A DNA stretch of 64,000 nt from Octopus sinensis (Eukaryota): the NCBI RefSeq assembly GCF_006345805.1, contig NC_042997.1:23002001-23066000 (forward strand). The letters run 5' to 3'. How positions within the stretch are numbered: position 1 is the first letter of the stretch; the number at the start of each line of letters is the position of its first letter. Shown here one piece after another: positions 1-64,000 of the stretch. Position numbers and translations under genes: made by a program. The notes beneath the pieces were generated by a model. That model was not told the DNA's origin and made no database searches. It saw only the letters and a list, made by a program, of their open reading frames with translations.

Positions 1-284
1 AACCAAAATCTTTGGTGATATAGACCTACTTCTGTAGACCTGTCAAGCCAAGTGAGACTAGTCATGGCTGATGCTGGTGTAAAGTCATTAGCACTCGTGC
101 TGGTGGCACGTAAAAAATACCCACTACACTTTTGGAGTGGTTGGTGTTGGGAAGGGTATCCAGCCCATAGAAACCTTGCCAAATCAGATTGGAACCTGGT
201 GCAGCTCTCTGGCTTACCAGTTTTCAAACTGTCCAGCCTGCGCCAGCATGGAAAGTGGATGTTAATGATGATGATGATGATGAT
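1..284 (+). mobile_element. RTE-type LINE 3' UTR fragment with (GAT)n tail
   Basis: gtggttggtgttgggaagggtatccagc motif, ...gcatggaaagtggatgttaa(tga)n end. Confidence 0.8.
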
Positions 285-862
285 TTCCTTGGAATGATGG
301 AAACAAGGTAGACAACCATTAAGATTTGAATTTATAACACAACCCAACTAAAACTACAAACTACTTAGCATGATATTCTATTAAAAATAAATAAATGCGC
401 CCTTTTAAAGCCTAGGCAGGCTCATGGGCCCAGTTTCCCGGTTTCTATGGCGTATGTGTTCTCCAGCTGGACGGGACTCTATTAGTTTGACCAATTTTGG
501 AGAAATGAGAAACACTTCTTGCATTTTATTTTACCATTTTAAACAAAAACAAATGAAATATTTTTCTGATATTTTCCCTCATTATGCTTTTAAAAATTAG
601 CAAGACCTTTATTTTAAATATTATGTCAGCATTAACTCCTGTCCAAGCATTAAATCTATAGTGAGTGAGTGAGTGAGCTTTTTTATCTTGATTTTAAATA
701 CTAATTAGTTAACAATGAATTGGAACAGCTATCTCTTGACAGAACATTTTTTTAATTGTTTTATTGTAGCATTTACTCAAGCAGCTGCCAAAAAACTAGA
801 TATAATATTGTTGATTTGTATAAAATATGCAACTAAAAATGTTTACATTTTTTTTTATCTAG

Positions 863-1012
863 GAAGTAAGATGTTTGCAAGATAATTATGAGAAATTATC
901 TGATGACTGTCAAGAAGCTGTACGTACCTTCACTGAAGATGAAGATGAAAACATTGAACTGGATGCTATTCTCATTCGAGCATGTACACCTATGATAAAA
1001 AAATTCTGTGAA
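863..1012 (+). CDS. GLG1: GLG1 internal exon A (first in window; gene starts upstream)
   Basis: tag|...|gtaagc; EVRCLQDNYEKLSDDCQEAVRTFTEDEDENIELDAILIRACTPMIKKFCE resembles the GLG1 Cys-rich repeat (ECLQDH...LMRACEPIIQNFC); phase 0-0. Confidence 0.93.
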
Positions 1013-2171
1013 GTAAGCATTTTTATGAAATTATTATGTAAATGTCTTAACTTTCTTTTATTTCCACATTTTTTCTTGCCAGATGACTTTATTTGGTAGT
1101 TTATTTGAACAATCAGCTGAGCTGATTAGTAGTAGTTTGTATCCTATAACTAATGTTGCATTGTGCCTCCGACCAAGTACACCTACCTGCAAGTAAATAG
1201 TCCAGTGCTGTAAAATCAAAAGAGTTTGCTAGAGATTTCATAACTTCAACAGAAATATTAATGCACATGTTGGAAACATTCAGATGGGTAAACGTACATC
1301 TTTGCATCTTAGAATGAAGATGTAAATGAATTTAATATGTGCAACACAATCATTGGAAAAGCAGATAATTATATATTTCTCAAATTAAGCTGAGAGTTAC
1401 ATTGATTTTTCTACTTTACAGGAATCTATACATACAAATTGTTGCAAAAATGTAAGCAATGTACTCTAAATAGTTTATTGTTTTGGGGTAGTAAAGTCAG
1501 TGAGGATAAAGACATGGAGAACATACTGAAATGATGGAATTTGTAAGGGTTAGTTCATGCATCTATAACAAACACTTGAATTGGGAAACTGCATGTAGAA
1601 AGAGAATTCATGGAGTAGAAGACTTGTGCATATTTTTCAGAAGCAACTATCTGTTTTTGTGGTGGCACAGTATATAGAAGCTTGGCAGAAGGGCAACCAT
1701 AGAAAAGTGTTTGCCTGTGTATGTGGGTTTTAAAAGTAAAAATGAAGGGTGGAGTATCATAAGCAAAATTTTCATAAAGTCATAAAATTTTGAATATGAA
1801 AACACTATAAATTCACTCTGGAAGAAAATGATTAGTGAATGTATTTAGGTGGCTTCCACTCTGTGATTTGCAGCTGAACTGTTGTTAGCAGTAAGAAGGG
1901 TATCTAAGTGTAAAAAGGTTACTTCACAAATATAATCTTCAAGCATGAAAGAATGCATGTGAAACTTAAAAATATCTCTTCCAACTAATTTTGTTTTCCA
2001 CAGTTCTTAAAATTAATAGTATTTTTTTTTAATATATGTAGCATGATTAAAAAAAAATATGTTCATACTTTTATCAGATTGTTCTAATAAGATTTTGTGT
2101 TTCTCTATCAAATGCATTAATAAATCTAAATAATTTTGGCTTGAGTAAAATTAATTAAATTTTAATCAAAG

Positions 2172-2285
2172 GATCAATTAGATAATGATGTCGATCCATC
2201 TGAAGTAATGGACTGCTTAATTGAACACAAACATCACCAAGATATGAATAGAAAATGTGGTGCTGGAGTTGAACATCATCAACTG
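2172..2285 (+). CDS. GLG1: GLG1 exon B
   Basis: aag|...|gtaaat; DQLDNDVDPSEVMDCLIEHKHHQDMNRKCGAGVEHHQL, cf. human MECLIQNKHQKDMNEKCAIGVTHFQL. Confidence 0.93.
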
Positions 2286-3155
2286 GTAAATTACTATTTC
2301 TTTATCTTAAAGTAACTTAAACAGTAAAAACCTTTGTTTCTTCTCTTAACTGATATGTTGCTAATTTGTATTCTCAGTGGGTATCATTATGAATTTTTGA
2401 AAATGCTTAAATCTAACTTCTACTGTCCTTTTCTTGGAGAGCATCCAAAAAGAAACATTTTGATACCTCATTTGTGAAGCTTGGTTGAATATTGTAGGAA
2501 AAATGACAATTTGAATGATCAGTGAATTGGTCAAAATTTTGACTAATTGGCCTAAATTAATAATTAGCCATATTTGTGATGTCATATCTTTGAAACAGGT
2601 GATAATCATCTTCAAATTTCACAAATTGGAATAGCAGTTGCCTATTTATTTTCAGGTTCTTGAAAATGAAAATTTTTTTTGCAATTTATTTTTATGTAAA
2701 GGTTATTTTGTTGCATGTAACAAAAATGTCAATTGCACAGTGTTTTCCAACCTAGTGAAATCCACAAAGTAAAAGCCACAGCACTTGATTTATGGCACAT
2801 TTGTAGTAGTAGGTGTAGAGCTAAATAAATCCTGAGATTTTTGGACATAGTACTATTTCAATAAAATTTTAATGGACTATTAAAAATGGCTGTAACACCC
2901 AAGTGACCCCTTTTTTTTTTTTTGTCTCAGATGATTATCAGTCCATATCCTGTCAGCTATTTGGACTTTGATTTCAGTATCCATAAATCTATGAAAAGAT
3001 GAATGTACAAATTATTGCCATCTTCAATTGCCAAAGGACAACACATTGAAAAACTTATATCAAAATTTTCAAGAATATTATTGTTGTTACTTTAGAAAAA
3101 ATATTTTATTAAAATTTCAATATTTGTAGCAATTTTTCTCCTTTTCTATTTGTAG

Positions 3156-3244
3156 ATCCTTTTAAAAGATTATCGATTCAGCTTTAAATTTAAAGAATCT
3201 TGTAAGCGATCTGTTGCAGCCCACTGTAAGAATAAGAAAACGAA
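3156..3244 (+). CDS. GLG1: GLG1 exon C
   Basis: tag|...|gtaagt; ILLKDYRFSFKFKESCKRSVAAHCKNKKT, ends phase 2. Confidence 0.95.
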
Positions 3245-3828
3245 GTAAGTTTGTGATTGAATTATTAAACTTTTAAATTTGAAATTAGATAGATAAATGC
3301 TTTGTACAACAATTGTTTTTATAATTTTACAATAATTTTTTACTGTGGCTTTCTTTTCATTTTCATCATAATTTCCTGATCATGAGATCAATCGATGGAA
3401 TATATGTAATGTTTCAAACAAATTATTTGGATAAATGTTTAAAATGTTCATATTGTTATGTGACAAATGCTATGTGTATGTTTGTGTGTAGATAGTAGTC
3501 ATCATCATCACCGCTTTAATGTCCACTTTTCATGCTTACATGGGTTGGACAGTGTTTATTGAGGCAGATTTTAGTTTCTCAACCTGACAGTGCTTTCAGT
3601 ACATGAAGTGTCTACTTGACTTGTGCACAAACATTTCAGAATATTGTTCTGATATTCCATTTTCGAATCAATAATGAGAATTGCATAATTTTAAGTATTT
3701 GGACTGTCAAAGTAAGTTACAGCAGATGACAAAGGATTTCTTCCAGAACATACACTTGAACAACATATATAAACCATCATTTATTGGAAGAGTAGAGGCA
3801 TTTTTATATCTTTCACTAATGCCTCTTT

Positions 3829-3861
<33 letters not shown>

Positions 3862-4040
3862 TAATATTAAAGAGACACAAGAGTGCATATATTCTTGTAA
3901 TAAATAATAGTCAATGTATGTTGTTCATGTGTATGCTGTAACCTACTTTGACAGTCTAGATACTTTGAATATATTATGCATTCACATTGTGTACTCAAGA
4001 AGACCCACCTACCACAACGGAATTGGGATTCTAAAACCAG

Positions 4041-4510
4041 TCTAGATGAGATACAGTTTGGTTTTGTGACAGGTAGAACCACTACTGATGCTATATTTCT
4101 GGTAAGGCAAGTGCAGAAGAAATACCTAGCCAAAGATAAATCCATTGCACTTTGAGTGGTTGGCATTAGGAAGAGCATCCAACCATAGGAAACCATGCCA
4201 AATCAGACTGGAGTCTGGTGCAGCCTTCCAGCGTGCCAGCCCAGTCAAACCATCCAACCCATGCCAGCATGGACAACAGATGTTAAATTATGATGACGAT
4301 GAAGGTGCCATGTAAAATGCATTTGTGTAGGTGCTGGTGCCATGTAAAAAGCACCCAGTACACTCTAAAGTGGTTGGGTCTCCAGCCGTAGAAATCAAGC
4401 TAAAACAGACTATGGAATCCTGGTGCAGCCCTTGACATTGCTAGTTCCTGTGAAGCCATCCAACCCATTCCACTGTGGAAAATGGGTGTTAAATGATGAT
4501 GATGATAGTA
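4041..4510 (+). mobile_element. RTE RT fragment plus two RTE 3' tails
   Basis: LDEIQFGFVTGRTTTDAIFLVRQVQKKYLAKDK at 4041-4140, then two tail copies ending in (GAT)n. Confidence 0.8.
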
Positions 4511-4582
4511 ATGATGACATTACTGATATGAATGTTACTTCTCTTAGAATTTCTTCTATTAATATTTAATTCATATTTTTAG

Positions 4583-4697
4583 GCCTGATGTTATTGCTTG
4601 TCTAAGTGAACATGTTCGCAATGACACATTATTAGATGAAAAACATCGCATTGAGAAAGATTGTCGACACCAACTCAGAGTAGAACTTTTACAAAGA
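4583..4697 (+). CDS. GLG1: GLG1 exon D
   Basis: tag|...|gtaagc; (K)PDVIACLSEHVRNDTLLDEKHRIEKDCRHQLRVELLQR. Confidence 0.95.
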
Positions 4698-4857
4698 GTA
4701 AGCAAAGCTTTTCTATTCTGCTTTATTAATTCCACTCGCTCTATTTAAAAAAACAAAAATTGTGCATAAATGTAAAATGTATTAAATGTTTTGAGTGTAA
4801 TCTGTTTATTCTTGCAAAACAAATATTTTAGATATTTCAAGTGAGTAGGACAAAGTA

Positions 4858-6113
4858 TTGGTTGTCGGTTAAATTTGTTTGTTAACATTTATTTATTTGA
4901 ATCTTTATCTTTCATCAAGAATTTTAACAAATCATTATTATTTTCTTCGTTGTTCACAACTTTTTGCTAATATTCTGCTAGCTTGTGAGCATGTTGATGG
5001 TAGAAGTCACCAAGTTTTAACACAATTATTCATCAATTCATGTTTTACTCCATTTTGTTACATGAAACTCCTTGCAGACTGGTGGAGAGTAACCGAAAAA
5101 AATGGTGATAATCTGAAGGTATTATATCAAGAGAATATGGTGGGTGGAGTAGAACTTCTCAATCAAGCTCTTGAATTGCACTTTTGGTCAGATTAGCAAT
5201 GTTATTCACGGGGTTGTTTCACTTGCATTGCTTTGTTGATCCAGTGCATTTGTTGAATGTAAAGATTGGCATTAAATAGGTGATTGTTTTCAAGCATTTC
5301 ATAGTGGATTAGCCCTTTCTAATCTCATTAAATGCAGATAATTGTCCTGTGTGGAGTCTACTCTGGCTTAACTCAAGATGGTGCTTGCTTGTTGAGACTC
5401 AGCCATTTTCCCTCTGCTTTATATTGATGTAAAGACCCCATTTTTCATCACTGGTGATGATGTAGTAAAAGGGTGGGGTAGGGGTTTTGGGACACTATCA
5501 TGATTGTATCCCATCTGCTGCGTCAGTTCTGTGGTAGGTTGGCATAGGTCTTTATGGATGAGCTCATTCAATTGATCCTAATGGCCGTCTGCCAGCCTCG
5601 TCTGGCACCTGTGTCGGTGGCACATAAAAAAACACCATCCGAGCGTGGCCGTCTGCCAGCCTCGTCTGGCACCTGTGTCGGTGGCACATAAAATCACCCA
5701 CTACACTCTCGGAGTGGTTGGCGTTAGGAAGGGCATCCAGCTGTAGAAACACTGCCAGATCTGACTGGCCTGGTGTAGCCTTCGGGCTTGCCAGACCCCA
5801 GTTGAACCGTCCAACCCATGCTAGCATGGAAAGCGGACGTTAAACGATGATGATGATGATGAATTGAAGAGATCAACCAGAATGTGGAAAGTGTGAGGTT
5901 GAATTTCCTCTCCATTTCTGTGCAGTTCTTCTAGTAATAATGTTTTTGCTTGTATACAGCACAAATATCTTGAGTAGCTTTGGTAGCTTGATTGAAAGTG
6001 AAGAGAAGTCAGTGTTCAAAATGTTATATGTTTAAAGTGAGATAGAGTTTATTCAGATTTCAGATACATGAAACAGAAGTTGTAGTGGAAGAATAGCATA
6101 TCTGACAACCAAA
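4858..6113 (-). mobile_element. Decayed mariner (Tc1/mariner) transposon
   Basis: Minus strand gives ICAVY...RTAQKW, IITSDEKW and LHPPYSLDIIPSDYH with stops and deletions; TIR remnants ttggttgtcgg / ctgacaaccaaa flanked by TA (4856-57, 6114-15). Confidence 0.85.
5583..5860 (+). mobile_element. Young RTE-tail element with 62-64 bp tandem units, nested in the mariner
   Basis: Near-identical to 9926-10272; interrupts the transposase between ...SLQF and DQLNELIH... Confidence 0.88.
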
Positions 6114-6742
6114 TAGTTCCTGTAATCCTCTTCTGCAGCTTTTCCCAAAACTCCCTGAATCCAATTCTCTACACATATGTACTCTATATTTTACCTTTCA
6201 CTTGTTACATGGTATCACATATTGAGAATTGCATCTGGGAATTTAGTGTTCTTTTGTTAAGCCTAATTCCAATTTCTATAGAGCAGGAATGAAGGCAATA
6301 TACTATTACAGGTACCTAGTTTGAACCTAGAAGTAAGAAAAAAAAAAGCAAGTCTTCCTTATATTTAAGCACAGTGGAAAGTGGGGAAACTATTCATTGT
6401 AATGTATAATGTCTATTTGCTATTCATTTATGAATCATTTAAAATGATACAGGAGTTAAACTATTAACGTTGCTTACATTTTAAGATTCTAATTTTTTAT
6501 TCTAATGTAATGAAAGTAACCTCATTCGTATGTCATTGGACTTGGTATTTACTTTTCCATAAGATGATGATTTTCATACCTTTTAGCATATAAAGTATAT
6601 TTTGTCTTTATTGAGAATAAATTTAATTATTCTCAATTACAATTTCTATATCAGTGACTGTCCTCATTCTTTTTGTAAATTTTCAAATTTGTTTTTCAAT
6701 TTCTGATTTTTATATATATTTTTTTTATCTTTGTAATTATAG

Positions 6743-6835
6743 AGTGAAAGCTTGAATTTAGACCCCGAGTTAAAAAAAGCATGTGAATTGGACAGAAAAA
6801 AGTTTTGTGCTCATAAGTCTCCAGGAAATGCTCAA
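6743..6835 (+). CDS. GLG1: GLG1 exon E
   Basis: tag|...|gtaaat; SESLNLDPELKKACELDRKKFCAHKSPGNAQ. Confidence 0.95.
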
Positions 6836-7866
6836 GTAAATATTATATACTGTATTTTAATTTTTTTTCCTGTTGTAATGTCTCTGTTTTAATATTACTT
6901 CACTGAATTAAAAGAGAACAGTGGTGCTCCTGCATGACCGCAGCCACATGGTTGAAATGAGTAAAAGAGTAAGTCTTGAAAATTTTTTTTTTTTTTTTTT
7001 TGCATTTCAAATCCTTTTATGTCCGCAGTATCTCCATTATCTACTAGCAGAGGTAACCAGCGTTTCCTGGGAATAAAACTGTTCCTTATATATTAGAAGA
7101 AAAAAGGCAAAATATGTTGTTTAGAAATTTGTTATTCTTGATTCAATTTATTCTTCAGTTGAGATACATGATGAAATCAGTTTGCTGTTGTTATGCAGAG
7201 GTCTCTAGAGACCTTATTCTGGCTGCCTGTACTTGTCTTTGCTTCACTGCAGAATATTGGTCATCTACATCTACCTTGTCTCTTTCTGTGGAGAGTGAGA
7301 ACATTTTTCTCAGAAACTATTTTGAAGATCAAAATAGGGATCCAATAAAAAATGAATGAAAGCTACGTGAATATCTTCACAAGAGTGATTGAAATTAATA
7401 GCAATTGTGGAACACCACGTGCACACACACACAAACATCAACGTCTCTTTCTACCCCGCTTTCCCCCCTCTCTTTGTGCCAGCTTTCTTTCACCTTCATC
7501 TATAGAACATACAGTATCAAACATCAGCATCTCCTACTATTCCTCTCTCTTTCAACTTCTTCTATAGAAACTTGTTTTGTCTCTCTGTTTTTTTCTCTCT
7601 TCTTTCTGTCTTTTCTCATTTTGTTTCTCTCTCACCCTCTGTTCCTCTCTTTTAGTCTATGTCTGTTTCTTTCACTCTCTCTCTCTTTCTTTCTAACTCA
7701 CTCACACACACTATTTACATGTCTCCCTCTATCGTAAAACATGGCAAATGAGATTGAGAAGTAGAGCCACTTCCTCACTTAACTTCTCTGTTTCTTTCTC
7801 TCCTCACTCACTCCCTCATTGGCATTAGGCACAGATATACAAATATATATATATATATATATATAT

Positions 7867-8045
7867 CATCATCGTTTAACGTCCGTTTTCCATGCTGGCA
7901 TGGGTTGGACGGTTTGACCGGGGTCTGGGAAGCCAGGAGGCTGCACCAGGCTCCAGTCTGATCTGGCAGTGTTTCTACAGCTGGATGCCCTTCCTAACGC
8001 CAACCACTCTGTGAGTGTAGTGGGTGCATTTTACGTGCCACCAGC

Positions 8046-8046
<1 letters not shown>
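7867..8046 (-). mobile_element. RTE-tail element inserted in an (AT)n microsatellite
   Basis: catcatcgtttaacgtccg...gcccttcctaacgcc; (AT)n on both sides. Confidence 0.88.
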
Positions 8047-8078
<32 letters not shown>

Positions 8079-8224
8079 TAGATATATAGATAGATATTTC
8101 ATATTCTCTCTTTTTCTCTTACTTATCCCTGGAAGTAAAATAAGTATCTTATTGGAAAAAGTTTTGGAAACTAAAATGTGATTTCATTTAAAAAAATGAT
8201 TTAATTTGAATGAATACAATTACT

Positions 8225-8620
8225 TTTATTCTTTTACTTGTTTCAGCCATAAGACTGTGGCTTTGCTGTAGCACCACCTTTAGAGGGTTTAGTCAATCAA
8301 ATCAACACCAGTATTTATTTTAAAGTCTCAGGACTTATTTTACTCAATGTTTCTTTTCTTGCTTAACTGTTAAGTTACAAGAATGTAAACAAACCAACAC
8401 TAGTTGTCAAATAGCGAGAGACAAACAGAAACACAAGGCGCGCGCACGCACGCACACACACACACACACACACACGTGCAGTGGGCTTCTACACAGTTTC
8501 ATCTATCAAAGTCACTCAGAAGATATTAGTCATGCTGAAGCTATAGTAGAAGGTACTTGCCCAAGATACAATACAGTGATACTGAATCCCAAATGACATA
8601 GTTGTGAAGCGCACATTCTT
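8225..8620 (-). mobile_element. tRNA-derived CORE-type SINE (octopus OR2-like), old
   Basis: Same layout as 17004-17405 with an internal (CA)n; diverged. Confidence 0.75.
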
Positions 8621-9037
8621 TACTATCATAGTTTGTTTCTATTTAATTCAGAATTTGTCAAATTTCGTTACCTTTAATTATGATGACATCTTGAATAATT
8701 AAAATATTTTTTTTAAATGGTGAACACTCACACGCTTTGTTTGAAACTATTTTGTTATGATTTAGGGGCAAATTTATAATGTTTGTGTCTTCTAAAATTT
8801 GTGTAAATTGCCCTGTACTCATTTTCCCTGATAGTATTTTCTGAAGCTATATTTTAATTATATAAAGCAATATAGTATTAAAAATCTGTTGTATGTATTT
8901 AGTATTATCTAAGTTAAAGATATTTAATTTGGAATCTTATTGAAAAATTGAAATTTTTTATATAACATTTTTCTCTTTTTCTCATCAAAAACTTTTGTAG
9001 ACTATTATTGACTGCAATATATTTTTTATTTAACTAG

Positions 9038-9109
9038 ATTATTGAATGCTTAAAAGAACACCAACCCCGTCTTTCTGATAGTTGTCATAAGGTTATCTTT
9101 AAAAGAGAG
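9038..9109 (+). CDS. GLG1: GLG1 exon F
   Basis: tag|...|gttagt; IIECLKEHQPRLSDSCHKVIFKRE. Confidence 0.94.
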
Positions 9110-9340
9110 GTTAGTATACTTCATATACTGTTTCTTCTATTACTTATTGCATTCTCCCCTCCTCTGATCATTCTTCATTATGTTTCGTACATACAGATTG
9201 CATTTAATAGTTTACAATCCTTCCTCCTATGAATAATAACCACAATAACTACATTCATTTATTTTGATAGTCTAAGACCTCCTCTCTCCTTTTATAGACA
9301 TTTCTGATTCTTTTCTTTCTTTTTCTTCTGTCCTACAAAG

Positions 9341-9406
9341 AAAGCTGATAGCATTGATAACAGCATTGATTATACTTTGAAAGTAGTCTGCAAGAAAATG
9401 ATCAAA
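9341..9406 (+). CDS. GLG1: GLG1 exon G
   Basis: long polypyrimidine tract, aag|...|gtaagt; KADSIDNSIDYTLKVVCKKMIK. Confidence 0.93.
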
Positions 9407-9545
9407 GTAAGTACTACAAATTTTATTTTACTTAAGTAAATAGCAATTTTTGTGCAATTGTCTAAAAAAAATCTTTTAATGTGTGTGTCTGTGTGTGTTT
9501 TTAGCATGTAGAGGAAGAGTGAGAGGATAGTATTTTTTTACATTA

Positions 9546-9857
9546 TGTATTTGTTTTGCAAGATTCTTGTTGTGAAATCATGTGTTGAAACAGATATTGT
9601 TATATTTGGTGATGGTCATTTTTTGCCAATTAAACACATACACTATTTATTTGATTTTCACTTTAGCCTTATTATTATTAATATTTTTAGTTTATTTGTC
9701 AAAGTTCAGAGAGTTGTTAAAGAGATCACAGAATGCATGACAAAAGAACTTTGACAAATAAACTAAAAATATTAATAAGGCTGAAGTGGGGATCAGATAA
9801 ATAGTGCATGTGCTTAATTAGCAAAGGACGACCATCCCCAAACATAACAGTGTTTTT
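9546..9857. mobile_element. Palindromic MITE-like element
   Basis: Arms about 9588-9707 and 9746-9857 are reverse complements; related pieces at about 54480-54710 and 55190-55430. Confidence 0.75.
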
Positions 9858-9925
9858 GTAGTTTTTAGAAAATGTTAGAATGTTGCGTAAAATCCCATTT
9901 GGTTTGTGAGCTGCAAGTTTCTTTT

Positions 9926-10272
9926 CGCCAGCCTCGTCTGGCACCTGTGTCGGTAGCACATAAGAAAAACACCGAAAACACCATATCCGAGCGTGGCTGT
10001 CTGCCAGCCTCGTCTGGCACCTGTGTCGGTGGCACATAAAAAACACCATCCGAGCGTGGCCGTCTGCCAGCCTCGTCTGGCACCTGTGTCGGTGGCACAT
10101 AAAATCACCCACTACACTCTCGGAGTGGTTGGCGTTAGGAAGGGCATCCAGCTGTAGAAACACTGCCAGATCTGACTGGCCTGGTGTAGCCTTCGGGCTT
10201 GCCAGACCCCAGTTGAACCGTCCAACCCATGCTAGCATGGAAAGCGGACGTTAAACGATGATGATGATGATG
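9926..10272 (+). mobile_element. Young RTE-tail element with about 3 tandem units
   Basis: 3' part matches 5583-5860; (GAT)n tail. Confidence 0.88.
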
Positions 10273-10545
10273 TGTGGTTCCCATTCTCCCAATATTTTCA
10301 TTAGTTTCTTCATCTTCATATATTGGTGCTATTAGAAATGCTGGTCAGTGTGCAACACAATGCCATTAATAGGTGAAAGTTGGCTAGATAAGAAAACATA
10401 CAGAAGATGAATTATAACACTATTAATCAGTTAAGCAATCAAATAATGTTAAAAGAAGAAAAAAAAAAACAAAAACACCTGTAAAAGACAATTACATCAA
10501 GCAGGAAGTAGCACAGAAGAGTAACAGGTATATGATAGATACGAA

Positions 10546-10775
10546 GGCGGCGAGCTGGCAGAATCGTCAGCGCGCCGGGCGAAATGCGTAGCCGTATTTC
10601 GTCTGCCGTTACGTTCTGAGTTCAAATTCCGCCGAGGTCGACTTTGCCTTTCATCCTTTCGGGGTCGATTAAATAAGTACCAGTTATGCACTGGGGTCGA
10701 TGTAATCGACTTTATCTGTGTGTCTGTCCTTGTTTGTCCTCTCTGTGTTTAGCCCCTTGTGGGTAGTAAAAAAAT
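10546..10775 (+). mobile_element. tRNA-derived SINE with 16-bp TSD
   Basis: A box TGGCAGAATCG, B box GAGTTCAAATTCC; central gtcgactttgcctttcatcctttcggggtcgat...gtaccag (Meta-domain-like); TSD aggtatatgatagata at 10526-10541 and 10776-10791. Confidence 0.92.
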
Positions 10776-10967
10776 AGGTATATGATAGATATTTAAAGTG
10801 TTGTAAGTTTCAGTTTGATCACAATAAATGTGATATGATTAAGCTTTCGTAATTTTTTTTTTTTGTTATCATAAATCTAAGAGTTAGGCGTTAAACATTT
10901 ATTCATTGCTAAAATGTTTGTACTTCAAAACTATTATATAATTTACTTTTTAACTTTGCTTTTCTAG

Positions 10968-11091
10968 CATTACTGCAGCAACTACAAATCTGTAGAAATT
11001 TTATATTGTTTGAAACAACACAAAAACGATGAAGACTTTGATCCAAATTGTAGGCAAATTGTTATTCAGCGACAGAAACTTCAGAATACAG
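10968..11091 (+). CDS. GLG1: GLG1 exon H
   Basis: tag|...|gtaggt; HYCSNYKSVEILYCLKQHKNDEDFDPNCRQIVIQRQKLQNT, ends phase 1. Confidence 0.95.
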
Positions 11092-11618
11092 GTAGGTTTG
11101 AAGCATTTCTTATTTCTCTAAAAACTATAATGTTACTTGTACCTTTGAAAATAAAGCTTCATTTTCATTTCTCTTCATGTAAGCAATACCAGATGAGTTT
11201 ACCAACCTATGTTCATTTTATAACTGGTAGAGGAATAAATACCCAGAACTGATTATGCCTGAGTTTGGTACTAGAACAAGCTTTTAGCTATTCATCATAT
11301 TTACATATATTGATACATTACAAATAATTGCTAAACTGTTGGTCTTCAAAACAGAATATTTTTTTAAAAACTAGTTTAGATAGCAAAGATATCTGTATGT
11401 TTCCCAGCAGAAAGATTGTTCTGTTAAAAATTGACTGACCTAATTAATACCTATGGCTAAATACTTTCATTGGTAAAATATATATTTGGAATTTTTACAT
11501 GATGAAAGCAACTTCTTGACTCTAAAATTCTTTCAATTAAAAAATTTTTTATTGCGTTTATTTTTGTGTAATTGTCTTTGAAAACCAGGATTAATTTCTA
11601 AAGTAATTTCTTTTTCAG

Positions 11619-11761
11619 ATTATCGCCTAAATCCTCAGCTTCAGCAGGCATGTAAAATGGATATTAATAAATTTTGCTATCAAATAATTATTAACACCAA
11701 AAAAGATCAAGACCTTGAAGGCAAAGTCATTAATTGCTTAAAAAAGCAGTTTGTTCATCAA
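11619..11761 (+). CDS. GLG1: GLG1 exon I
   Basis: cag|...|gtaagt; (D)YRLNPQLQQACKMDINKFCYQIIINTKKDQDLEGKVINCLKKQFVHQ. Confidence 0.95.
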
Positions 11762-11795
11762 GTAAGTTATTTTAAATTTAGCATTTTAGTAATAA

Positions 11796-12295
11796 CTAGC
11801 AGTATAGCCTGGCATTGCCTGGGATTAAGTTAGGATTATTAAGCTAATCAAGCACTTCGTTTCAAACCGAACTAAGTAATACTAACGTCAGATTTAAGTG
11901 AAATCCATTGGAAATAGTAAACATCTGGCTGAAAATGGGTTGCAGATAATTTGATTGGAAAATCCCATAAGGAACTGGTTTATTGATTTCTTTCCACTCA
12001 TTGATATTTTTTTTTTCTTTTTTCTTTTGAGCATTTAAAGCATTCAAAGATCCCATGAGTCCTGAGTAACACTGGCATCAATTTTGAACAAAATACGTCA
12101 AAATTGGTAAAAGTTATGGTTGAAAATGGGGTGTAGCCAATTTTAGTGGGAAATCCTATAAGAAATCGGTTTATCAATTTTTCATCCTGGTTGAATGGAA
12201 AACCCCATAAGGAATCAGTTTATTGATTTTTCACCCAAATAGGACTTAACCGAACACAGCATTGCTGATTCAAAAAATCTATATTTATACTTTAA
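11796..12295 (-). mobile_element. Non-autonomous Helitron, degenerate
   Basis: 3' end a|ctagcagtatagcctggcattgcctggg resembles the Helitron end at 50497; internal repeated ...aaatcccataaggaa... units; 5' end uncertain. Confidence 0.6.
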
Positions 12296-12546
12296 AGTTG
12301 GTTTTCACACCCAACCCAGTTCTACAGAATCAGTGTTGTAACAGGAAGGCATGAGTTGGGAGTTTGACCAGCAGAGGTAGTCAGGCTGCAAATGCCGGCC
12401 CTTTCAAAAACCCCCCCATCATGTAACCCCTCCTTGGCCCATGGGTTGGGAACCCTTCCGTCAAGGAAAACAGAACACCCAAAAGGGCTCACAATCCTCT
12501 GTCAGAAGAGGTTACGTTCAGATCACAACTAAGCCTAAGCTAACCT

Positions 12547-12754
12547 AGCGAAAGGGTGCTTGGGAGCCTCTAAAAGGCAGCGAATAATCCTGATCTAGTC
12601 CTAACCCCTCCTAGGGGTACTATTGGTCAAGGCTGCATTGAAGATCTGCACTAAAGAAGGTTGCATCAAAGGTTTGCATGCTATTATATATATATATATA
12701 TATATATATGTACAATCAATATGCCATATATATAATAGAGAATTTGGCATATTG

Positions 12755-12793
<39 letters not shown>

Positions 12794-12956
12794 GCATGCA
12801 AACCTTTGATGCAACCTTCTTCAATGCAGATCTCCAAGGCAACCTTCTCCAATGCATATCTTCGATGCAGCCTTGACCAATAGTACCCCTAGGAGGAGTT
12901 AGAACTAGATCGAGATTAGTCGCTGCCTTTTAGAGGCTCCCAAGCCCCCTTTCGCT
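12547..12956. repeat. 410-bp near-perfect palindrome
   Basis: Arms 12547-12726 and 12745-12956, 18-nt loop, (TA)n in both arms. Confidence 0.92.
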
Positions 12957-12993
12957 CATTGTTGGTGCCAATAATAAATGCAGTTAAACAGCA

Positions 12994-13200
12994 CAAGGGG
13001 CTAAACATAGAGGAGACAAACAAGGACAGACAAAATGACTGTCGCTTACATTGACACCAGTGCATAACTGGTACTTAATTTATCGACCCCAAAAGGATGA
13101 AAGGCAAAGTCGACCTCGGCAGAATTTGAACTCAGAATGTAATGGCAGACGAAATACTGCTAAGCATTTAGCCCGGTGTACTAACGTTTCTTGCTCACTT
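12994..13200 (-). mobile_element. tRNA-derived SINE (same family as 10546)
   Basis: Reverse-complement match incl. gaatttgaactcag B box. Confidence 0.85.
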
Positions 13201-13842
13201 TTGTCATGGTCACCACCAAAATCTGTAGGTGTATAGAAATAGATTGGACAGTGGAGACAGCACCATATATCTGAACTGTCACATTACCCCTCGTATAATT
13301 CATTACTGCATCTCTGTATGTACAATATAGTCTTCAGCTAGGCAAACGTAGCTTAAGTGGAAAGATAGATACGTAGGTCATGCTTTATTGTTTGATCAGG
13401 GCTAACAAGGAGCTACACAATGATGGAGCCAATTTCCTTTGAGCAATAGACAAGCCAAGAGATACAAAATATTTTGTCTAAAATTACATTTCTTTCAGAT
13501 AATACAGGTCTGAAATATGAAATCATTTAAATATCACAATGTAAAATGTTATACAGTTTACTAAATGCTCACATAATTAGGGCAAAAATGCTCTAATTAT
13601 GTCTAATTTGTCTTTTGTACATACATACTGTATAGTGCTTAGTCTCCACTGTTATTTTATGAAAACTGGGTTTCAATTTCTTCAGAAAATTTTGGAAGTA
13701 TATTTAAAGCATTTATTTCATTCCCTTTATTCACTCTTTATAGTTCCTTTCATTCATGAAATCTTCGTCTTTGAATTTAAACAAATGTTTTTCTATTCAA
13801 ATGAAAATTTAACTTGTATAAAAATTTTTATAAATTTTGTAG

Positions 13843-13944
13843 ATGCTTTCAAAAAATTGTGAATATGAAATTCAGGGAGTTATCAAAGAAGCTGCTTTGG
13901 ATTATCAACAAGACCCTATTTTGGCAAAGGCTTGTCATGAGGAA
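13843..13944 (+). CDS. GLG1: GLG1 exon J
   Basis: tag|...|gtaagt; MLSKNCEYEIQGVIKEAALDYQQDPILAKACHEE. Confidence 0.95.
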
Positions 13945-14202
13945 GTAAGTTTTATACTGTTATTGTCACATTCAATATTTTTTTTCTGCAGTATATTTTA
14001 GAGGTGGGATAACTTAGTAATTGAATTCACGCAATATCTGCACACAAGTATTTGAGTTGATATTAGCAGTTTTTAGCATTTGCTTTATGTCCACTGAATT
14101 GATTTTGTCATTAAGTCTGTACTGTGGTTTCAAGTGGCTTTGAACACGTAAGAGGTATAGCAATATCACAGGAAGGTTAACAGAGATAATAGTCTTTGTG
14201 TG

Positions 14203-15058
14203 TGGCAGATGTGTGGGTGCATTAAAAATGTGCAGACAATAGACCCATGAGATGCTTGGAGGTAGTGGGGAGGGATCATTAGAAGTAGTAGATAGCTTCT
14301 GTTAGCTAAGTGACCAAGATGGTAGTGGAGGAGGAAGTTCTGAAAGTGTAATTGCTAGAATTAGAATTGGCTGGACAAAGTTCAGAGGGTTTCTACCTCT
14401 GTTGGTAACTAAAGGGCTCTGTAGATTGTATGATGCCTGTATACGTACAGCTATGCTACATGGCATTGAAACATGGGCTTTGATTACTTAAGACTTGCAA
14501 AGGCTCAAAAGAAATGAAGCTACCAGTACTCTGCTGGATGGGTAATGTCAGTGTGAATGATTTAAGAGGAAAACTGGGTATAAGAGGCATTGGTCATGTG
14601 ATGGGTTTGGATGAGGACAACTGCGTAAAGAAATGCGAAGCTCTAATCATGGAGGGAACCTGTGGAAGGGGTAGACCCAGGAAAACGTGGGACAAAGTGG
14701 TGAGAAAGGATCTTCGGATGCTGCACTTCACTGAGGAAATAACAAGGAACTGAGAGTTGTGGCGATTTGCTGTGCTTGAGAAGACTCACCAAGCTGAGTA
14801 AAATTGTTGTCATCCATACATGTCCTTTTCAGTTGCTGGTGTCACATTAAAAGCACTCATTCTGGTGCTGCGTAAATGCACCCATACTGGTGGCACATAA
14901 AAAGTAAAGCGGTTGATGTTAAGAAGGGCATCCAGCCATAGAAACCATGTCACAACAGACAATTGGAGTCTGGACAGCTCCCTGCTAACCAGTTCCATGT
15001 CAAACCATTCAGCCTATGCCATCATGGAAAGCAGATATTAAATGATGATGATGATGAT
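14203..15058 (+). mobile_element. RTE LINE 3' fragment (decayed ORF2 end + 3' UTR)
   Basis: GTCGRGRPRKTWDKVVRKDLRML...; (GAT)n tail. Confidence 0.88.
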
Positions 15059-17003
15059 AATGTATGTCTCCAATTTTTGATATGTGAGCTAAATTTAGTA
15101 GTTACTTAGAAATTCATTAATAACTGTTTTTGTACATGTTTACTGGATATTTATTCAGAACTGTTTAGTTAAGGTGTCAGATGGAGAAATTGTCTAACTC
15201 TTTTGTTGTATTTCTTATTGTGTTTGAATTAGATTTAAAATAATCACAGATTTGGACTGATTTCAAAAAATCAACTATAACTTATATATAATAATCTGCC
15301 CGTTATACTTTAGTTAGTTAGAGAGGTGGAATAAAAGTGAGAGAGAGAAGGGAGGAGTGTGTGTAGAGAAAAATGTATAATAAGGCCACATGCATCATAT
15401 GATTGGTTGAAGGGAGAGATGAAGAACAAGAGTGAGAGAAAAATGGAAGAGAGAAGTGTTAATGATGTGCTGTAGGGCCGAGAGGGAAAGGTAAATAGAA
15501 AGAGTGACATATAGGATACAATATTTAGCAGAGGGTGATGCTCTGCTGGTTAGGTTAAAGAAAGACAGATAGGGAGAGATGGACAGGGGAGGCAGTTACA
15601 TTAAGAGAGAGAGGCAGATAGCACTTGTATTGTCAGAAAAAGTAGATATAGACAAACAGCTGGACTGAAATGAAATGAAATCAGCTTTATTACTGAAAAC
15701 TATAGTGGCGATGGTGATGGTGGTTGTGTGTTGATAGTGAAAAGTATTTTTTCTATTGAACTAAATCTATAATAGTTCGTTCACACTTGACGTTTTAGTT
15801 TGTTAGAAAGGAACTGGAGTGAAAGAGAGGAAGAGGGAATATGAGAGTGTGTGACAGAGCAGATAGCCAGTTGATGCATTATACTGTGTCTCATGTGGTT
15901 AGTGCAAGTGAAAGGTAGAAGAAAGAGAAATGTTGCTATGAAGAGGGGAATTACATAGTTAAAATGTTTGTTGAAGAGGTAGGAAGAAAGAGAGAAATAT
16001 AAAGTGCTTAGTAGAGGGAAATTTTAAAACCATATAACTTATTATTGTGACTGGAAAGGAAATAACCTAGCAAAATAAAAATGCAGATCATCCTTTCTTA
16101 AATAACTTCTCTTAATTCCTTTTGTTCGGTGAAATTTCCACAGGTTCCACTAGTTTTTTTTTTCTAATATATTAAAGTGATGCTTCAAATGCGATTTACA
16201 AAATGCTCTTAAATTAATCTGTTGTGAAATTTTGTCTCAAAACTACTTTAATTACATGCAGGTAAGCATAGGTAAAATATAAAGTCTAACATTAGTTATA
16301 TTTTATTAAAATATCACCATATGAAATGAGTTATTAGATAATTCTATATTATATTACTATATATCTATGTATTTAAGGCAGAAATATCCAATTATGTATG
16401 GTCTGTCTTCTTTTGTACTTTGTTTACATTTTACATAACGATTGGTCTGTCATTATGAGATAAATTACTTGAACTGGAATAGATAAAAGTAAATAACAGG
16501 TTTTGAGTTATGAGAATGGCCAATTGGGCTTGATTTCTTCAGAAAATTTTGGAAAAGAAATATTTAAGAAATTTTTATTCCCTTCTCTTTCTGAAAACAT
16601 TGTTTGTACTACTGCTGACTAACTTGTTTTTACACTAAAAATTAAAATATCCTATTTGGAGTCCAAGACATGTACTTGATGCAAGAATTTCTAAGTTATT
16701 ATTGTGATGTACCATTTACCTGTAATGTTTTACTGGTGTAAAATAGAAAAGCATGAAAGAAGCAGATACAACTACATCAGCTTCATTTCGATGGTGCACA
16801 GAGAACAGGTGATGGAAAACTCAATATCTATAGTATTGCAGTAAAAAATTGACAGATTTTTTTCAGTCATATGTTTTGTTTGCAAATTTGGAAAGCATTT
16901 CTCATTTGCTTTTTATATGATGATATTAATTTGTAAGTCTGCAGCTGTCCTTTTCCTCAATTGTTTTACTTTGTTTCATTTCATATCTCCTGTGATAAAG
17001 CTA

Positions 17004-17405
17004 TACTCTTTACTTGTTTCAGTCATTTGACTGCGGCCATGCTGGAGCACCACCTTTAGTCGAGCAAATCGACCCCGGGACTTATTCTTTGTAAGCCCAG
17101 TACTTATTCTATCGGTCTCTTTTGCCGAACCGCTAAGTGACGGGGACGTAAACACACCAGCATCGGTTGTCAAGCAATGCTAGGGGGACAAACACAGACA
17201 CACAAACATATACACACACATACATATATATATACATATATACAACAGGCTTCTTTCAGTTTCCGTCTACCAAATCCACTCACAAGGCATTGGTCGGCCC
17301 GGGGCTATAGCAGAAGACACTTGCCCAAGATGCCACGCAGTAGGAATGAACCCGGAACCATGTGGTTGGTAAGCAAGCTACTTACCACACAGCCACTCCT
17401 GCGCC
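17004..17405 (-). mobile_element. Young tRNA-derived CORE-type SINE (OR2-like)
   Basis: Minus strand ggcgcaggagtggctgtgtggtaag (A box), ggcatcttgggcaagtgtcttct (CORE-like), internal microsatellite, ...gactgaaacaagtaaaagag tail. Confidence 0.88.
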
Positions 17406-17437
17406 TATATATATACTATATATATATTACTGAAAAG

Positions 17438-17665
17438 GGTGGCAAGCTGGCAGAAGCGTTAGCATGCCGAACAAAATGTTGAGTGGTATTTTGTCTGCCA
17501 TTACATTCTGAGTTCAAATTCTGCCGAGGTCCACTTTGCCATTCATCCTTTCGTGGTCAATTAATAAAGTACCAGTTACGCACTGGGGTCAATGTAATTA
17601 ACTTTATCTCTTTGTCTTTGTTTGTCCCCTCTATGTTTAACCTCCTGTGGGCAATAAAGAAATAT
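17438..17665 (+). mobile_element. tRNA-derived SINE (10546 family)
   Basis: ggtggcaagctggcagaagcgttag...gagttcaaattc. Confidence 0.85.
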
Positions 17666-17789
17666 GTATATATATTACTGTTGTTCTGCCCCAAATTTTG
17701 ACTGGATGTACTTATAGCATTGTTGTTGCTAGCTTTTTGTAAAGTTTTGATGATATCTAATTCAATGTTCCTTCATTGTTTGGTTTTAG

Positions 17790-17930
17790 ATCACCCAGTA
17801 TTGTTTTGAAGACGCTAATAAAAAAGATAATGCACCATATGAGGTTGAAGATAATGGTAAAGGGCGTATTTCAGAATGCTTGAAAGATAAACTGAAAGAT
17901 GGTTCCATTAAAAATAAAATGTGTGTCAAG
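17790..17930 (+). CDS. GLG1: GLG1 exon K
   Basis: tag|...|gtttgt; ITQYCFEDANKKDNAPYEVEDNGKGRISECLKDKLKDGSIKNKMCVK. Confidence 0.92.
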
Positions 17931-18268
17931 GTTTGTGTTGTATTTTTTTTTCTATACTTTAATATCACTAGGTTTTAAAAATTAGCCCAAATAATGAATT
18001 TAGGATTCCACCCAGCTTCTTTCTGTATCTAGTTTGCCATGGCCACGTGTATTTTCATTTCAATTTCAGCCAGATTCCCTTTTTCATTGCAAAATACTTA
18101 GGTGATAAATTTGCTGATTAAAATGTACTTGTATATTAATTTAGTGTTAATAATTTTATTATGATGATGATGATAATAATAATAAAAATACTACAGCTTT
18201 TCTTCTAAGCCCATCCAGCTATGTAGTGTGTAAACTTAGTATGCACCAGATCTGAGCCCAGTGTCTGT

Positions 18269-19255
18269 CATCATCATCGTTTAGCGTCCGCTTTCCATGC
18301 TGGCATGGGTTGGACGGTGCAACTGGGGTCTGGGAAGCCAGAAGGCTGCACCAGGCCCAGTCTGATCTGGCAATGTTTCTACGGCTGGATGCCCTTCCTA
18401 ACACCAACCACTCCATGAGTGTAGTGGGTGCTTTTTACGTGCCACCGGCACGGAGGCCAGGCCAGGCTGGCAAACGGCCACGATCGGATGGTGCTTTTTA
18501 CGTGCCACCCGCACGGAGGCCAGTCGGGGCGGCGCTGACAACGGCCACGTTCGGATGGTTCTCTTATGTGCCACCGGCACTGGTATCACAGCTACAATTT
18601 CCATTGATGTTGATCGATTTTGATTTTTGATTTTTTGATTTTCACTTGCCTCAACAGGTCTTCACAAGTAGAGTTTTGTGTCCCAAGAAGGAAAGGTATG
18701 CATAAGTGGACTGGGTTATGGTCTCACTTGTCCTGCCGGGTCTTCTCACGCACAGCATACTTCCAAAGGTCTCGGTCTCTAGTCATTTCCTCGGTGAGAC
18801 CTAAAGTTCGAAGGTCATGCTTCACCACCTCATCCCAGGTTTTCCTGGGTCTGCCTCTTCCACAGGTTCCTTCAACAGCTAGGGTGTGGCACTTTTTTGC
18901 CCAACTATCTTCATCCATTCTCGCCACATGGCTAACCGGCGCAAACGTCTCTCTTGCACACTGCAACTGATGCTTCTTAGGTCTAACTTCTCTCTCAAGG
19001 TACTTACACTCTGTCGAGTATGAACACTGACATTACACATCCATCGGAGCATACTGGCTTCATTTCTTGCGAGCTTACGCATATCCTCAGCAGTCACGGC
19101 CCATGTTTCACTGCCATGTAGCATGGCTGTTCGTACACATGCATCATATAGTCTACCTTTTACTCTGAGCAAGAGGCCTTTTGTCCCCAGCAGGGTAAGA
19201 GCTCTCTGAACTTTGCCCAAGCTATTCTTACTCTAGCAGTTACACTTTCAAAACT
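18269..19255 (-). mobile_element. RTE LINE 3' end: ORF2 C-terminus continuous with tandem-unit 3' UTR and (GAT)n
   Basis: KGRLYDACVRTAMLHGSETW and GRGRPRKTWDEVVKHDLRTLGLTEEMTRDRDLWKYAVREKT, followed by the same tail seen in the short copies. Confidence 0.93.
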
Positions 19256-19379
19256 CCCAAATATTGTTCCATTTTCTTGCTGCTGTTCATGAATCAATTG
19301 CTCAATTGCTTGCTCTTTTTGAATTAACAGCTAAGTTGTTGTTATTATTCAAATGTGGCTTCGTTAACGAAATCTTTTC

Positions 19380-20545
19380 ACACACTCTACCCCAACAAAT
19401 CGCTCTACATTTCTTCTCTTCTTCACATTTCCTCCTTCATATACTATGCTTACCTCTCACTCTCCAATCCTGTCCTCATGGCCCTGTTTCTTGTTTCTTT
19501 ATTGCTCACAAGGAGCTAAACACAGAGGGGACAAACAAAGACAGACAAACGGATTAAGTCGATTATATCGACCCCAGTGCGTAACTGGTACTTAATTTAT
19601 CGACCCCGAGAGGATGAAAGGAAAAGTTGACCTCGGTGGAATTTGAACTCAGAACACAGCGGCAGACGAAATACTGCTAAGCATTTCGCCCGGCCTGCTA
19701 ACGATTCTGCCATGGCCCTGTTTCTCTGTATCATTGCTATCTGGTTGCACCCCCCCCCACTCTGTATACCCAGATTTTTGCCACTCACTTCCCCCTCCCT
19801 CTCCACACTCTCATATCATGCTTCTTTTGCAATATTCTGCCACTTACATTATGACATTCAAACCTCAAAGGTATGCCCTAGCACTTGCCACCATCTATAT
19901 CTCTCTCTTCCTTTACTCAACCATCCCATTTATATTTTGATCCCTGTCCTTTGTGAGTATACCCAGCACTTTGCCACCATCTCTACCCTGCTGTCTCTCT
20001 CTCCTTCTGCTGCTCTTCCTTCAGGTTGGGTAACCATGTATCTCTTTAGCGAAAGCACACCTGTTTCTACCTTCATTCTTGATCTCCCTCTTTCTCTCTG
20101 TCTGGCTGGCTAACCATTTACCTCCTCTACAGCAAGACACCTGTTTCTATCTCTCTGTCTCAATATAACCTTTCATCTGACACAAGATCACCTCCTCCAA
20201 TGTCCCTCACCTCTCAAAGGATTTTTTTGTCTTGCAAGGTACTTGGTGACCCTACCAGTACAAGTACTACTTAAAAAGTATCCAGTCCACACTGTAAAGT
20301 GATTGGTGTTGGGAAGGGCATTGAGTTGTAAAAACCTTGCCAAAACTGACCTTGTCTGTGCTTGTGCCACATGAAAAGCACTAAGTTCACTCTGCTGAGT
20401 GGTTGGTGTTAAGAAGGGCATCCAGCTGTAAAAATCCTACAAAAACAGTCACAGAAGTCTGATGCATGCGTCTTCCTGGCTGGCTCATGTCAAACCATCC
20501 CACCCATGCCAGCAAGGAAGGCAGATGTTAAAAGATAATGATGAA
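19380..20545 (+). mobile_element. CT-rich non-coding element ending in an RTE tail
   Basis: Homologous in reverse to 62896-63395; split by the SINE at 19492-19710. Confidence 0.65.
19492..19710 (-). mobile_element. tRNA-derived SINE, slightly 5'-truncated, 15-bp TSD
   Basis: TSD catggccctgtttct at 19477-19491 and 19711-19725. Confidence 0.9.
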
Positions 20546-21219
20546 TTAAATTGTGTCATTAATATATTGGATGTTTGCCAATTTCTTAATCCATTTGTAT
20601 GTTATGCTTTCTGTAAGTATTTTTTACTTACTTGTACTTACTAGGCTAAATTCTGGGCTATGAACAAAATTAAGTTTCCATAAAATCTGACCCTGCTGTA
20701 CACTTATGTACACATTGTTATCTGTATCTAAACGTTATTCGACCTGCTATAAATGAAGTTACATCTGCCTCAGACCACACCCTACTATTTAAAAAAAGAT
20801 GACAGAGACATTAGATAATGTACCTCTTGGTATATAAAAGTTTAGGATAGTCATGTGTCTTCTTAATCAGGACTAACTTGGGGCTAAACACTCACAACTA
20901 AAATTTACTTACATTCACTTATTCTTTTAGTAGTTTCAGTTTTTGGACTACTGCCATGTTAGAGCACAGTCTCCAAAAGATTTTGTCAATTATATTAACC
21001 ACTGTACATCTTTTGGTATTTATTCTGTAAAGGAATGCAAATGAACAAAGTACATGTACACACACACTCACATTCTGTGAAGCAAGTTTCACTCACAATA
21101 CATCAAATCAATCTAAAGCTGTGTTAGAAAGCATTTAAGTTCAAACTAGAAACCGTTTTGGTTGTGAAATAAACTTCCTAACTTCATAGCTGCACCCAAA
21201 TTAGACACATTTACTTGAT

Positions 21220-21270
21220 AATTTGCACAGTGTGTTCCACTTAAATAAAGTGGAACACACTGTGCAAATT
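21220..21270. repeat. Perfect 23-bp hairpin with 5-nt loop
   Basis: aatttgcacagtgtgttccactt-aaata-aagtggaacacactgtgcaaatt. Confidence 0.95.
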
Positions 21271-21289
21271 CTTAGATATACAATATCTT

Positions 21290-21725
21290 CATCATCATCA
21301 TCATCATCAATTAACGTCCGCTTTCCATGCTAGCATGGGTTGGACGGTTCAACTGGGGTCTGGGGAGCCCGAAAGCTGCACCAGTCCAGTCAGATCTGGC
21401 AGTGTTTCTACAGCTGGATGCCCTTCCTAACGCCAACCACTCCGAGAGTGTAGTGGGTGATTTTATGTGCCACCGACACAGGTGCCAGACGAGGCTGGCA
21501 AACGGCCACGCTCGGATGGTGTTTTTTTATGTGCCACCGACACAGGTGCCAGACGAGGCTGGCAGACGGCCACGCTCGGATGGTGTTTTTTATGTGCCAC
21601 CGACACAGGTGCCAGACGAGGCTGGCAGACGGCCACGCTCGGATGGTGTTTTTATGTGCCACCGACACAGGTGCCAGACGAGGCTGGCAGACGGCCACGT
21701 CGGATGGTGTTTTTATGAGGCTGGC
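21290..21725 (-). mobile_element. Young RTE-tail element with 4 tandem 62-64 bp units
   Basis: Unit atgtgccaccgacacaggtgccagacgaggctggcagacggccacgctcggatggtgttttt. Confidence 0.9.
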
Positions 21726-23050
21726 AATCTTATGTTTTAATATCAGTTATACTTTACGATTAATTCTCATTTGTAGCATTCAATGTTTTTAGTAATGACG
21801 CTTATGAGAGCATTTGGACATTAGTATTTTAATCCTATACTCACTTTTACCAAAGTCAACCTGTGGGTGTTTTTACAAGGTTACTGTAGTGCATACTGCT
21901 ATACTCTATGCACAAAGACTTGCTGTGCAAAGGTGATGGTTGATGACAATTATAGATGCAATGCTGTAGAAACTTTGTTTTGGTCAGCGTTTCTAGTTTG
22001 AGCTTAAATGCTTTTTGTGTAAGTTGTTAGTTGTCTAATTAATAAAATTTTGTTTATCTGATTAGGTCAGGCTTTGTTTCTTTGAAGAATGTACTTGGAA
22101 CCTCTAGTTAAATTATTGTTCTTAATAGAAAGTGGAGTTTAGACAGTTATAAGCTTGAAAGCTTTGATTTCTGTGTCAGCGCTCTACAACATAACACAAG
22201 TCTATTAACCAAGTGTGGTTCTATTCCTCCCCTCTCTCTTTTTCCTTAATCTATCAGTTACAGAAACCAGCCTTACTTGCTCAGATTAGAAATGGAATAA
22301 ACACATCCCTTCAAAATGGAGTTGCTGGGGGCTGAAGCATCTCTTGTCTTGGAAGCATCCCTTATCTGCTTTATAATACAGTCCCAGTATGTCAAGGATG
22401 TGTTCTCAACAGGGGATAATATGAAGGAAAGTAACTGAAGTATTGCATATCGAAGTAATTATTTACTCTTAAGAAGTCAACAAGGGTGATAGTTTTCATG
22501 TATATACATAAATACTCATCAAAGTTGCTTGCTTGTATAATTTATAGTCTATGTCTGACCATATAGAGTTCAGTGGAATGGTTGTTAGCATTGCCAAGTG
22601 TATCCAGTTATTTATATATATATCAAATGGAGATCTTATAAAACTATTCTGCACATACAATAGCAGCCATACCAACAATCCAACACACCTCCATCATCAA
22701 CTGCCCCACAGATATCACTATGGTTTTGACACCAGGGCAGTACCATTCAATCCGGTGTTGTGAACAGCACTAAAATAAGTGTTGTTTGGGAACAAACATA
22801 CCTTAGATATCGCCACATTTATTCAATCTTAGTTCTAGGAAGGATTAAACGTTAACATTATTGATTAAACTACAACAAAAAAACTACATTTACCCTATGT
22901 ACAAATCAGTATCAGTAAATTAATTCTATAAGTAAACCTAAAACTAACTCCTAAATTAAATAATAAGAGTATAAATTAATATTATTAAATAATATCAATT
23001 TCAACTAGTGGTCAGCATACTTAAAAATGTCTGAGGACCGTGAATTCTAT

Positions 23051-23232
23051 TTAAATATAAACAACATGAGAGATTACTATGTGGATCCCTTGTATGCTAA
23101 AGATAGATGTCAGACTGTCTTACCATTAAATCTGTGTTACTAAGTTAAGAATACAGATTTAGTGGTAAGACGGTTTGATGTCTCTCTTTAGCATACAAGG
23201 GATCCACATAGTGATATATTGTTTATATTTAA
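23051..23232. repeat. 182-bp palindrome (MITE-like)
   Basis: Perfect 28-bp core 23076-23103 / 23185-23212; ttaaatataaac...gtttatatttaa termini. Confidence 0.85.
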
Positions 23233-23831
23233 CTCCTAAATTATCTAACTAAATAGCAACACAGCCCTTGAAGTCCATACAGGCAATATTCCCACCAGTC
23301 TTCCATAGTTATTAATATAAAAGTGAAAGCTTTTATATTCTATTCTTTCCAAAACAAAACAAAACAAACTCGATTGGACATAACTAATAATATAACTAAT
23401 TCTAAGTGAATTACACTATTTCATAACCAAAAGTTGATAATTAAAACACTCCGTAGATATTAAATATTCGTTATCCTTACATTAATGTTAAACTTATACC
23501 AGTAATTAAATAGATAATACTAAAATATCCTTATTGAATCAGAAACTACTAAAAGAATGCTTATAATTAACAATTATTCTTAAAAACCTTGTTACAATTA
23601 AAGCTAAATATATAACTATTTAAAAGATAATATAAAGTTTTACCATTTACATGTTATCTGGACACAAGGTTCAAGTCAACTATTTTTACAATATATATAT
23701 GTGTGTGTGTGTGTACAAAAAATTTTAAGCTGGAAAAAGCCAAATGCATTTGATTTACATATTTTCATAAAATATTGTACTTATTTAACTTATCATTACA
23801 TAAAATTCAAATATTTGTACTTTTCATACAG

Positions 23832-23952
23832 GAAATTGCTAGAATCATTTATGAAGGTTCTTCAGACATACATGTTGATCCAGTTTTACACACAGCTTGC
23901 AGAAGAGATATTCAGATCTTTTGTCAGAAAGTTCAACAAGGAATGGGACAAC
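23832..23952 (+). CDS. GLG1: GLG1 exon L
   Basis: cag|...|gtacgt; EIARIIYEGSSDIHVDPVLHTACRRDIQIFCQKVQQGMGQ, cf. human ADIFVDPVLHTAC. Confidence 0.96.
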
Positions 23953-25106
23953 GTACGTATTGATTGTGATTTGAATGTTTTATTTTCTTAAAACTCGTTG
24001 AACTGTTAAATTCTTATTAGTTTAACCCTATAGCATTCAAATTACTGTCAAATGTAATGCTTATTTATTTACATTGTTGGGAATTAATTATGTATTATCT
24101 TGTAGCTTCAAGATTTCAATGATTGTTTATTTTTAGAATAATTTTGTAGAGTCAGTGTGAGAAGCTGGATCTGGCTAATTGGAAGAATATTTGGGCTAGA
24201 TATGGCTGGTTTAAATGCTAAAGGGTTAATATAGGATAATGTTATGATTTAAAAAAGATAAATGAAAAAATTCAAGAATAAGTTATCTAGATTTAAGAAG
24301 CATTGAAAGCTTTTGTCAAACTGAGTCAGCCAGTAAAAGGTAATGTACTTGAAATGGAGAAAACAAGGCTAAGTCATGAAAGTAATGGGAATTAGTATTA
24401 AATACTGTTGAAAAAAGTATTTTTAAGAAATTGTGTGTGTATATTGAGTCCATTTCACAAACCAAAGATAATTTATTATTGAGATTTTATGAAGAATAGT
24501 CAAATATATTTTGCGTTTAGTGATTTTTGAGGAAAACCTCCATTGTAATGGATAATGTGTAGCTGATGCTATGATTAAGTAAGTTGGAAGCTTAATTCAG
24601 TATCAGTTGAGAATGTTTTCTTGATAACTGCATTAGTGGAACTTTGTTATTAAAGGATGAATACATTTCTTGCAAGGGGAGTAACAAATAAAAAGATTTC
24701 TTATTCAATACTTTCATGGGAGCTACCATCAACCTATTGCATCAGGAAAATAGATATACTTCAGTGACAAAGAAGGAAACAGATCAGCATTTAATTCTGT
24801 GCGCACTTGACAACTAAATTTGTTTATTAAGTATATTGATCCAAATCAAAATAAGTGCATTAGTGACTCTATGAAAAAATGTATTATGCTCCCTGAAGCA
24901 GTAATCAAATCTCTTGGAAGTGGTAATATGCAGCAAGCAATATCTTAGTCGTTCATGTACAAAAAAGAATGGAAGCATTTCTGAGATATTAATGACAAAA
25001 TTTTCTTTCTACACAGAAGGTTGTATTATGCTAGTGGATTAATTTTGGATGTAATATGAGTTAAATGAATATTTACAACAAATTTGATGAAAATTAGTTT
25101 ATAATA

Positions 25107-25506
25107 GGTGCAGGTGTGGCTGTGTGGTAAGAAGCTTGCTTCCCAACCGCATGGTTCCAGGTTCTGTCCCATTGTGTGGCCTCTTGGGCAAATGTCTACT
25201 ATAGCCTTAAGCCGACCAAAGCCTTGTGAATGGATTTGGTAGATGGAAACTGAAAGAGCCTGTTGTGTGTATGTATGTGTGTGTGTGTTTATGTGTATAT
25301 GTCTGTGTTTGTCCCTCCGCCATCACTTGACAACCTCTGCTGGTGTGTTTGTGTCCTTTAACTTAGTGGTTTGGCAAAATTACTGATAGAATAAGTACTA
25401 GGTTTACAAAGACTAAGTCCTGGGGGTCGATCTGTTTGACTAAAACCCTTCAAGACATTGCTCCAGCATGGCTGCAATCAAGTGACAGAAACAAGTAAAA
25501 GAATAA
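25107..25506 (+). mobile_element. CORE-type SINE (OR2-like)
   Basis: ggtgcaggtgtggctgtgtggtaag head, cttgggcaa core, gaaacaagtaaaaga tail. Confidence 0.85.
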
Positions 25507-26184
25507 CTTACAGTAGGCTCTGGGATAAGTTTATCCTACTGAATAAAATGGAGTGAACTATAAAGGGTTTCAGATGCATCTAATACACACCAGAATGAGG
25601 AGAGGAGGTAGAAATGAATAATGATATTAACAGTCATTTTAGAGTTATGTATAAAATAGAAATGAAATAAATTTACGATGATGATGAATGAGTGTTATTC
25701 TTGATTAAGCGTCTATCTAAATCATATGGCTTTTACTGGAACTTCAGTCTTTTCTTCAGCAGAAAAGACGAAGAGACTGAATTTTATGGATATTCATTTA
25801 AGCAATAAACAGGTTATGCAAATGGAAGCTAATGAAACCAGACTTGGGACATCATCAGTGTCTGAGTCAGTAGTTCTTAGTTGGAGCTACTGCTTTCCTT
25901 GAAGTGTATCAGGAGCCATGTCTCACTCATTCCATCTTTAGTTGTTCAGAGTGGACTGGTGGCTTTCCATGTAGTACCAGTGAGGTGTTTTGGTATAATA
26001 TTTTTAAAAAATGTTTCTTTCAATTATTAAATGCAAAGATCTGTTGCAATTATATTCTGCACATCTTCATCTACTAGTCAGAGTTGATACATTTGTGAAT
26101 TAATAAAAACAATATTTTATTTAATAATTAAAATGTCATTATTTAATAAAAGTATATCTGCTAAATTTTCCCTTACATTTATAG

Positions 26185-26288
26185 AAATGTCATGCTTGCT
26201 ATCTGCTCTAGAGAACAAATTGCAATTGAGTCATCAATGCAGTGAAAGATTACAACAAAGGAAAGAGATGTGGGAGTATGCTGCTCAT
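26185..26288 (+). CDS. GLG1: GLG1 exon M
   Basis: tag|...|gtgagt; (Q)MSCLLSALENKLQLSHQCSERLQQRKEMWEYAAH. Confidence 0.96.
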
Positions 26289-26400
26289 GTGAGTACTTCT
26301 TTGATATAATTTTAATGAAATTTGGAAAAATCTTTCTTGATATTCTGTTTATCATATTTATTAATGCATAATTTCTATTTTTGTTTTGTTTTTAATTTAT

Positions 26401-26896
26401 CATCATCATCATCGTTTAACGTCTGCTTTCCATGCTAGCATGGGTTGGACAATTTTGACTGAGGGCTGGCGAGCCAAATGGCTGCACCAGGCTCCAATCT
26501 TGATCTGGCAGAGTTTCTACAGCTGGATGCCCTTCCTAACGCCAACCACTCCGAGAGTGTAGTGGGTGCTTTTTACGTGCCACCGGCATGGGGGCCAGTC
26601 AGGCAGTACTGGCAATGACCTCGCTCAAATCTTTTTACACGTGCCACCGGCACAGGTACTAGTGAAGCGATGTTGGTAACGATCATGCTCGAATGATGCC
26701 CTTGTACATGCCACAGGTACGGAAGCGAGTTGGCTGATCTGGCAACGATCATGCTCGGATGGTGCTCTTGGCACCCTACTAGCACAGGCATGAGTGCCAG
26801 TAAGGTGATGCTGGTAACGATCATACTCAAATAGCCACTCTGTCAACGATCACACTCGTATGGTGCTCTTTGCACCCCGCTAGCACAGATGCCAGT
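26401..26896 (-). mobile_element. RTE-tail element with diverged tandem units
   Basis: (CAT)n start, gcccttcctaacgcc motif, repeated ...aacgatcatgctcg... units. Confidence 0.85.
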
Positions 26897-27217
26897 CTTA
26901 TGTAAATAATATCTCTATATATATAAAACTGAAAATGTGTGTCTGTCTGTCTGTCTGTGTGTTTCCCTAAAACTTGAGAACTACACAACCAATTTCATTC
27001 AAAATTTACACATGCCTTACTTAGGGTCCGGGGAGTGTCATGGGCAAATGTTCAACTTCTTGCCCATAGCAATATCATATATTCTCCACTATTTCAGTAT
27101 TACATGTTAAAAGTGAAACAGAAGCATTTCTCTATTTTATGTCAGATACTTTCACTTTAACAATAAAAATTAGAGATAATAATAACAATTGAATTATATG
27201 TAGTAAGTAATAATTAA

Positions 27218-27755
27218 ATAATAATAATAATAATAATAATAATGAAATTATTGTATACAGTGCTCAGGTGCACCACAACTTGTCAGAAAGTGCATATAAA
27301 GTACATGCAGTAATGTAGAAATGTCTGGAAAGTGAACATGCTTGTGTATGTATGGAGGGGAGAAAATCAAGTGTAGTGTTGGCGAATCTCAGGAAGCATG
27401 GAAGTCTTGAAGGATGCAGTGCTCTGACAACTAACAACCGATGCCGGCAGTTTGTTCCACGCTTCAGCAACTCTCAGCGTGAAAAAATGTTTACTGAAGT
27501 CATGGGAGCTGTGCTGTTTTCTTTCTTTGTAAATATGTCCACGGGTGTTAGATGGGTGGAGTTTGAAGAGGTGCTCAGAGTTATTGTTTGTGCGATGGTT
27601 GATAATTTTATGGGTGTCTGCCAAGTCAGCTGCCAGACGTCGGAGTTTCAATGTGTCCATGCCCAGAGAAGTAAGGCGTTCAGGATATGGCAAATGCCTG
27701 ATGGAGGGTATTCTTTTGGTTGCACGTCGCTGAGTATAATATAATCGTAACATAA
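27218..27755 (-). mobile_element. CR1-clade LINE 3' fragment with (TTA)n tail
   Basis: QRRATKRIPSIRHLPYPERL...NTRGH...FFTLRVAEAWNKLP; sister copy at 56650-57140. Confidence 0.9.
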
Positions 27756-28029
27756 CAAAAGTAAAAATAGCAATTGGTATAAAATTGCATCAATGACTTG
27801 AACTTGAATAAGTGGTTTCACACGAATGGGAATAAATTAAAAATAAAATTAGTGTGCAGAAATAGTCCAGATGGAGGTGTGCAAATACAGTTTACCACAG
27901 CTTTTACATTAGATTATCTGCTAATTAGCTAGCATTAAGTATCTATATGAAGTTTGGCTGTATGTAATGTCTGTTTTCTCAAACAGCCGCTTCTATTGAG
28001 TACTGCTGTAACCTTCCTCCTTTGGGAGA

Positions 28030-28660
28030 AGGAGCTTTGGTTACTGTTTAAAAATTGAATTGTGTCCCTGTTTGGGGAAATTGACAATATTTTCACCGTT
28101 TACATGGTTAAAATGCCTTCGATAGAAGAAAGTCCAAAAATGAATTTCGCTGCAGCCGTCAGCGGGCGCGAACTCATTAAAATTAAAATGGAAGAAATAC
28201 AAACCTATTTCGGATTGATCACCGACAAAGACGGTGAATCTAGGATAACACCACCAAACAAAATAAAAAATTGAATTAAAGAAAAGACTATTGTCTATAA
28301 AGTATACAATGTAGAGAAAAAAATAGATTTGAACACCTGGATGAAAGCACCATCGAAAAGTGTCTTGGTGTGACTATGAAAGATATCTAACCAGAGGCGG
28401 TTAATTCGCCACAATAGAAGCAAGGTTCGAGTCAACGGAGCATACAAGGGAGTACTCAACTCGAACCTTGCAAAGTGGAAATATTTTATTTTTACCTTTA
28501 TATCTGAGACGTAGGACGTCCCAGATAAAAAAATTTTAAAATGTCCCTCCAGAAGTAGAGGTAGGCTGGATTGTAGCCACACTTCTATACAAGAGGGAGG
28601 ACAAGATACAGTTGATCGAAATTGCAAGAGACTTCCAGTCTGTTATATATTTTGAGTATT
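28030..28660 (+). mobile_element. Decayed ORF1/gag-like relic, possibly L1/Tx1-type
   Basis: Broken frames give MNFAAAV, PLYLRRRTSQIK and NVPPEVEVGWIVATL (RRM-like NVPP motif); CpG-richer than the flanks. Confidence 0.4.
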
Positions 28661-29244
28661 GTTATCACTAGCGATATCAAGATATAACTTTGTATTTTGT
28701 ATTTTATGTGTAGATGTATATATATATAGATATACATGTAATATGTACACATATATATATATTTATATATATAAGTAAAATTACATTTAATTCATTAATA
28801 GCGAAACAATTGTCCCAAAATAATCTGTATTTTTGTTATTTTTTATTTGCCCTGTCCGTGTGAGCTAACAATCGTACTGACTTTCATGGGAAACATGTAT
28901 TTTTGTGGTTGAAACCTATTGGATTAACTGGTGCTAGAGTGAGCCATATAGTGACCACTCTCTTATATTTATTTTATATATATATATATACACATATATA
29001 CATGCACTAGCACTATGACCCGGCAACGATGGGTCATAATGCTAGTATTCTATAAATGATTCAAATTTTGTCATCATCATCATTGTTTTTTTAACCCATT
29101 TGTATCTCTTTCCCTATTTACAGCCAATAACTCCCTTTTGACTTATGTTATTCATTTACTTTTCTTATACTTTATGTGCATTGTACTACATTCTGTACAG
29201 AGGTTATACCCTTTCTCATTATTTCTTTAAATTTATTCCATTTA

Positions 29245-29930
29245 GACATCATCAGTGTCATTTTCTTTTCTGCTTTCCATTCTGGCATGGGTTGGGTAGG
29301 TTGTTATAGTCCAACCCTGTTCTTCTTCAGAGTTATTCCTCTCCTAGGCATGGTTGGGGGACCATGCCTCACTTGTTTTTTGATATTCTGGCATGGTTTC
29401 TATGGCTGGATACCCTTCTTAACACCAATCAATTTACAGGGTATATTGGATGCATTTTTTATGACACCAGCACAGAGATTGTCGTGTACTCTGTAAAACA
29501 AGAGTAAGGGTCCTCTCAACTTTATGATGTTTCTTCTTGTTTATCAACCACTTGAGCCTCATGGAAGCAAAGTGGCTGAGATCCTTTCGAGTGTTGTGCC
29601 TCATGGAAGTAAAGTGGCTGAGTTCCTTTTGAGTTTTGGGCCTCACAGAGGCAATGACCGAGACCTTTGACATTATATCGTGCTTGAGAAGAAAACCCAT
29701 CAAGCCGAACAAAGTCACAGTTGTGGCAGATACCAGTGTCACGCAAATGGCATCCATGCCAGTGGCACTTAAAAGCACCCATTATACTCTCAGAGCGGTT
29801 GGCATTAAGAAGGGCATCCTGCCATGGAAAACCATGCCAAATCAAACTGGAGTCTGGTGCAGCCTTCCAGCTTACCAACCCTGGTCAAACCATCCAACCC
29901 ATGCCAGTTTGGACAACGGACATTAAATGA
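29245..29930. mobile_element. Two adjacent RTE 3' fragments (minus, then plus with ~38-bp tandem ORF-end units)
   Basis: gcctcatggaagcaaagtggctgag units as at 47660-47760; LGLTEAMT motif; tail at 29930. Confidence 0.75.
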
Positions 29931-31029
29931 TGATTATACTCATACATAACCGTCACATGATGTGTAGCAAGAGGACACACACACAACTGACAGGTTTCTT
30001 TCCTTTCCCTATGCCAAATCCACTCACAAGTCTTTGGTCAACGTAGGGCTAAGATAGAAAACACTTTTCCAAGGTGCCACACAGTGAAACTGAATCCAAG
30101 ACCATGTTGTTCGGTAACAAGCTTCTCAACCATAGACCCATGCCTACTTAATTACTATAATTATTCATTGATTTTTTAGTTATCTTTTATTTATGCCATT
30201 GCAAATTTTATGCTTTTAATATCATCCTCTTTTAATATCTATTCTCCATGCTGCCATGGGTTGACTGGTTTCACAGGTGTTGGCCAGCTGGAGAGCTGCC
30301 TGTGCTCCATTTGTCTGTTTTGATATGGTTTCTATGGCCGGGTGCCCTTCCTAATGTCAGCCACTTTACAGAGTATACTGGGTGCTTTCACGTGGCATGG
30401 CACAGCATGTGTGCTTTTGCGTGCCAACTGTCTTATGCTCGTGTTGATATCAAATAAACAGATTTCCTAGGCTGGATGTTGGAAGCTGTTTCTTGACCTC
30501 TAAGATTACTCAATTAATCCTAGTTAATTTAGAGATTCTAATGTTAAATAAAAAATGGAATACAATGAAGAAAATCTTTACACTTGCAGAAGTTTGATTC
30601 CCAACCATGTGGTTTTGGGTTCAATCCCACTTCATGACACCTTGAGCAAGTGTCTCATTCTATAATTCTGACCCAACAGAAATTTTAAGTATCTTTGTGT
30701 GTGTGCATGCATGCTCATGCATGTTTGTATCTCCGTGTTTGTTTACCTTTACACTTCTCCAAAGATGACAGCTACAAGCAATAACTTTCTTGCCATGTCC
30801 TCTGTCAAATCACCTGCCACTTTTATGCCTTTGAAGACGTGAAATAAAAGATACCTTACTTGAAAAACAATTAAGAGTTTGCCACAGAAAGGGCGTCCAA
30901 TTGTGAAAATAATAAAATAATGCTTCAATAATATATCCATCTAATGCATGCTAGCATAGAAAAGCAAACAAAAATGAACTTGGGATTGTATCTCACTTTT
31001 AATTACCTTTTTTCTCTTTTTAATTGCAG

Positions 31030-31197
31030 GTTGCTCCTCCTGAAAGTTTTAAAGATATAGTTGCTGAAATGCATAGTTCCCCAGCTAAATATTACTTTCT
31101 TGGAGTTATTATCACACTCATTGGATTTATTTTTATTGCTGGTCTTACTTGTGGTAGAGTAACAAAACGTCAACGAGCTGAACTAAAAAATAAATAG
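31030..31197 (+). CDS. GLG1: GLG1 terminal coding exon (TM helix + cytoplasmic tail, stop TAG 31195-31197)
   Basis: cag|; VAPPESFKDIVAEMHSSPAKYYFLGVIITLIGFIFIAGLTCGRVTKRQRAELKNK*, cf. human ...GLMCGRITKRVTRELKDR. Confidence 0.97.
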   Translation, partial: VAPPESFKDIVAEMHSSPAKYYFLGVIITLIGFIFIAGLTCGRVTKRQRAELKNK

Positions 31198-33023
31198 AAC
31201 AGTATTATGTAAATAATTAGTTTTTTTTTTTCTGTTTTGTTTTGTTTTGTTTTTCTTTAATGAGAACAAACATAGCTGTGCTGCTGCAAAATGTTTTACC
31301 TTGTTTGTGTCATATTATTTGTCTCTGTTGTTAAATTTAATTTATAACATGAATTTTGAAAGAAATGTGTGAATGGTTAACATAAATTCAATGTAAAATG
31401 TCTTCTTGAGTTTTATATGTAGCTATTTTCATTATGTAAAATTTTTTTTTTGTGTTCTTTCTTTTAAATATTTCTGGGAAGACACACAAACACACATACA
31501 CATGCTTACACAATTACTAATTGTGTTCCTTAATTATTATTTTTTTTTATTATTATTATTATTATATTCCTGAAAAGTTTGTAAATATTCAGTCTTGCTT
31601 TCAAAAAGTAAAAGTTCCCCAATCAGATACATAAAATTTCCAATATGTTGACTAAAATTATGTTTTAAAAATATTTCAATGAAATATTACGAAGCAAAAT
31701 AAGTTTTAAATATTCAAATAAGATTGTGTAAATTTATGATATTAAATTTTGAATAATTTTTTTTAAACTCTCGACACTCAAAGTTATTGTGATTGCATAT
31801 TTGGATGTCAACTATTATTAGAAACATTCATACAAACTTTACAAATATATTAAAATCTCTTTACATCTCTCCCTATTAAGCTAAAATAAATAAAAGGTTT
31901 CATTTAAATCTTCCTACATTATTTACTCATTTAGATTAAAATAGATGGTATAATTTAAGTATATTCGGCAAGTTCCTTGTATATATCTTGATGTGGATTT
32001 ATTTCTGATTATAGACACAAATCGCCACATCAAAATTAAGAAAATGTTAGAATATTATATAAAAAAGCAAAGCAATTACTAAAACATTAACACATCATTA
32101 AACTTTTCAATTATTGCATTTATGTGTTTCAACATTGTGGAACATTTGATTAATATTTGTTCTGAAAGCCAAGCCCCATTTGTTTTAGAGCAGAATTTAA
32201 TCAATAAAACATTAACTGTGATAATGTGGTCTTGGAAAAAAATTATCTCATATTTTCCACAAATGAAACATTCATATATTTGATTTACAGTCTTTGTTCT
32301 TTACAAGCAAATATAAGAAATACAGTATTTTACAGCCTCAGACTAGTCTCAAAATAAATTTATTATTAAAGCTAAAATTAAAAACTAAAAATGTTGAATA
32401 GCCAGTAATATTTTATGATTTTGTTTTCACTATAAATCTCAAACCCTGTATGATATTTGTAAAAGATTACCTAGCATTTTAACTGTTTAGTATTGTTAAA
32501 TTATAATATAATAATTTTATATAAACTAAAATAAAAAGTAATTAAAAAAATTTTTTTTAAAATTTAGTGTATTGAACTTATGATTATGTAACTGTCTACA
32601 TAGTTGGATATTTTTCAAGGACTTATTCATTAAAATATTTGTTTACTTATTCAGATAAAATTTTGTTTTAAATTTTTTCTTAAAACAATTTAAATCTTAG
32701 AACTAGAATTATCTGTTCTGTTCTCTATTTTTCACAAGTTTATGTTGGTTGGTGGAGAGTTGTAAAATTAATAGAAAGCAAAGAAAAATACCAAAGGCGT
32801 ATTTTACTGATCATTAGATTTGATTCAACATAAGATTATCTTAATCAGCTTGGAAATTACTCTGAACATTTTCATGTTTTGTAACCCAAAAGAATTATCA
32901 TCTTCATTTCTTAAATAAAACTATTTTCCTTCCAATGAAATAAAATGTCTTTTCAGTTTTATTTTCTTCAGAATTCACAATTAGCATTAATTGTTTATAA
33001 TATGTTTCAAAATGCAAGTGTTG

Positions 33024-33062
<39 letters not shown>

Positions 33063-34665
33063 TTTCAAATATAGTTGGTTAAAATATTCTATAAAGCACT
33101 CACAAATAAACATAAGATTCACTTACTATTTGAGACAACTAAAATGTTTTAAACTGCAAATACATCTGGTACCCAAAGATTACTAATGAATTTACCTATA
33201 TATGTTCTTGGTTATAATTTTTTTGTAATATTTACATCTACACTATATTTCAATCAATTTGACCTCTGGCTGAAATATTGTAGATATCTTTTTATGAACA
33301 ACTCATCTTGACCCCTCTGATACCAATTGCCCTGGTTCTGTGATACAAGCTTTTACAGTGATCTAAATTGTACCTACCAAAAAATTTCATGTTGATTTAT
33401 GTTCCAAACACTATCATAATAATGACTTAGTTATCTTACTAACTTCTTCATTATTTTCAAAAGAATAACAAAGGTAGTGTGTTTCAACAGAAAGTTAATG
33501 TATTTCTTTTCCAAAGAAACATTTTGAGAAGAATAGCCTACAAGAACCATTCATTAAAGCATTCTTGTGTCTGTGCAAATCTAATTTTTTTCCCTATTGA
33601 ACAATCTTGTATTTTTCATTCTACTGTCTACCTAAAGAACTTTAGTCTTAGATAAATATTATTGACAAAAATATTTCTCCAAACACTAAATTGCATGAAA
33701 TATGATCCTATGTTAAAACACTGACAATAAAGGTATTCTTAAGGAAACTAGAAAATAAGTTAAACATAATTTGATCAATATTTTGTTTATTTTATACTTA
33801 AATTCAACTTATGAGCTTCAGGAAATGTCATTCCATCTTGAGAAAATAGTTAAAATAACTGAAGTTGTACTCCAGTATAGTATTTGTAATTTTTCATATT
33901 ATGCAGATTTCTTATACTAATTCTGATTAAAAACAGTCATATTTATGATATATTGTCAATTCATGGCTTCAAAAAGAGAAAGAAGAGCTTGAAAAAAAGA
34001 AAATGGCTAGTGTGACAGTGATTATTTCTATCAAATTGAGTTTATCAGCTTATATGTAACACTAAGATGCTTATCCAGCATTAACTGTAGCCTCTGTTCT
34101 TCAATGTCACTTGCGATGTTGGACTCTAAGTCAACCCTGATTGAGCAAATTTATGAAAATTATGACTGTGACTGACAATCCTGTCTTTTTAGGGGTATCT
34201 AGAAGTATATTATGAAATATGGGTGAGGAGAAAAATGTGTGATATTTAGATTTGGGTGGTATTTCTAGCAGGTTGAATCATGTAGAGGCTTCCTTTGTTA
34301 CCTTGTGATTTGGAGATGTTATTGCTTTTGTTAATGTTAATAAAGTAAAGTTTAAGTACTCTTGAATTTTAATCAGTAGTGCAATGTGTATTTTGAATAT
34401 GCAAAGAATTATTCCTTTCTTCATACATATGGTAAAAACCTTAGATCAGATCAGAAAGGGAATGTATGATGTTTTTTTTTTAAGTAATACAGAATTATAC
34501 ATTTAAAGTTTACTTTTATTAGAACATTGGGAGAATGTTATGTACAGTTTCATAGTTTATGGAATGAAATAGTATAGTTAGTAATTGGCAAGATGACAGG
34601 TAAATTGACAAAATATGTTTTGTAAATGAATAATAGTACCCACAATCTTTTTATAATGCCTCTAA

Positions 34666-34935
34666 GGCTGGTAGTCCTGTGCCGGTAGCACATAAAAAGC
34701 ACCATTTGAGCGTGGTCAATACCAGTACCACCTGACTGGCCCTCATGCTGGTGGCACATAAAAAGCACCCACTACACTCTTGGAGTGGTTGGTGTTAGGA
34801 AGGGCATCCAACAGTAGAAACTTAGCCAGATCAGATTGGAGCCCGGTGTAGCCTTCTGGCTTGCCAACCCTCAGTCAAACCTTCCAACTCATGCCAGCAT
34901 GGAAAGCAGACGTTAAATGATGATGATGATGATGA
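34666..34935 (+). mobile_element. RTE-tail element
   Basis: ggtggcacataaaaagcacc units, ttaggaagggcatcc, (GAT)n. Confidence 0.85.
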
Positions 34936-36254
34936 CTTATGATTGGATGAACTCTGCTAATGGCAGCCAAGGAGTGGTGATGATGATGATAAACTGAGCA
35001 ACAAATTAAGTCCACTCAAGCAATGTACTACTGGTAAGTTTAATCTATTAGTGATAAACAAAGCTAGTAGAAAAGACAGCAAGCAGTGACCAGAGATTGG
35101 AAGATTCCTGTAGGAATTATCTGTTATCAAATTAAACATTACTTTGTGCCTGTAAATCCAAGATGCATCAGAATTGGACACATTTAAACATGATAGAAAG
35201 TCACTAGCAACTCAAGGTTGAAAATTCTTTGTTCTAAATAGAAAACCAGATTGCTGGATAGTTTTATTTTGAAGAATATAAAATGTTCACGAGAATTTGC
35301 CTTAAATGGTGACTCCAAAGTCGAAAGTTTGAGGCCTAATTCAGCTTAGCAAAACACCAAGCTACTTACTACTATCCTATTAATTTGTGGAATGGTGTAA
35401 TTTATAATCTCATTCCATTTAATGCACATTCGCTGAAATATATTTCTTTAAGATATGATGTCTATTCTTATCAAGTTTTTAAAGATGATATTAATCTTAT
35501 AAAGGAACTCCCAAGAAAATCATGAGAGAATTCAACACTTTTTAATTTCCACTTGTGTACTTTTAATGGTTTGTCAAGCAGAAACTATTGACTATGTAGC
35601 AAAATGTAGAGTTTTACACCAGTGACAAGATACAGTTTCCTAACTCATCAACTAAAAGTTTGACACTATGTTCACTGTCATTTTATTTTCTATTGATTGG
35701 TCTGGAAGATGCCCTGCCAATAATACTTTTTCTCTGAACTCTTGGATTATTTTCTATCTTATATTTGACAAGGGGAATCTTTCCCAAAATATTATAGAGC
35801 ATTAAACAACCCATGTAAGGTAATGCAATATCTAGTCTTTGTTTTTATTTCTTGGCATCACCTTACATATCTTACCTAACTCTTCACCTGCATTGCTTAG
35901 AGTTTTTTTTAAACATTTAAATCATGAAATATCTCACAGCATCTTCTCATGTCACCTTTGGCATCATCAGTTTTGCCGTAACCCTTTTCTTTGGCATAGG
36001 TTGGATAGCATTCCTCGTAACATCTTGTCCATGGGGCTCATCACTCTCAGATCTGCCCTCACCCCTCTTTTCTAAGTGTTCCCCCCACCACATGTACTTT
36101 TCACTGTCAGCACAATATTTCTTCACCTAAACATACTAAACTGATATCTTTAGTGCTCAGCCATTTTCTCATCTGTGCGATAAAATTGATGGTGCTCATC
36201 AAAAAGATTATACTCAATTCATCACTAACCTTCATGAATTTGTTTTGTAATAAA

Positions 36255-36645
36255 GAAGTTTCCATTGCAATTACAAGATTTCAAGTTCAGTTCCACTGCT
36301 CAACACTTTGTCAAATGTTTTTTACAAAGCCTCAGGCCAACCAAGTCCTTACAAGTGAAATCTGGTGGATGGAAACTATAAGTTTATTGCAGATGCTACT
36401 TAATCTGTTACTCAGTGTAACAGTGTGTGTGTGTATGTTTGTATGTTGCCACCACTGCTTGACAACTGGTTAACATATGTTATGTTCCCATAAATTAGTG
36501 GTTCAGTAAAAACAAACCAATAAAATAAGTACTAGACTTTAAAAAAAAAATAAACATTGGGATCAATTTGTTTGACTAAAAGAAAAAACCCCATCAAGGC
36601 AGTGCCTCAGCATGGCCACAATGCAGTGACTGAAACAAGTAAATA
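36255..36645 (+). mobile_element. CORE-type SINE (OR2-like), old
   Basis: gcttgacaactgg...aataagtactagac...cagcatggccac...gactgaaacaagta. Confidence 0.7.
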
Positions 36646-37859
36646 ATTTTTTTTCTATTTGTCATGTGAATTTTATTTTTATAAAAAACATTGGAAAATC
36701 AAAACAGAAAATAGTGAGTGCCCTGTATATATTTGGGAAAACTTAGATAAGAGTGTGTGAGACAATGGTACAGGAAAATCAAGTTTTGTCTTCAGAAGTA
36801 GATTTGAATTTGTTGGATTCATTAAGGTTTGGCATAATTACTATGATCTATAATTTAGATTTGATATTTTCCCATAGGATCTTCTGTTAGTCATGAGACT
36901 AGCAATTTTTACAGCTGTTATATTTTACATAATTGTGCCTCATTGAGTTCATACATCATTAATAAACTTGTGTTTTGGTGGAAATATCCCCAGCAATTTC
37001 CTCCTAAAAGTTTCATGTATAGTTCATGTTCTGTTCCAAACCCTACAAGTGAAGATAATGAACATCTTACATCTATGTTGCATTGTTTGATGCTTATGAA
37101 TGGGACTGAGCTAAGACTAAATGCTTATCATCATTATGCAGAATCATACTTCTTATACATGTTAAGTACAGTCATTTTTGACAAAGCAGAAGTAATGTTT
37201 CCCTAGATTTCTTTCATTATTTCCTCCTTGTAATTATTATATTTTCACTGCAGCCACCTCCAGCACTATTGAGCTAACAGAAATGACCAACTATTTCTAG
37301 GAGTACATCTGAGCAGTTATTTTTTCTTTTCTAGACAGCACCTACTTCTAATCACTCATAAATATATCCTATTTGAGGTTTTGATTCTTTGTCACTATGC
37401 CACTTTTTTTTTTTGCATACCCAGTACCTGTCCTGAGTATCATAGGCTCAGGAACAGCAGGTGCAAGTTCACCTTTTTCAGGAACAGCAGGTGTAAGTCC
37501 ACCAAAAGTTTTGGTGAACAATACAAATGCTTTGAACATACTCCTGAAAAACTGGGTTTGCATCCTCTAAGCAAATTTCGTTTCCATTCATATAGTATCA
37601 TATCAAATAGGCTTTAAAGCTAGAAGTGGAGTGAGATGCAGTACTTTTTTTTTAATATTGCTTTCTGGTTTGCAGTTTGAAGGAATTATTATTTCATTGG
37701 TTGGCGAGTAAGCATACAAACTATTAAAGATAAATTTTGTATTATTGAAGAAAACGATTTGAAATAACGAATAAAAGATAACTCCATGTATAGGCATTAA
37801 AAGAAAAGCTAAAAGTAGTTTTCATACGAAACTTATCTGATAATTCCACTTTTATCTCG

Positions 37860-38170
37860 TAGAAAAGTTAACGGTCACCTACACACATAGATCATTTTTA
37901 GAATTAAATTGCTGTTAACTTCTTTATTAAAAATGTACTTTTTAATCATTGGGATAATTACCCTGCACTCTAATTATCGGAAAATAGGTTGATATTTTAA
38001 AATATTTACTAAATCAATTATTACAATAACCAGTTTAATTACAATCTGTACCGTGACAGTTGTATACTTCCCGCGTACGAAAGTAACGTTTTCTGATTGG
38101 CTACTTCTAAATAACACCGCCATATACAAATTGACATTGCATAACGTTGGTGTTGTCATATTTCATTGAT
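37860..38170 (+). promoter_or_regulatory. Probable KIF14 promoter with cell-cycle-type motifs
   Basis: Locally CpG-richer. TAACGG 37869-37874 and CAGTTG 38057-38062 (MYB-like), TTCCCGCG 38068-38075 (E2F-like), ATTGG 38096-38100 (reverse CCAAT), CCGCCAT 38117-38123 (YY1-like), all within about 400 bp upstream of the ATG. Confidence 0.6.
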
Positions 38171-38263
38171 ATATTCGGTTGGCATAATAATGGGGATTAT
38201 AACCAGGTGGGAATAAAGAAAATACGACTGAAATACTGCGAGAGTCATTCGCGAGAAAATACA

Positions 38264-38463
38264 ATGGATAATGATGTTATATTTACTGAGAAATCTGGTA
38301 TGCGACGGCATACAGTTGACAAACCTTCGGGAACACCCGATTGTTATTCAGCAATTCATCTCCCACAAACTATTGGGAAAACTTCTTTGACACCAGGAAC
38401 TTTTCGTGATGGGGACCAAAGCAGTTTAACTGTTGCTGTACGAGTAAGACCTTTCAATAATTA
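38264..38463 (+). CDS. KIF14: KIF14 coding exon 1 (putative start ATG)
   Basis: acaATGg; MDNDVIFTEK...DQSSLTVAVRVRPFNN then ta|gtaagt; VAVRVRP marks the motor start. Upstream coding exons are not excluded. Confidence 0.88.
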
Positions 38464-39458
38464 GTAAGTATACTAATATATCATGTTAATTATGACAATT
38501 CCTGTTTTAAGTGTAAAGAAGAAACTGCAATTTAATAAAAGCAACGTATGTCTATTGTCTGTATATTCAACAAATTTATGAATTAATTTCGACATATATT
38601 AAGTACGGAAGTGGAGTAATTTGTATTATTTTCCCCCCTGCCCTTGTGTCTATGTGAGTCCTCTAGGCATTCCTTTCCTATATTATTTTCTTTGAACCAT
38701 TAAATCATGGAATATGTGCGTAAATCGACTTGAGATTTTATTGGCATAATTTCTGATTTAAATTAAATTTCATTTACGGTTTTGAGGTAAAAGTCAAATA
38801 CAACTAATGATATATTAGAGGAAAATAGATAATGACTGGGAAATATGTATTTATTGCCGGTTTTGAGGTTTATGAAACAAACTTCGGAACTGGCGATAAT
38901 TTTTTTATGGAAGTGATATTTTTATTAGCTTATTTTTAAACAGATAACTCAATTCAGGGTATATTTATGCCAATAGTTACTGAATATAAATATATATATA
39001 TATATATGGTACTTGTATCGCAGTACCTATATATATAACTGAGTCCATGGTATGTATTTGAAATTTAGTCAACTTCTATTGTATTTACCCCGAGAAACGC
39101 AAGGATGAATGACAAACAAAAGAACCTCTAAGTGAAAAGAAATTGTGAAGAAAAACACTTCAATAATTAATGTATATTTTTGAATAATAACCACAAATTA
39201 TTGTGTTAGAGTATTTTTTTTAATACTTAAGTTCTTTCATTTTGACCGAAAAGCCCAGTCAGACTGAATCGGTTATATAAAAACTGTTTTGAAAAACTTC
39301 GAAACAAATTGACACAGTTTCGTCTGATTGACTGGCTCGGTGCTTTGAGTAGTTTCTGTTACCCGCAATTTATTTTTATTCATACAATTAACTTCATCTT
39401 TAAAGATGAAGAACTTTTCAATATTTACATTGGCATTCTTTCGATATGGTATCGAAAG

Positions 39459-40094
39459 AAGGTAATTATTCAGTGTAACACCCACACAATTTTCACGAAG
39501 AAAAAGAAAATCGGATTTTTTGCATGGAATCAAGTACCCTGACCTCCTTATATGTTGCAAATCCCTTATTTTGGTTCGGAAAAAGGGGAGGCGAAGGGCC
39601 CTTCCCCTAGGTCTCGGATTTATTGGAAATTTTTTCTTTTTTTCGTTGAATGAATTCCTGTGACATTCTAATATGCTACAAAACCCTTATTGGGGTCCGT
39701 AAAACGGAATGGGGGTGAGGTGGAAGCCTCGGAAATTTCACCCACCCCCCGTCCCGGATTCATTGAATTTTTTTTTCTTTAGTGAAAATCGTGCTGTTGA
39801 AAAGATCAATGGGGGTAGGAGTGAATGAAATTTCCGAGGCTTCCACCTCATCACACTCCGTTTTTCGGACCCCCAAAAGGGTTTTGTAGCATATTAGGAA
39901 TTCATTCAACGAAAAAAAAAAAATCCAATGAATCTGGGACCGGCGTGGGGGCCGAATGCCCCACCCCCTCTCTCCCGAACCAAAATAAGGGATTTGCAGC
40001 ATATTAGGAAGTCAGGGTACTTCATTCCACGCAAAAATTTCGATTTTTTTTTCTTAGTGAAAATTGTGTGGGTGTTACTCTGAAAAATTACCTT
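39459..40094. mobile_element. Foldback-like element, about 290-bp inverted arms
   Basis: 39459-39750 is the reverse complement of 39811-40094 (diverged); modules repeated within the arms and spacer. Confidence 0.8.
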
Positions 40095-41836
40095 TATATT
40101 TCCTTTTTCTTTATTCATTCGATTTTATGTAATCCCTCCCCTACTTTGTATCTGTCATCCTTGACCTTCGTAGCAAATAGATAACTATTACCATCATTAT
40201 TATTTTAAAGGGGTGACTTGGCTTAATCGATACAGTGTCGGATTAAACGCATCGTAATATTTAGGTATAATAAATATTTTGTATACATCGCTAAATATTT
40301 TGTATTCAAATTCCACTAATCCAAGAAATAGGAAATCAATCGTCCCCTCCCACAAGATTACCGATTTTGTGCCATTGGGAAAAATGAGGCTTTTAAATCT
40401 AGCATTGCTGACTCTGTTCGTCATCTCCACGCCTGGTTTCCTCTCTCATATGCTTTGCTTTCTTTTTTTTTTTTGACATTACTTACATTATACTTAGGAT
40501 ATTTCTCCAACTTTTCGAAGGAAAAAAAAAAATTATGTATTACACAAACTTAGTGAAGGAGAAAATTATGTAATTCATACTTTTCTTGCTTTAAAAAATA
40601 AGCCACCAATGTATCCAAATAATCGTCTGCTTGAAAACCACCTCCTAAATCTCTTTAGTCTAGATGAGGAAATCTTGATATCAGTCAGCTGTAAATACCA
40701 GAAACAAGATTTGGGTCATGCCCCTTTTGTAAAACAAAAACAACACCCGACATGTAAACTGTCAGTTAACTCCAAAATAAATCTTCTTACTGCTTTATTG
40801 TCCTGGTTCAGCTTTGATCGAATAGACATATATGATCAAAGACATTCTATGCTGGACCAAACTTTTATTCCTACAGAATATCTAGAACTACATTATACAG
40901 ATCTCTGTTTTTTAAGACAGCAACATGTATTGCTTTTTGTAGCAGGCCCAAAAACCATGTAGAGGTTCTTTTTCACACATTTCAAGAGTTACATGTTGTT
41001 TTGTTGCCACCCCTGCTTCTTGTACCATTAGGTTGATGAACAATTCTTGACTGACTTGTCTGACAAGCGCCCATTGTAGTCGTCGTAGTAGTAGTAGTAA
41101 GGTCGGTTGCTCATCATTGCCTAACAAGCATGGTGGTTCATTTGAGACTGTGGAGATGAAGGAATTACTAATTATTGTTTCTCAGGTCAACAGTGAGTGA
41201 ACAAACACGTTTAAGAGCACCTCAGCTACAACCAGCCTGTCTTTTATGAGGCATTAAAGATCACATGATCTAATGTGTCCTTCCTTCATGAAGATGGTAG
41301 AATGTGATCTGAAGGAGGTTTGGGTGCCATTTCTAGCAGATATCTGAGAGGGAATTTTCATTTTCGTTAGCATCTTAGATTATTACATTTGTTGTTACTT
41401 CTTCATTAGGACATTCTAACATGTTGTTACGAAGGAGAAATATTCTGATAAATATAATTTTAAATGGTACTACTTGAAATTGAAATACTGTTTCCTAATT
41501 CTACAAAAGGAAACCAATAATGGATCAATGATTAATTCAGAATTTGTTTCAGGGCTTCAAAATGAAAGCACAAGTATATCTGATTGTCATTATTGTTGAA
41601 TTGCTTGGCTTAAACTGGGATGGGATGCAATTAGCTTTTGTTAGTTACTCGAATAATGGCAGTATTGTGTCATGTTGTCTAATAGCAAAGGTTATCTCAT
41701 GTCTAGTGGAAAATACTAGATAGTGTTTGGTTTTATGTGTGGCTATAGTTCCAGACTCATCAAAATGATGAGAAACACATGCTGACTTCAAGGAACAAGA
41801 ATGATTCTATGATGAGCGATTATTTTTTAATAAAGA

Positions 41837-42019
41837 GGCGTTAGGAAGGGCATCTCCTGGCATTAGGAAGGGTATTGGCGTTAGGAAGGGCATCCAGCTG
41901 TAGAAACACTGCCAGATCAGACTGGAGCCTGGTGCAGCCTTCTGGCTTCCCAGATTCCCGGTCGAACCGTCCAACCCATGCTAGCATGGAGAACTGACGT
42001 TAAACAATGATGATGATGA
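41837..42019 (+). mobile_element. RTE-tail element with triplicated 5' end
   Basis: ggcgttaggaagggcat occurs three times in tandem before the tail. Confidence 0.85.
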
Positions 42020-42628
42020 AATGGAGTGCAAGTCTTGTTCTGCTGTTTCTTTCCTTAATTTATAAACAATAATGTATTCATACCAACCTCCTTTCATATC
42101 TGGAGTTGAACTTTACCCTGGCTGACATCATATATGTATATGATGTAGTTTTACCAGATTTGGGATCAACTCAGCAGTCAGGAATATTATGTAAGCTAAG
42201 CAACGATGTCATGCAATTCATGATATACTTTACACCTTTAAGTTCAAAGTCTAGCTCGAAAATCAGGATTGTATACCTTTCAATCTGGTAGTGGTTTTTG
42301 AAATGGTCAAAATGTTTATATTTTGGCAATTTGCATTATTAATAGTAATTTGTTGCTGAAGAAATAACTTTAGAGATTATGATGTTTTTGATGATTAGAA
42401 TCATTTATAGTGATAATGAGATGTTATCTTCTGGTAAGTATCACAATATGTTCCTTAAAGCTTAATGGATTTTCAACCAGACCTCTGTGTCTTGAGTCCA
42501 CATGTAATCACTGTTGATTTTTGACTATTACTCAGACATAAATGGGAGCATTAAGTTAATGGAGTGCTAACCTTATAAAAACTGATGGAGAATATTTGCT
42601 TCTGTTTCTATTTTTATTTTTGTTTTAG

Positions 42629-42883
42629 TGAACAAAGCCAATCTGATATACACTGTATTGTGTCAGTGGAAGATAAACAAACCACCGTGAAGACAGAAAC
42701 AGGTCACACACACAACTATTCCTTTGATTATTCTTTCTGGTCATTTAATAAAGAAGATAGTAATTTTGCTGATCAACATCTAGTTTACGAATCTTTAGCT
42801 GCACCATTACTGAAGAAAGCTCTGCAAGGATATAACATCAGTTTATTTGCTTATGGTCAGACAGGGAGTGGAAAAAGTTTCAG
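42629..42883 (+). CDS. KIF14: KIF14 exon 2 (P-loop)
   Basis: tag|...|gtatgt; ...YSFDYSFWSF...[33 protein letters not shown], close to human KIF14 [32 protein letters not shown]. Confidence 0.97.
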
Positions 42884-43360
42884 GTATGTATTCTCCACTG
42901 CCATCATCATCATCACCATCATCATTGATATTTTCTATTTGAAGTAGTATTTTTGTTATAATGAAATTCTGAATTTATTACCATTTAAAATTGAAATTAT
43001 CTCTTGTCAATTGTTTAATGTATTTTAGATATCTTTATTTAATTGCATTCATATAAACAACATCCATAGCTAGTGGTGAGCCTCCAGAAAACTGCAATAT
43101 GGTTGCAATTACCAGCTGATTCACTGCACTTGTTAATTGTAATTTTCTGTGCTTGATACAGTTGATACTTCTTATTCATATCTTCACATTTCTTGAAATA
43201 TGTGTCACAGTGAAACAATGCCTTTTTCCTTTTGGCAGCATAGTTGTTTCATTTTTCTTTTCAGTTTAATTTTTTCTATGATTCATTTATGTTTAATTTA
43301 TTTATAATTTTGTATTGTGTGTAGACATTTTAATCTGTGCCAAATTTTTTTTTTGTTTAG

Positions 43361-43448
43361 TATGATGGGTCACACTGAGGAAGAAGGTATAATTCCAAGA
43401 TTTAGCAGAGAACTTTTCTTGAAAAGTCAAGATACTGAAAATATTAAG
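43361..43448 (+). CDS. KIF14: KIF14 exon 3
   Basis: tag|...|gtgtgt; (S)MMGHTEEEGIIPRFSRELFLKSQDTENIK. Confidence 0.95.
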
Positions 43449-43568
43449 GTGTGTGTTTTTACTTTAGGGTTACTTCATTTTTCAGAAATTAGGGACAGTA
43501 AACACTGAAGATGTACAGAAAACAGATTCCATCACATGCCAGGGGAAAAAACTAGAAGTAGTTAACAG

Positions 43569-44330
43569 CTTCCACTACCTAGGCGGCCAAGTCTGTAGTG
43601 GGGGTGGTTGCTCTGAGAGTGTAGCGGCTAGAATAAGAATAGCCTGAGCAAAGTTCAGGGAGATCCTACCTCTGCTGGCAACTAAGGGCTTCTCGCTCAG
43701 GATGAAAGGTAGACTGTATGATGCATGTGTGCGAACTGCCATGCTACATAGCAGTGAAACATGGACCATGACTGCTGAGGACATGTGTAGGTTTGAAAGA
43801 AATGAAGCTAGTATGATCTGCTGGATGTGTAATGTCAGTGTTCATACACGATAGAGTGTAAGTGCCTGGAGACAAAAGCTGGACATAAGAAGCATCAAAT
43901 GTGGTATGCAAGAGAGACAACTGCACTGGTATGGTCATGTATTATGTATGGATGAGGACAGTTGTGTGAGGAAGTGTTACTCCTTAACTGTGGAAGAAAC
44001 CTGTGGAAGTGGTAGACCAGGAAGACAAGGGATGAGGTGGTGAAGCATGACCTCTGAACATTGGGCCTCACCGAGGCAATGACAGGAGACTGAGACCATT
44101 GGAGATATGCTGTGATTGAGAAAACCCGGCAACTAAAGTGAGATCGTAGCCATGGCCAATTCCAGTGTTGCATGTCTGGCCCATTTAAGAGTACCATTGA
44201 TGCATTGGGTGATATGATATGCTTGAGAAGTCCTGTTGAGTCAAGTAAAATCAAAATTGCAGCTGTGGCCAGTGCCCTTTGACTGGCTCCCATTCCAGTA
44301 GCATGTAAAATGCATCATCTGAACATGGCA
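43569..44330 (+). mobile_element. RTE LINE 3' fragment
   Basis: KGRLYDACVRTAMLHSSETW-type frames with stops. Confidence 0.85.
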
Positions 44331-44984
44331 TATTTTCTGTAATGGTGTGCAGTGTGCACATACCTCCAAATGTTAATTCTATGTCATTTCATGTTTCAGG
44401 ATCAACTTAAATATTTTGAGCTATTTTGTTTGAAGTTTTACTTGGACTTGCTTTGTTTTAACACCTAACATTTTACAGAACTTTCATCCATTTTACCCTT
44501 CAGAAATACTATGCTTCTAACATTTCCATCTAAACAACAATGTTATCTAGTATTAATTTGTTTATTAGCGGTGTCCAAAGTTTTTAATCTCATTGTTATT
44601 CATATTGGCATCAACTGAAACTGTGTATATAGTGTAATTGAATTACACATTATACTTCCCGCTTAATATTGAGTTGACGGGCTTTAGAGATTCATACTGC
44701 AGCAACTTGGCCGTGGTTATGCTTATCTCTACATCTCATTTAAAGCTTAACATTTCCAAAATTTCTAATGTTCTAAAGTGTGAATCAATATTTTTCTGGA
44801 TAGAACTTCTATTTTAAGACTAGGGGCAAAAATGAAGAAGAAAAGGTTAAAGCCTGTATTACTGAATACTAATTTGAATCTTGAATTGTATACTTAGTCA
44901 TTAAAGATGGTATAAGTAACTCTCATGAGTTCATACTCTGATTTTTATTGAGTTCTTTTTCTGGATCTACAAGCACGAAAAAAA

Positions 44985-45545
44985 ATTTTCTCATCACTGT
45001 GTGGTCAAGAAGCTCACTTTGCAACCGTGATTTTTGGTTCAGCCCCACTATGTGGCTCCTTGGGCAAGTACTATAGCCCTGGGCCAATGAATACCTCGTC
45101 AGTGAATTTGGTGGACAAAAACTGTGGAAGTCCATCATGTATATGTGTGTGTGTCTGCATGTCTTCGTGCTTGTATTGTGTCCTTACTCCCACCTCTTGA
45201 CAACTGGTGATAGTTTATTTACAATCCGCATAACTTAGCAGTTTGACAAAAGGCCAAGAATATAAGCACCAAACTTAAGAAAATAAGATCTAGGGTTGAT
45301 CTACACTAGCGTGACAGAGAAGCCAGGTCGTACCTGTAATAAACCCAATTCTTAGATATGGATGGGTGCGTTCGACCGTGCGCGGGGCAGCGGGAACAGC
45401 AACACCATGGATAGTGTGTGAGTGTAGGGACGCCTAACCTGGACAGATCGGCCGAAAGTGTCAGCGATCGATGTTCAGATGGATCATTCAACTAAAACCC
45501 GTCAAGGTGGTGCCCCAGCAGACCAGTGCCTGCAGTAAGTAAAAG
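44985..45545 (+). mobile_element. CORE-type SINE interrupted by a ~180-bp insertion
   Basis: SINE resumes at attcaactaaaacccgtcaagg after 45483. Confidence 0.75.
45306..45483 (-). mobile_element. Mini Helitron-like insertion, 178 bp
   Basis: Minus strand A|TCCATC... start, hairpin caggt-acg-acctg, then CTAG|T; CpG-rich. Confidence 0.5.
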
Positions 45546-46070
45546 ACAAAAGACTATAAACTGTATATTACATGAGGTATTACACCTTTATTTCTTTTCA
45601 TTATAGAATATTCTAGAACATTCTACCTGTTTGAGCTGTTTCTTGCACAAGCATTCAAATTTATCTCCTAACTAAATTTATTATTTGTTCATTAGTTTTA
45701 GATTTTAGTAATTTCTCTTTTGCACATTATGACTGTTGTAACACTTTCATACTGGCATTTGAGTGTTCCATTCTAATAGTTTCAGAATATAAATTATTTA
45801 TATTTCATGGCTCATTTCTGTAATTTGTTTTCTTGTCTTTTTAGTTGAGAGCAGACTTTCTTAGCTCAATATCATGTCAAGTCTTGTTGCAGCATTTTCT
45901 TACCTTTTACATTATCAATTATCAAGTTAAACTATCCATATTTTTACTGATATTTTTCCACCAATGGTACATTGATGTACTGTACTGTTGTCATTCAGTT
46001 CAAAATTTTGCATGTTTCTTATTCTTTCAAAGTAAAACAGTATAAAACTTACCTTTTATTTTAATTCCAG

Positions 46071-46169
46071 GTGAAAACTAATCTGGAGATCAGTTTCTTT
46101 GAAATCTATAATGAAAAGATACATGACCTTTTATCATCAAAGAAAGACAAAGCAGACAAAAAGATCTCT
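46071..46169 (+). CDS. KIF14: KIF14 exon 4
   Basis: cag|...|gtaagt; VKTNLEISFFEIYNEKIHDLLSSKKDKADKKIS. Confidence 0.96.
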
Positions 46170-46277
46170 GTAAGTTTAGAAAGCACAACATTTTACTTTG
46201 ATTTTCTTTGAATTCTTTAACATGATTATGTTGTGTTTAATTAAATTATGTGGAGACTTAAGGTTTGGAGAGCCCAG

Positions 46278-47880
46278 CATAAAAGTTGCAGAGAGAGTCA
46301 TAGCCCAGCTAATTAGGGAGAGAATTAGTCTAGATGAGATGCAGTTTGTTGTTTTTGCCAGGTAGAAGCACCACTGATGCTATATTTCTGGTAAGGCAAC
46401 TGCAGGAGAAATACCTAGCCAAAGATAAACATCTGTACTTGGCTTCTGTTGACTTGGAGAAAGTTTTTGACAGTCCCCCGATCCCTTATCTGCGGAAACT
46501 AGATAGACAAGTGGTTGGTGAGAGCCATATAAGCCTTGTACAAGAACACTACCAGTAAGGTGAGGGTGAACAATGAGTACAATGAAGAATTCAGGGTACA
46601 ATTAAGGGTTCACCAAGGATTGGTGCTCAGCCTCCTCTTGTTCATCATAGCCCTCCAGGTAATAACAGAGGAATTCAAGACAGGCTTTCCTTTGAAGCTC
46701 CTCTATGCTGATGACCTTGCTCTTATAGCTGAATCACTACCTGAACTAGAGAAGTTCCAGGTATGGAAACAAGGTCTGGAATCAAACGACCTTAGAGTTA
46801 ACCTAGCAAAAACCAAAGTCATAGTAAGTAGGAAGGCAGACGAATCACAAATCCCTTTAGGTAGATAGCCCTGCTCAATCTATAGAAAAGGTGTAGGTAG
46901 AAACTCCCATAAGATGCACCCAGTATAAGCTTTGGACGCATAAAAGGTGCAGCAACATTAGAGGAAGGTTAAAGAAACTAACTTTTGTATATGGAAAGTG
47001 CACAGGTACAATAAATGCTGAAAATGCACAGAAAATAGACTCCATGAACTGCCAGTGGGGGCAAGCTAGAGGTAGTAGATAGCTTCCGTTACCTTGATGA
47101 CCAAGTTAGTAGTGGAGGTGGATGCTGCAAGACATAGCTGTGAGAATAAGATTAAGCTGGGCAAAGTTCAGAGAGCTCCTACCTCTGCTGGTAACAAAGA
47201 GCCTCAGTCTTAAAGTGAAAGGCAGATTGTTTGATGCCTATTTGCAAACACCTATGCCGCATGGCAGTAAAACATGGGCTATGACAGTTGAGGACATGCG
47301 TAGGCTTGAAAGAAATGAAGCCAGTATGCTTTGCTGGATGTGCAATGACAGTGTAAGCATCTTGAGAGAAAAGTTAGACATAAGAGGAATCAGATGTGGT
47401 GTGCAGGAGAGACGACTGCACTGGTATAGTCATGTGTATGGATGAGGACAGCTGTGTAAAGAAGTGTGGATCTCTAACTGTGGAGGGGACCTGTGGTTGA
47501 GGTAGACCCAGGAAAACATGGGATGAGGTGGTGAAATATGATCTTCAAATTTTGAGCCTCACAGAGGCAATGACTGGTGACTGAGACCTTTGGCACTGTG
47601 CTGTGCTTAAGAGGACCCTTCAAGCCAAGTGCACCCATGCTGGTGGCACACAAAGAACATCTTTTGAACATTGGGCCTCACAGAAGGAAAGTGGCTAAGT
47701 TTCGCTCAGGTGTTGGACCTCACAGAGCAAAGTGGCTGAGTTCTTTTCGAGTGTTGGGCCTTACGGAGGCAATGACCAAGACCTTTGGCATTATGTCATG
47801 CTTGAGAAGACCCATCAAGCTGAGCAAAATCACAGTCTTGGCAGATACCGGTGTTTTGCAATTGGCACATAAACGCACCC
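46278..47880 (+). mobile_element. RTE LINE ORF2 fragment (RT domain), decayed
   Basis: TTDAIFLVRQLQEKYL, VHQGLVLSLLLFII, LLYADDLALIAES, KGRLFDAY; multiple frameshifts. Confidence 0.93.
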
Positions 47881-47904
47881 TGGTGCCATTTTTATTTTTT
47901 AGAA

Positions 47905-48690
47905 ATGGGGGTCAGTCAATTGCTTCCATTCCAGTGCTCAACTGGTACTTATTTTATCAACCTTGAAAGGATGAAAGGCAAAGTTGACCTCAGCCATATT
48001 TGAACTCAGAATGTAATTAGTCAGAAGAAATGCTGCTAAGCATTTTGCCCAGCACAGAAACAATTCTGTCAGCTTGCTATTAATAAAAATAATAATAATC
48101 ATCATCATCATCGTTTAACGTCTGCTTTCCATGCTGGCATGGGTTGGACGGTTCAACTGGGGTCTGGGAAGCCAGAAGGCTGCACCAGGCCCAGTCTGAT
48201 CTGGCAGTGTTACTACAGCTGGATGCCCTTCCTAACGCCAACCACTCCGTGAGTGTAGTGGGTGCTTTTTACGTGCCAGTCGAAGCTGGCAAACAGCCAT
48301 GATCGGATGGTGCTTTTTACGTGCCACTGGCACGGAGAACAGACGAAGCTGGCAACGGTCACGATCGGATGGTGCTTTTTACGTGCCACCGGCACCGAGG
48401 CCAGTCGGGGCGGCGCTGGCTACGGCCACGTTCGGATGGTTCTCTTAATAGTAGTAATAATCCTTTCTACAATAGATACAAGGCCTGAAATTTTGAGGGG
48501 TGGTGATGGGAGGACAGCAAGTCAATTACATTGACTCTAATGCTTGACTGATACTTGTTTTATTGACACTGACAGGATGGAAAGCAAACTCACCCTTGGC
48601 AGAATTTGAACTCAGAATGTAAGGAGCTGGAAGAAATGCCACTAAGCATTTTGTCCAGCATGATAATAATTCTGCCAGCTCACTGCCTTA
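47905..48690 (-). mobile_element. Cluster: SINE (47905-48080), RTE-tail (48098-48445), SINE (48520-48690)
   Basis: gaatttgaactcagaatgtaa B-box motifs; (CAT)n RTE tail with tandem units. Confidence 0.8.
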
Positions 48691-49738
48691 ATAACAACAG
48701 TAGACATCAATCTTACTAAGTCTACTAACTATTTAAGAAATGATGATAAACAGGATAATAGGTGCAGCAGTGTGCAGTTAAATAAGGATCCAGGTTCACT
48801 CTCCTGATTTGTATAGAACTAGACATTTTTCTTGATTGAAGTAATGGTTAACCATTACTGTCGCTCATTCTCTCTTACTACTATAAACCACAAGAAACCA
48901 AATAAGATGATAATCCACTTGATAATTCTCTTTCTGCTATGCAAATGTATGTAGGTTTTAGATTGATGTGAAGTCACCATCTGCTAACATGCAAATAATG
49001 GATATAATTCTTCTCTGAGACACAATCCATCTCTTCTGTCTAAGCCATGCTCTTTAAATTTTCCATGAAAGACGGTGTTTGCATATATGTAGAATTCATT
49101 CTCCTTATTATTCATCTCTCTCTGTATCACCTGAATATCAACAATAACTTCCTGTTACTCCAGTTCAAAATCTTTTCCACTATTCCTCTATGTTCACTTG
49201 TTCTTTATACTCCTCCCTAAACTTCATCCCTGACTGACTCCATACAAAATTCGACTAAGACCTACAAGAAAGTCCTATCATCTATGGAACCATACTGCTA
49301 CTTGCATGCATGTGTGCATACATGGACACACAATCCCTTTAATTAACTGTTAATGAGTCATTACTGTTTCAGTCACTACTTCACTAATATGTTTCTTCTC
49401 CCTTTCTCTTCTATTGTTACATCTATCTCTATCCCTCTGAACTATCTATTTGTCATTTCAATTGACCCACCTTTCACTTTTTGCTGTATTTCACCTTACA
49501 GACCCTGCACTAACACTCAGCTTAATACTTCCTCCTCAGAACTGCAATCCTCTTGAATTCCCTACCTGTCCATTTTTTTATCTTTAAATATTGACCTACA
49601 GATATACATGCTAAACATCAACCACATCAAGTTCATTAGTCTCAGAAGTCTTGCTATGGTCATAGACAATGCTGCTCTTATTTTGATTAGCTTTTAAAAA
49701 AAAACATGTTAATAATGTTTACAATTTTTTGATTTCAG

Positions 49739-49822
49739 TTAAAAGTTCGTGAACATCCTGTTTTGGGCCCTTATATTGAAGGACTTTCTACATTTGTAGT
49801 TAATTCCTTTGAAGATATTCAG
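49739..49822 (+). CDS. KIF14: KIF14 exon 5
   Basis: cag|...|gtaagc; [28 protein letters not shown]. Confidence 0.96.
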
Positions 49823-49879
49823 GTAAGCCAGTAATTTATTTTTCTACATTTTTGTTCAAGAATTAGGCTCTGTGGATGA

Positions 49880-50350
49880 TCATCTATGCAGCAGTTGGTT
49901 GATCAAGTTGGGTGGGAAAGCATGTTCTGGTCCCACATCTGAAACAGCACTACAACATGTTCAGATGTCTTAGATAACATCCAAACAAAGGCCATCTGAC
50001 TAATTGACAGAAAGTTATTCATTGATATGCTCCAACTTTTGGATTACAGACATGCCATCTCTCTTTGCTTTTTTTATTGCTGCAGCTGTGGCTTCTACTC
50101 CACTAAGGCATTTTCAACTCCCTTGTCTCTCCTCCTTTCGTCACCTGCTTCCAGTCTCCATGATAACCACTACACTTAGCTATTTCTCTAGAGAATGTCA
50201 CATCCCTGGTATTCCCACCTTTCCTTTTTTCTCCACATTGATCTTGCCAGTCTTAGAGGGCCTGCAATGGCCATGGGCACAGCTCCCTTCTCCCGACCAA
50301 GTAAAAATAAAAATGCACCTGTATTTCCTTGGTAAGAAGAAGAAAGCATT
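49880..50350 (+). mobile_element. Highly decayed LINE 3' end
   Basis: LDNIQTKAI*LI...LQLLDYRHAISLCFF resembles the LDxIQxRAxRLI...HRRxVxSL motif at non-LTR ORF2 C-termini. Confidence 0.45.
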
Positions 50351-50496
50351 GATATGAACTGAGACTACAGAGCATTGAGGAGGCAACACAGATTAAGCAT
50401 ATTAGCTAATGGAATAACATTTTTTTTCCCTTGGTAAAGTATGTTGTTTTAATTGTCCTACAACACAGAAAGTAAAATATTTCAATATATTATAAA

Positions 50497-51840
50497 CTAG
50501 CAGTATCGCCCGGCGTTGCTCGGGTTTGTAAGGGAAATAACTATATAAGCATTTTTAGAGAGTTATAGCCAAAAGATAGCAAAAAAATGCATTAAAAATT
50601 GAAAAAAAATTAGGTAAATTTTTCTTTAAATCGTTGACACATCGTAGATATTTTTAGAGAGTTACTTCCCTTATATAAAAGCGAAAAAAATGCATTAAAA
50701 TGGAAAAATATGATCGTAATTTTTTTTTAAATCGTAGACTCATCGTAGACGCGCGCTAATACCCTGAAGGGCTCGTTTGTTATTCTGGGTAACTTTCTGT
50801 AAAATTATTAAAATTTTGTTCAAACATCGCTATAGAAAATGGGTTATTAGCTAATATTCAATTGGGTATACAACAAAATTTTACGATAGAATTTGTTATT
50901 CTGGGTAACATTCTGTAAAATTATTAAAATTTTGTTCAAACATCGCTATAGAAAATGGGTTATTAGCTAATATTCAATTGGGTATACAACAAAATTTTAC
51001 GATAGAATTTGTTATTCTGGGTAACATTCTGTAAAATTATTAAAATTTTGTTCAAACATCGCTATAGAAAATGGGTTATTAGCTAATATTCAATTGGGTA
51101 TACAACAAAATTTTACGATAGAATTTGTTATTCTGGGTAACTTTCTGATACCCATAATAATATTTATGGTAAAATAGGCCTTAATTTCATTTAAGGTTGT
51201 GGGAAATAACAAACTATCGTTTCTTTCGTTTTGTTTACGTTTAGCGTAACAGTTCGTTTCTGCCGTAATGATTTCAAATGGGCTCATTCGAAAAAGTAAA
51301 TAGAAATAGCCTAAGGCTTTACCCTTCTGGGAAAGTCTGTGGCTTGGTGCAGTTTCTTCAGAAAAATCACCGAAAGAAACAGTTTTTAAATTTTCACTCC
51401 ATTCAGGTGCTAATTCGTGTTCTTAATCGCTGTCGGATTCACTGTTTTCACTTTAATAGCTGCCAACTTGCAAAGACAAAGGAGGAGAAAGGTGATAGCG
51501 TCAGTGAAACAATTCGCTCCCTTTGTGTGTGTGTGCGTTTGCGTGTGGTGTAAACCAGACTAAGAAAAGCGTTTGACACACACACCAGAATGTGAGTTTT
51601 CTGTAAATTTTGCTTAATTGGAGTTTAAATTTTAAAAACTGGACCTGGCATGACGCGATGCATTGTACTCTTAAAATTGCTAGGTAAATTGTAATTGAAG
51701 AAATCCTATATTGTAGATTTCTATAACTCCCAAAGGGAGGCAAAAATTGCTAGGTAAATTGTAATTGAAGAAATCCTATATTGTAGATTTCTATAACTCC
51801 CAAAGGGAGGCAGATAAAATCTGCCTTTTATAATAAGAGA
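50497..51840 (-). mobile_element. Young non-autonomous Helitron, 1344 bp, with internal tandem arrays
   Basis: Minus strand A|TCTCTTATTA start; cccgagcaacgccggg hairpin then CTAG|T; 116-bp unit x3.2 (50776-51148); 70-bp unit x2 (51673-51812). Confidence 0.9.
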
Positions 51841-52808
51841 TAAACACTGCTTTGCAAATATTGAATTGATTCAGCCTTCAAACTAGCAAAAGGATTGATA
51901 ATCCACTCACATCATTTTCCATTCATGATATACTAGCCTAGATTTGTACAACCATTGTTTGCATTAGTGATATATTGGTGTCTTTACAGTCAGTGGAATT
52001 TTACATTATTCTGTAAATGGTACCCAAAGCAAAAAGGCTTATAGTTTATTGCAGTGCATTAAATTTCTTTCATAATGGTGATATTAAGATTCATATATGG
52101 GGATGATATAAGAATTCATATACATGTATGATATATATATTATTTTAGTCCAGTTAACTGAATTACATAATCTTGTTGGGAGTGGGTTTGAAGGGCCACA
52201 TATCTTATGAAGAAAAGTGAAATTGTTGTAATCTGAAAAGGAGAGGAAAGAAGAGATACAATTACAAAATGAATGGATAATGTGTCACACATTAATGGAA
52301 TGTTTTTCAGTAATAAACTTGAATTATATCTTAGAATATTAAAAACATAAAATATAGGCATTGTCTTCTGAGTCAACAAAATTTGTGATTGACATATTTC
52401 ATAATTAATTCCTTACTAGTGTGATATTTTCAAGTTGTGAACATTCCTTATGAGGACACAAAAGTTAAGTTTCCTTTTATATATGTTAGCTGAAAGGATT
52501 AGAGAAATTTTGAAACTTAAAAAAGTTTTATTTTCAAGAAACATTTTTGTATTACTACTTTATAGTAAATTGGTAGAGAATCATGAAATGAAGGATTTGG
52601 TTCTAATTTTGTTATAATTTTGGAGAGCTAAGAACGAGATAATGAATCTAACAAAGTGAAAAGGAATGTGCTCTTTCAGAAAATGCTGGTATGAAAGAAA
52701 ACATTGGTGATGAATGATGATGTAATTAATGTAACAGTCATTTAAATATCTGGTTGTTATATATCAGCTATTAAATATCTACTCTACCTGGTTTTCCATA
52801 TATTTTAG

Positions 52809-52916
52809 ACATGGATTGTCCTTGGCAGCAAAAATCGTGCTACAGCTTCCACTGGAATGAATGATAAAAGTAGTCGATCACATTCTATTTTTACAATGGT
52901 TCTTACCCAAACAAAG
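52809..52916 (+). CDS. KIF14: KIF14 exon 6 (switch I)
   Basis: tag|...|gtaata; TWIVLGSKNRATASTGMNDKSSRSHSIFTMVLTQTK; GMNDKSSRSH matches KIF14. Confidence 0.97.
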
Positions 52917-53436
52917 GTAATATATAGATATTCTGCATTTTCTTGCAAATATTGAAGTTTAACTTGTATTTATAAATTCAATGATTATTTTTCTTTTATA
53001 TTTTACAAATGATTTTTCCCTACAACCATTGGCTTACTTGTTGCTGCAGATATCATCTGTTGGCTTTACAGTTTTATTTTCTACTTAATTGAATGACCAC
53101 TAATCATTCCTTATCAAACAAATCATATAGAAGCATCAAGCTTAACATGAATTATTTGTCCATGAACTCAGTATCAGATATGATATAGGTTAGGATGAAT
53201 ACCTCATTGATATCTAATTAATCCTAACTGAAAAATTAGTTTATCATTATCTTCAGTGCTAATTTGCTATTGTTTTGAAGTTGTTAATTATAGAGGTGAT
53301 CCCATTAAGCAGCATTCTGGGTAAGGGTTTTCTACTTTAGCATTTGGTTGACTAAAGCCTAGCAAGTAAAATTTCGGAGACAGAAAATGAGGGGAAACCC
53401 ATTGAAGGGATATAATCAGTTGATCACTTTAATACC

Positions 53437-53669
53437 TATTTCTTTACTACCCACAAGGGGCTAAACACAGAAGGGACAAACAAGGACAGACAAACGGATT
53501 ACGTCGATTATATCGACCCCAGTGCGTAACTGGTACTTATTTAATCGACCCCAAAAGGATGAAAGGCAAAGTCGACCTCGGCGGAATTTGAACTCAGAAC
53601 GTTACGGCAGAAGAAATACCGGTAGGCATTTCGCCCGGCGTGCTAACATTTCTGCCAGCTCGCCGCCTT
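53437..53669 (-). mobile_element. Young tRNA-derived SINE, 14-bp TSD
   Basis: TSD atcactttaatacc at 53423-53436 and 53670-53683. Confidence 0.93.
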
Positions 53670-54145
53670 ATCACTTTAATACCATCATCTTGAGTGCTTT
53701 TAATGGAATCCACTCTGTTGCAAAAATTCAAGCCAGGTCTTTGATTAAAGAATAATTTCCTTCTTCCCAGCCCCAATCTTGTCTGACTGCTGCAGTGGCA
53801 TAGCATTGTGTTTTGGTTGCTCTGTGTAGTAACCAGATTGGTTGTCACTCTCCTTAAATGAAACATACTTGAAACTATAGCAATTTCTCCTCCCCCACCT
53901 CAAAGTGACTTCCCTCTGCTGTTCACACCCCATATTACACCACTAGGTTGCCAAGAAAATAAGATTGAACTGAATCTTCACTAAGTCATCATCTTGCCTT
54001 AAAATTTGCTGTTTACATTTCTTCATCATCATCATTATCATCATGTGAATATTTTTTTATATCACTCTCTCATAATCTTTTTTATTATTTTGTTTATTTT
54101 CTCCATTTTTTTTCTACACATCATTTTGTCAAATTTGGATTGTAG

Positions 54146-54262
54146 TTTGAAGATTTAAATGGTGAGAAGCATGAACATTCCATTTCAAGTAGAATAAACT
54201 TGATTGATTTGGCTGGCAGTGAAAGGCAATCGACATCACAGTCTTCTGGGGAGAGACTCCGT
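54146..54262 (+). CDS. KIF14: KIF14 exon 7 (switch II)
   Basis: tag|...|gtaagt; FEDLNGEKHEHSISSRINLIDLAGSERQSTSQSSGERLR. Confidence 0.97.
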
Positions 54263-54954
54263 GTAAGTAAATTACACAATTCACTTTTTTTAGATATTTT
54301 ATAAAAAAGCTAAACTTATTAATAATATTTAAAATGAGTATTAAAAATTAATGCTTATTATTTCTGTGTGTATGTTTTGATTTCCAACATCTGCTTCACA
54401 CATTCCTGTTGAGATTGTGATTTCCAATCAGATACATTTTATTAATTATTATTGCATTGAGTTGGGCTATATATTTTCAAAAATGTTATAAGTATCTTCT
54501 GTTGTGTCTGGGGAGAGTCATTTTCTTTTTGTGCCTTATTATTTAACACACTCACCTGTAAAATTTCCACTTTTTTCTTATTTTTATTGTCCTAAAATTT
54601 TCGTTGCGTCTTGCAACCTTTTCAATAGTTTTGACTCTCAATAGTTTTGCTTCAACACACGAACTCATATAAAGAATCTTGCAAACCAAATCCAAAAACG
54701 AGTTATAAGTATCATTTTCCCATTATTAATCAAATGATTTTGTTGAATATTTTGCTTTCTTAATTAATACTGTCTTAAGTCTATAACCTAAACCCAATCA
54801 TTTTGAATAAAATAAGCAATAAGAAGATTTGGACTGAAAGTAAGAGAACAAGTGGTTTAACCTCTGAAACTGTTTTTTTGACTGAAACAAAGTCTAACTG
54901 TATAATGTGTTCATGATATGAAATTTGTAGCAGATAGAATATATTTTAATAGTC

Positions 54955-55315
54955 AGGAATATGGGTTGGACAGTTTGATAGGAGCTGGCCAGGCAGGAGC
55001 CTGCACCAAACTTCTGTGTCTGGTTTTACAGCTGGTTGGTGCTAGGAAGGGCATCCAACTGAAAAAAAGCCATACCAAAACAGATGCAGAAGTCTGGTGC
55101 AGTCCTCTAGCTTACCAGCTCTTGTCAAATCGTCCAACCCATGCCAGCATGGAAAGCAGACGTTAAACGATGATGACATTTATTTTTATATTTTGAGATG
55201 GTCATTTTTTTTTTGTTAAATAAACACATGCACCATATATTCATTCTTCACTTCACCTTTATTATTGTTTTTGTTTTAGTAGAACAAATATATAGTGCAT
55301 GTATTCATTTGGCCA

Positions 55316-55348
<33 letters not shown>

Positions 55349-56410
55349 ATGATTATCCCAAAATATAACAATATCTGTTTCAACACAATTTTACATCAGG
55401 AATCTTGTATAACAAATACAAAAATGTAACTATAACATTTACAATTCATCATCTTCGTTTAACATCCGTTTTCCATGTTGGCATGAGTTGGGCGGTTTGA
55501 CTGAGGTCTGGAGAGCCAGAAAGCTGCATCAGGCTCCAATCTGATCTGGCAATGTTTCTACAGCTGGATTCCCTTCCTAATGCCAACCACTCTGAGAGTG
55601 TAGTGGGTGCTTTTTATGTTCCACCAGCACAGGAGCCAGTCAGACAGGCCTAGCATCAATTGTATTTGGATAGTGCTTTTTATGTGCCACTGGCATGGGG
55701 GCTAGTTAGGGGGTACTGGCATCGGTCACTTTCAGTTGGTGCATTTTACGTGCCACTGGCACGAGAGCCAGTTAGTGGGAACTGGCCACAGCTACGATAT
55801 TGGTTTTACTTTACTCAGCAGGTCTTCTCAAGCATACCATATCGCATGACGCATCAGGGGTACTCTTAACTAGGTCAGACGTGTGGCTGCGATCTCACTT
55901 TAATTGCTGGGTCTTCTCAATCACAGCATATCTCCAAAGGTCTCAGTCTCCTGTCATTGCCTCTGTGAGGCCCAATGTTTGGATGTCATGCTTCACCACC
56001 TCATCCCATGTCTTCCTGGGTCTATCTCTTCCACAGGTTCCTTCCACAATTAAGGAGTGGCACTTCCTCACACAGCTGTCCACATCCATAAATAATACAT
56101 GACCATACCAGTGCAGTTGTCTCTCTTGCACACCACATTTGATGTTTATACCCAACTTTTCTCTCCAGGCACTTATACTCTGTCGTATATGCACACTGAC
56201 ATTACACATCCAGCGGATCATTCTAGCTTCATTTTTTTCAAGCCTACACATGTCCTCAGCAGTCATGGCCCATGTTTCACTGCCGTGTAGCATGGCAGTT
56301 TGCACATATGCATCATACGGTCTACCTTTCATCCTGAGCAAGAGGCCCTTAGTTGCTGCTACACTCTCAGAGCAACTACTCCCATTACAGACTGGGTTGC
56401 CTAGGTAGCA
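54955..56410. mobile_element. RTE cluster: plus tail (54955-55176), MITE piece, minus RTE 3' end (55445-56410)
   Basis: GRPRKTWDEVVKHDIQTLGLTEAMT; AMLHGSETW. Confidence 0.85.
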
Positions 56411-56649
56411 GGAGCTATTAATTATTAAAACATTTTTCCTTGCGACAGAGGAATTTTGTGATATATCATCATCATCATCGTTTAACGTCCGCTTTCCATA
56501 TTTGTCATATTTGTACATATTTGTCAAATTGCTCTTTGTTATTACAATTTAAACTTGTTTTGTTAAATTTATGTCTACATATGATTTCTATAAGAAATTA
56601 ATGCAATGAGTAAATTGCACCTGGTACCATTTCTACATTTCTACTCAAG

Positions 56650-57140
56650 AGAATACCCTCCATCAGGCATTTGCCATATTCTGAACGCCTTGCTTCCCTG
56701 GGCATGGACACATTGAAACTCCGACATCTGGCAGCTGACTTGGCAGACACCCATAAAATTATTAACCATCTTACAATCAATAACTCTGAGCACCTTTTCA
56801 AACTCCACCTGTCTAACACCCGTGGACATGTTTACAAAGTCAGAAAACAGCACAGCTCCCATGACTTTCGGAAACATTTTTCACGCTAAGAGTTGCTGAA
56901 GCATGAAACAGACTGCCGGCATCAGTTGTTAATTATCGGAGCACTGCATCTTTCAAAACTTCCATGCTTCCTGAGATTCGCCAACACTACACCTGATTTT
57001 CCCCCCCTCCTTAAACACACAAGCATGTATCTGACTCATACACTGTTCGTTTCCAGACATTTGTACATTACTGCATATACTTTATACGCACTTTTGACAA
57101 GTTGTGGTGCACCTGAGCACTGTATACAATAATTTCATTA
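56650..57140 (+). mobile_element. CR1-clade LINE 3' fragment
   Basis: PYSERLASLGMDTLKLR...NTRGHVYKVRKQHSSHDFRKHF; same family as 27218-27755. Confidence 0.9.
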
Positions 57141-57220
57141 TATATTATATATATATTATATATTTAAATTTTAATACCTAAAACATGATTTTTTAATAAA
57201 TACTTTTGTTTTTATTGCAG

Positions 57221-57348
57221 GAAGGTATTAATATCAACAAATCATTGATGACACTTGGTAAAGTTATTTGTTTACTTTCTGAGGTATCTTCTAACGCAAG
57301 CAAGAAGAAAAAGGTCTTCATCCCATACAGAGATTCTGTATTAACCTG
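57221..57348 (+). CDS. KIF14: KIF14 exon 8
   Basis: cag|...|gtaact; [42 protein letters not shown] + tg (phase 2, Trp codon split). Confidence 0.97.
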
Positions 57349-57469
57349 GTAACTAATTTGTCTTATTTTAAATGTTAACATAAACTTTTACATTTTTCTT
57401 TAAAAACTAAGGAAGAATATTTGTAAACGCATTAAAACATGTGTGCATGCAGGGGTATAGACTTAAACA

Positions 57470-58830
57470 ACATGTCTTTAGGGCCTCATCTTTACTTAGA
57501 CAGATGGGTTTTCTCAAGCGTAGCAAATTGCCAGTCATATCAATCCTTTGTCATATCCTCTGTTAAATTCAACATCCAGATGTAGTTCTTCATCATTTTC
57601 TCATGTTTTCCTAGGTCTCGCTCTTCCACAGATTCCATCCACTTCTTTATGCAGCTGTCCTCATCCATATGCATCTCATGATCATACCAGCACATTCTTC
57701 TTGCTCAATATGGTACCTCTTATGCTCAATTTTCTGATACCTCTTATGCTTGATTTTCTGACACCTCTTATGCCAAATTTTTCTCTCAATACATTTGCAC
57801 TTTGTCTTGCATGTATACTGATGTTGCACATCTAGCAAAAAATGTTAGCTTCATTTCTTTCTTGTCTTCACATGTCTTTGCATTCATATCCCACATTTCA
57901 CTACCATGTAGCACTGCTGTACATACACAGACATCATACAATCTGTCTTCCATTCAGAGAGATATAGACTTTTTTTTTTGCCAACAGTGATAATATCTCT
58001 TAACTTTTTTCATCCTATTCTTATCCTAGCAACTCTCCCTCAGTTAATTAGATCACCTAGGTAGCAATAACAACTACCTCTAAGTAAGGTAGAATGTACT
58101 AGGGTGCTATCAGTAAGGTAAAAGGTAGCTGTCTAAAAGTTAAGTATTGCTAGTACAAAAGCCTATTTTCTTTGGGGTGTATTATTATATCTTTTATTCA
58201 TATTAGAATTATACAGCAATTCTACATGGTAGTGAGACGTGGGGCCTGAATGCAGAGGACATGCAAAGGCTAGAGAGGAACGAGGCTAGTGTGGTCCGCC
58301 ATATGTGTAATATAAGTGTATTTGTTCAATAGTGTGCTAGTGTTTTGAGAGAGAAGTTAGGTATAAGAAGAATTAGATGCTGTGTTCAAGAGAGGAGTGC
58401 ACTGGTATGGTCATGTGATGCAGATGGATATTGACAGCTCCATAGAGAAGTGCTGATCTCTCAAAGGAGATGGAACATGTAGAAGTGGGAGACACAAGAA
58501 TACATGGGATGAAGTGCTGAAGGATGACCTCAGGATGCTCAACCTTTCAGATGAAATGACAGAGATGCCTGGCACTGTCCTCCACAGCAGAAGTGTTAAG
58601 GCTGTTCCTCCTGGTGAAGACAATTGGCTTGCAAGAGTCCTGTACCAGTGCCATGTAAAAGCACCTAGCATGTTCAGTATAGTAGTTGGTGTTAAAAAGG
58701 GTATCCAGCCATAAAAACCATGCCAAATCAGACTGGAGCTTGGTGCAGTTCTCCAGTTTGCCAGCTCAGATCAAACTGTCTGACCCATGCTAGCATGGAC
58801 AACAGATGTTAAATAATGATGATGATGAAT
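57470..58830. mobile_element. Two decayed RTE 3' fragments (minus 57470-58070, plus 58170-58830)
   Basis: ILHGSETW-like and WDEVLKDDLRML motifs; (GAT)n at about 58820. Confidence 0.75.
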
Positions 58831-58928
58831 TATAATTGTTATTCTTACTCAATATAACACTCCAACTGTTTTTTTTTCTGTACATTATTTACATTTGACG
58901 GATATTTGTCCTCATCTTGTTTGTTGTT

Positions 58929-58974
58929 AACACAATGTTTCGGCTGATATACCCTCCAGCCTTCATCAGGTGTC
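58929..58974 (-). ncRNA. Minimal type I hammerhead ribozyme motif in the pLTR
   Basis: GACAC CUGAUGA A GGCUG-loop-CAGCC GAAAC AUU GUGUU; stems I and II intact, helix III has A where G is expected. Confidence 0.75.
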
Positions 58975-59046
58975 TTGGGGAAATTTCAAACCTGGGTTCT
59001 CATTCCTAAGGTATTTTTTGTCGTCATCACCACTGCCACTGTTCAA

Positions 59047-59111
59047 GTCACTGCCTGGAGTCAAACTCGGAATCTTAGGGTTAGTAGCCCATGCTCTTAA
59101 CCACTATGCCA
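59047..59111 (-). other. tRNA-like Pol III promoter head within the Penelope 3' region
   Basis: Minus strand TGGCATAGTGG (A box) ...GAGTTTGACTCC (B box-like), just upstream of the pLTR and hammerhead. Confidence 0.6.
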
Positions 59112-59779
59112 TATACCTTTGGGCAATTATGGAGTGAATTTTAGTGCTTATAATTCTAATATTTTCCTATCCTTCCTTAATACCGGTTCCCATATGCTAT
59201 TCATATCTGCACTCGGTCTGCTTAGGAGGTTGTTGTGTCCTAGCATATGTGCTGCTTCTTTTAGTTTTCGTATTTTCCAATGGTGCTCTCTGTCTATTAT
59301 TTTAACTTCATCCCACAGGGGAAGGTGGTCTCCATTTTTCCATACATGATCAGCTATACCTGATTTATCAATACCTCCTCATGTCACAGCTTTGCGATGT
59401 TCGTCTATCATTATTTTTAGTGGACGGCATGTTTCGCCTTTGTATAATCTACCACAGCTGCATGGGATGGAGTACGGGTCAGATTTTGGTCATATTCTCT
59501 TCTATTGGTGGTTTTATCCGAAGAAGATATTTGCAAAGTGTTGTATTATTCTTGAATACTGTCCTGAAGTCATATGGGCCGCATATCTTCTGTATCTTTT
59601 CAGAGAGGCCTTTCACATAGGGTAGACAGACTGTGGACAGTTTATTGGTTTCATCCTCTCTTTTCTTCATACTATCCAAGATTAATAATAATAATAATAA
59701 TAATAACAATAATAATGATGATGATGATAACATCGAAAAATACCTTAAGAATGAGAACCCAGGTTCGAAATTTCCCCAA

Positions 59780-59825
59780 GACACCTGATAAAGGCTGGAG
59801 GGTATATCAGCCAAAACATTGTGTT
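59780..59825 (+). ncRNA. Hammerhead motif, mutated copy (sense to KIF14)
   Basis: GACAC CUGAUaA A GGCUG...CAGCC aAAAC AUU GUGUU. Confidence 0.65.
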
Positions 59826-59973
59826 AACAACAAACAAGATGAGGACAAATATCCGTCAAATGTAAACAATTTACATAATTCCTCATCTCTTAAATATAGA
59901 ACTGTATTAGATTATAATGGAATTGAAGGTTTAGATACCTGTGGAGTATCTCCTTCTCGCATTATAATTATTT

Positions 59974-60973
59974 TGTAGTTTCAAGGAGCTGGAATGGGTC
60001 GCCGATTTGTGACATCCGTGCGAAGCAAGGTGATGAGAATGGCTCCTTAGTACATCACACAGTCAATACAATAAATATAAATAGAACAACGCATATATGT
60101 GTCAGAGGGAAATAAGAGACACAACCAGGTAGAATGTTTAAGAGAAGATTTATTGATATGTTAACATGTGTGATTGTGTGTGTGTCGTATATACAGAATA
60201 ATAGACAGGCCATCATAAGAACAAGATGTATGCGTGTGTATGTAGGCATAGATGTATGCATGTTAAGAATATACAAGGATGGCGATGAAGAAGAAACAGT
60301 GAAAGAGTCTATAGCCATCGAAGTGAGGAGTAAGTTCATAGATGCAAGAATGGTGAACACCAGTTCGTAGTCAATTGTACACAGTAGTTGAAATACTGTA
60401 TCAAGAAGTTGTGGCGATAGTGCAGAGTCAGTTGCGGTATATGTCGTATGTGAAGTTGTGGCTGTGATGCTGCTGACTGGGTCACTTGGTACAGGAGTTC
60501 TCGCAGGTTGTATATTCATTGTTGATCCATGGTAAAGTAGTTCATGAACAGTGCAGTGTTGTAACCTGGGTGAGTTGTGTACGTAGAGAGATGTTAACTT
60601 TAGGACAAATGGTGGCGGCAGAGATGGAGGTCGCTGAATGCTGTTGGACGAAGTTGAGGAGTCTCCATGTGGCTGCTGTTGTGTTGTCACTGGAATTGGC
60701 AGTGTCTTGTGTGGTCAGTGGCCAGTCCTTAAAAGGTCTGGAACTGAATGACCTCGAGACAAGGAAAAGTTAAGTTTTTTATAAGGAGTTGTAGGCTCAG
60801 CTGAGGTAGAAAAACAGGCTATCACACGTGACCTTATTTGAAGGCTGCGATTGGTTGGGTTGCATATTAGCGTGCGATAGAGCAAGAGACAAATTGAGCC
60901 AATACCAACCAATCAGAGTAGTGGACACAACAGTGTCCAAAATGCGGCCGAAGGCTAGCTGTTATCTACTACG
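59974..60973 (-). mobile_element. Probable solo LTR (about 1 kb)
   Basis: TGTAGT...ACTACG termini (5/6 inverted match); minus-strand CCAAT at 60850-60854, TATAAAA at 60777-60783, AATAAA near 60149-60154; no clean TSD. Confidence 0.5.
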
Positions 60974-61553
60974 TTTGTATGTATATATAATAGAGAGGAG
61001 AGGAATTTCACTCAAATATACACTACAAGCTAATTAATTACTATAGAAAAAAGCATTAATCTTCAGATTTAAATGGTATATAAGAGAAATTTTAGATTTT
61101 TATGTGTTAGAAAAATTCAAATATTTGTAATTTAATTTTTGGTAGTCATTTTCACTTCTTTTTTTCTTTCAACTTTAATTTTTTCATGAAGATAATTAAA
61201 AATACCTTTAAAAATGTTTGTCAGGTCAGTCATTTCATTAAAGAAAAAAGACCATCTATTGTGCTTTTCTTTTGTAATTATTTTCATACAGATACTCATA
61301 GTTTTAACAATTTAATTTCTTTATAATAATTTCAAATTTGTTTTCATAGCAAGACCAACTTTCCCAATTTTAAATCATTTTTGGCAAAAACGAAGACATA
61401 TATTATTAAAAATAATTTCACTGACCCCTTCTCCTTTACCAGAATCCCATACAGTCATGAGCTTTGTAATTCCTTTTCCTATTGATGTTAAAATTTTTAA
61501 AATAAGTCAAAATGTCTTTATCACTAATGAATTCCATATAATTATTCCCAGAG

Positions 61554-61653
61554 ACTATTAAAAGAAAATTTGGGTGGGAATTCTCATACAACAATGCTTG
61601 CTACCATAAGCCCGGCAAGTATTCATTAGGATGAACTTTTATTATACTGTCAG
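61554..61653 (+). pseudogene. KIF14: Degenerate tandem duplicate of KIF14 exon 9 (exon 9A; relic or poison exon)
   Basis: [26 protein letters not shown]; 59/72 nt identical to exon 9 over the first 24 codons; acceptor cccagag|, donor-like ATATCATT at 61654; TGA formed at the exon 8 junction, TAG 61627-61629, 100 nt vs 99 nt. Confidence 0.9.
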
Positions 61654-61693
61654 ATATCATTTTAGTGTCACTGAGCATATTTTCTTTCCAAAG

Positions 61694-61792
61694 GTTGTTA
61701 AAAGAAAGTCTTGGTGGGAATTCTCGAACAGCAATGCTTGCTACCATCAGCCCTGCTAATATTCACTGTGAAGAGACTCTAAGTACTCTCAG
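61694..61792 (+). CDS. KIF14: KIF14 exon 9 (9B), ending at a U12 donor
   Basis: aag|; (W)[32 protein letters not shown] + ag, followed by ATATCCTTTT instead of GT. Confidence 0.95.
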
Positions 61793-62727
61793 ATATCCTT
61801 TTATTGCCATCACTTTCTTTTATTTTATCATCATTTCATTCATTACATGAGAAGTAATACCAAAAATATCAAAGCATCCTTAATTTCCGGTTTTAAATTA
61901 TTATATATAATTTTTTTTTTCGTAATTATTTCTATTTTTCTTGCAGTTAATGTTTTAGGGTTTAATTTTAATTTCATCATTTTAAAATCTACTTTGTTTT
62001 TTTCAGATCTTCATTTTATATTTTCTTTAGCCTATTACTCCTACCTTGCAAATTTTATTGTCTCATTTTAGATATACCATATATTTTTGAGTTGTACTCA
62101 CTTGGAAAATGCATTGGCGTGTGAGATAGTTTGCTGAATCTGAAGTGATTATGTTGTGGAAGAGTTCGTTTATTTATTTATGAAGACACAAAAATTGTTA
62201 CATTCACTTTTAGTTATTTCTTAATAGTAATGTCTATTTAAAAAAAAAAAAAAATCTTATTGTCAGGTGGGAAGACAGCATCCATGACTGTTTATAGGAT
62301 CTTTGAGGTTGAGGGTGGGAGATATCCTCAATCTAGAGACCTGGCTTGAATGCTTGCAAAGGAAGTGAACTCCACCAAAGTTACTCAAAGTACTAGACAC
62401 TGGTGTTAAGTCAAGTGATGGATCAAGGCAAGAAATTTTGTTGCACTCCTGCGACCTGGTCACTGACACAATTCCAGTGCAGTGAAATTTTGTCAGAAGT
62501 TAATCAAGGATTTTTGACACTTCATGATAGACAGTAATACATGAAAAGTAAATATAACAGCTTTGGGGTATTTGTAAGTGGTTAAAATAACTCTTCTACA
62601 TTGTAATCAAATTATCAAAGAGTGGAAGCTGCAAGAATTTTTGAATTTATTGAGATTTTTAAAAAATGATAGTGGGTTTTTTTTTCTTCTTGTTTTATTA
62701 TATATTATATTCTTTAATGTGCCTTAA
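61793..62727 (+). other. KIF14: U12-type (minor spliceosome) intron with AT-AA termini, 935 nt
   Basis: 5' site ATATCCTT matches the U12 consensus exactly; branch-like TTCTTTAAT at 62710-62718, about 10 nt before the 3' end; ends ...gccttAA|a tat gct, which restores the conserved TLRYA. Confidence 0.88.
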
Positions 62728-62801
62728 ATATGCTCAGCAAGCTAGCTGTATTGTGAATCGTGTCCGAATCAATGAAGATACGAAAAGTAAAAAGATTCAA
62801 G
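62728..62801 (+). CDS. KIF14: KIF14 exon 10 (motor end/neck)
   Basis: (R)YAQQASCIVNRVRINEDTKSKKIQ + g|gttaga, cf. human RYANQARLIVNIAKVNED. Confidence 0.92.
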
Positions 62802-62895
62802 GTTAGAGAATTTAGTTTTTTTAAGTTATTTTTAATAATTCTCATTTATATATTTCAAAGTATTTATATTCCAGTTATTGATTTTGGTATCTATC

Positions 62896-64000
62896 ATCAT
62901 CATCATCTTTGTTTAACGCCCTCCTTCCATACTGGCATGGGTTGGATGGTTTGACAAGAGCTGGCCAGGCAGGAGCCTACACCAAACTCCTGTGTCTGTT
63001 TTGGCATGGCTTTTATGGCGGGATGCCCTTTCTAATACCAACCACCCTGCAGAGTGGGAGATAGCAAGAGAGAGATGGCAGTGAAAGGTAATCTCACAAT
63101 GTACAGGGATCAGAGCATAAATGGGATGGTAGAGTAAGGAAGAAAGAGATAGATGGTGGCAGGTGCCATCAAGGTATTGCCAAGGTGGGGGTAGGGGAAT
63201 GTTGTAACTGGTGAGAACCTGGGTATATAGAGGGGGTGGGGAAAGCAACAATACAGTGAGCAGGGTAGTGAGGACAGGATTGAAGAGTGGGAGGTAATCG
63301 TAGTGTATGAAGAGGAAATGTGAGGAAAAGAAGAGATAGTTTTGGAGAGGAAATGTAATTTGATTTGTTGGGGTAGGGTGGGTGGAACACAACACTTCTA
63401 GAACTCAGGTTCACTGATGTGGGTGGATCTTCTCTAGAACCTCTTATTGCCAGATATCTCAGTCCATTGTTATTTCCTCTGTGAGCCCCAACATCCTGAG
63501 ATCGGTCCTCACCACTTCATCCCATGTCTTCCTGGGTCTCCCTCTTCCACAGGTACCATCGACTTTCATTTTTATATATTTAGTGATCTTCACATAAAGG
63601 GCGATATACTGTGCTTGTGAAAACCTGTCGAGCCAAGTGAAATTGTAGTCATGGCTGATGCCAGTGCCGACTGCCTGGCATGTAAAAAGCACCATTTGTG
63701 CGTTGGGCCTCGTGGAGGCAGTGACAGGTGTCCAAGACCTTTGGCTATACACTGCGCTGTGTAGACCTGCCAAGCCAAGTGAAACCGTAGTTGTGACCAG
63801 TGTCAGTATCAGATCAGTGGCACCTGTGCTGGCAGCACATAAAAACACCAACTACACTCTTGGAGTGGTTAGCATTAGGAAGGGCATCAGCCATAGAAAT
63901 CTTACCAAATTAGATCGAAACCTGGTGCAGCTCTTCAGCTGACCAGTTTTCAATCAAACCGTCCAACACATGCTAGCATGGAAAACAGATGTTAAATGAT
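62896..64000. mobile_element. CT-rich RTE-tail element (minus, 62896-63395), RTE ORF-end piece (minus), RTE 3' UTR (plus, to window end)
   Basis: Homology to 19380-20545; GTCGRGRPRKTWDEVVRTDLRML; tail ggaaaacagatgttaaatgat. Confidence 0.78.

Follow-up and report, generated by a model that had tools for sequence, protein, structure and literature searches.

Within the 64,000-nt stretch of Octopus sinensis DNA analyzed here (the window), one exon of a kinesin gene is present twice, and the locus raises the question of whether the upstream copy, 9A, is or ever was an exon with a function of its own. The earlier note on this DNA had described the pair as mutually exclusive exons with a U2-type acceptor and a U12-type donor, the upstream copy being now a poison or relic exon. 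From the comparisons described below, we conclude that 9A is probably an inert pseudo-exon, the relic of a tandem duplication that has been found so far only in Octopus.

The kinesin motifs placed a motor domain on the + strand between 38.3 and 62.8 kb of the window, and homology searches confirmed that the gene is KIF14, as had been proposed. The mollusc, annelid and bryozoan matches were 59–68% identical, and a motor-domain query padded with X to 1084 aa retrieved the proteins of O. vulgaris (97% identical), O. bimaculoides (96%) and Argonauta hians (90%). Among the 120 matches listed there was no KIF14 from squid, cuttlefish, Nautilus or a further octopod, and exact look-ups of the P-loop exon ORF and of the 9B ORF gave no match in the contig collection. 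The locus used for O. sinensis in the comparisons (L005, GCA_006345805.1) is 100% identical to the window.

The features of the region, with their positions in the window, are as follows.

57221–57348, + strand: KIF14 coding exon 8, ending with the TG of a Trp codon at the U2-type GT donor CTG|gtaact.
61522–61528, + strand: CACTAAT, candidate U2 branch site ~27 nt upstream of the 9A acceptor (TACTAAT in O. bimaculoides).
61542–61681, + strand: duplication unit A, ~140 bp, comprising the 3′ end of intron 8, 9A and ~22 nt of the copied start of the U12 intron.
61554–61653, + strand: putative pseudo-exon 9A, 100 nt against 99 nt for 9B; exon 8 joined to its first base, A, reads TGA, and an in-frame TAG lies at 61627–61629.
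61654–61661, + strand: degenerate U12-like donor of 9A, ATATCATT, with C changed to A at intron position +6, common to three Octopus species.
61654–61693, + strand: 40-nt spacer, including the 9B pyrimidine tract TTTTCTTTCC and the 9B AG acceptor.
61669–61675, + strand: CACTGAG, candidate branch site within the spacer (CACTGAT in O. bimaculoides).
61694–61792, + strand: functional coding exon 9 (9B), 99 nt, used in the RefSeq join, with a split R codon at its 3′ end.
61793–62727, + strand: U12-type intron, 935 nt, with AT-AA termini, the donor ATATCCTT at 61793–61800 and the branch-site-like TTCTTTAAT at 62710–62718.
62728–62801, + strand: KIF14 coding exon 10, reading (R)YAQQASCIVNRVRINEDTKSKKIQ, with the GT donor CAAG|gttaga.

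The region 61542–61821 is a tandem duplication with a period of ~140 bp that holds KIF14 coding exon 9 in two copies, 9A (61554–61653, 100 nt) and 9B (61694–61792, 99 nt). The direct repeat falls into two blocks that are offset by one base: 61542–61634 against 61682–61774 (93 nt, 78% identity, spacing 140 nt) and 61645–61670 against 61784–61809 (26 nt, 85% identity, spacing 139 nt). In each unit, an exon-sized segment is preceded by ~12 nt of acceptor flank and followed by ~22 nt of downstream intron, so that the homology between the tandem copies reaches both splice-site flanks. The first 72 nt of 9A are 82% identical to 9B, and the last 27 nt are scrambled. In the orthologous loci, cross-matches between 9A and 9B reached BLAST E values down to ~1e-21, far past chance. 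The candidate branch site CACTAAT at 61522 is not part of the duplicated unit; it is probably the one that intron 8 had originally. The anatomy given in the earlier note is correct in these respects: exon 9 is present twice at a 140-nt period (140/139 nt as measured) with a 40-nt spacer, CACTAAT (61522), CACTGAG (61669), TAG (61627), ATATCATT (61654) and ATATCCTT (61793) are all where it had placed them, and a recount over 24 codons also gave six synonymous and four non-synonymous differences.

Joining exon 8 to 9B and 10 yielded a translation that matches residues 318–417 of RefSeq XP_029645137.1 exactly. The RefSeq protein of O. bimaculoides is joined in the same way, and the RefSeq models of both species use 9B only. 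Between these two species 9B differs at 2 of 99 nt, both differences being synonymous. We therefore take 9B, as read from the sequence and the gene models, to be the exon in use. Exon 8 ends in ...ACC TG|gtaact, where the first base of 9B, G, completes the Trp codon, and the first base of 9A, A, gives TGA. A transcript without exon 9 (8 joined to 10) already terminates at a stop. As skipping of exon 9 leads to a stop, KIF14 would be coupled to minor-intron splicing without any contribution of 9A, as is any gene with a minor intron.

We then consider the intron between 9B and exon 10, on which the proposed exclusion of the two copies depends. The RefSeq join demands an intron running from 61793 (ATATCCTT...) to 62727 (...TTCTTTAATGTGCCTTAA), and exon 10 begins at 62728 with ATATGCTCAG; because of this start the termini are AT-AA and not AT-AC. 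The 5′ splice site reads AG|ATATCCTT. Taking a U12 branch site as a motif near TTCCTTAAC at 10–15 nt from the 3′ splice site, we observed TTCTTTAAT, which has two mismatches to it and places the branch A ~10 nt from the 3′ end. Argonauta has an intron of identical codon position and phase, AG|ATATCCTTT ... TCCTTTAACACTTGTTAA| with AT-AA ends, and so does the mussel Potamilus, where it reads CG|ATATCCTTT ... TTTTCTTAACCATGTAAAC|, a textbook AT-AC intron. The branch motif is TCCTTTAAC in Argonauta and TTTCTTAAC in Potamilus, at a distance to the 3′ end as in Octopus. Thus, the termini are AT-AA in 4/4 octopods (Argonauta and three Octopus species) and AT-AC in Potamilus.

The presence of ATATCCTT by itself was set aside as evidence, since this octamer occurs in the window at chance frequency (3 found, 3.4 expected); the U12 case rests on position, on conservation across species and on the RefSeq join. 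AT-AA is a recognized rare subtype of minor introns, the commonest non-canonical one, and switching between AT-AC and AT-AA among orthologues has been documented (PMC1557818; PMC10639083). Judged from these features, the intron between 9B and exon 10 is a genuine U12-type intron of the A-type (AT-AN). The assignment of a U2-type AG acceptor and a U12-type AT donor to 9B is therefore upheld by the donor, the branch-like motif and the position shared across species. Our literature search found no paper with both 'KIF14' and 'U12-type'.

The intron has a distribution and an annotation history of its own. At the LR|YA position of KIF14, a U12-type intron was present in all the sampled molluscs, as AT-AC in Potamilus and as AT-AA in Argonauta and the three Octopus species. 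It was absent, exons 9 and 10 being fused, in the annelid Owenia, the brachiopod Lingula, amphioxus and the spotted gar. The corresponding intron or fused-exon sites are 61793–62727 of the window, 18961–20148 of locus L002, 41594–42586 of L001, ~5070–5239 of L006, 2390–2560 of L007, 7302–7472 of L008 and 14196–14366 of L009. This pattern reflects either a molluscan gain of a minor intron or at least two to three independent losses, and the mollusc-limited KIF14 intron might serve to study whether minor introns are gained or repeatedly lost. The exon 9/10 junction is correct in the RefSeq models of O. sinensis and O. bimaculoides. The O. vulgaris protein CAI9714843.1 loses STLRYAQQA at this junction (EETL-TSCIVN), and the Argonauta hians protein GAB1597550.1 reads into the AT-AA intron (STLRYPFLSSCIVN). 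These errors are what a predictor restricted to GT-AG introns would give. They carry a lesson for annotation: an AT-AA intron was misannotated, and a conserved motor motif, STLRYAQQA, was deleted in one protein set and garbled in the other.

As for the state of 9A, we observed four lesions, namely the TGA at the exon 8 junction, an in-frame stop (TAG, codon 25), one extra base and a degraded donor, ATATCATT, in which the core consensus C at +6 has been lost (C>A). The spliced translations agree with the TGA, the TAG at 61627 and the +1 frameshift that had been reported, and they also bear out the claim that inclusion of 9A yields a premature stop: every transcript form containing 9A stops at the exon 8 junction, whichever of the two AG acceptors is used, with or without 9B, and also with the spacer retained. 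The longest pyrimidine run is 5 for 9A versus 10 for 9B. The two AGs of the 9A acceptor, and likewise its donor ATATCATT, have been kept in three Octopus species. On the reading-frame evidence, 9A is now non-coding.

Two other ways in which the region might act were considered and rejected. Folding of 61510–61830 gave no excess RNA structure (z = −0.30 versus shuffled sequence), which does not fit an RNA-structure mechanism with docking and selector sites, as in Dscam; the short purine/pyrimidine complementarities seem to be chance matches of low complexity. The idea of a hidden non-coding RNA was dismissed because 57000–64000 had no Rfam match at E up to 1. The minus strand of the region has short ORFs only.

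The next issue is what the arrangement of the two copies means. The spacer, 61654–61693, starts with ATATCATT, the degraded U12 donor, and ends with TTTTCTTTCCAAAG, a U2 acceptor, and no U12 branch-site motif is present in these 40 nt. With a U12-like donor, a U2 acceptor and no U12 branch site between them, 9A cannot join 9B. The statement that such joining would need a U12 donor paired with a U2 acceptor over 40 nt thus follows from the spacer sequence itself, and 40 nt is, we presume, too short for a spliceable intron. Exclusion by U2/U12 incompatibility is limited to rare clusters of two exons, and spatial constraints on the intervening intron are a further exclusion mechanism (PMC6071210). 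As exon 9 precedes a U12 intron, any tandem copy of it that carries its splice sites yields a U2-acceptor/U12-donor pair. The JNK-like layout is therefore an automatic by-product of the duplication and is no evidence of regulation or of selection. Accordingly, of the claim that the two exons are wired for mutual exclusion we retain the layout and not its regulatory meaning, which is the default result of a duplication before a U12 intron.

We compared the locus with those of other species to place the duplication and the lesions in time. In O. vulgaris the 9A/9B pair is identical to that of the window, with all four lesions. O. bimaculoides also has both copies and all four lesions; here the 9A stop is TAA in place of TAG, and the last bases of 9A are CTG in place of CAG. 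Since the lesions are common to O. sinensis, O. vulgaris and O. bimaculoides, both the duplication and the inactivation predate the split of O. sinensis and O. bimaculoides. In Argonauta hians, exon 9 is single and sensitive BLAST found no upstream relic of 9A; Potamilus has a single complete exon 9 and no 9A. The orthologous alignment that had been suggested as a check thus recovered the 9A pair in three Octopus species, none of them with an intact 9A, and showed that 9A is absent in Argonauta. No sampled species has an intact 9A.

As judged from one Argonauta genome, the duplication would be either younger than the Octopus–Argonauta split or lost in Argonauta. With Potamilus as the second outgroup, 5 sites fitted a duplication later than the split and 3 an earlier one. 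The 9A lineage has accumulated 0.19–0.22 substitutions per site, ~7 times the per-lineage intronic distance between O. sinensis and O. bimaculoides (0.029). Because of this rate on the 9A lineage, an origin after the split is favored. Exon 9B differs from Argonauta exon 9 at 21/99 sites with one amino-acid change, which means that the silent sites between them are heavily diverged.

To judge constraint on 9A, we used the intronic divergence between O. sinensis and O. bimaculoides as the background (0.0556 substitutions per site, 14,472 aligned sites). Over this distance 9A has 3 substitutions in 100 nt (0.030 per site) and no indels, and the spacer has 1 substitution in 40 nt. The divergence of 9A is nominally below that of the flanking intron (0.030 vs 0.056 per site), but not significantly so. 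Among the alignable 100-nt intron windows of KIF14, 24% had three or fewer substitutions, and 10% had three or fewer and no indel; the empirical one-sided P is thus 0.24, or 0.10 if the windows have also to be indel-free. Against intron windows of the same gene, 9A shows no significant sign of constraint, and it diverges at the intronic rate.

These results suggest the following history. A tandem duplication of ~140 bp would have copied KIF14 exon 9 in an ancestor common to the three Octopus species, and the copied unit would have taken in some 12 bases from the end of the upstream U2 intron together with the first ~22 bases of the U12 intron. Each copy would at first have had its own U2 AG acceptor and U12 AT donor, the spacer between the copies being too short and too mismatched for splicing, so that a single copy could be used per transcript. 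The downstream 9B presumably kept the motor-domain role, while 9A would have decayed into an intronic pseudo-exon through the stops, the 1-nt insertion, the loss of the donor C and a poor pyrimidine tract. Lying now within the 4.3-kb U2 intron 8, 9A is most likely ignored by the splicing machinery, and it would be skipped in vivo. The disabling lesions are fixed and common to the related species, the divergence of 9A fits neutrality, and 9A is restricted to one lineage (5 vs 3 sites for its timing relative to Argonauta). In the title of the earlier note, the relic half is therefore sustained by the lesions and the intronic divergence, and the poison half is not, as there is no significant excess of conservation.

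The alternative that survives best, although we consider it unlikely, is that 9A was once a working mutually exclusive exon providing a second motor variant in the style of JNK 6a/6b, and lost this function before the split of O. sinensis and O. bimaculoides. The architecture would enforce mutual exclusion from the duplication onward, and the 82% identity over the first 72 nt, next to the scrambled last 27 nt, is in line with it. A further argument for it comes from the substitutions themselves: on the 9A lineage, codons 1–24 have 5 silent versus 4 replacement codons (simulation P = 0.04–0.08), in a 24-codon window that was chosen post hoc and that leaves out the scrambled last nine codons. 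One of the silent changes, CCT>CCG, occurs in O. sinensis and O. vulgaris only and thus arose after the shared lesions; without it the P value rises to 0.11–0.18. When the first 79 nt were polarized with Argonauta, 13 changes were 9A-specific and 2 were 9B-specific, and the 9A-specific changes were spread 2/4/7 by codon position, which is not significant either (chi-square P ~0.2). The lack of an intact 9A in any sampled species also stands against a former function, and the 0.19–0.22 substitutions per site on the 9A lineage can be explained without a constrained period.

Overall, the synonymous excess is not significant as a sign of selection (P ~0.04–0.18). A weak excess and a 2/4/7 codon-position spread do not carry the claim that 9A was once a functional alternative motor segment. 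The KIF1-like residues that had been read as a functional sign do not help, as the N and the D, which are KIF1A-like, are each a single-base change on a copy derived from 9B. An origin of 9A from a KIF1-type gene, or its conversion by one, was also rejected: the flanks of 9A copy those of 9B, and 9A shares several silent states with 9B against Argonauta and Potamilus. We infer that 9A was never a selected alternative exon.

It is more improbable still that 9A is a poison or decoy exon in current use, which would lower KIF14 through NMD, possibly in step with minor-spliceosome activity. Inclusion of 9A does bring a premature stop codon, its AG acceptor and U12-like donor are kept in three species, and it has no indels and a nominally lower divergence than the intron. 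Well-studied poison exons are typically far more conserved than their flanks. We observed no such excess for 9A and its flanks over the surrounding intron (P 0.24 and 0.10), the conservation of 9A being indistinguishable from that of ordinary intron. Moreover, the donor has lost its core C, the pyrimidine tract is weak (a run of 5), the last exon bases have changed from CAG to CTG in O. bimaculoides, and the RefSeq models of two species contain 9B only. A coupling to the minor spliceosome does not need 9A at all, as skipping of exon 9 already gives a stop. Hence the proposal that a poison exon couples the KIF14 level to minor-spliceosome activity fails on the intron-like divergence, the degraded donor and the 9B-only models.

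A low-level regulated inclusion of 9A, or its action as a U2AF/U11 decoy, would make it an Octopus-specific poison exon that tunes a cytokinesis kinesin and is linked to minor-spliceosome activity; going by the sequence, we regard this as very improbable. If 9A were used in this manner, it would be a rare case of a recently born poison exon built on minor-spliceosome signals. An assembly artefact, conceivable as a general possibility only, has a negligible chance, and the earlier note had also called it unlikely: the copies are only ~78% identical, three assemblies made independently, one for each Octopus species, contain the pair, and O. bimaculoides has species-specific differences in both copies. 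Taken together, the sequence comparisons gave no sign that 9A ever worked as an alternative exon or is a poison exon now, and the inert relic of a tandem duplication stays the preferred reading.

Several further observations were made at and around the KIF14 loci. In Lingula anatina a 1.3-kb segment is present twice (L008 7127–8400 and 9393–10664, 87% identity). Each copy has a complete fused exon 9/10 (7302–7472 and 9569–9739) with intact AG and GT sites; these exons are identical at 162/171 nt, and 9/9 differences are synonymous. The annotated Lingula KIF14 protein uses the duplicated segment once, and the pair represents either a genuine tandem exon duplication, in which both copies are under constraint, or uncollapsed haplotypes. 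In Potamilus streckersoni KIF14 (L001 41200–41514), a 48-nt unit is repeated 6.6 times with 93% matches. The unit contains the acceptor of exon 9 (ACAG|) together with the exon's first 23 nt, so that decoy 3′ splice sites are lined up immediately before the real exon 9. These local duplications of the exon 9 region in Potamilus and Lingula are independent of the Octopus one. Together with the mollusc-limited U12 intron, they may outweigh the finding on exon 9A.

In the window itself, 43678–44323 and 55731–56356 are inverted copies of a ~640-bp repeat, 86% identical and ~11.4 kb apart, which sit in the introns flanking KIF14 coding exons 4–7; paired within the pre-mRNA, they could give a long double-stranded RNA. 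In intron 5, O. sinensis has 1.34 kb (50497–51839) that O. vulgaris and O. bimaculoides lack at the orthologous position; this is probably a recent insertion. At 62893–63057 there is a ~150-nt repeat, probably a SINE-like element, that starts with (ATC)5; many diverged copies of it (68–88% identical, both orientations) occur in the KIF14 loci of O. vulgaris and Argonauta.

Finally, the locus can be compared with four known systems. Among minor introns, the one between 9B and exon 10 resembles the AT-AA U12-type introns in its ATATCCTT donor, its branch-like motif 10 nt from the 3′ end and its AT-AA ends, and differs by the two branch mismatches (TTCTTTAAT vs TTCCTTAAC). Exons 6a and 6b of the vertebrate JNK genes (MAPK8/9/10) are mutually exclusive through U2/U12 incompatibility, and both are open, equal in length, conserved and used. 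Like 9A and 9B, they are tandem homologous exons, each with a U2-type acceptor and a U12-type donor, which leaves between them an unremovable intron with a U12 5′ site and a U2 3′ site. Unlike them, the KIF14 copies are not compatible in length and frame (100 nt vs 99 nt, with the TGA junction and an internal TAG or TAA), and 9A has stops, a frameshift and a degraded donor. Purifying selection does not extend to both KIF14 copies, 9A being intron-like in its rate and absent in Argonauta, and the available protein models contain 9B only. In alpha-tropomyosin, exons 2 and 3 are subject to steric exclusion by a short intervening intron, which the 40-nt KIF14 spacer recalls, but that exclusion acts on two functional exons and is moot in KIF14 with 9A dead.

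The closest likeness is to the pseudo-exons that arise by tandem duplication. Mutually exclusive exons usually evolve by tandem exon duplication, and so do the failed ones. As in such cases, 9A and 9B are a local copy that carries its flanks along, with one copy retained and one damaged, in a restricted lineage; the KIF14 case is unusual only in that the exon lies directly before a U12-type AT-AA intron. It thus offers a natural 'failed' case of the origin of mutually exclusive exons, in which JNK-type wiring comes free with the duplication.
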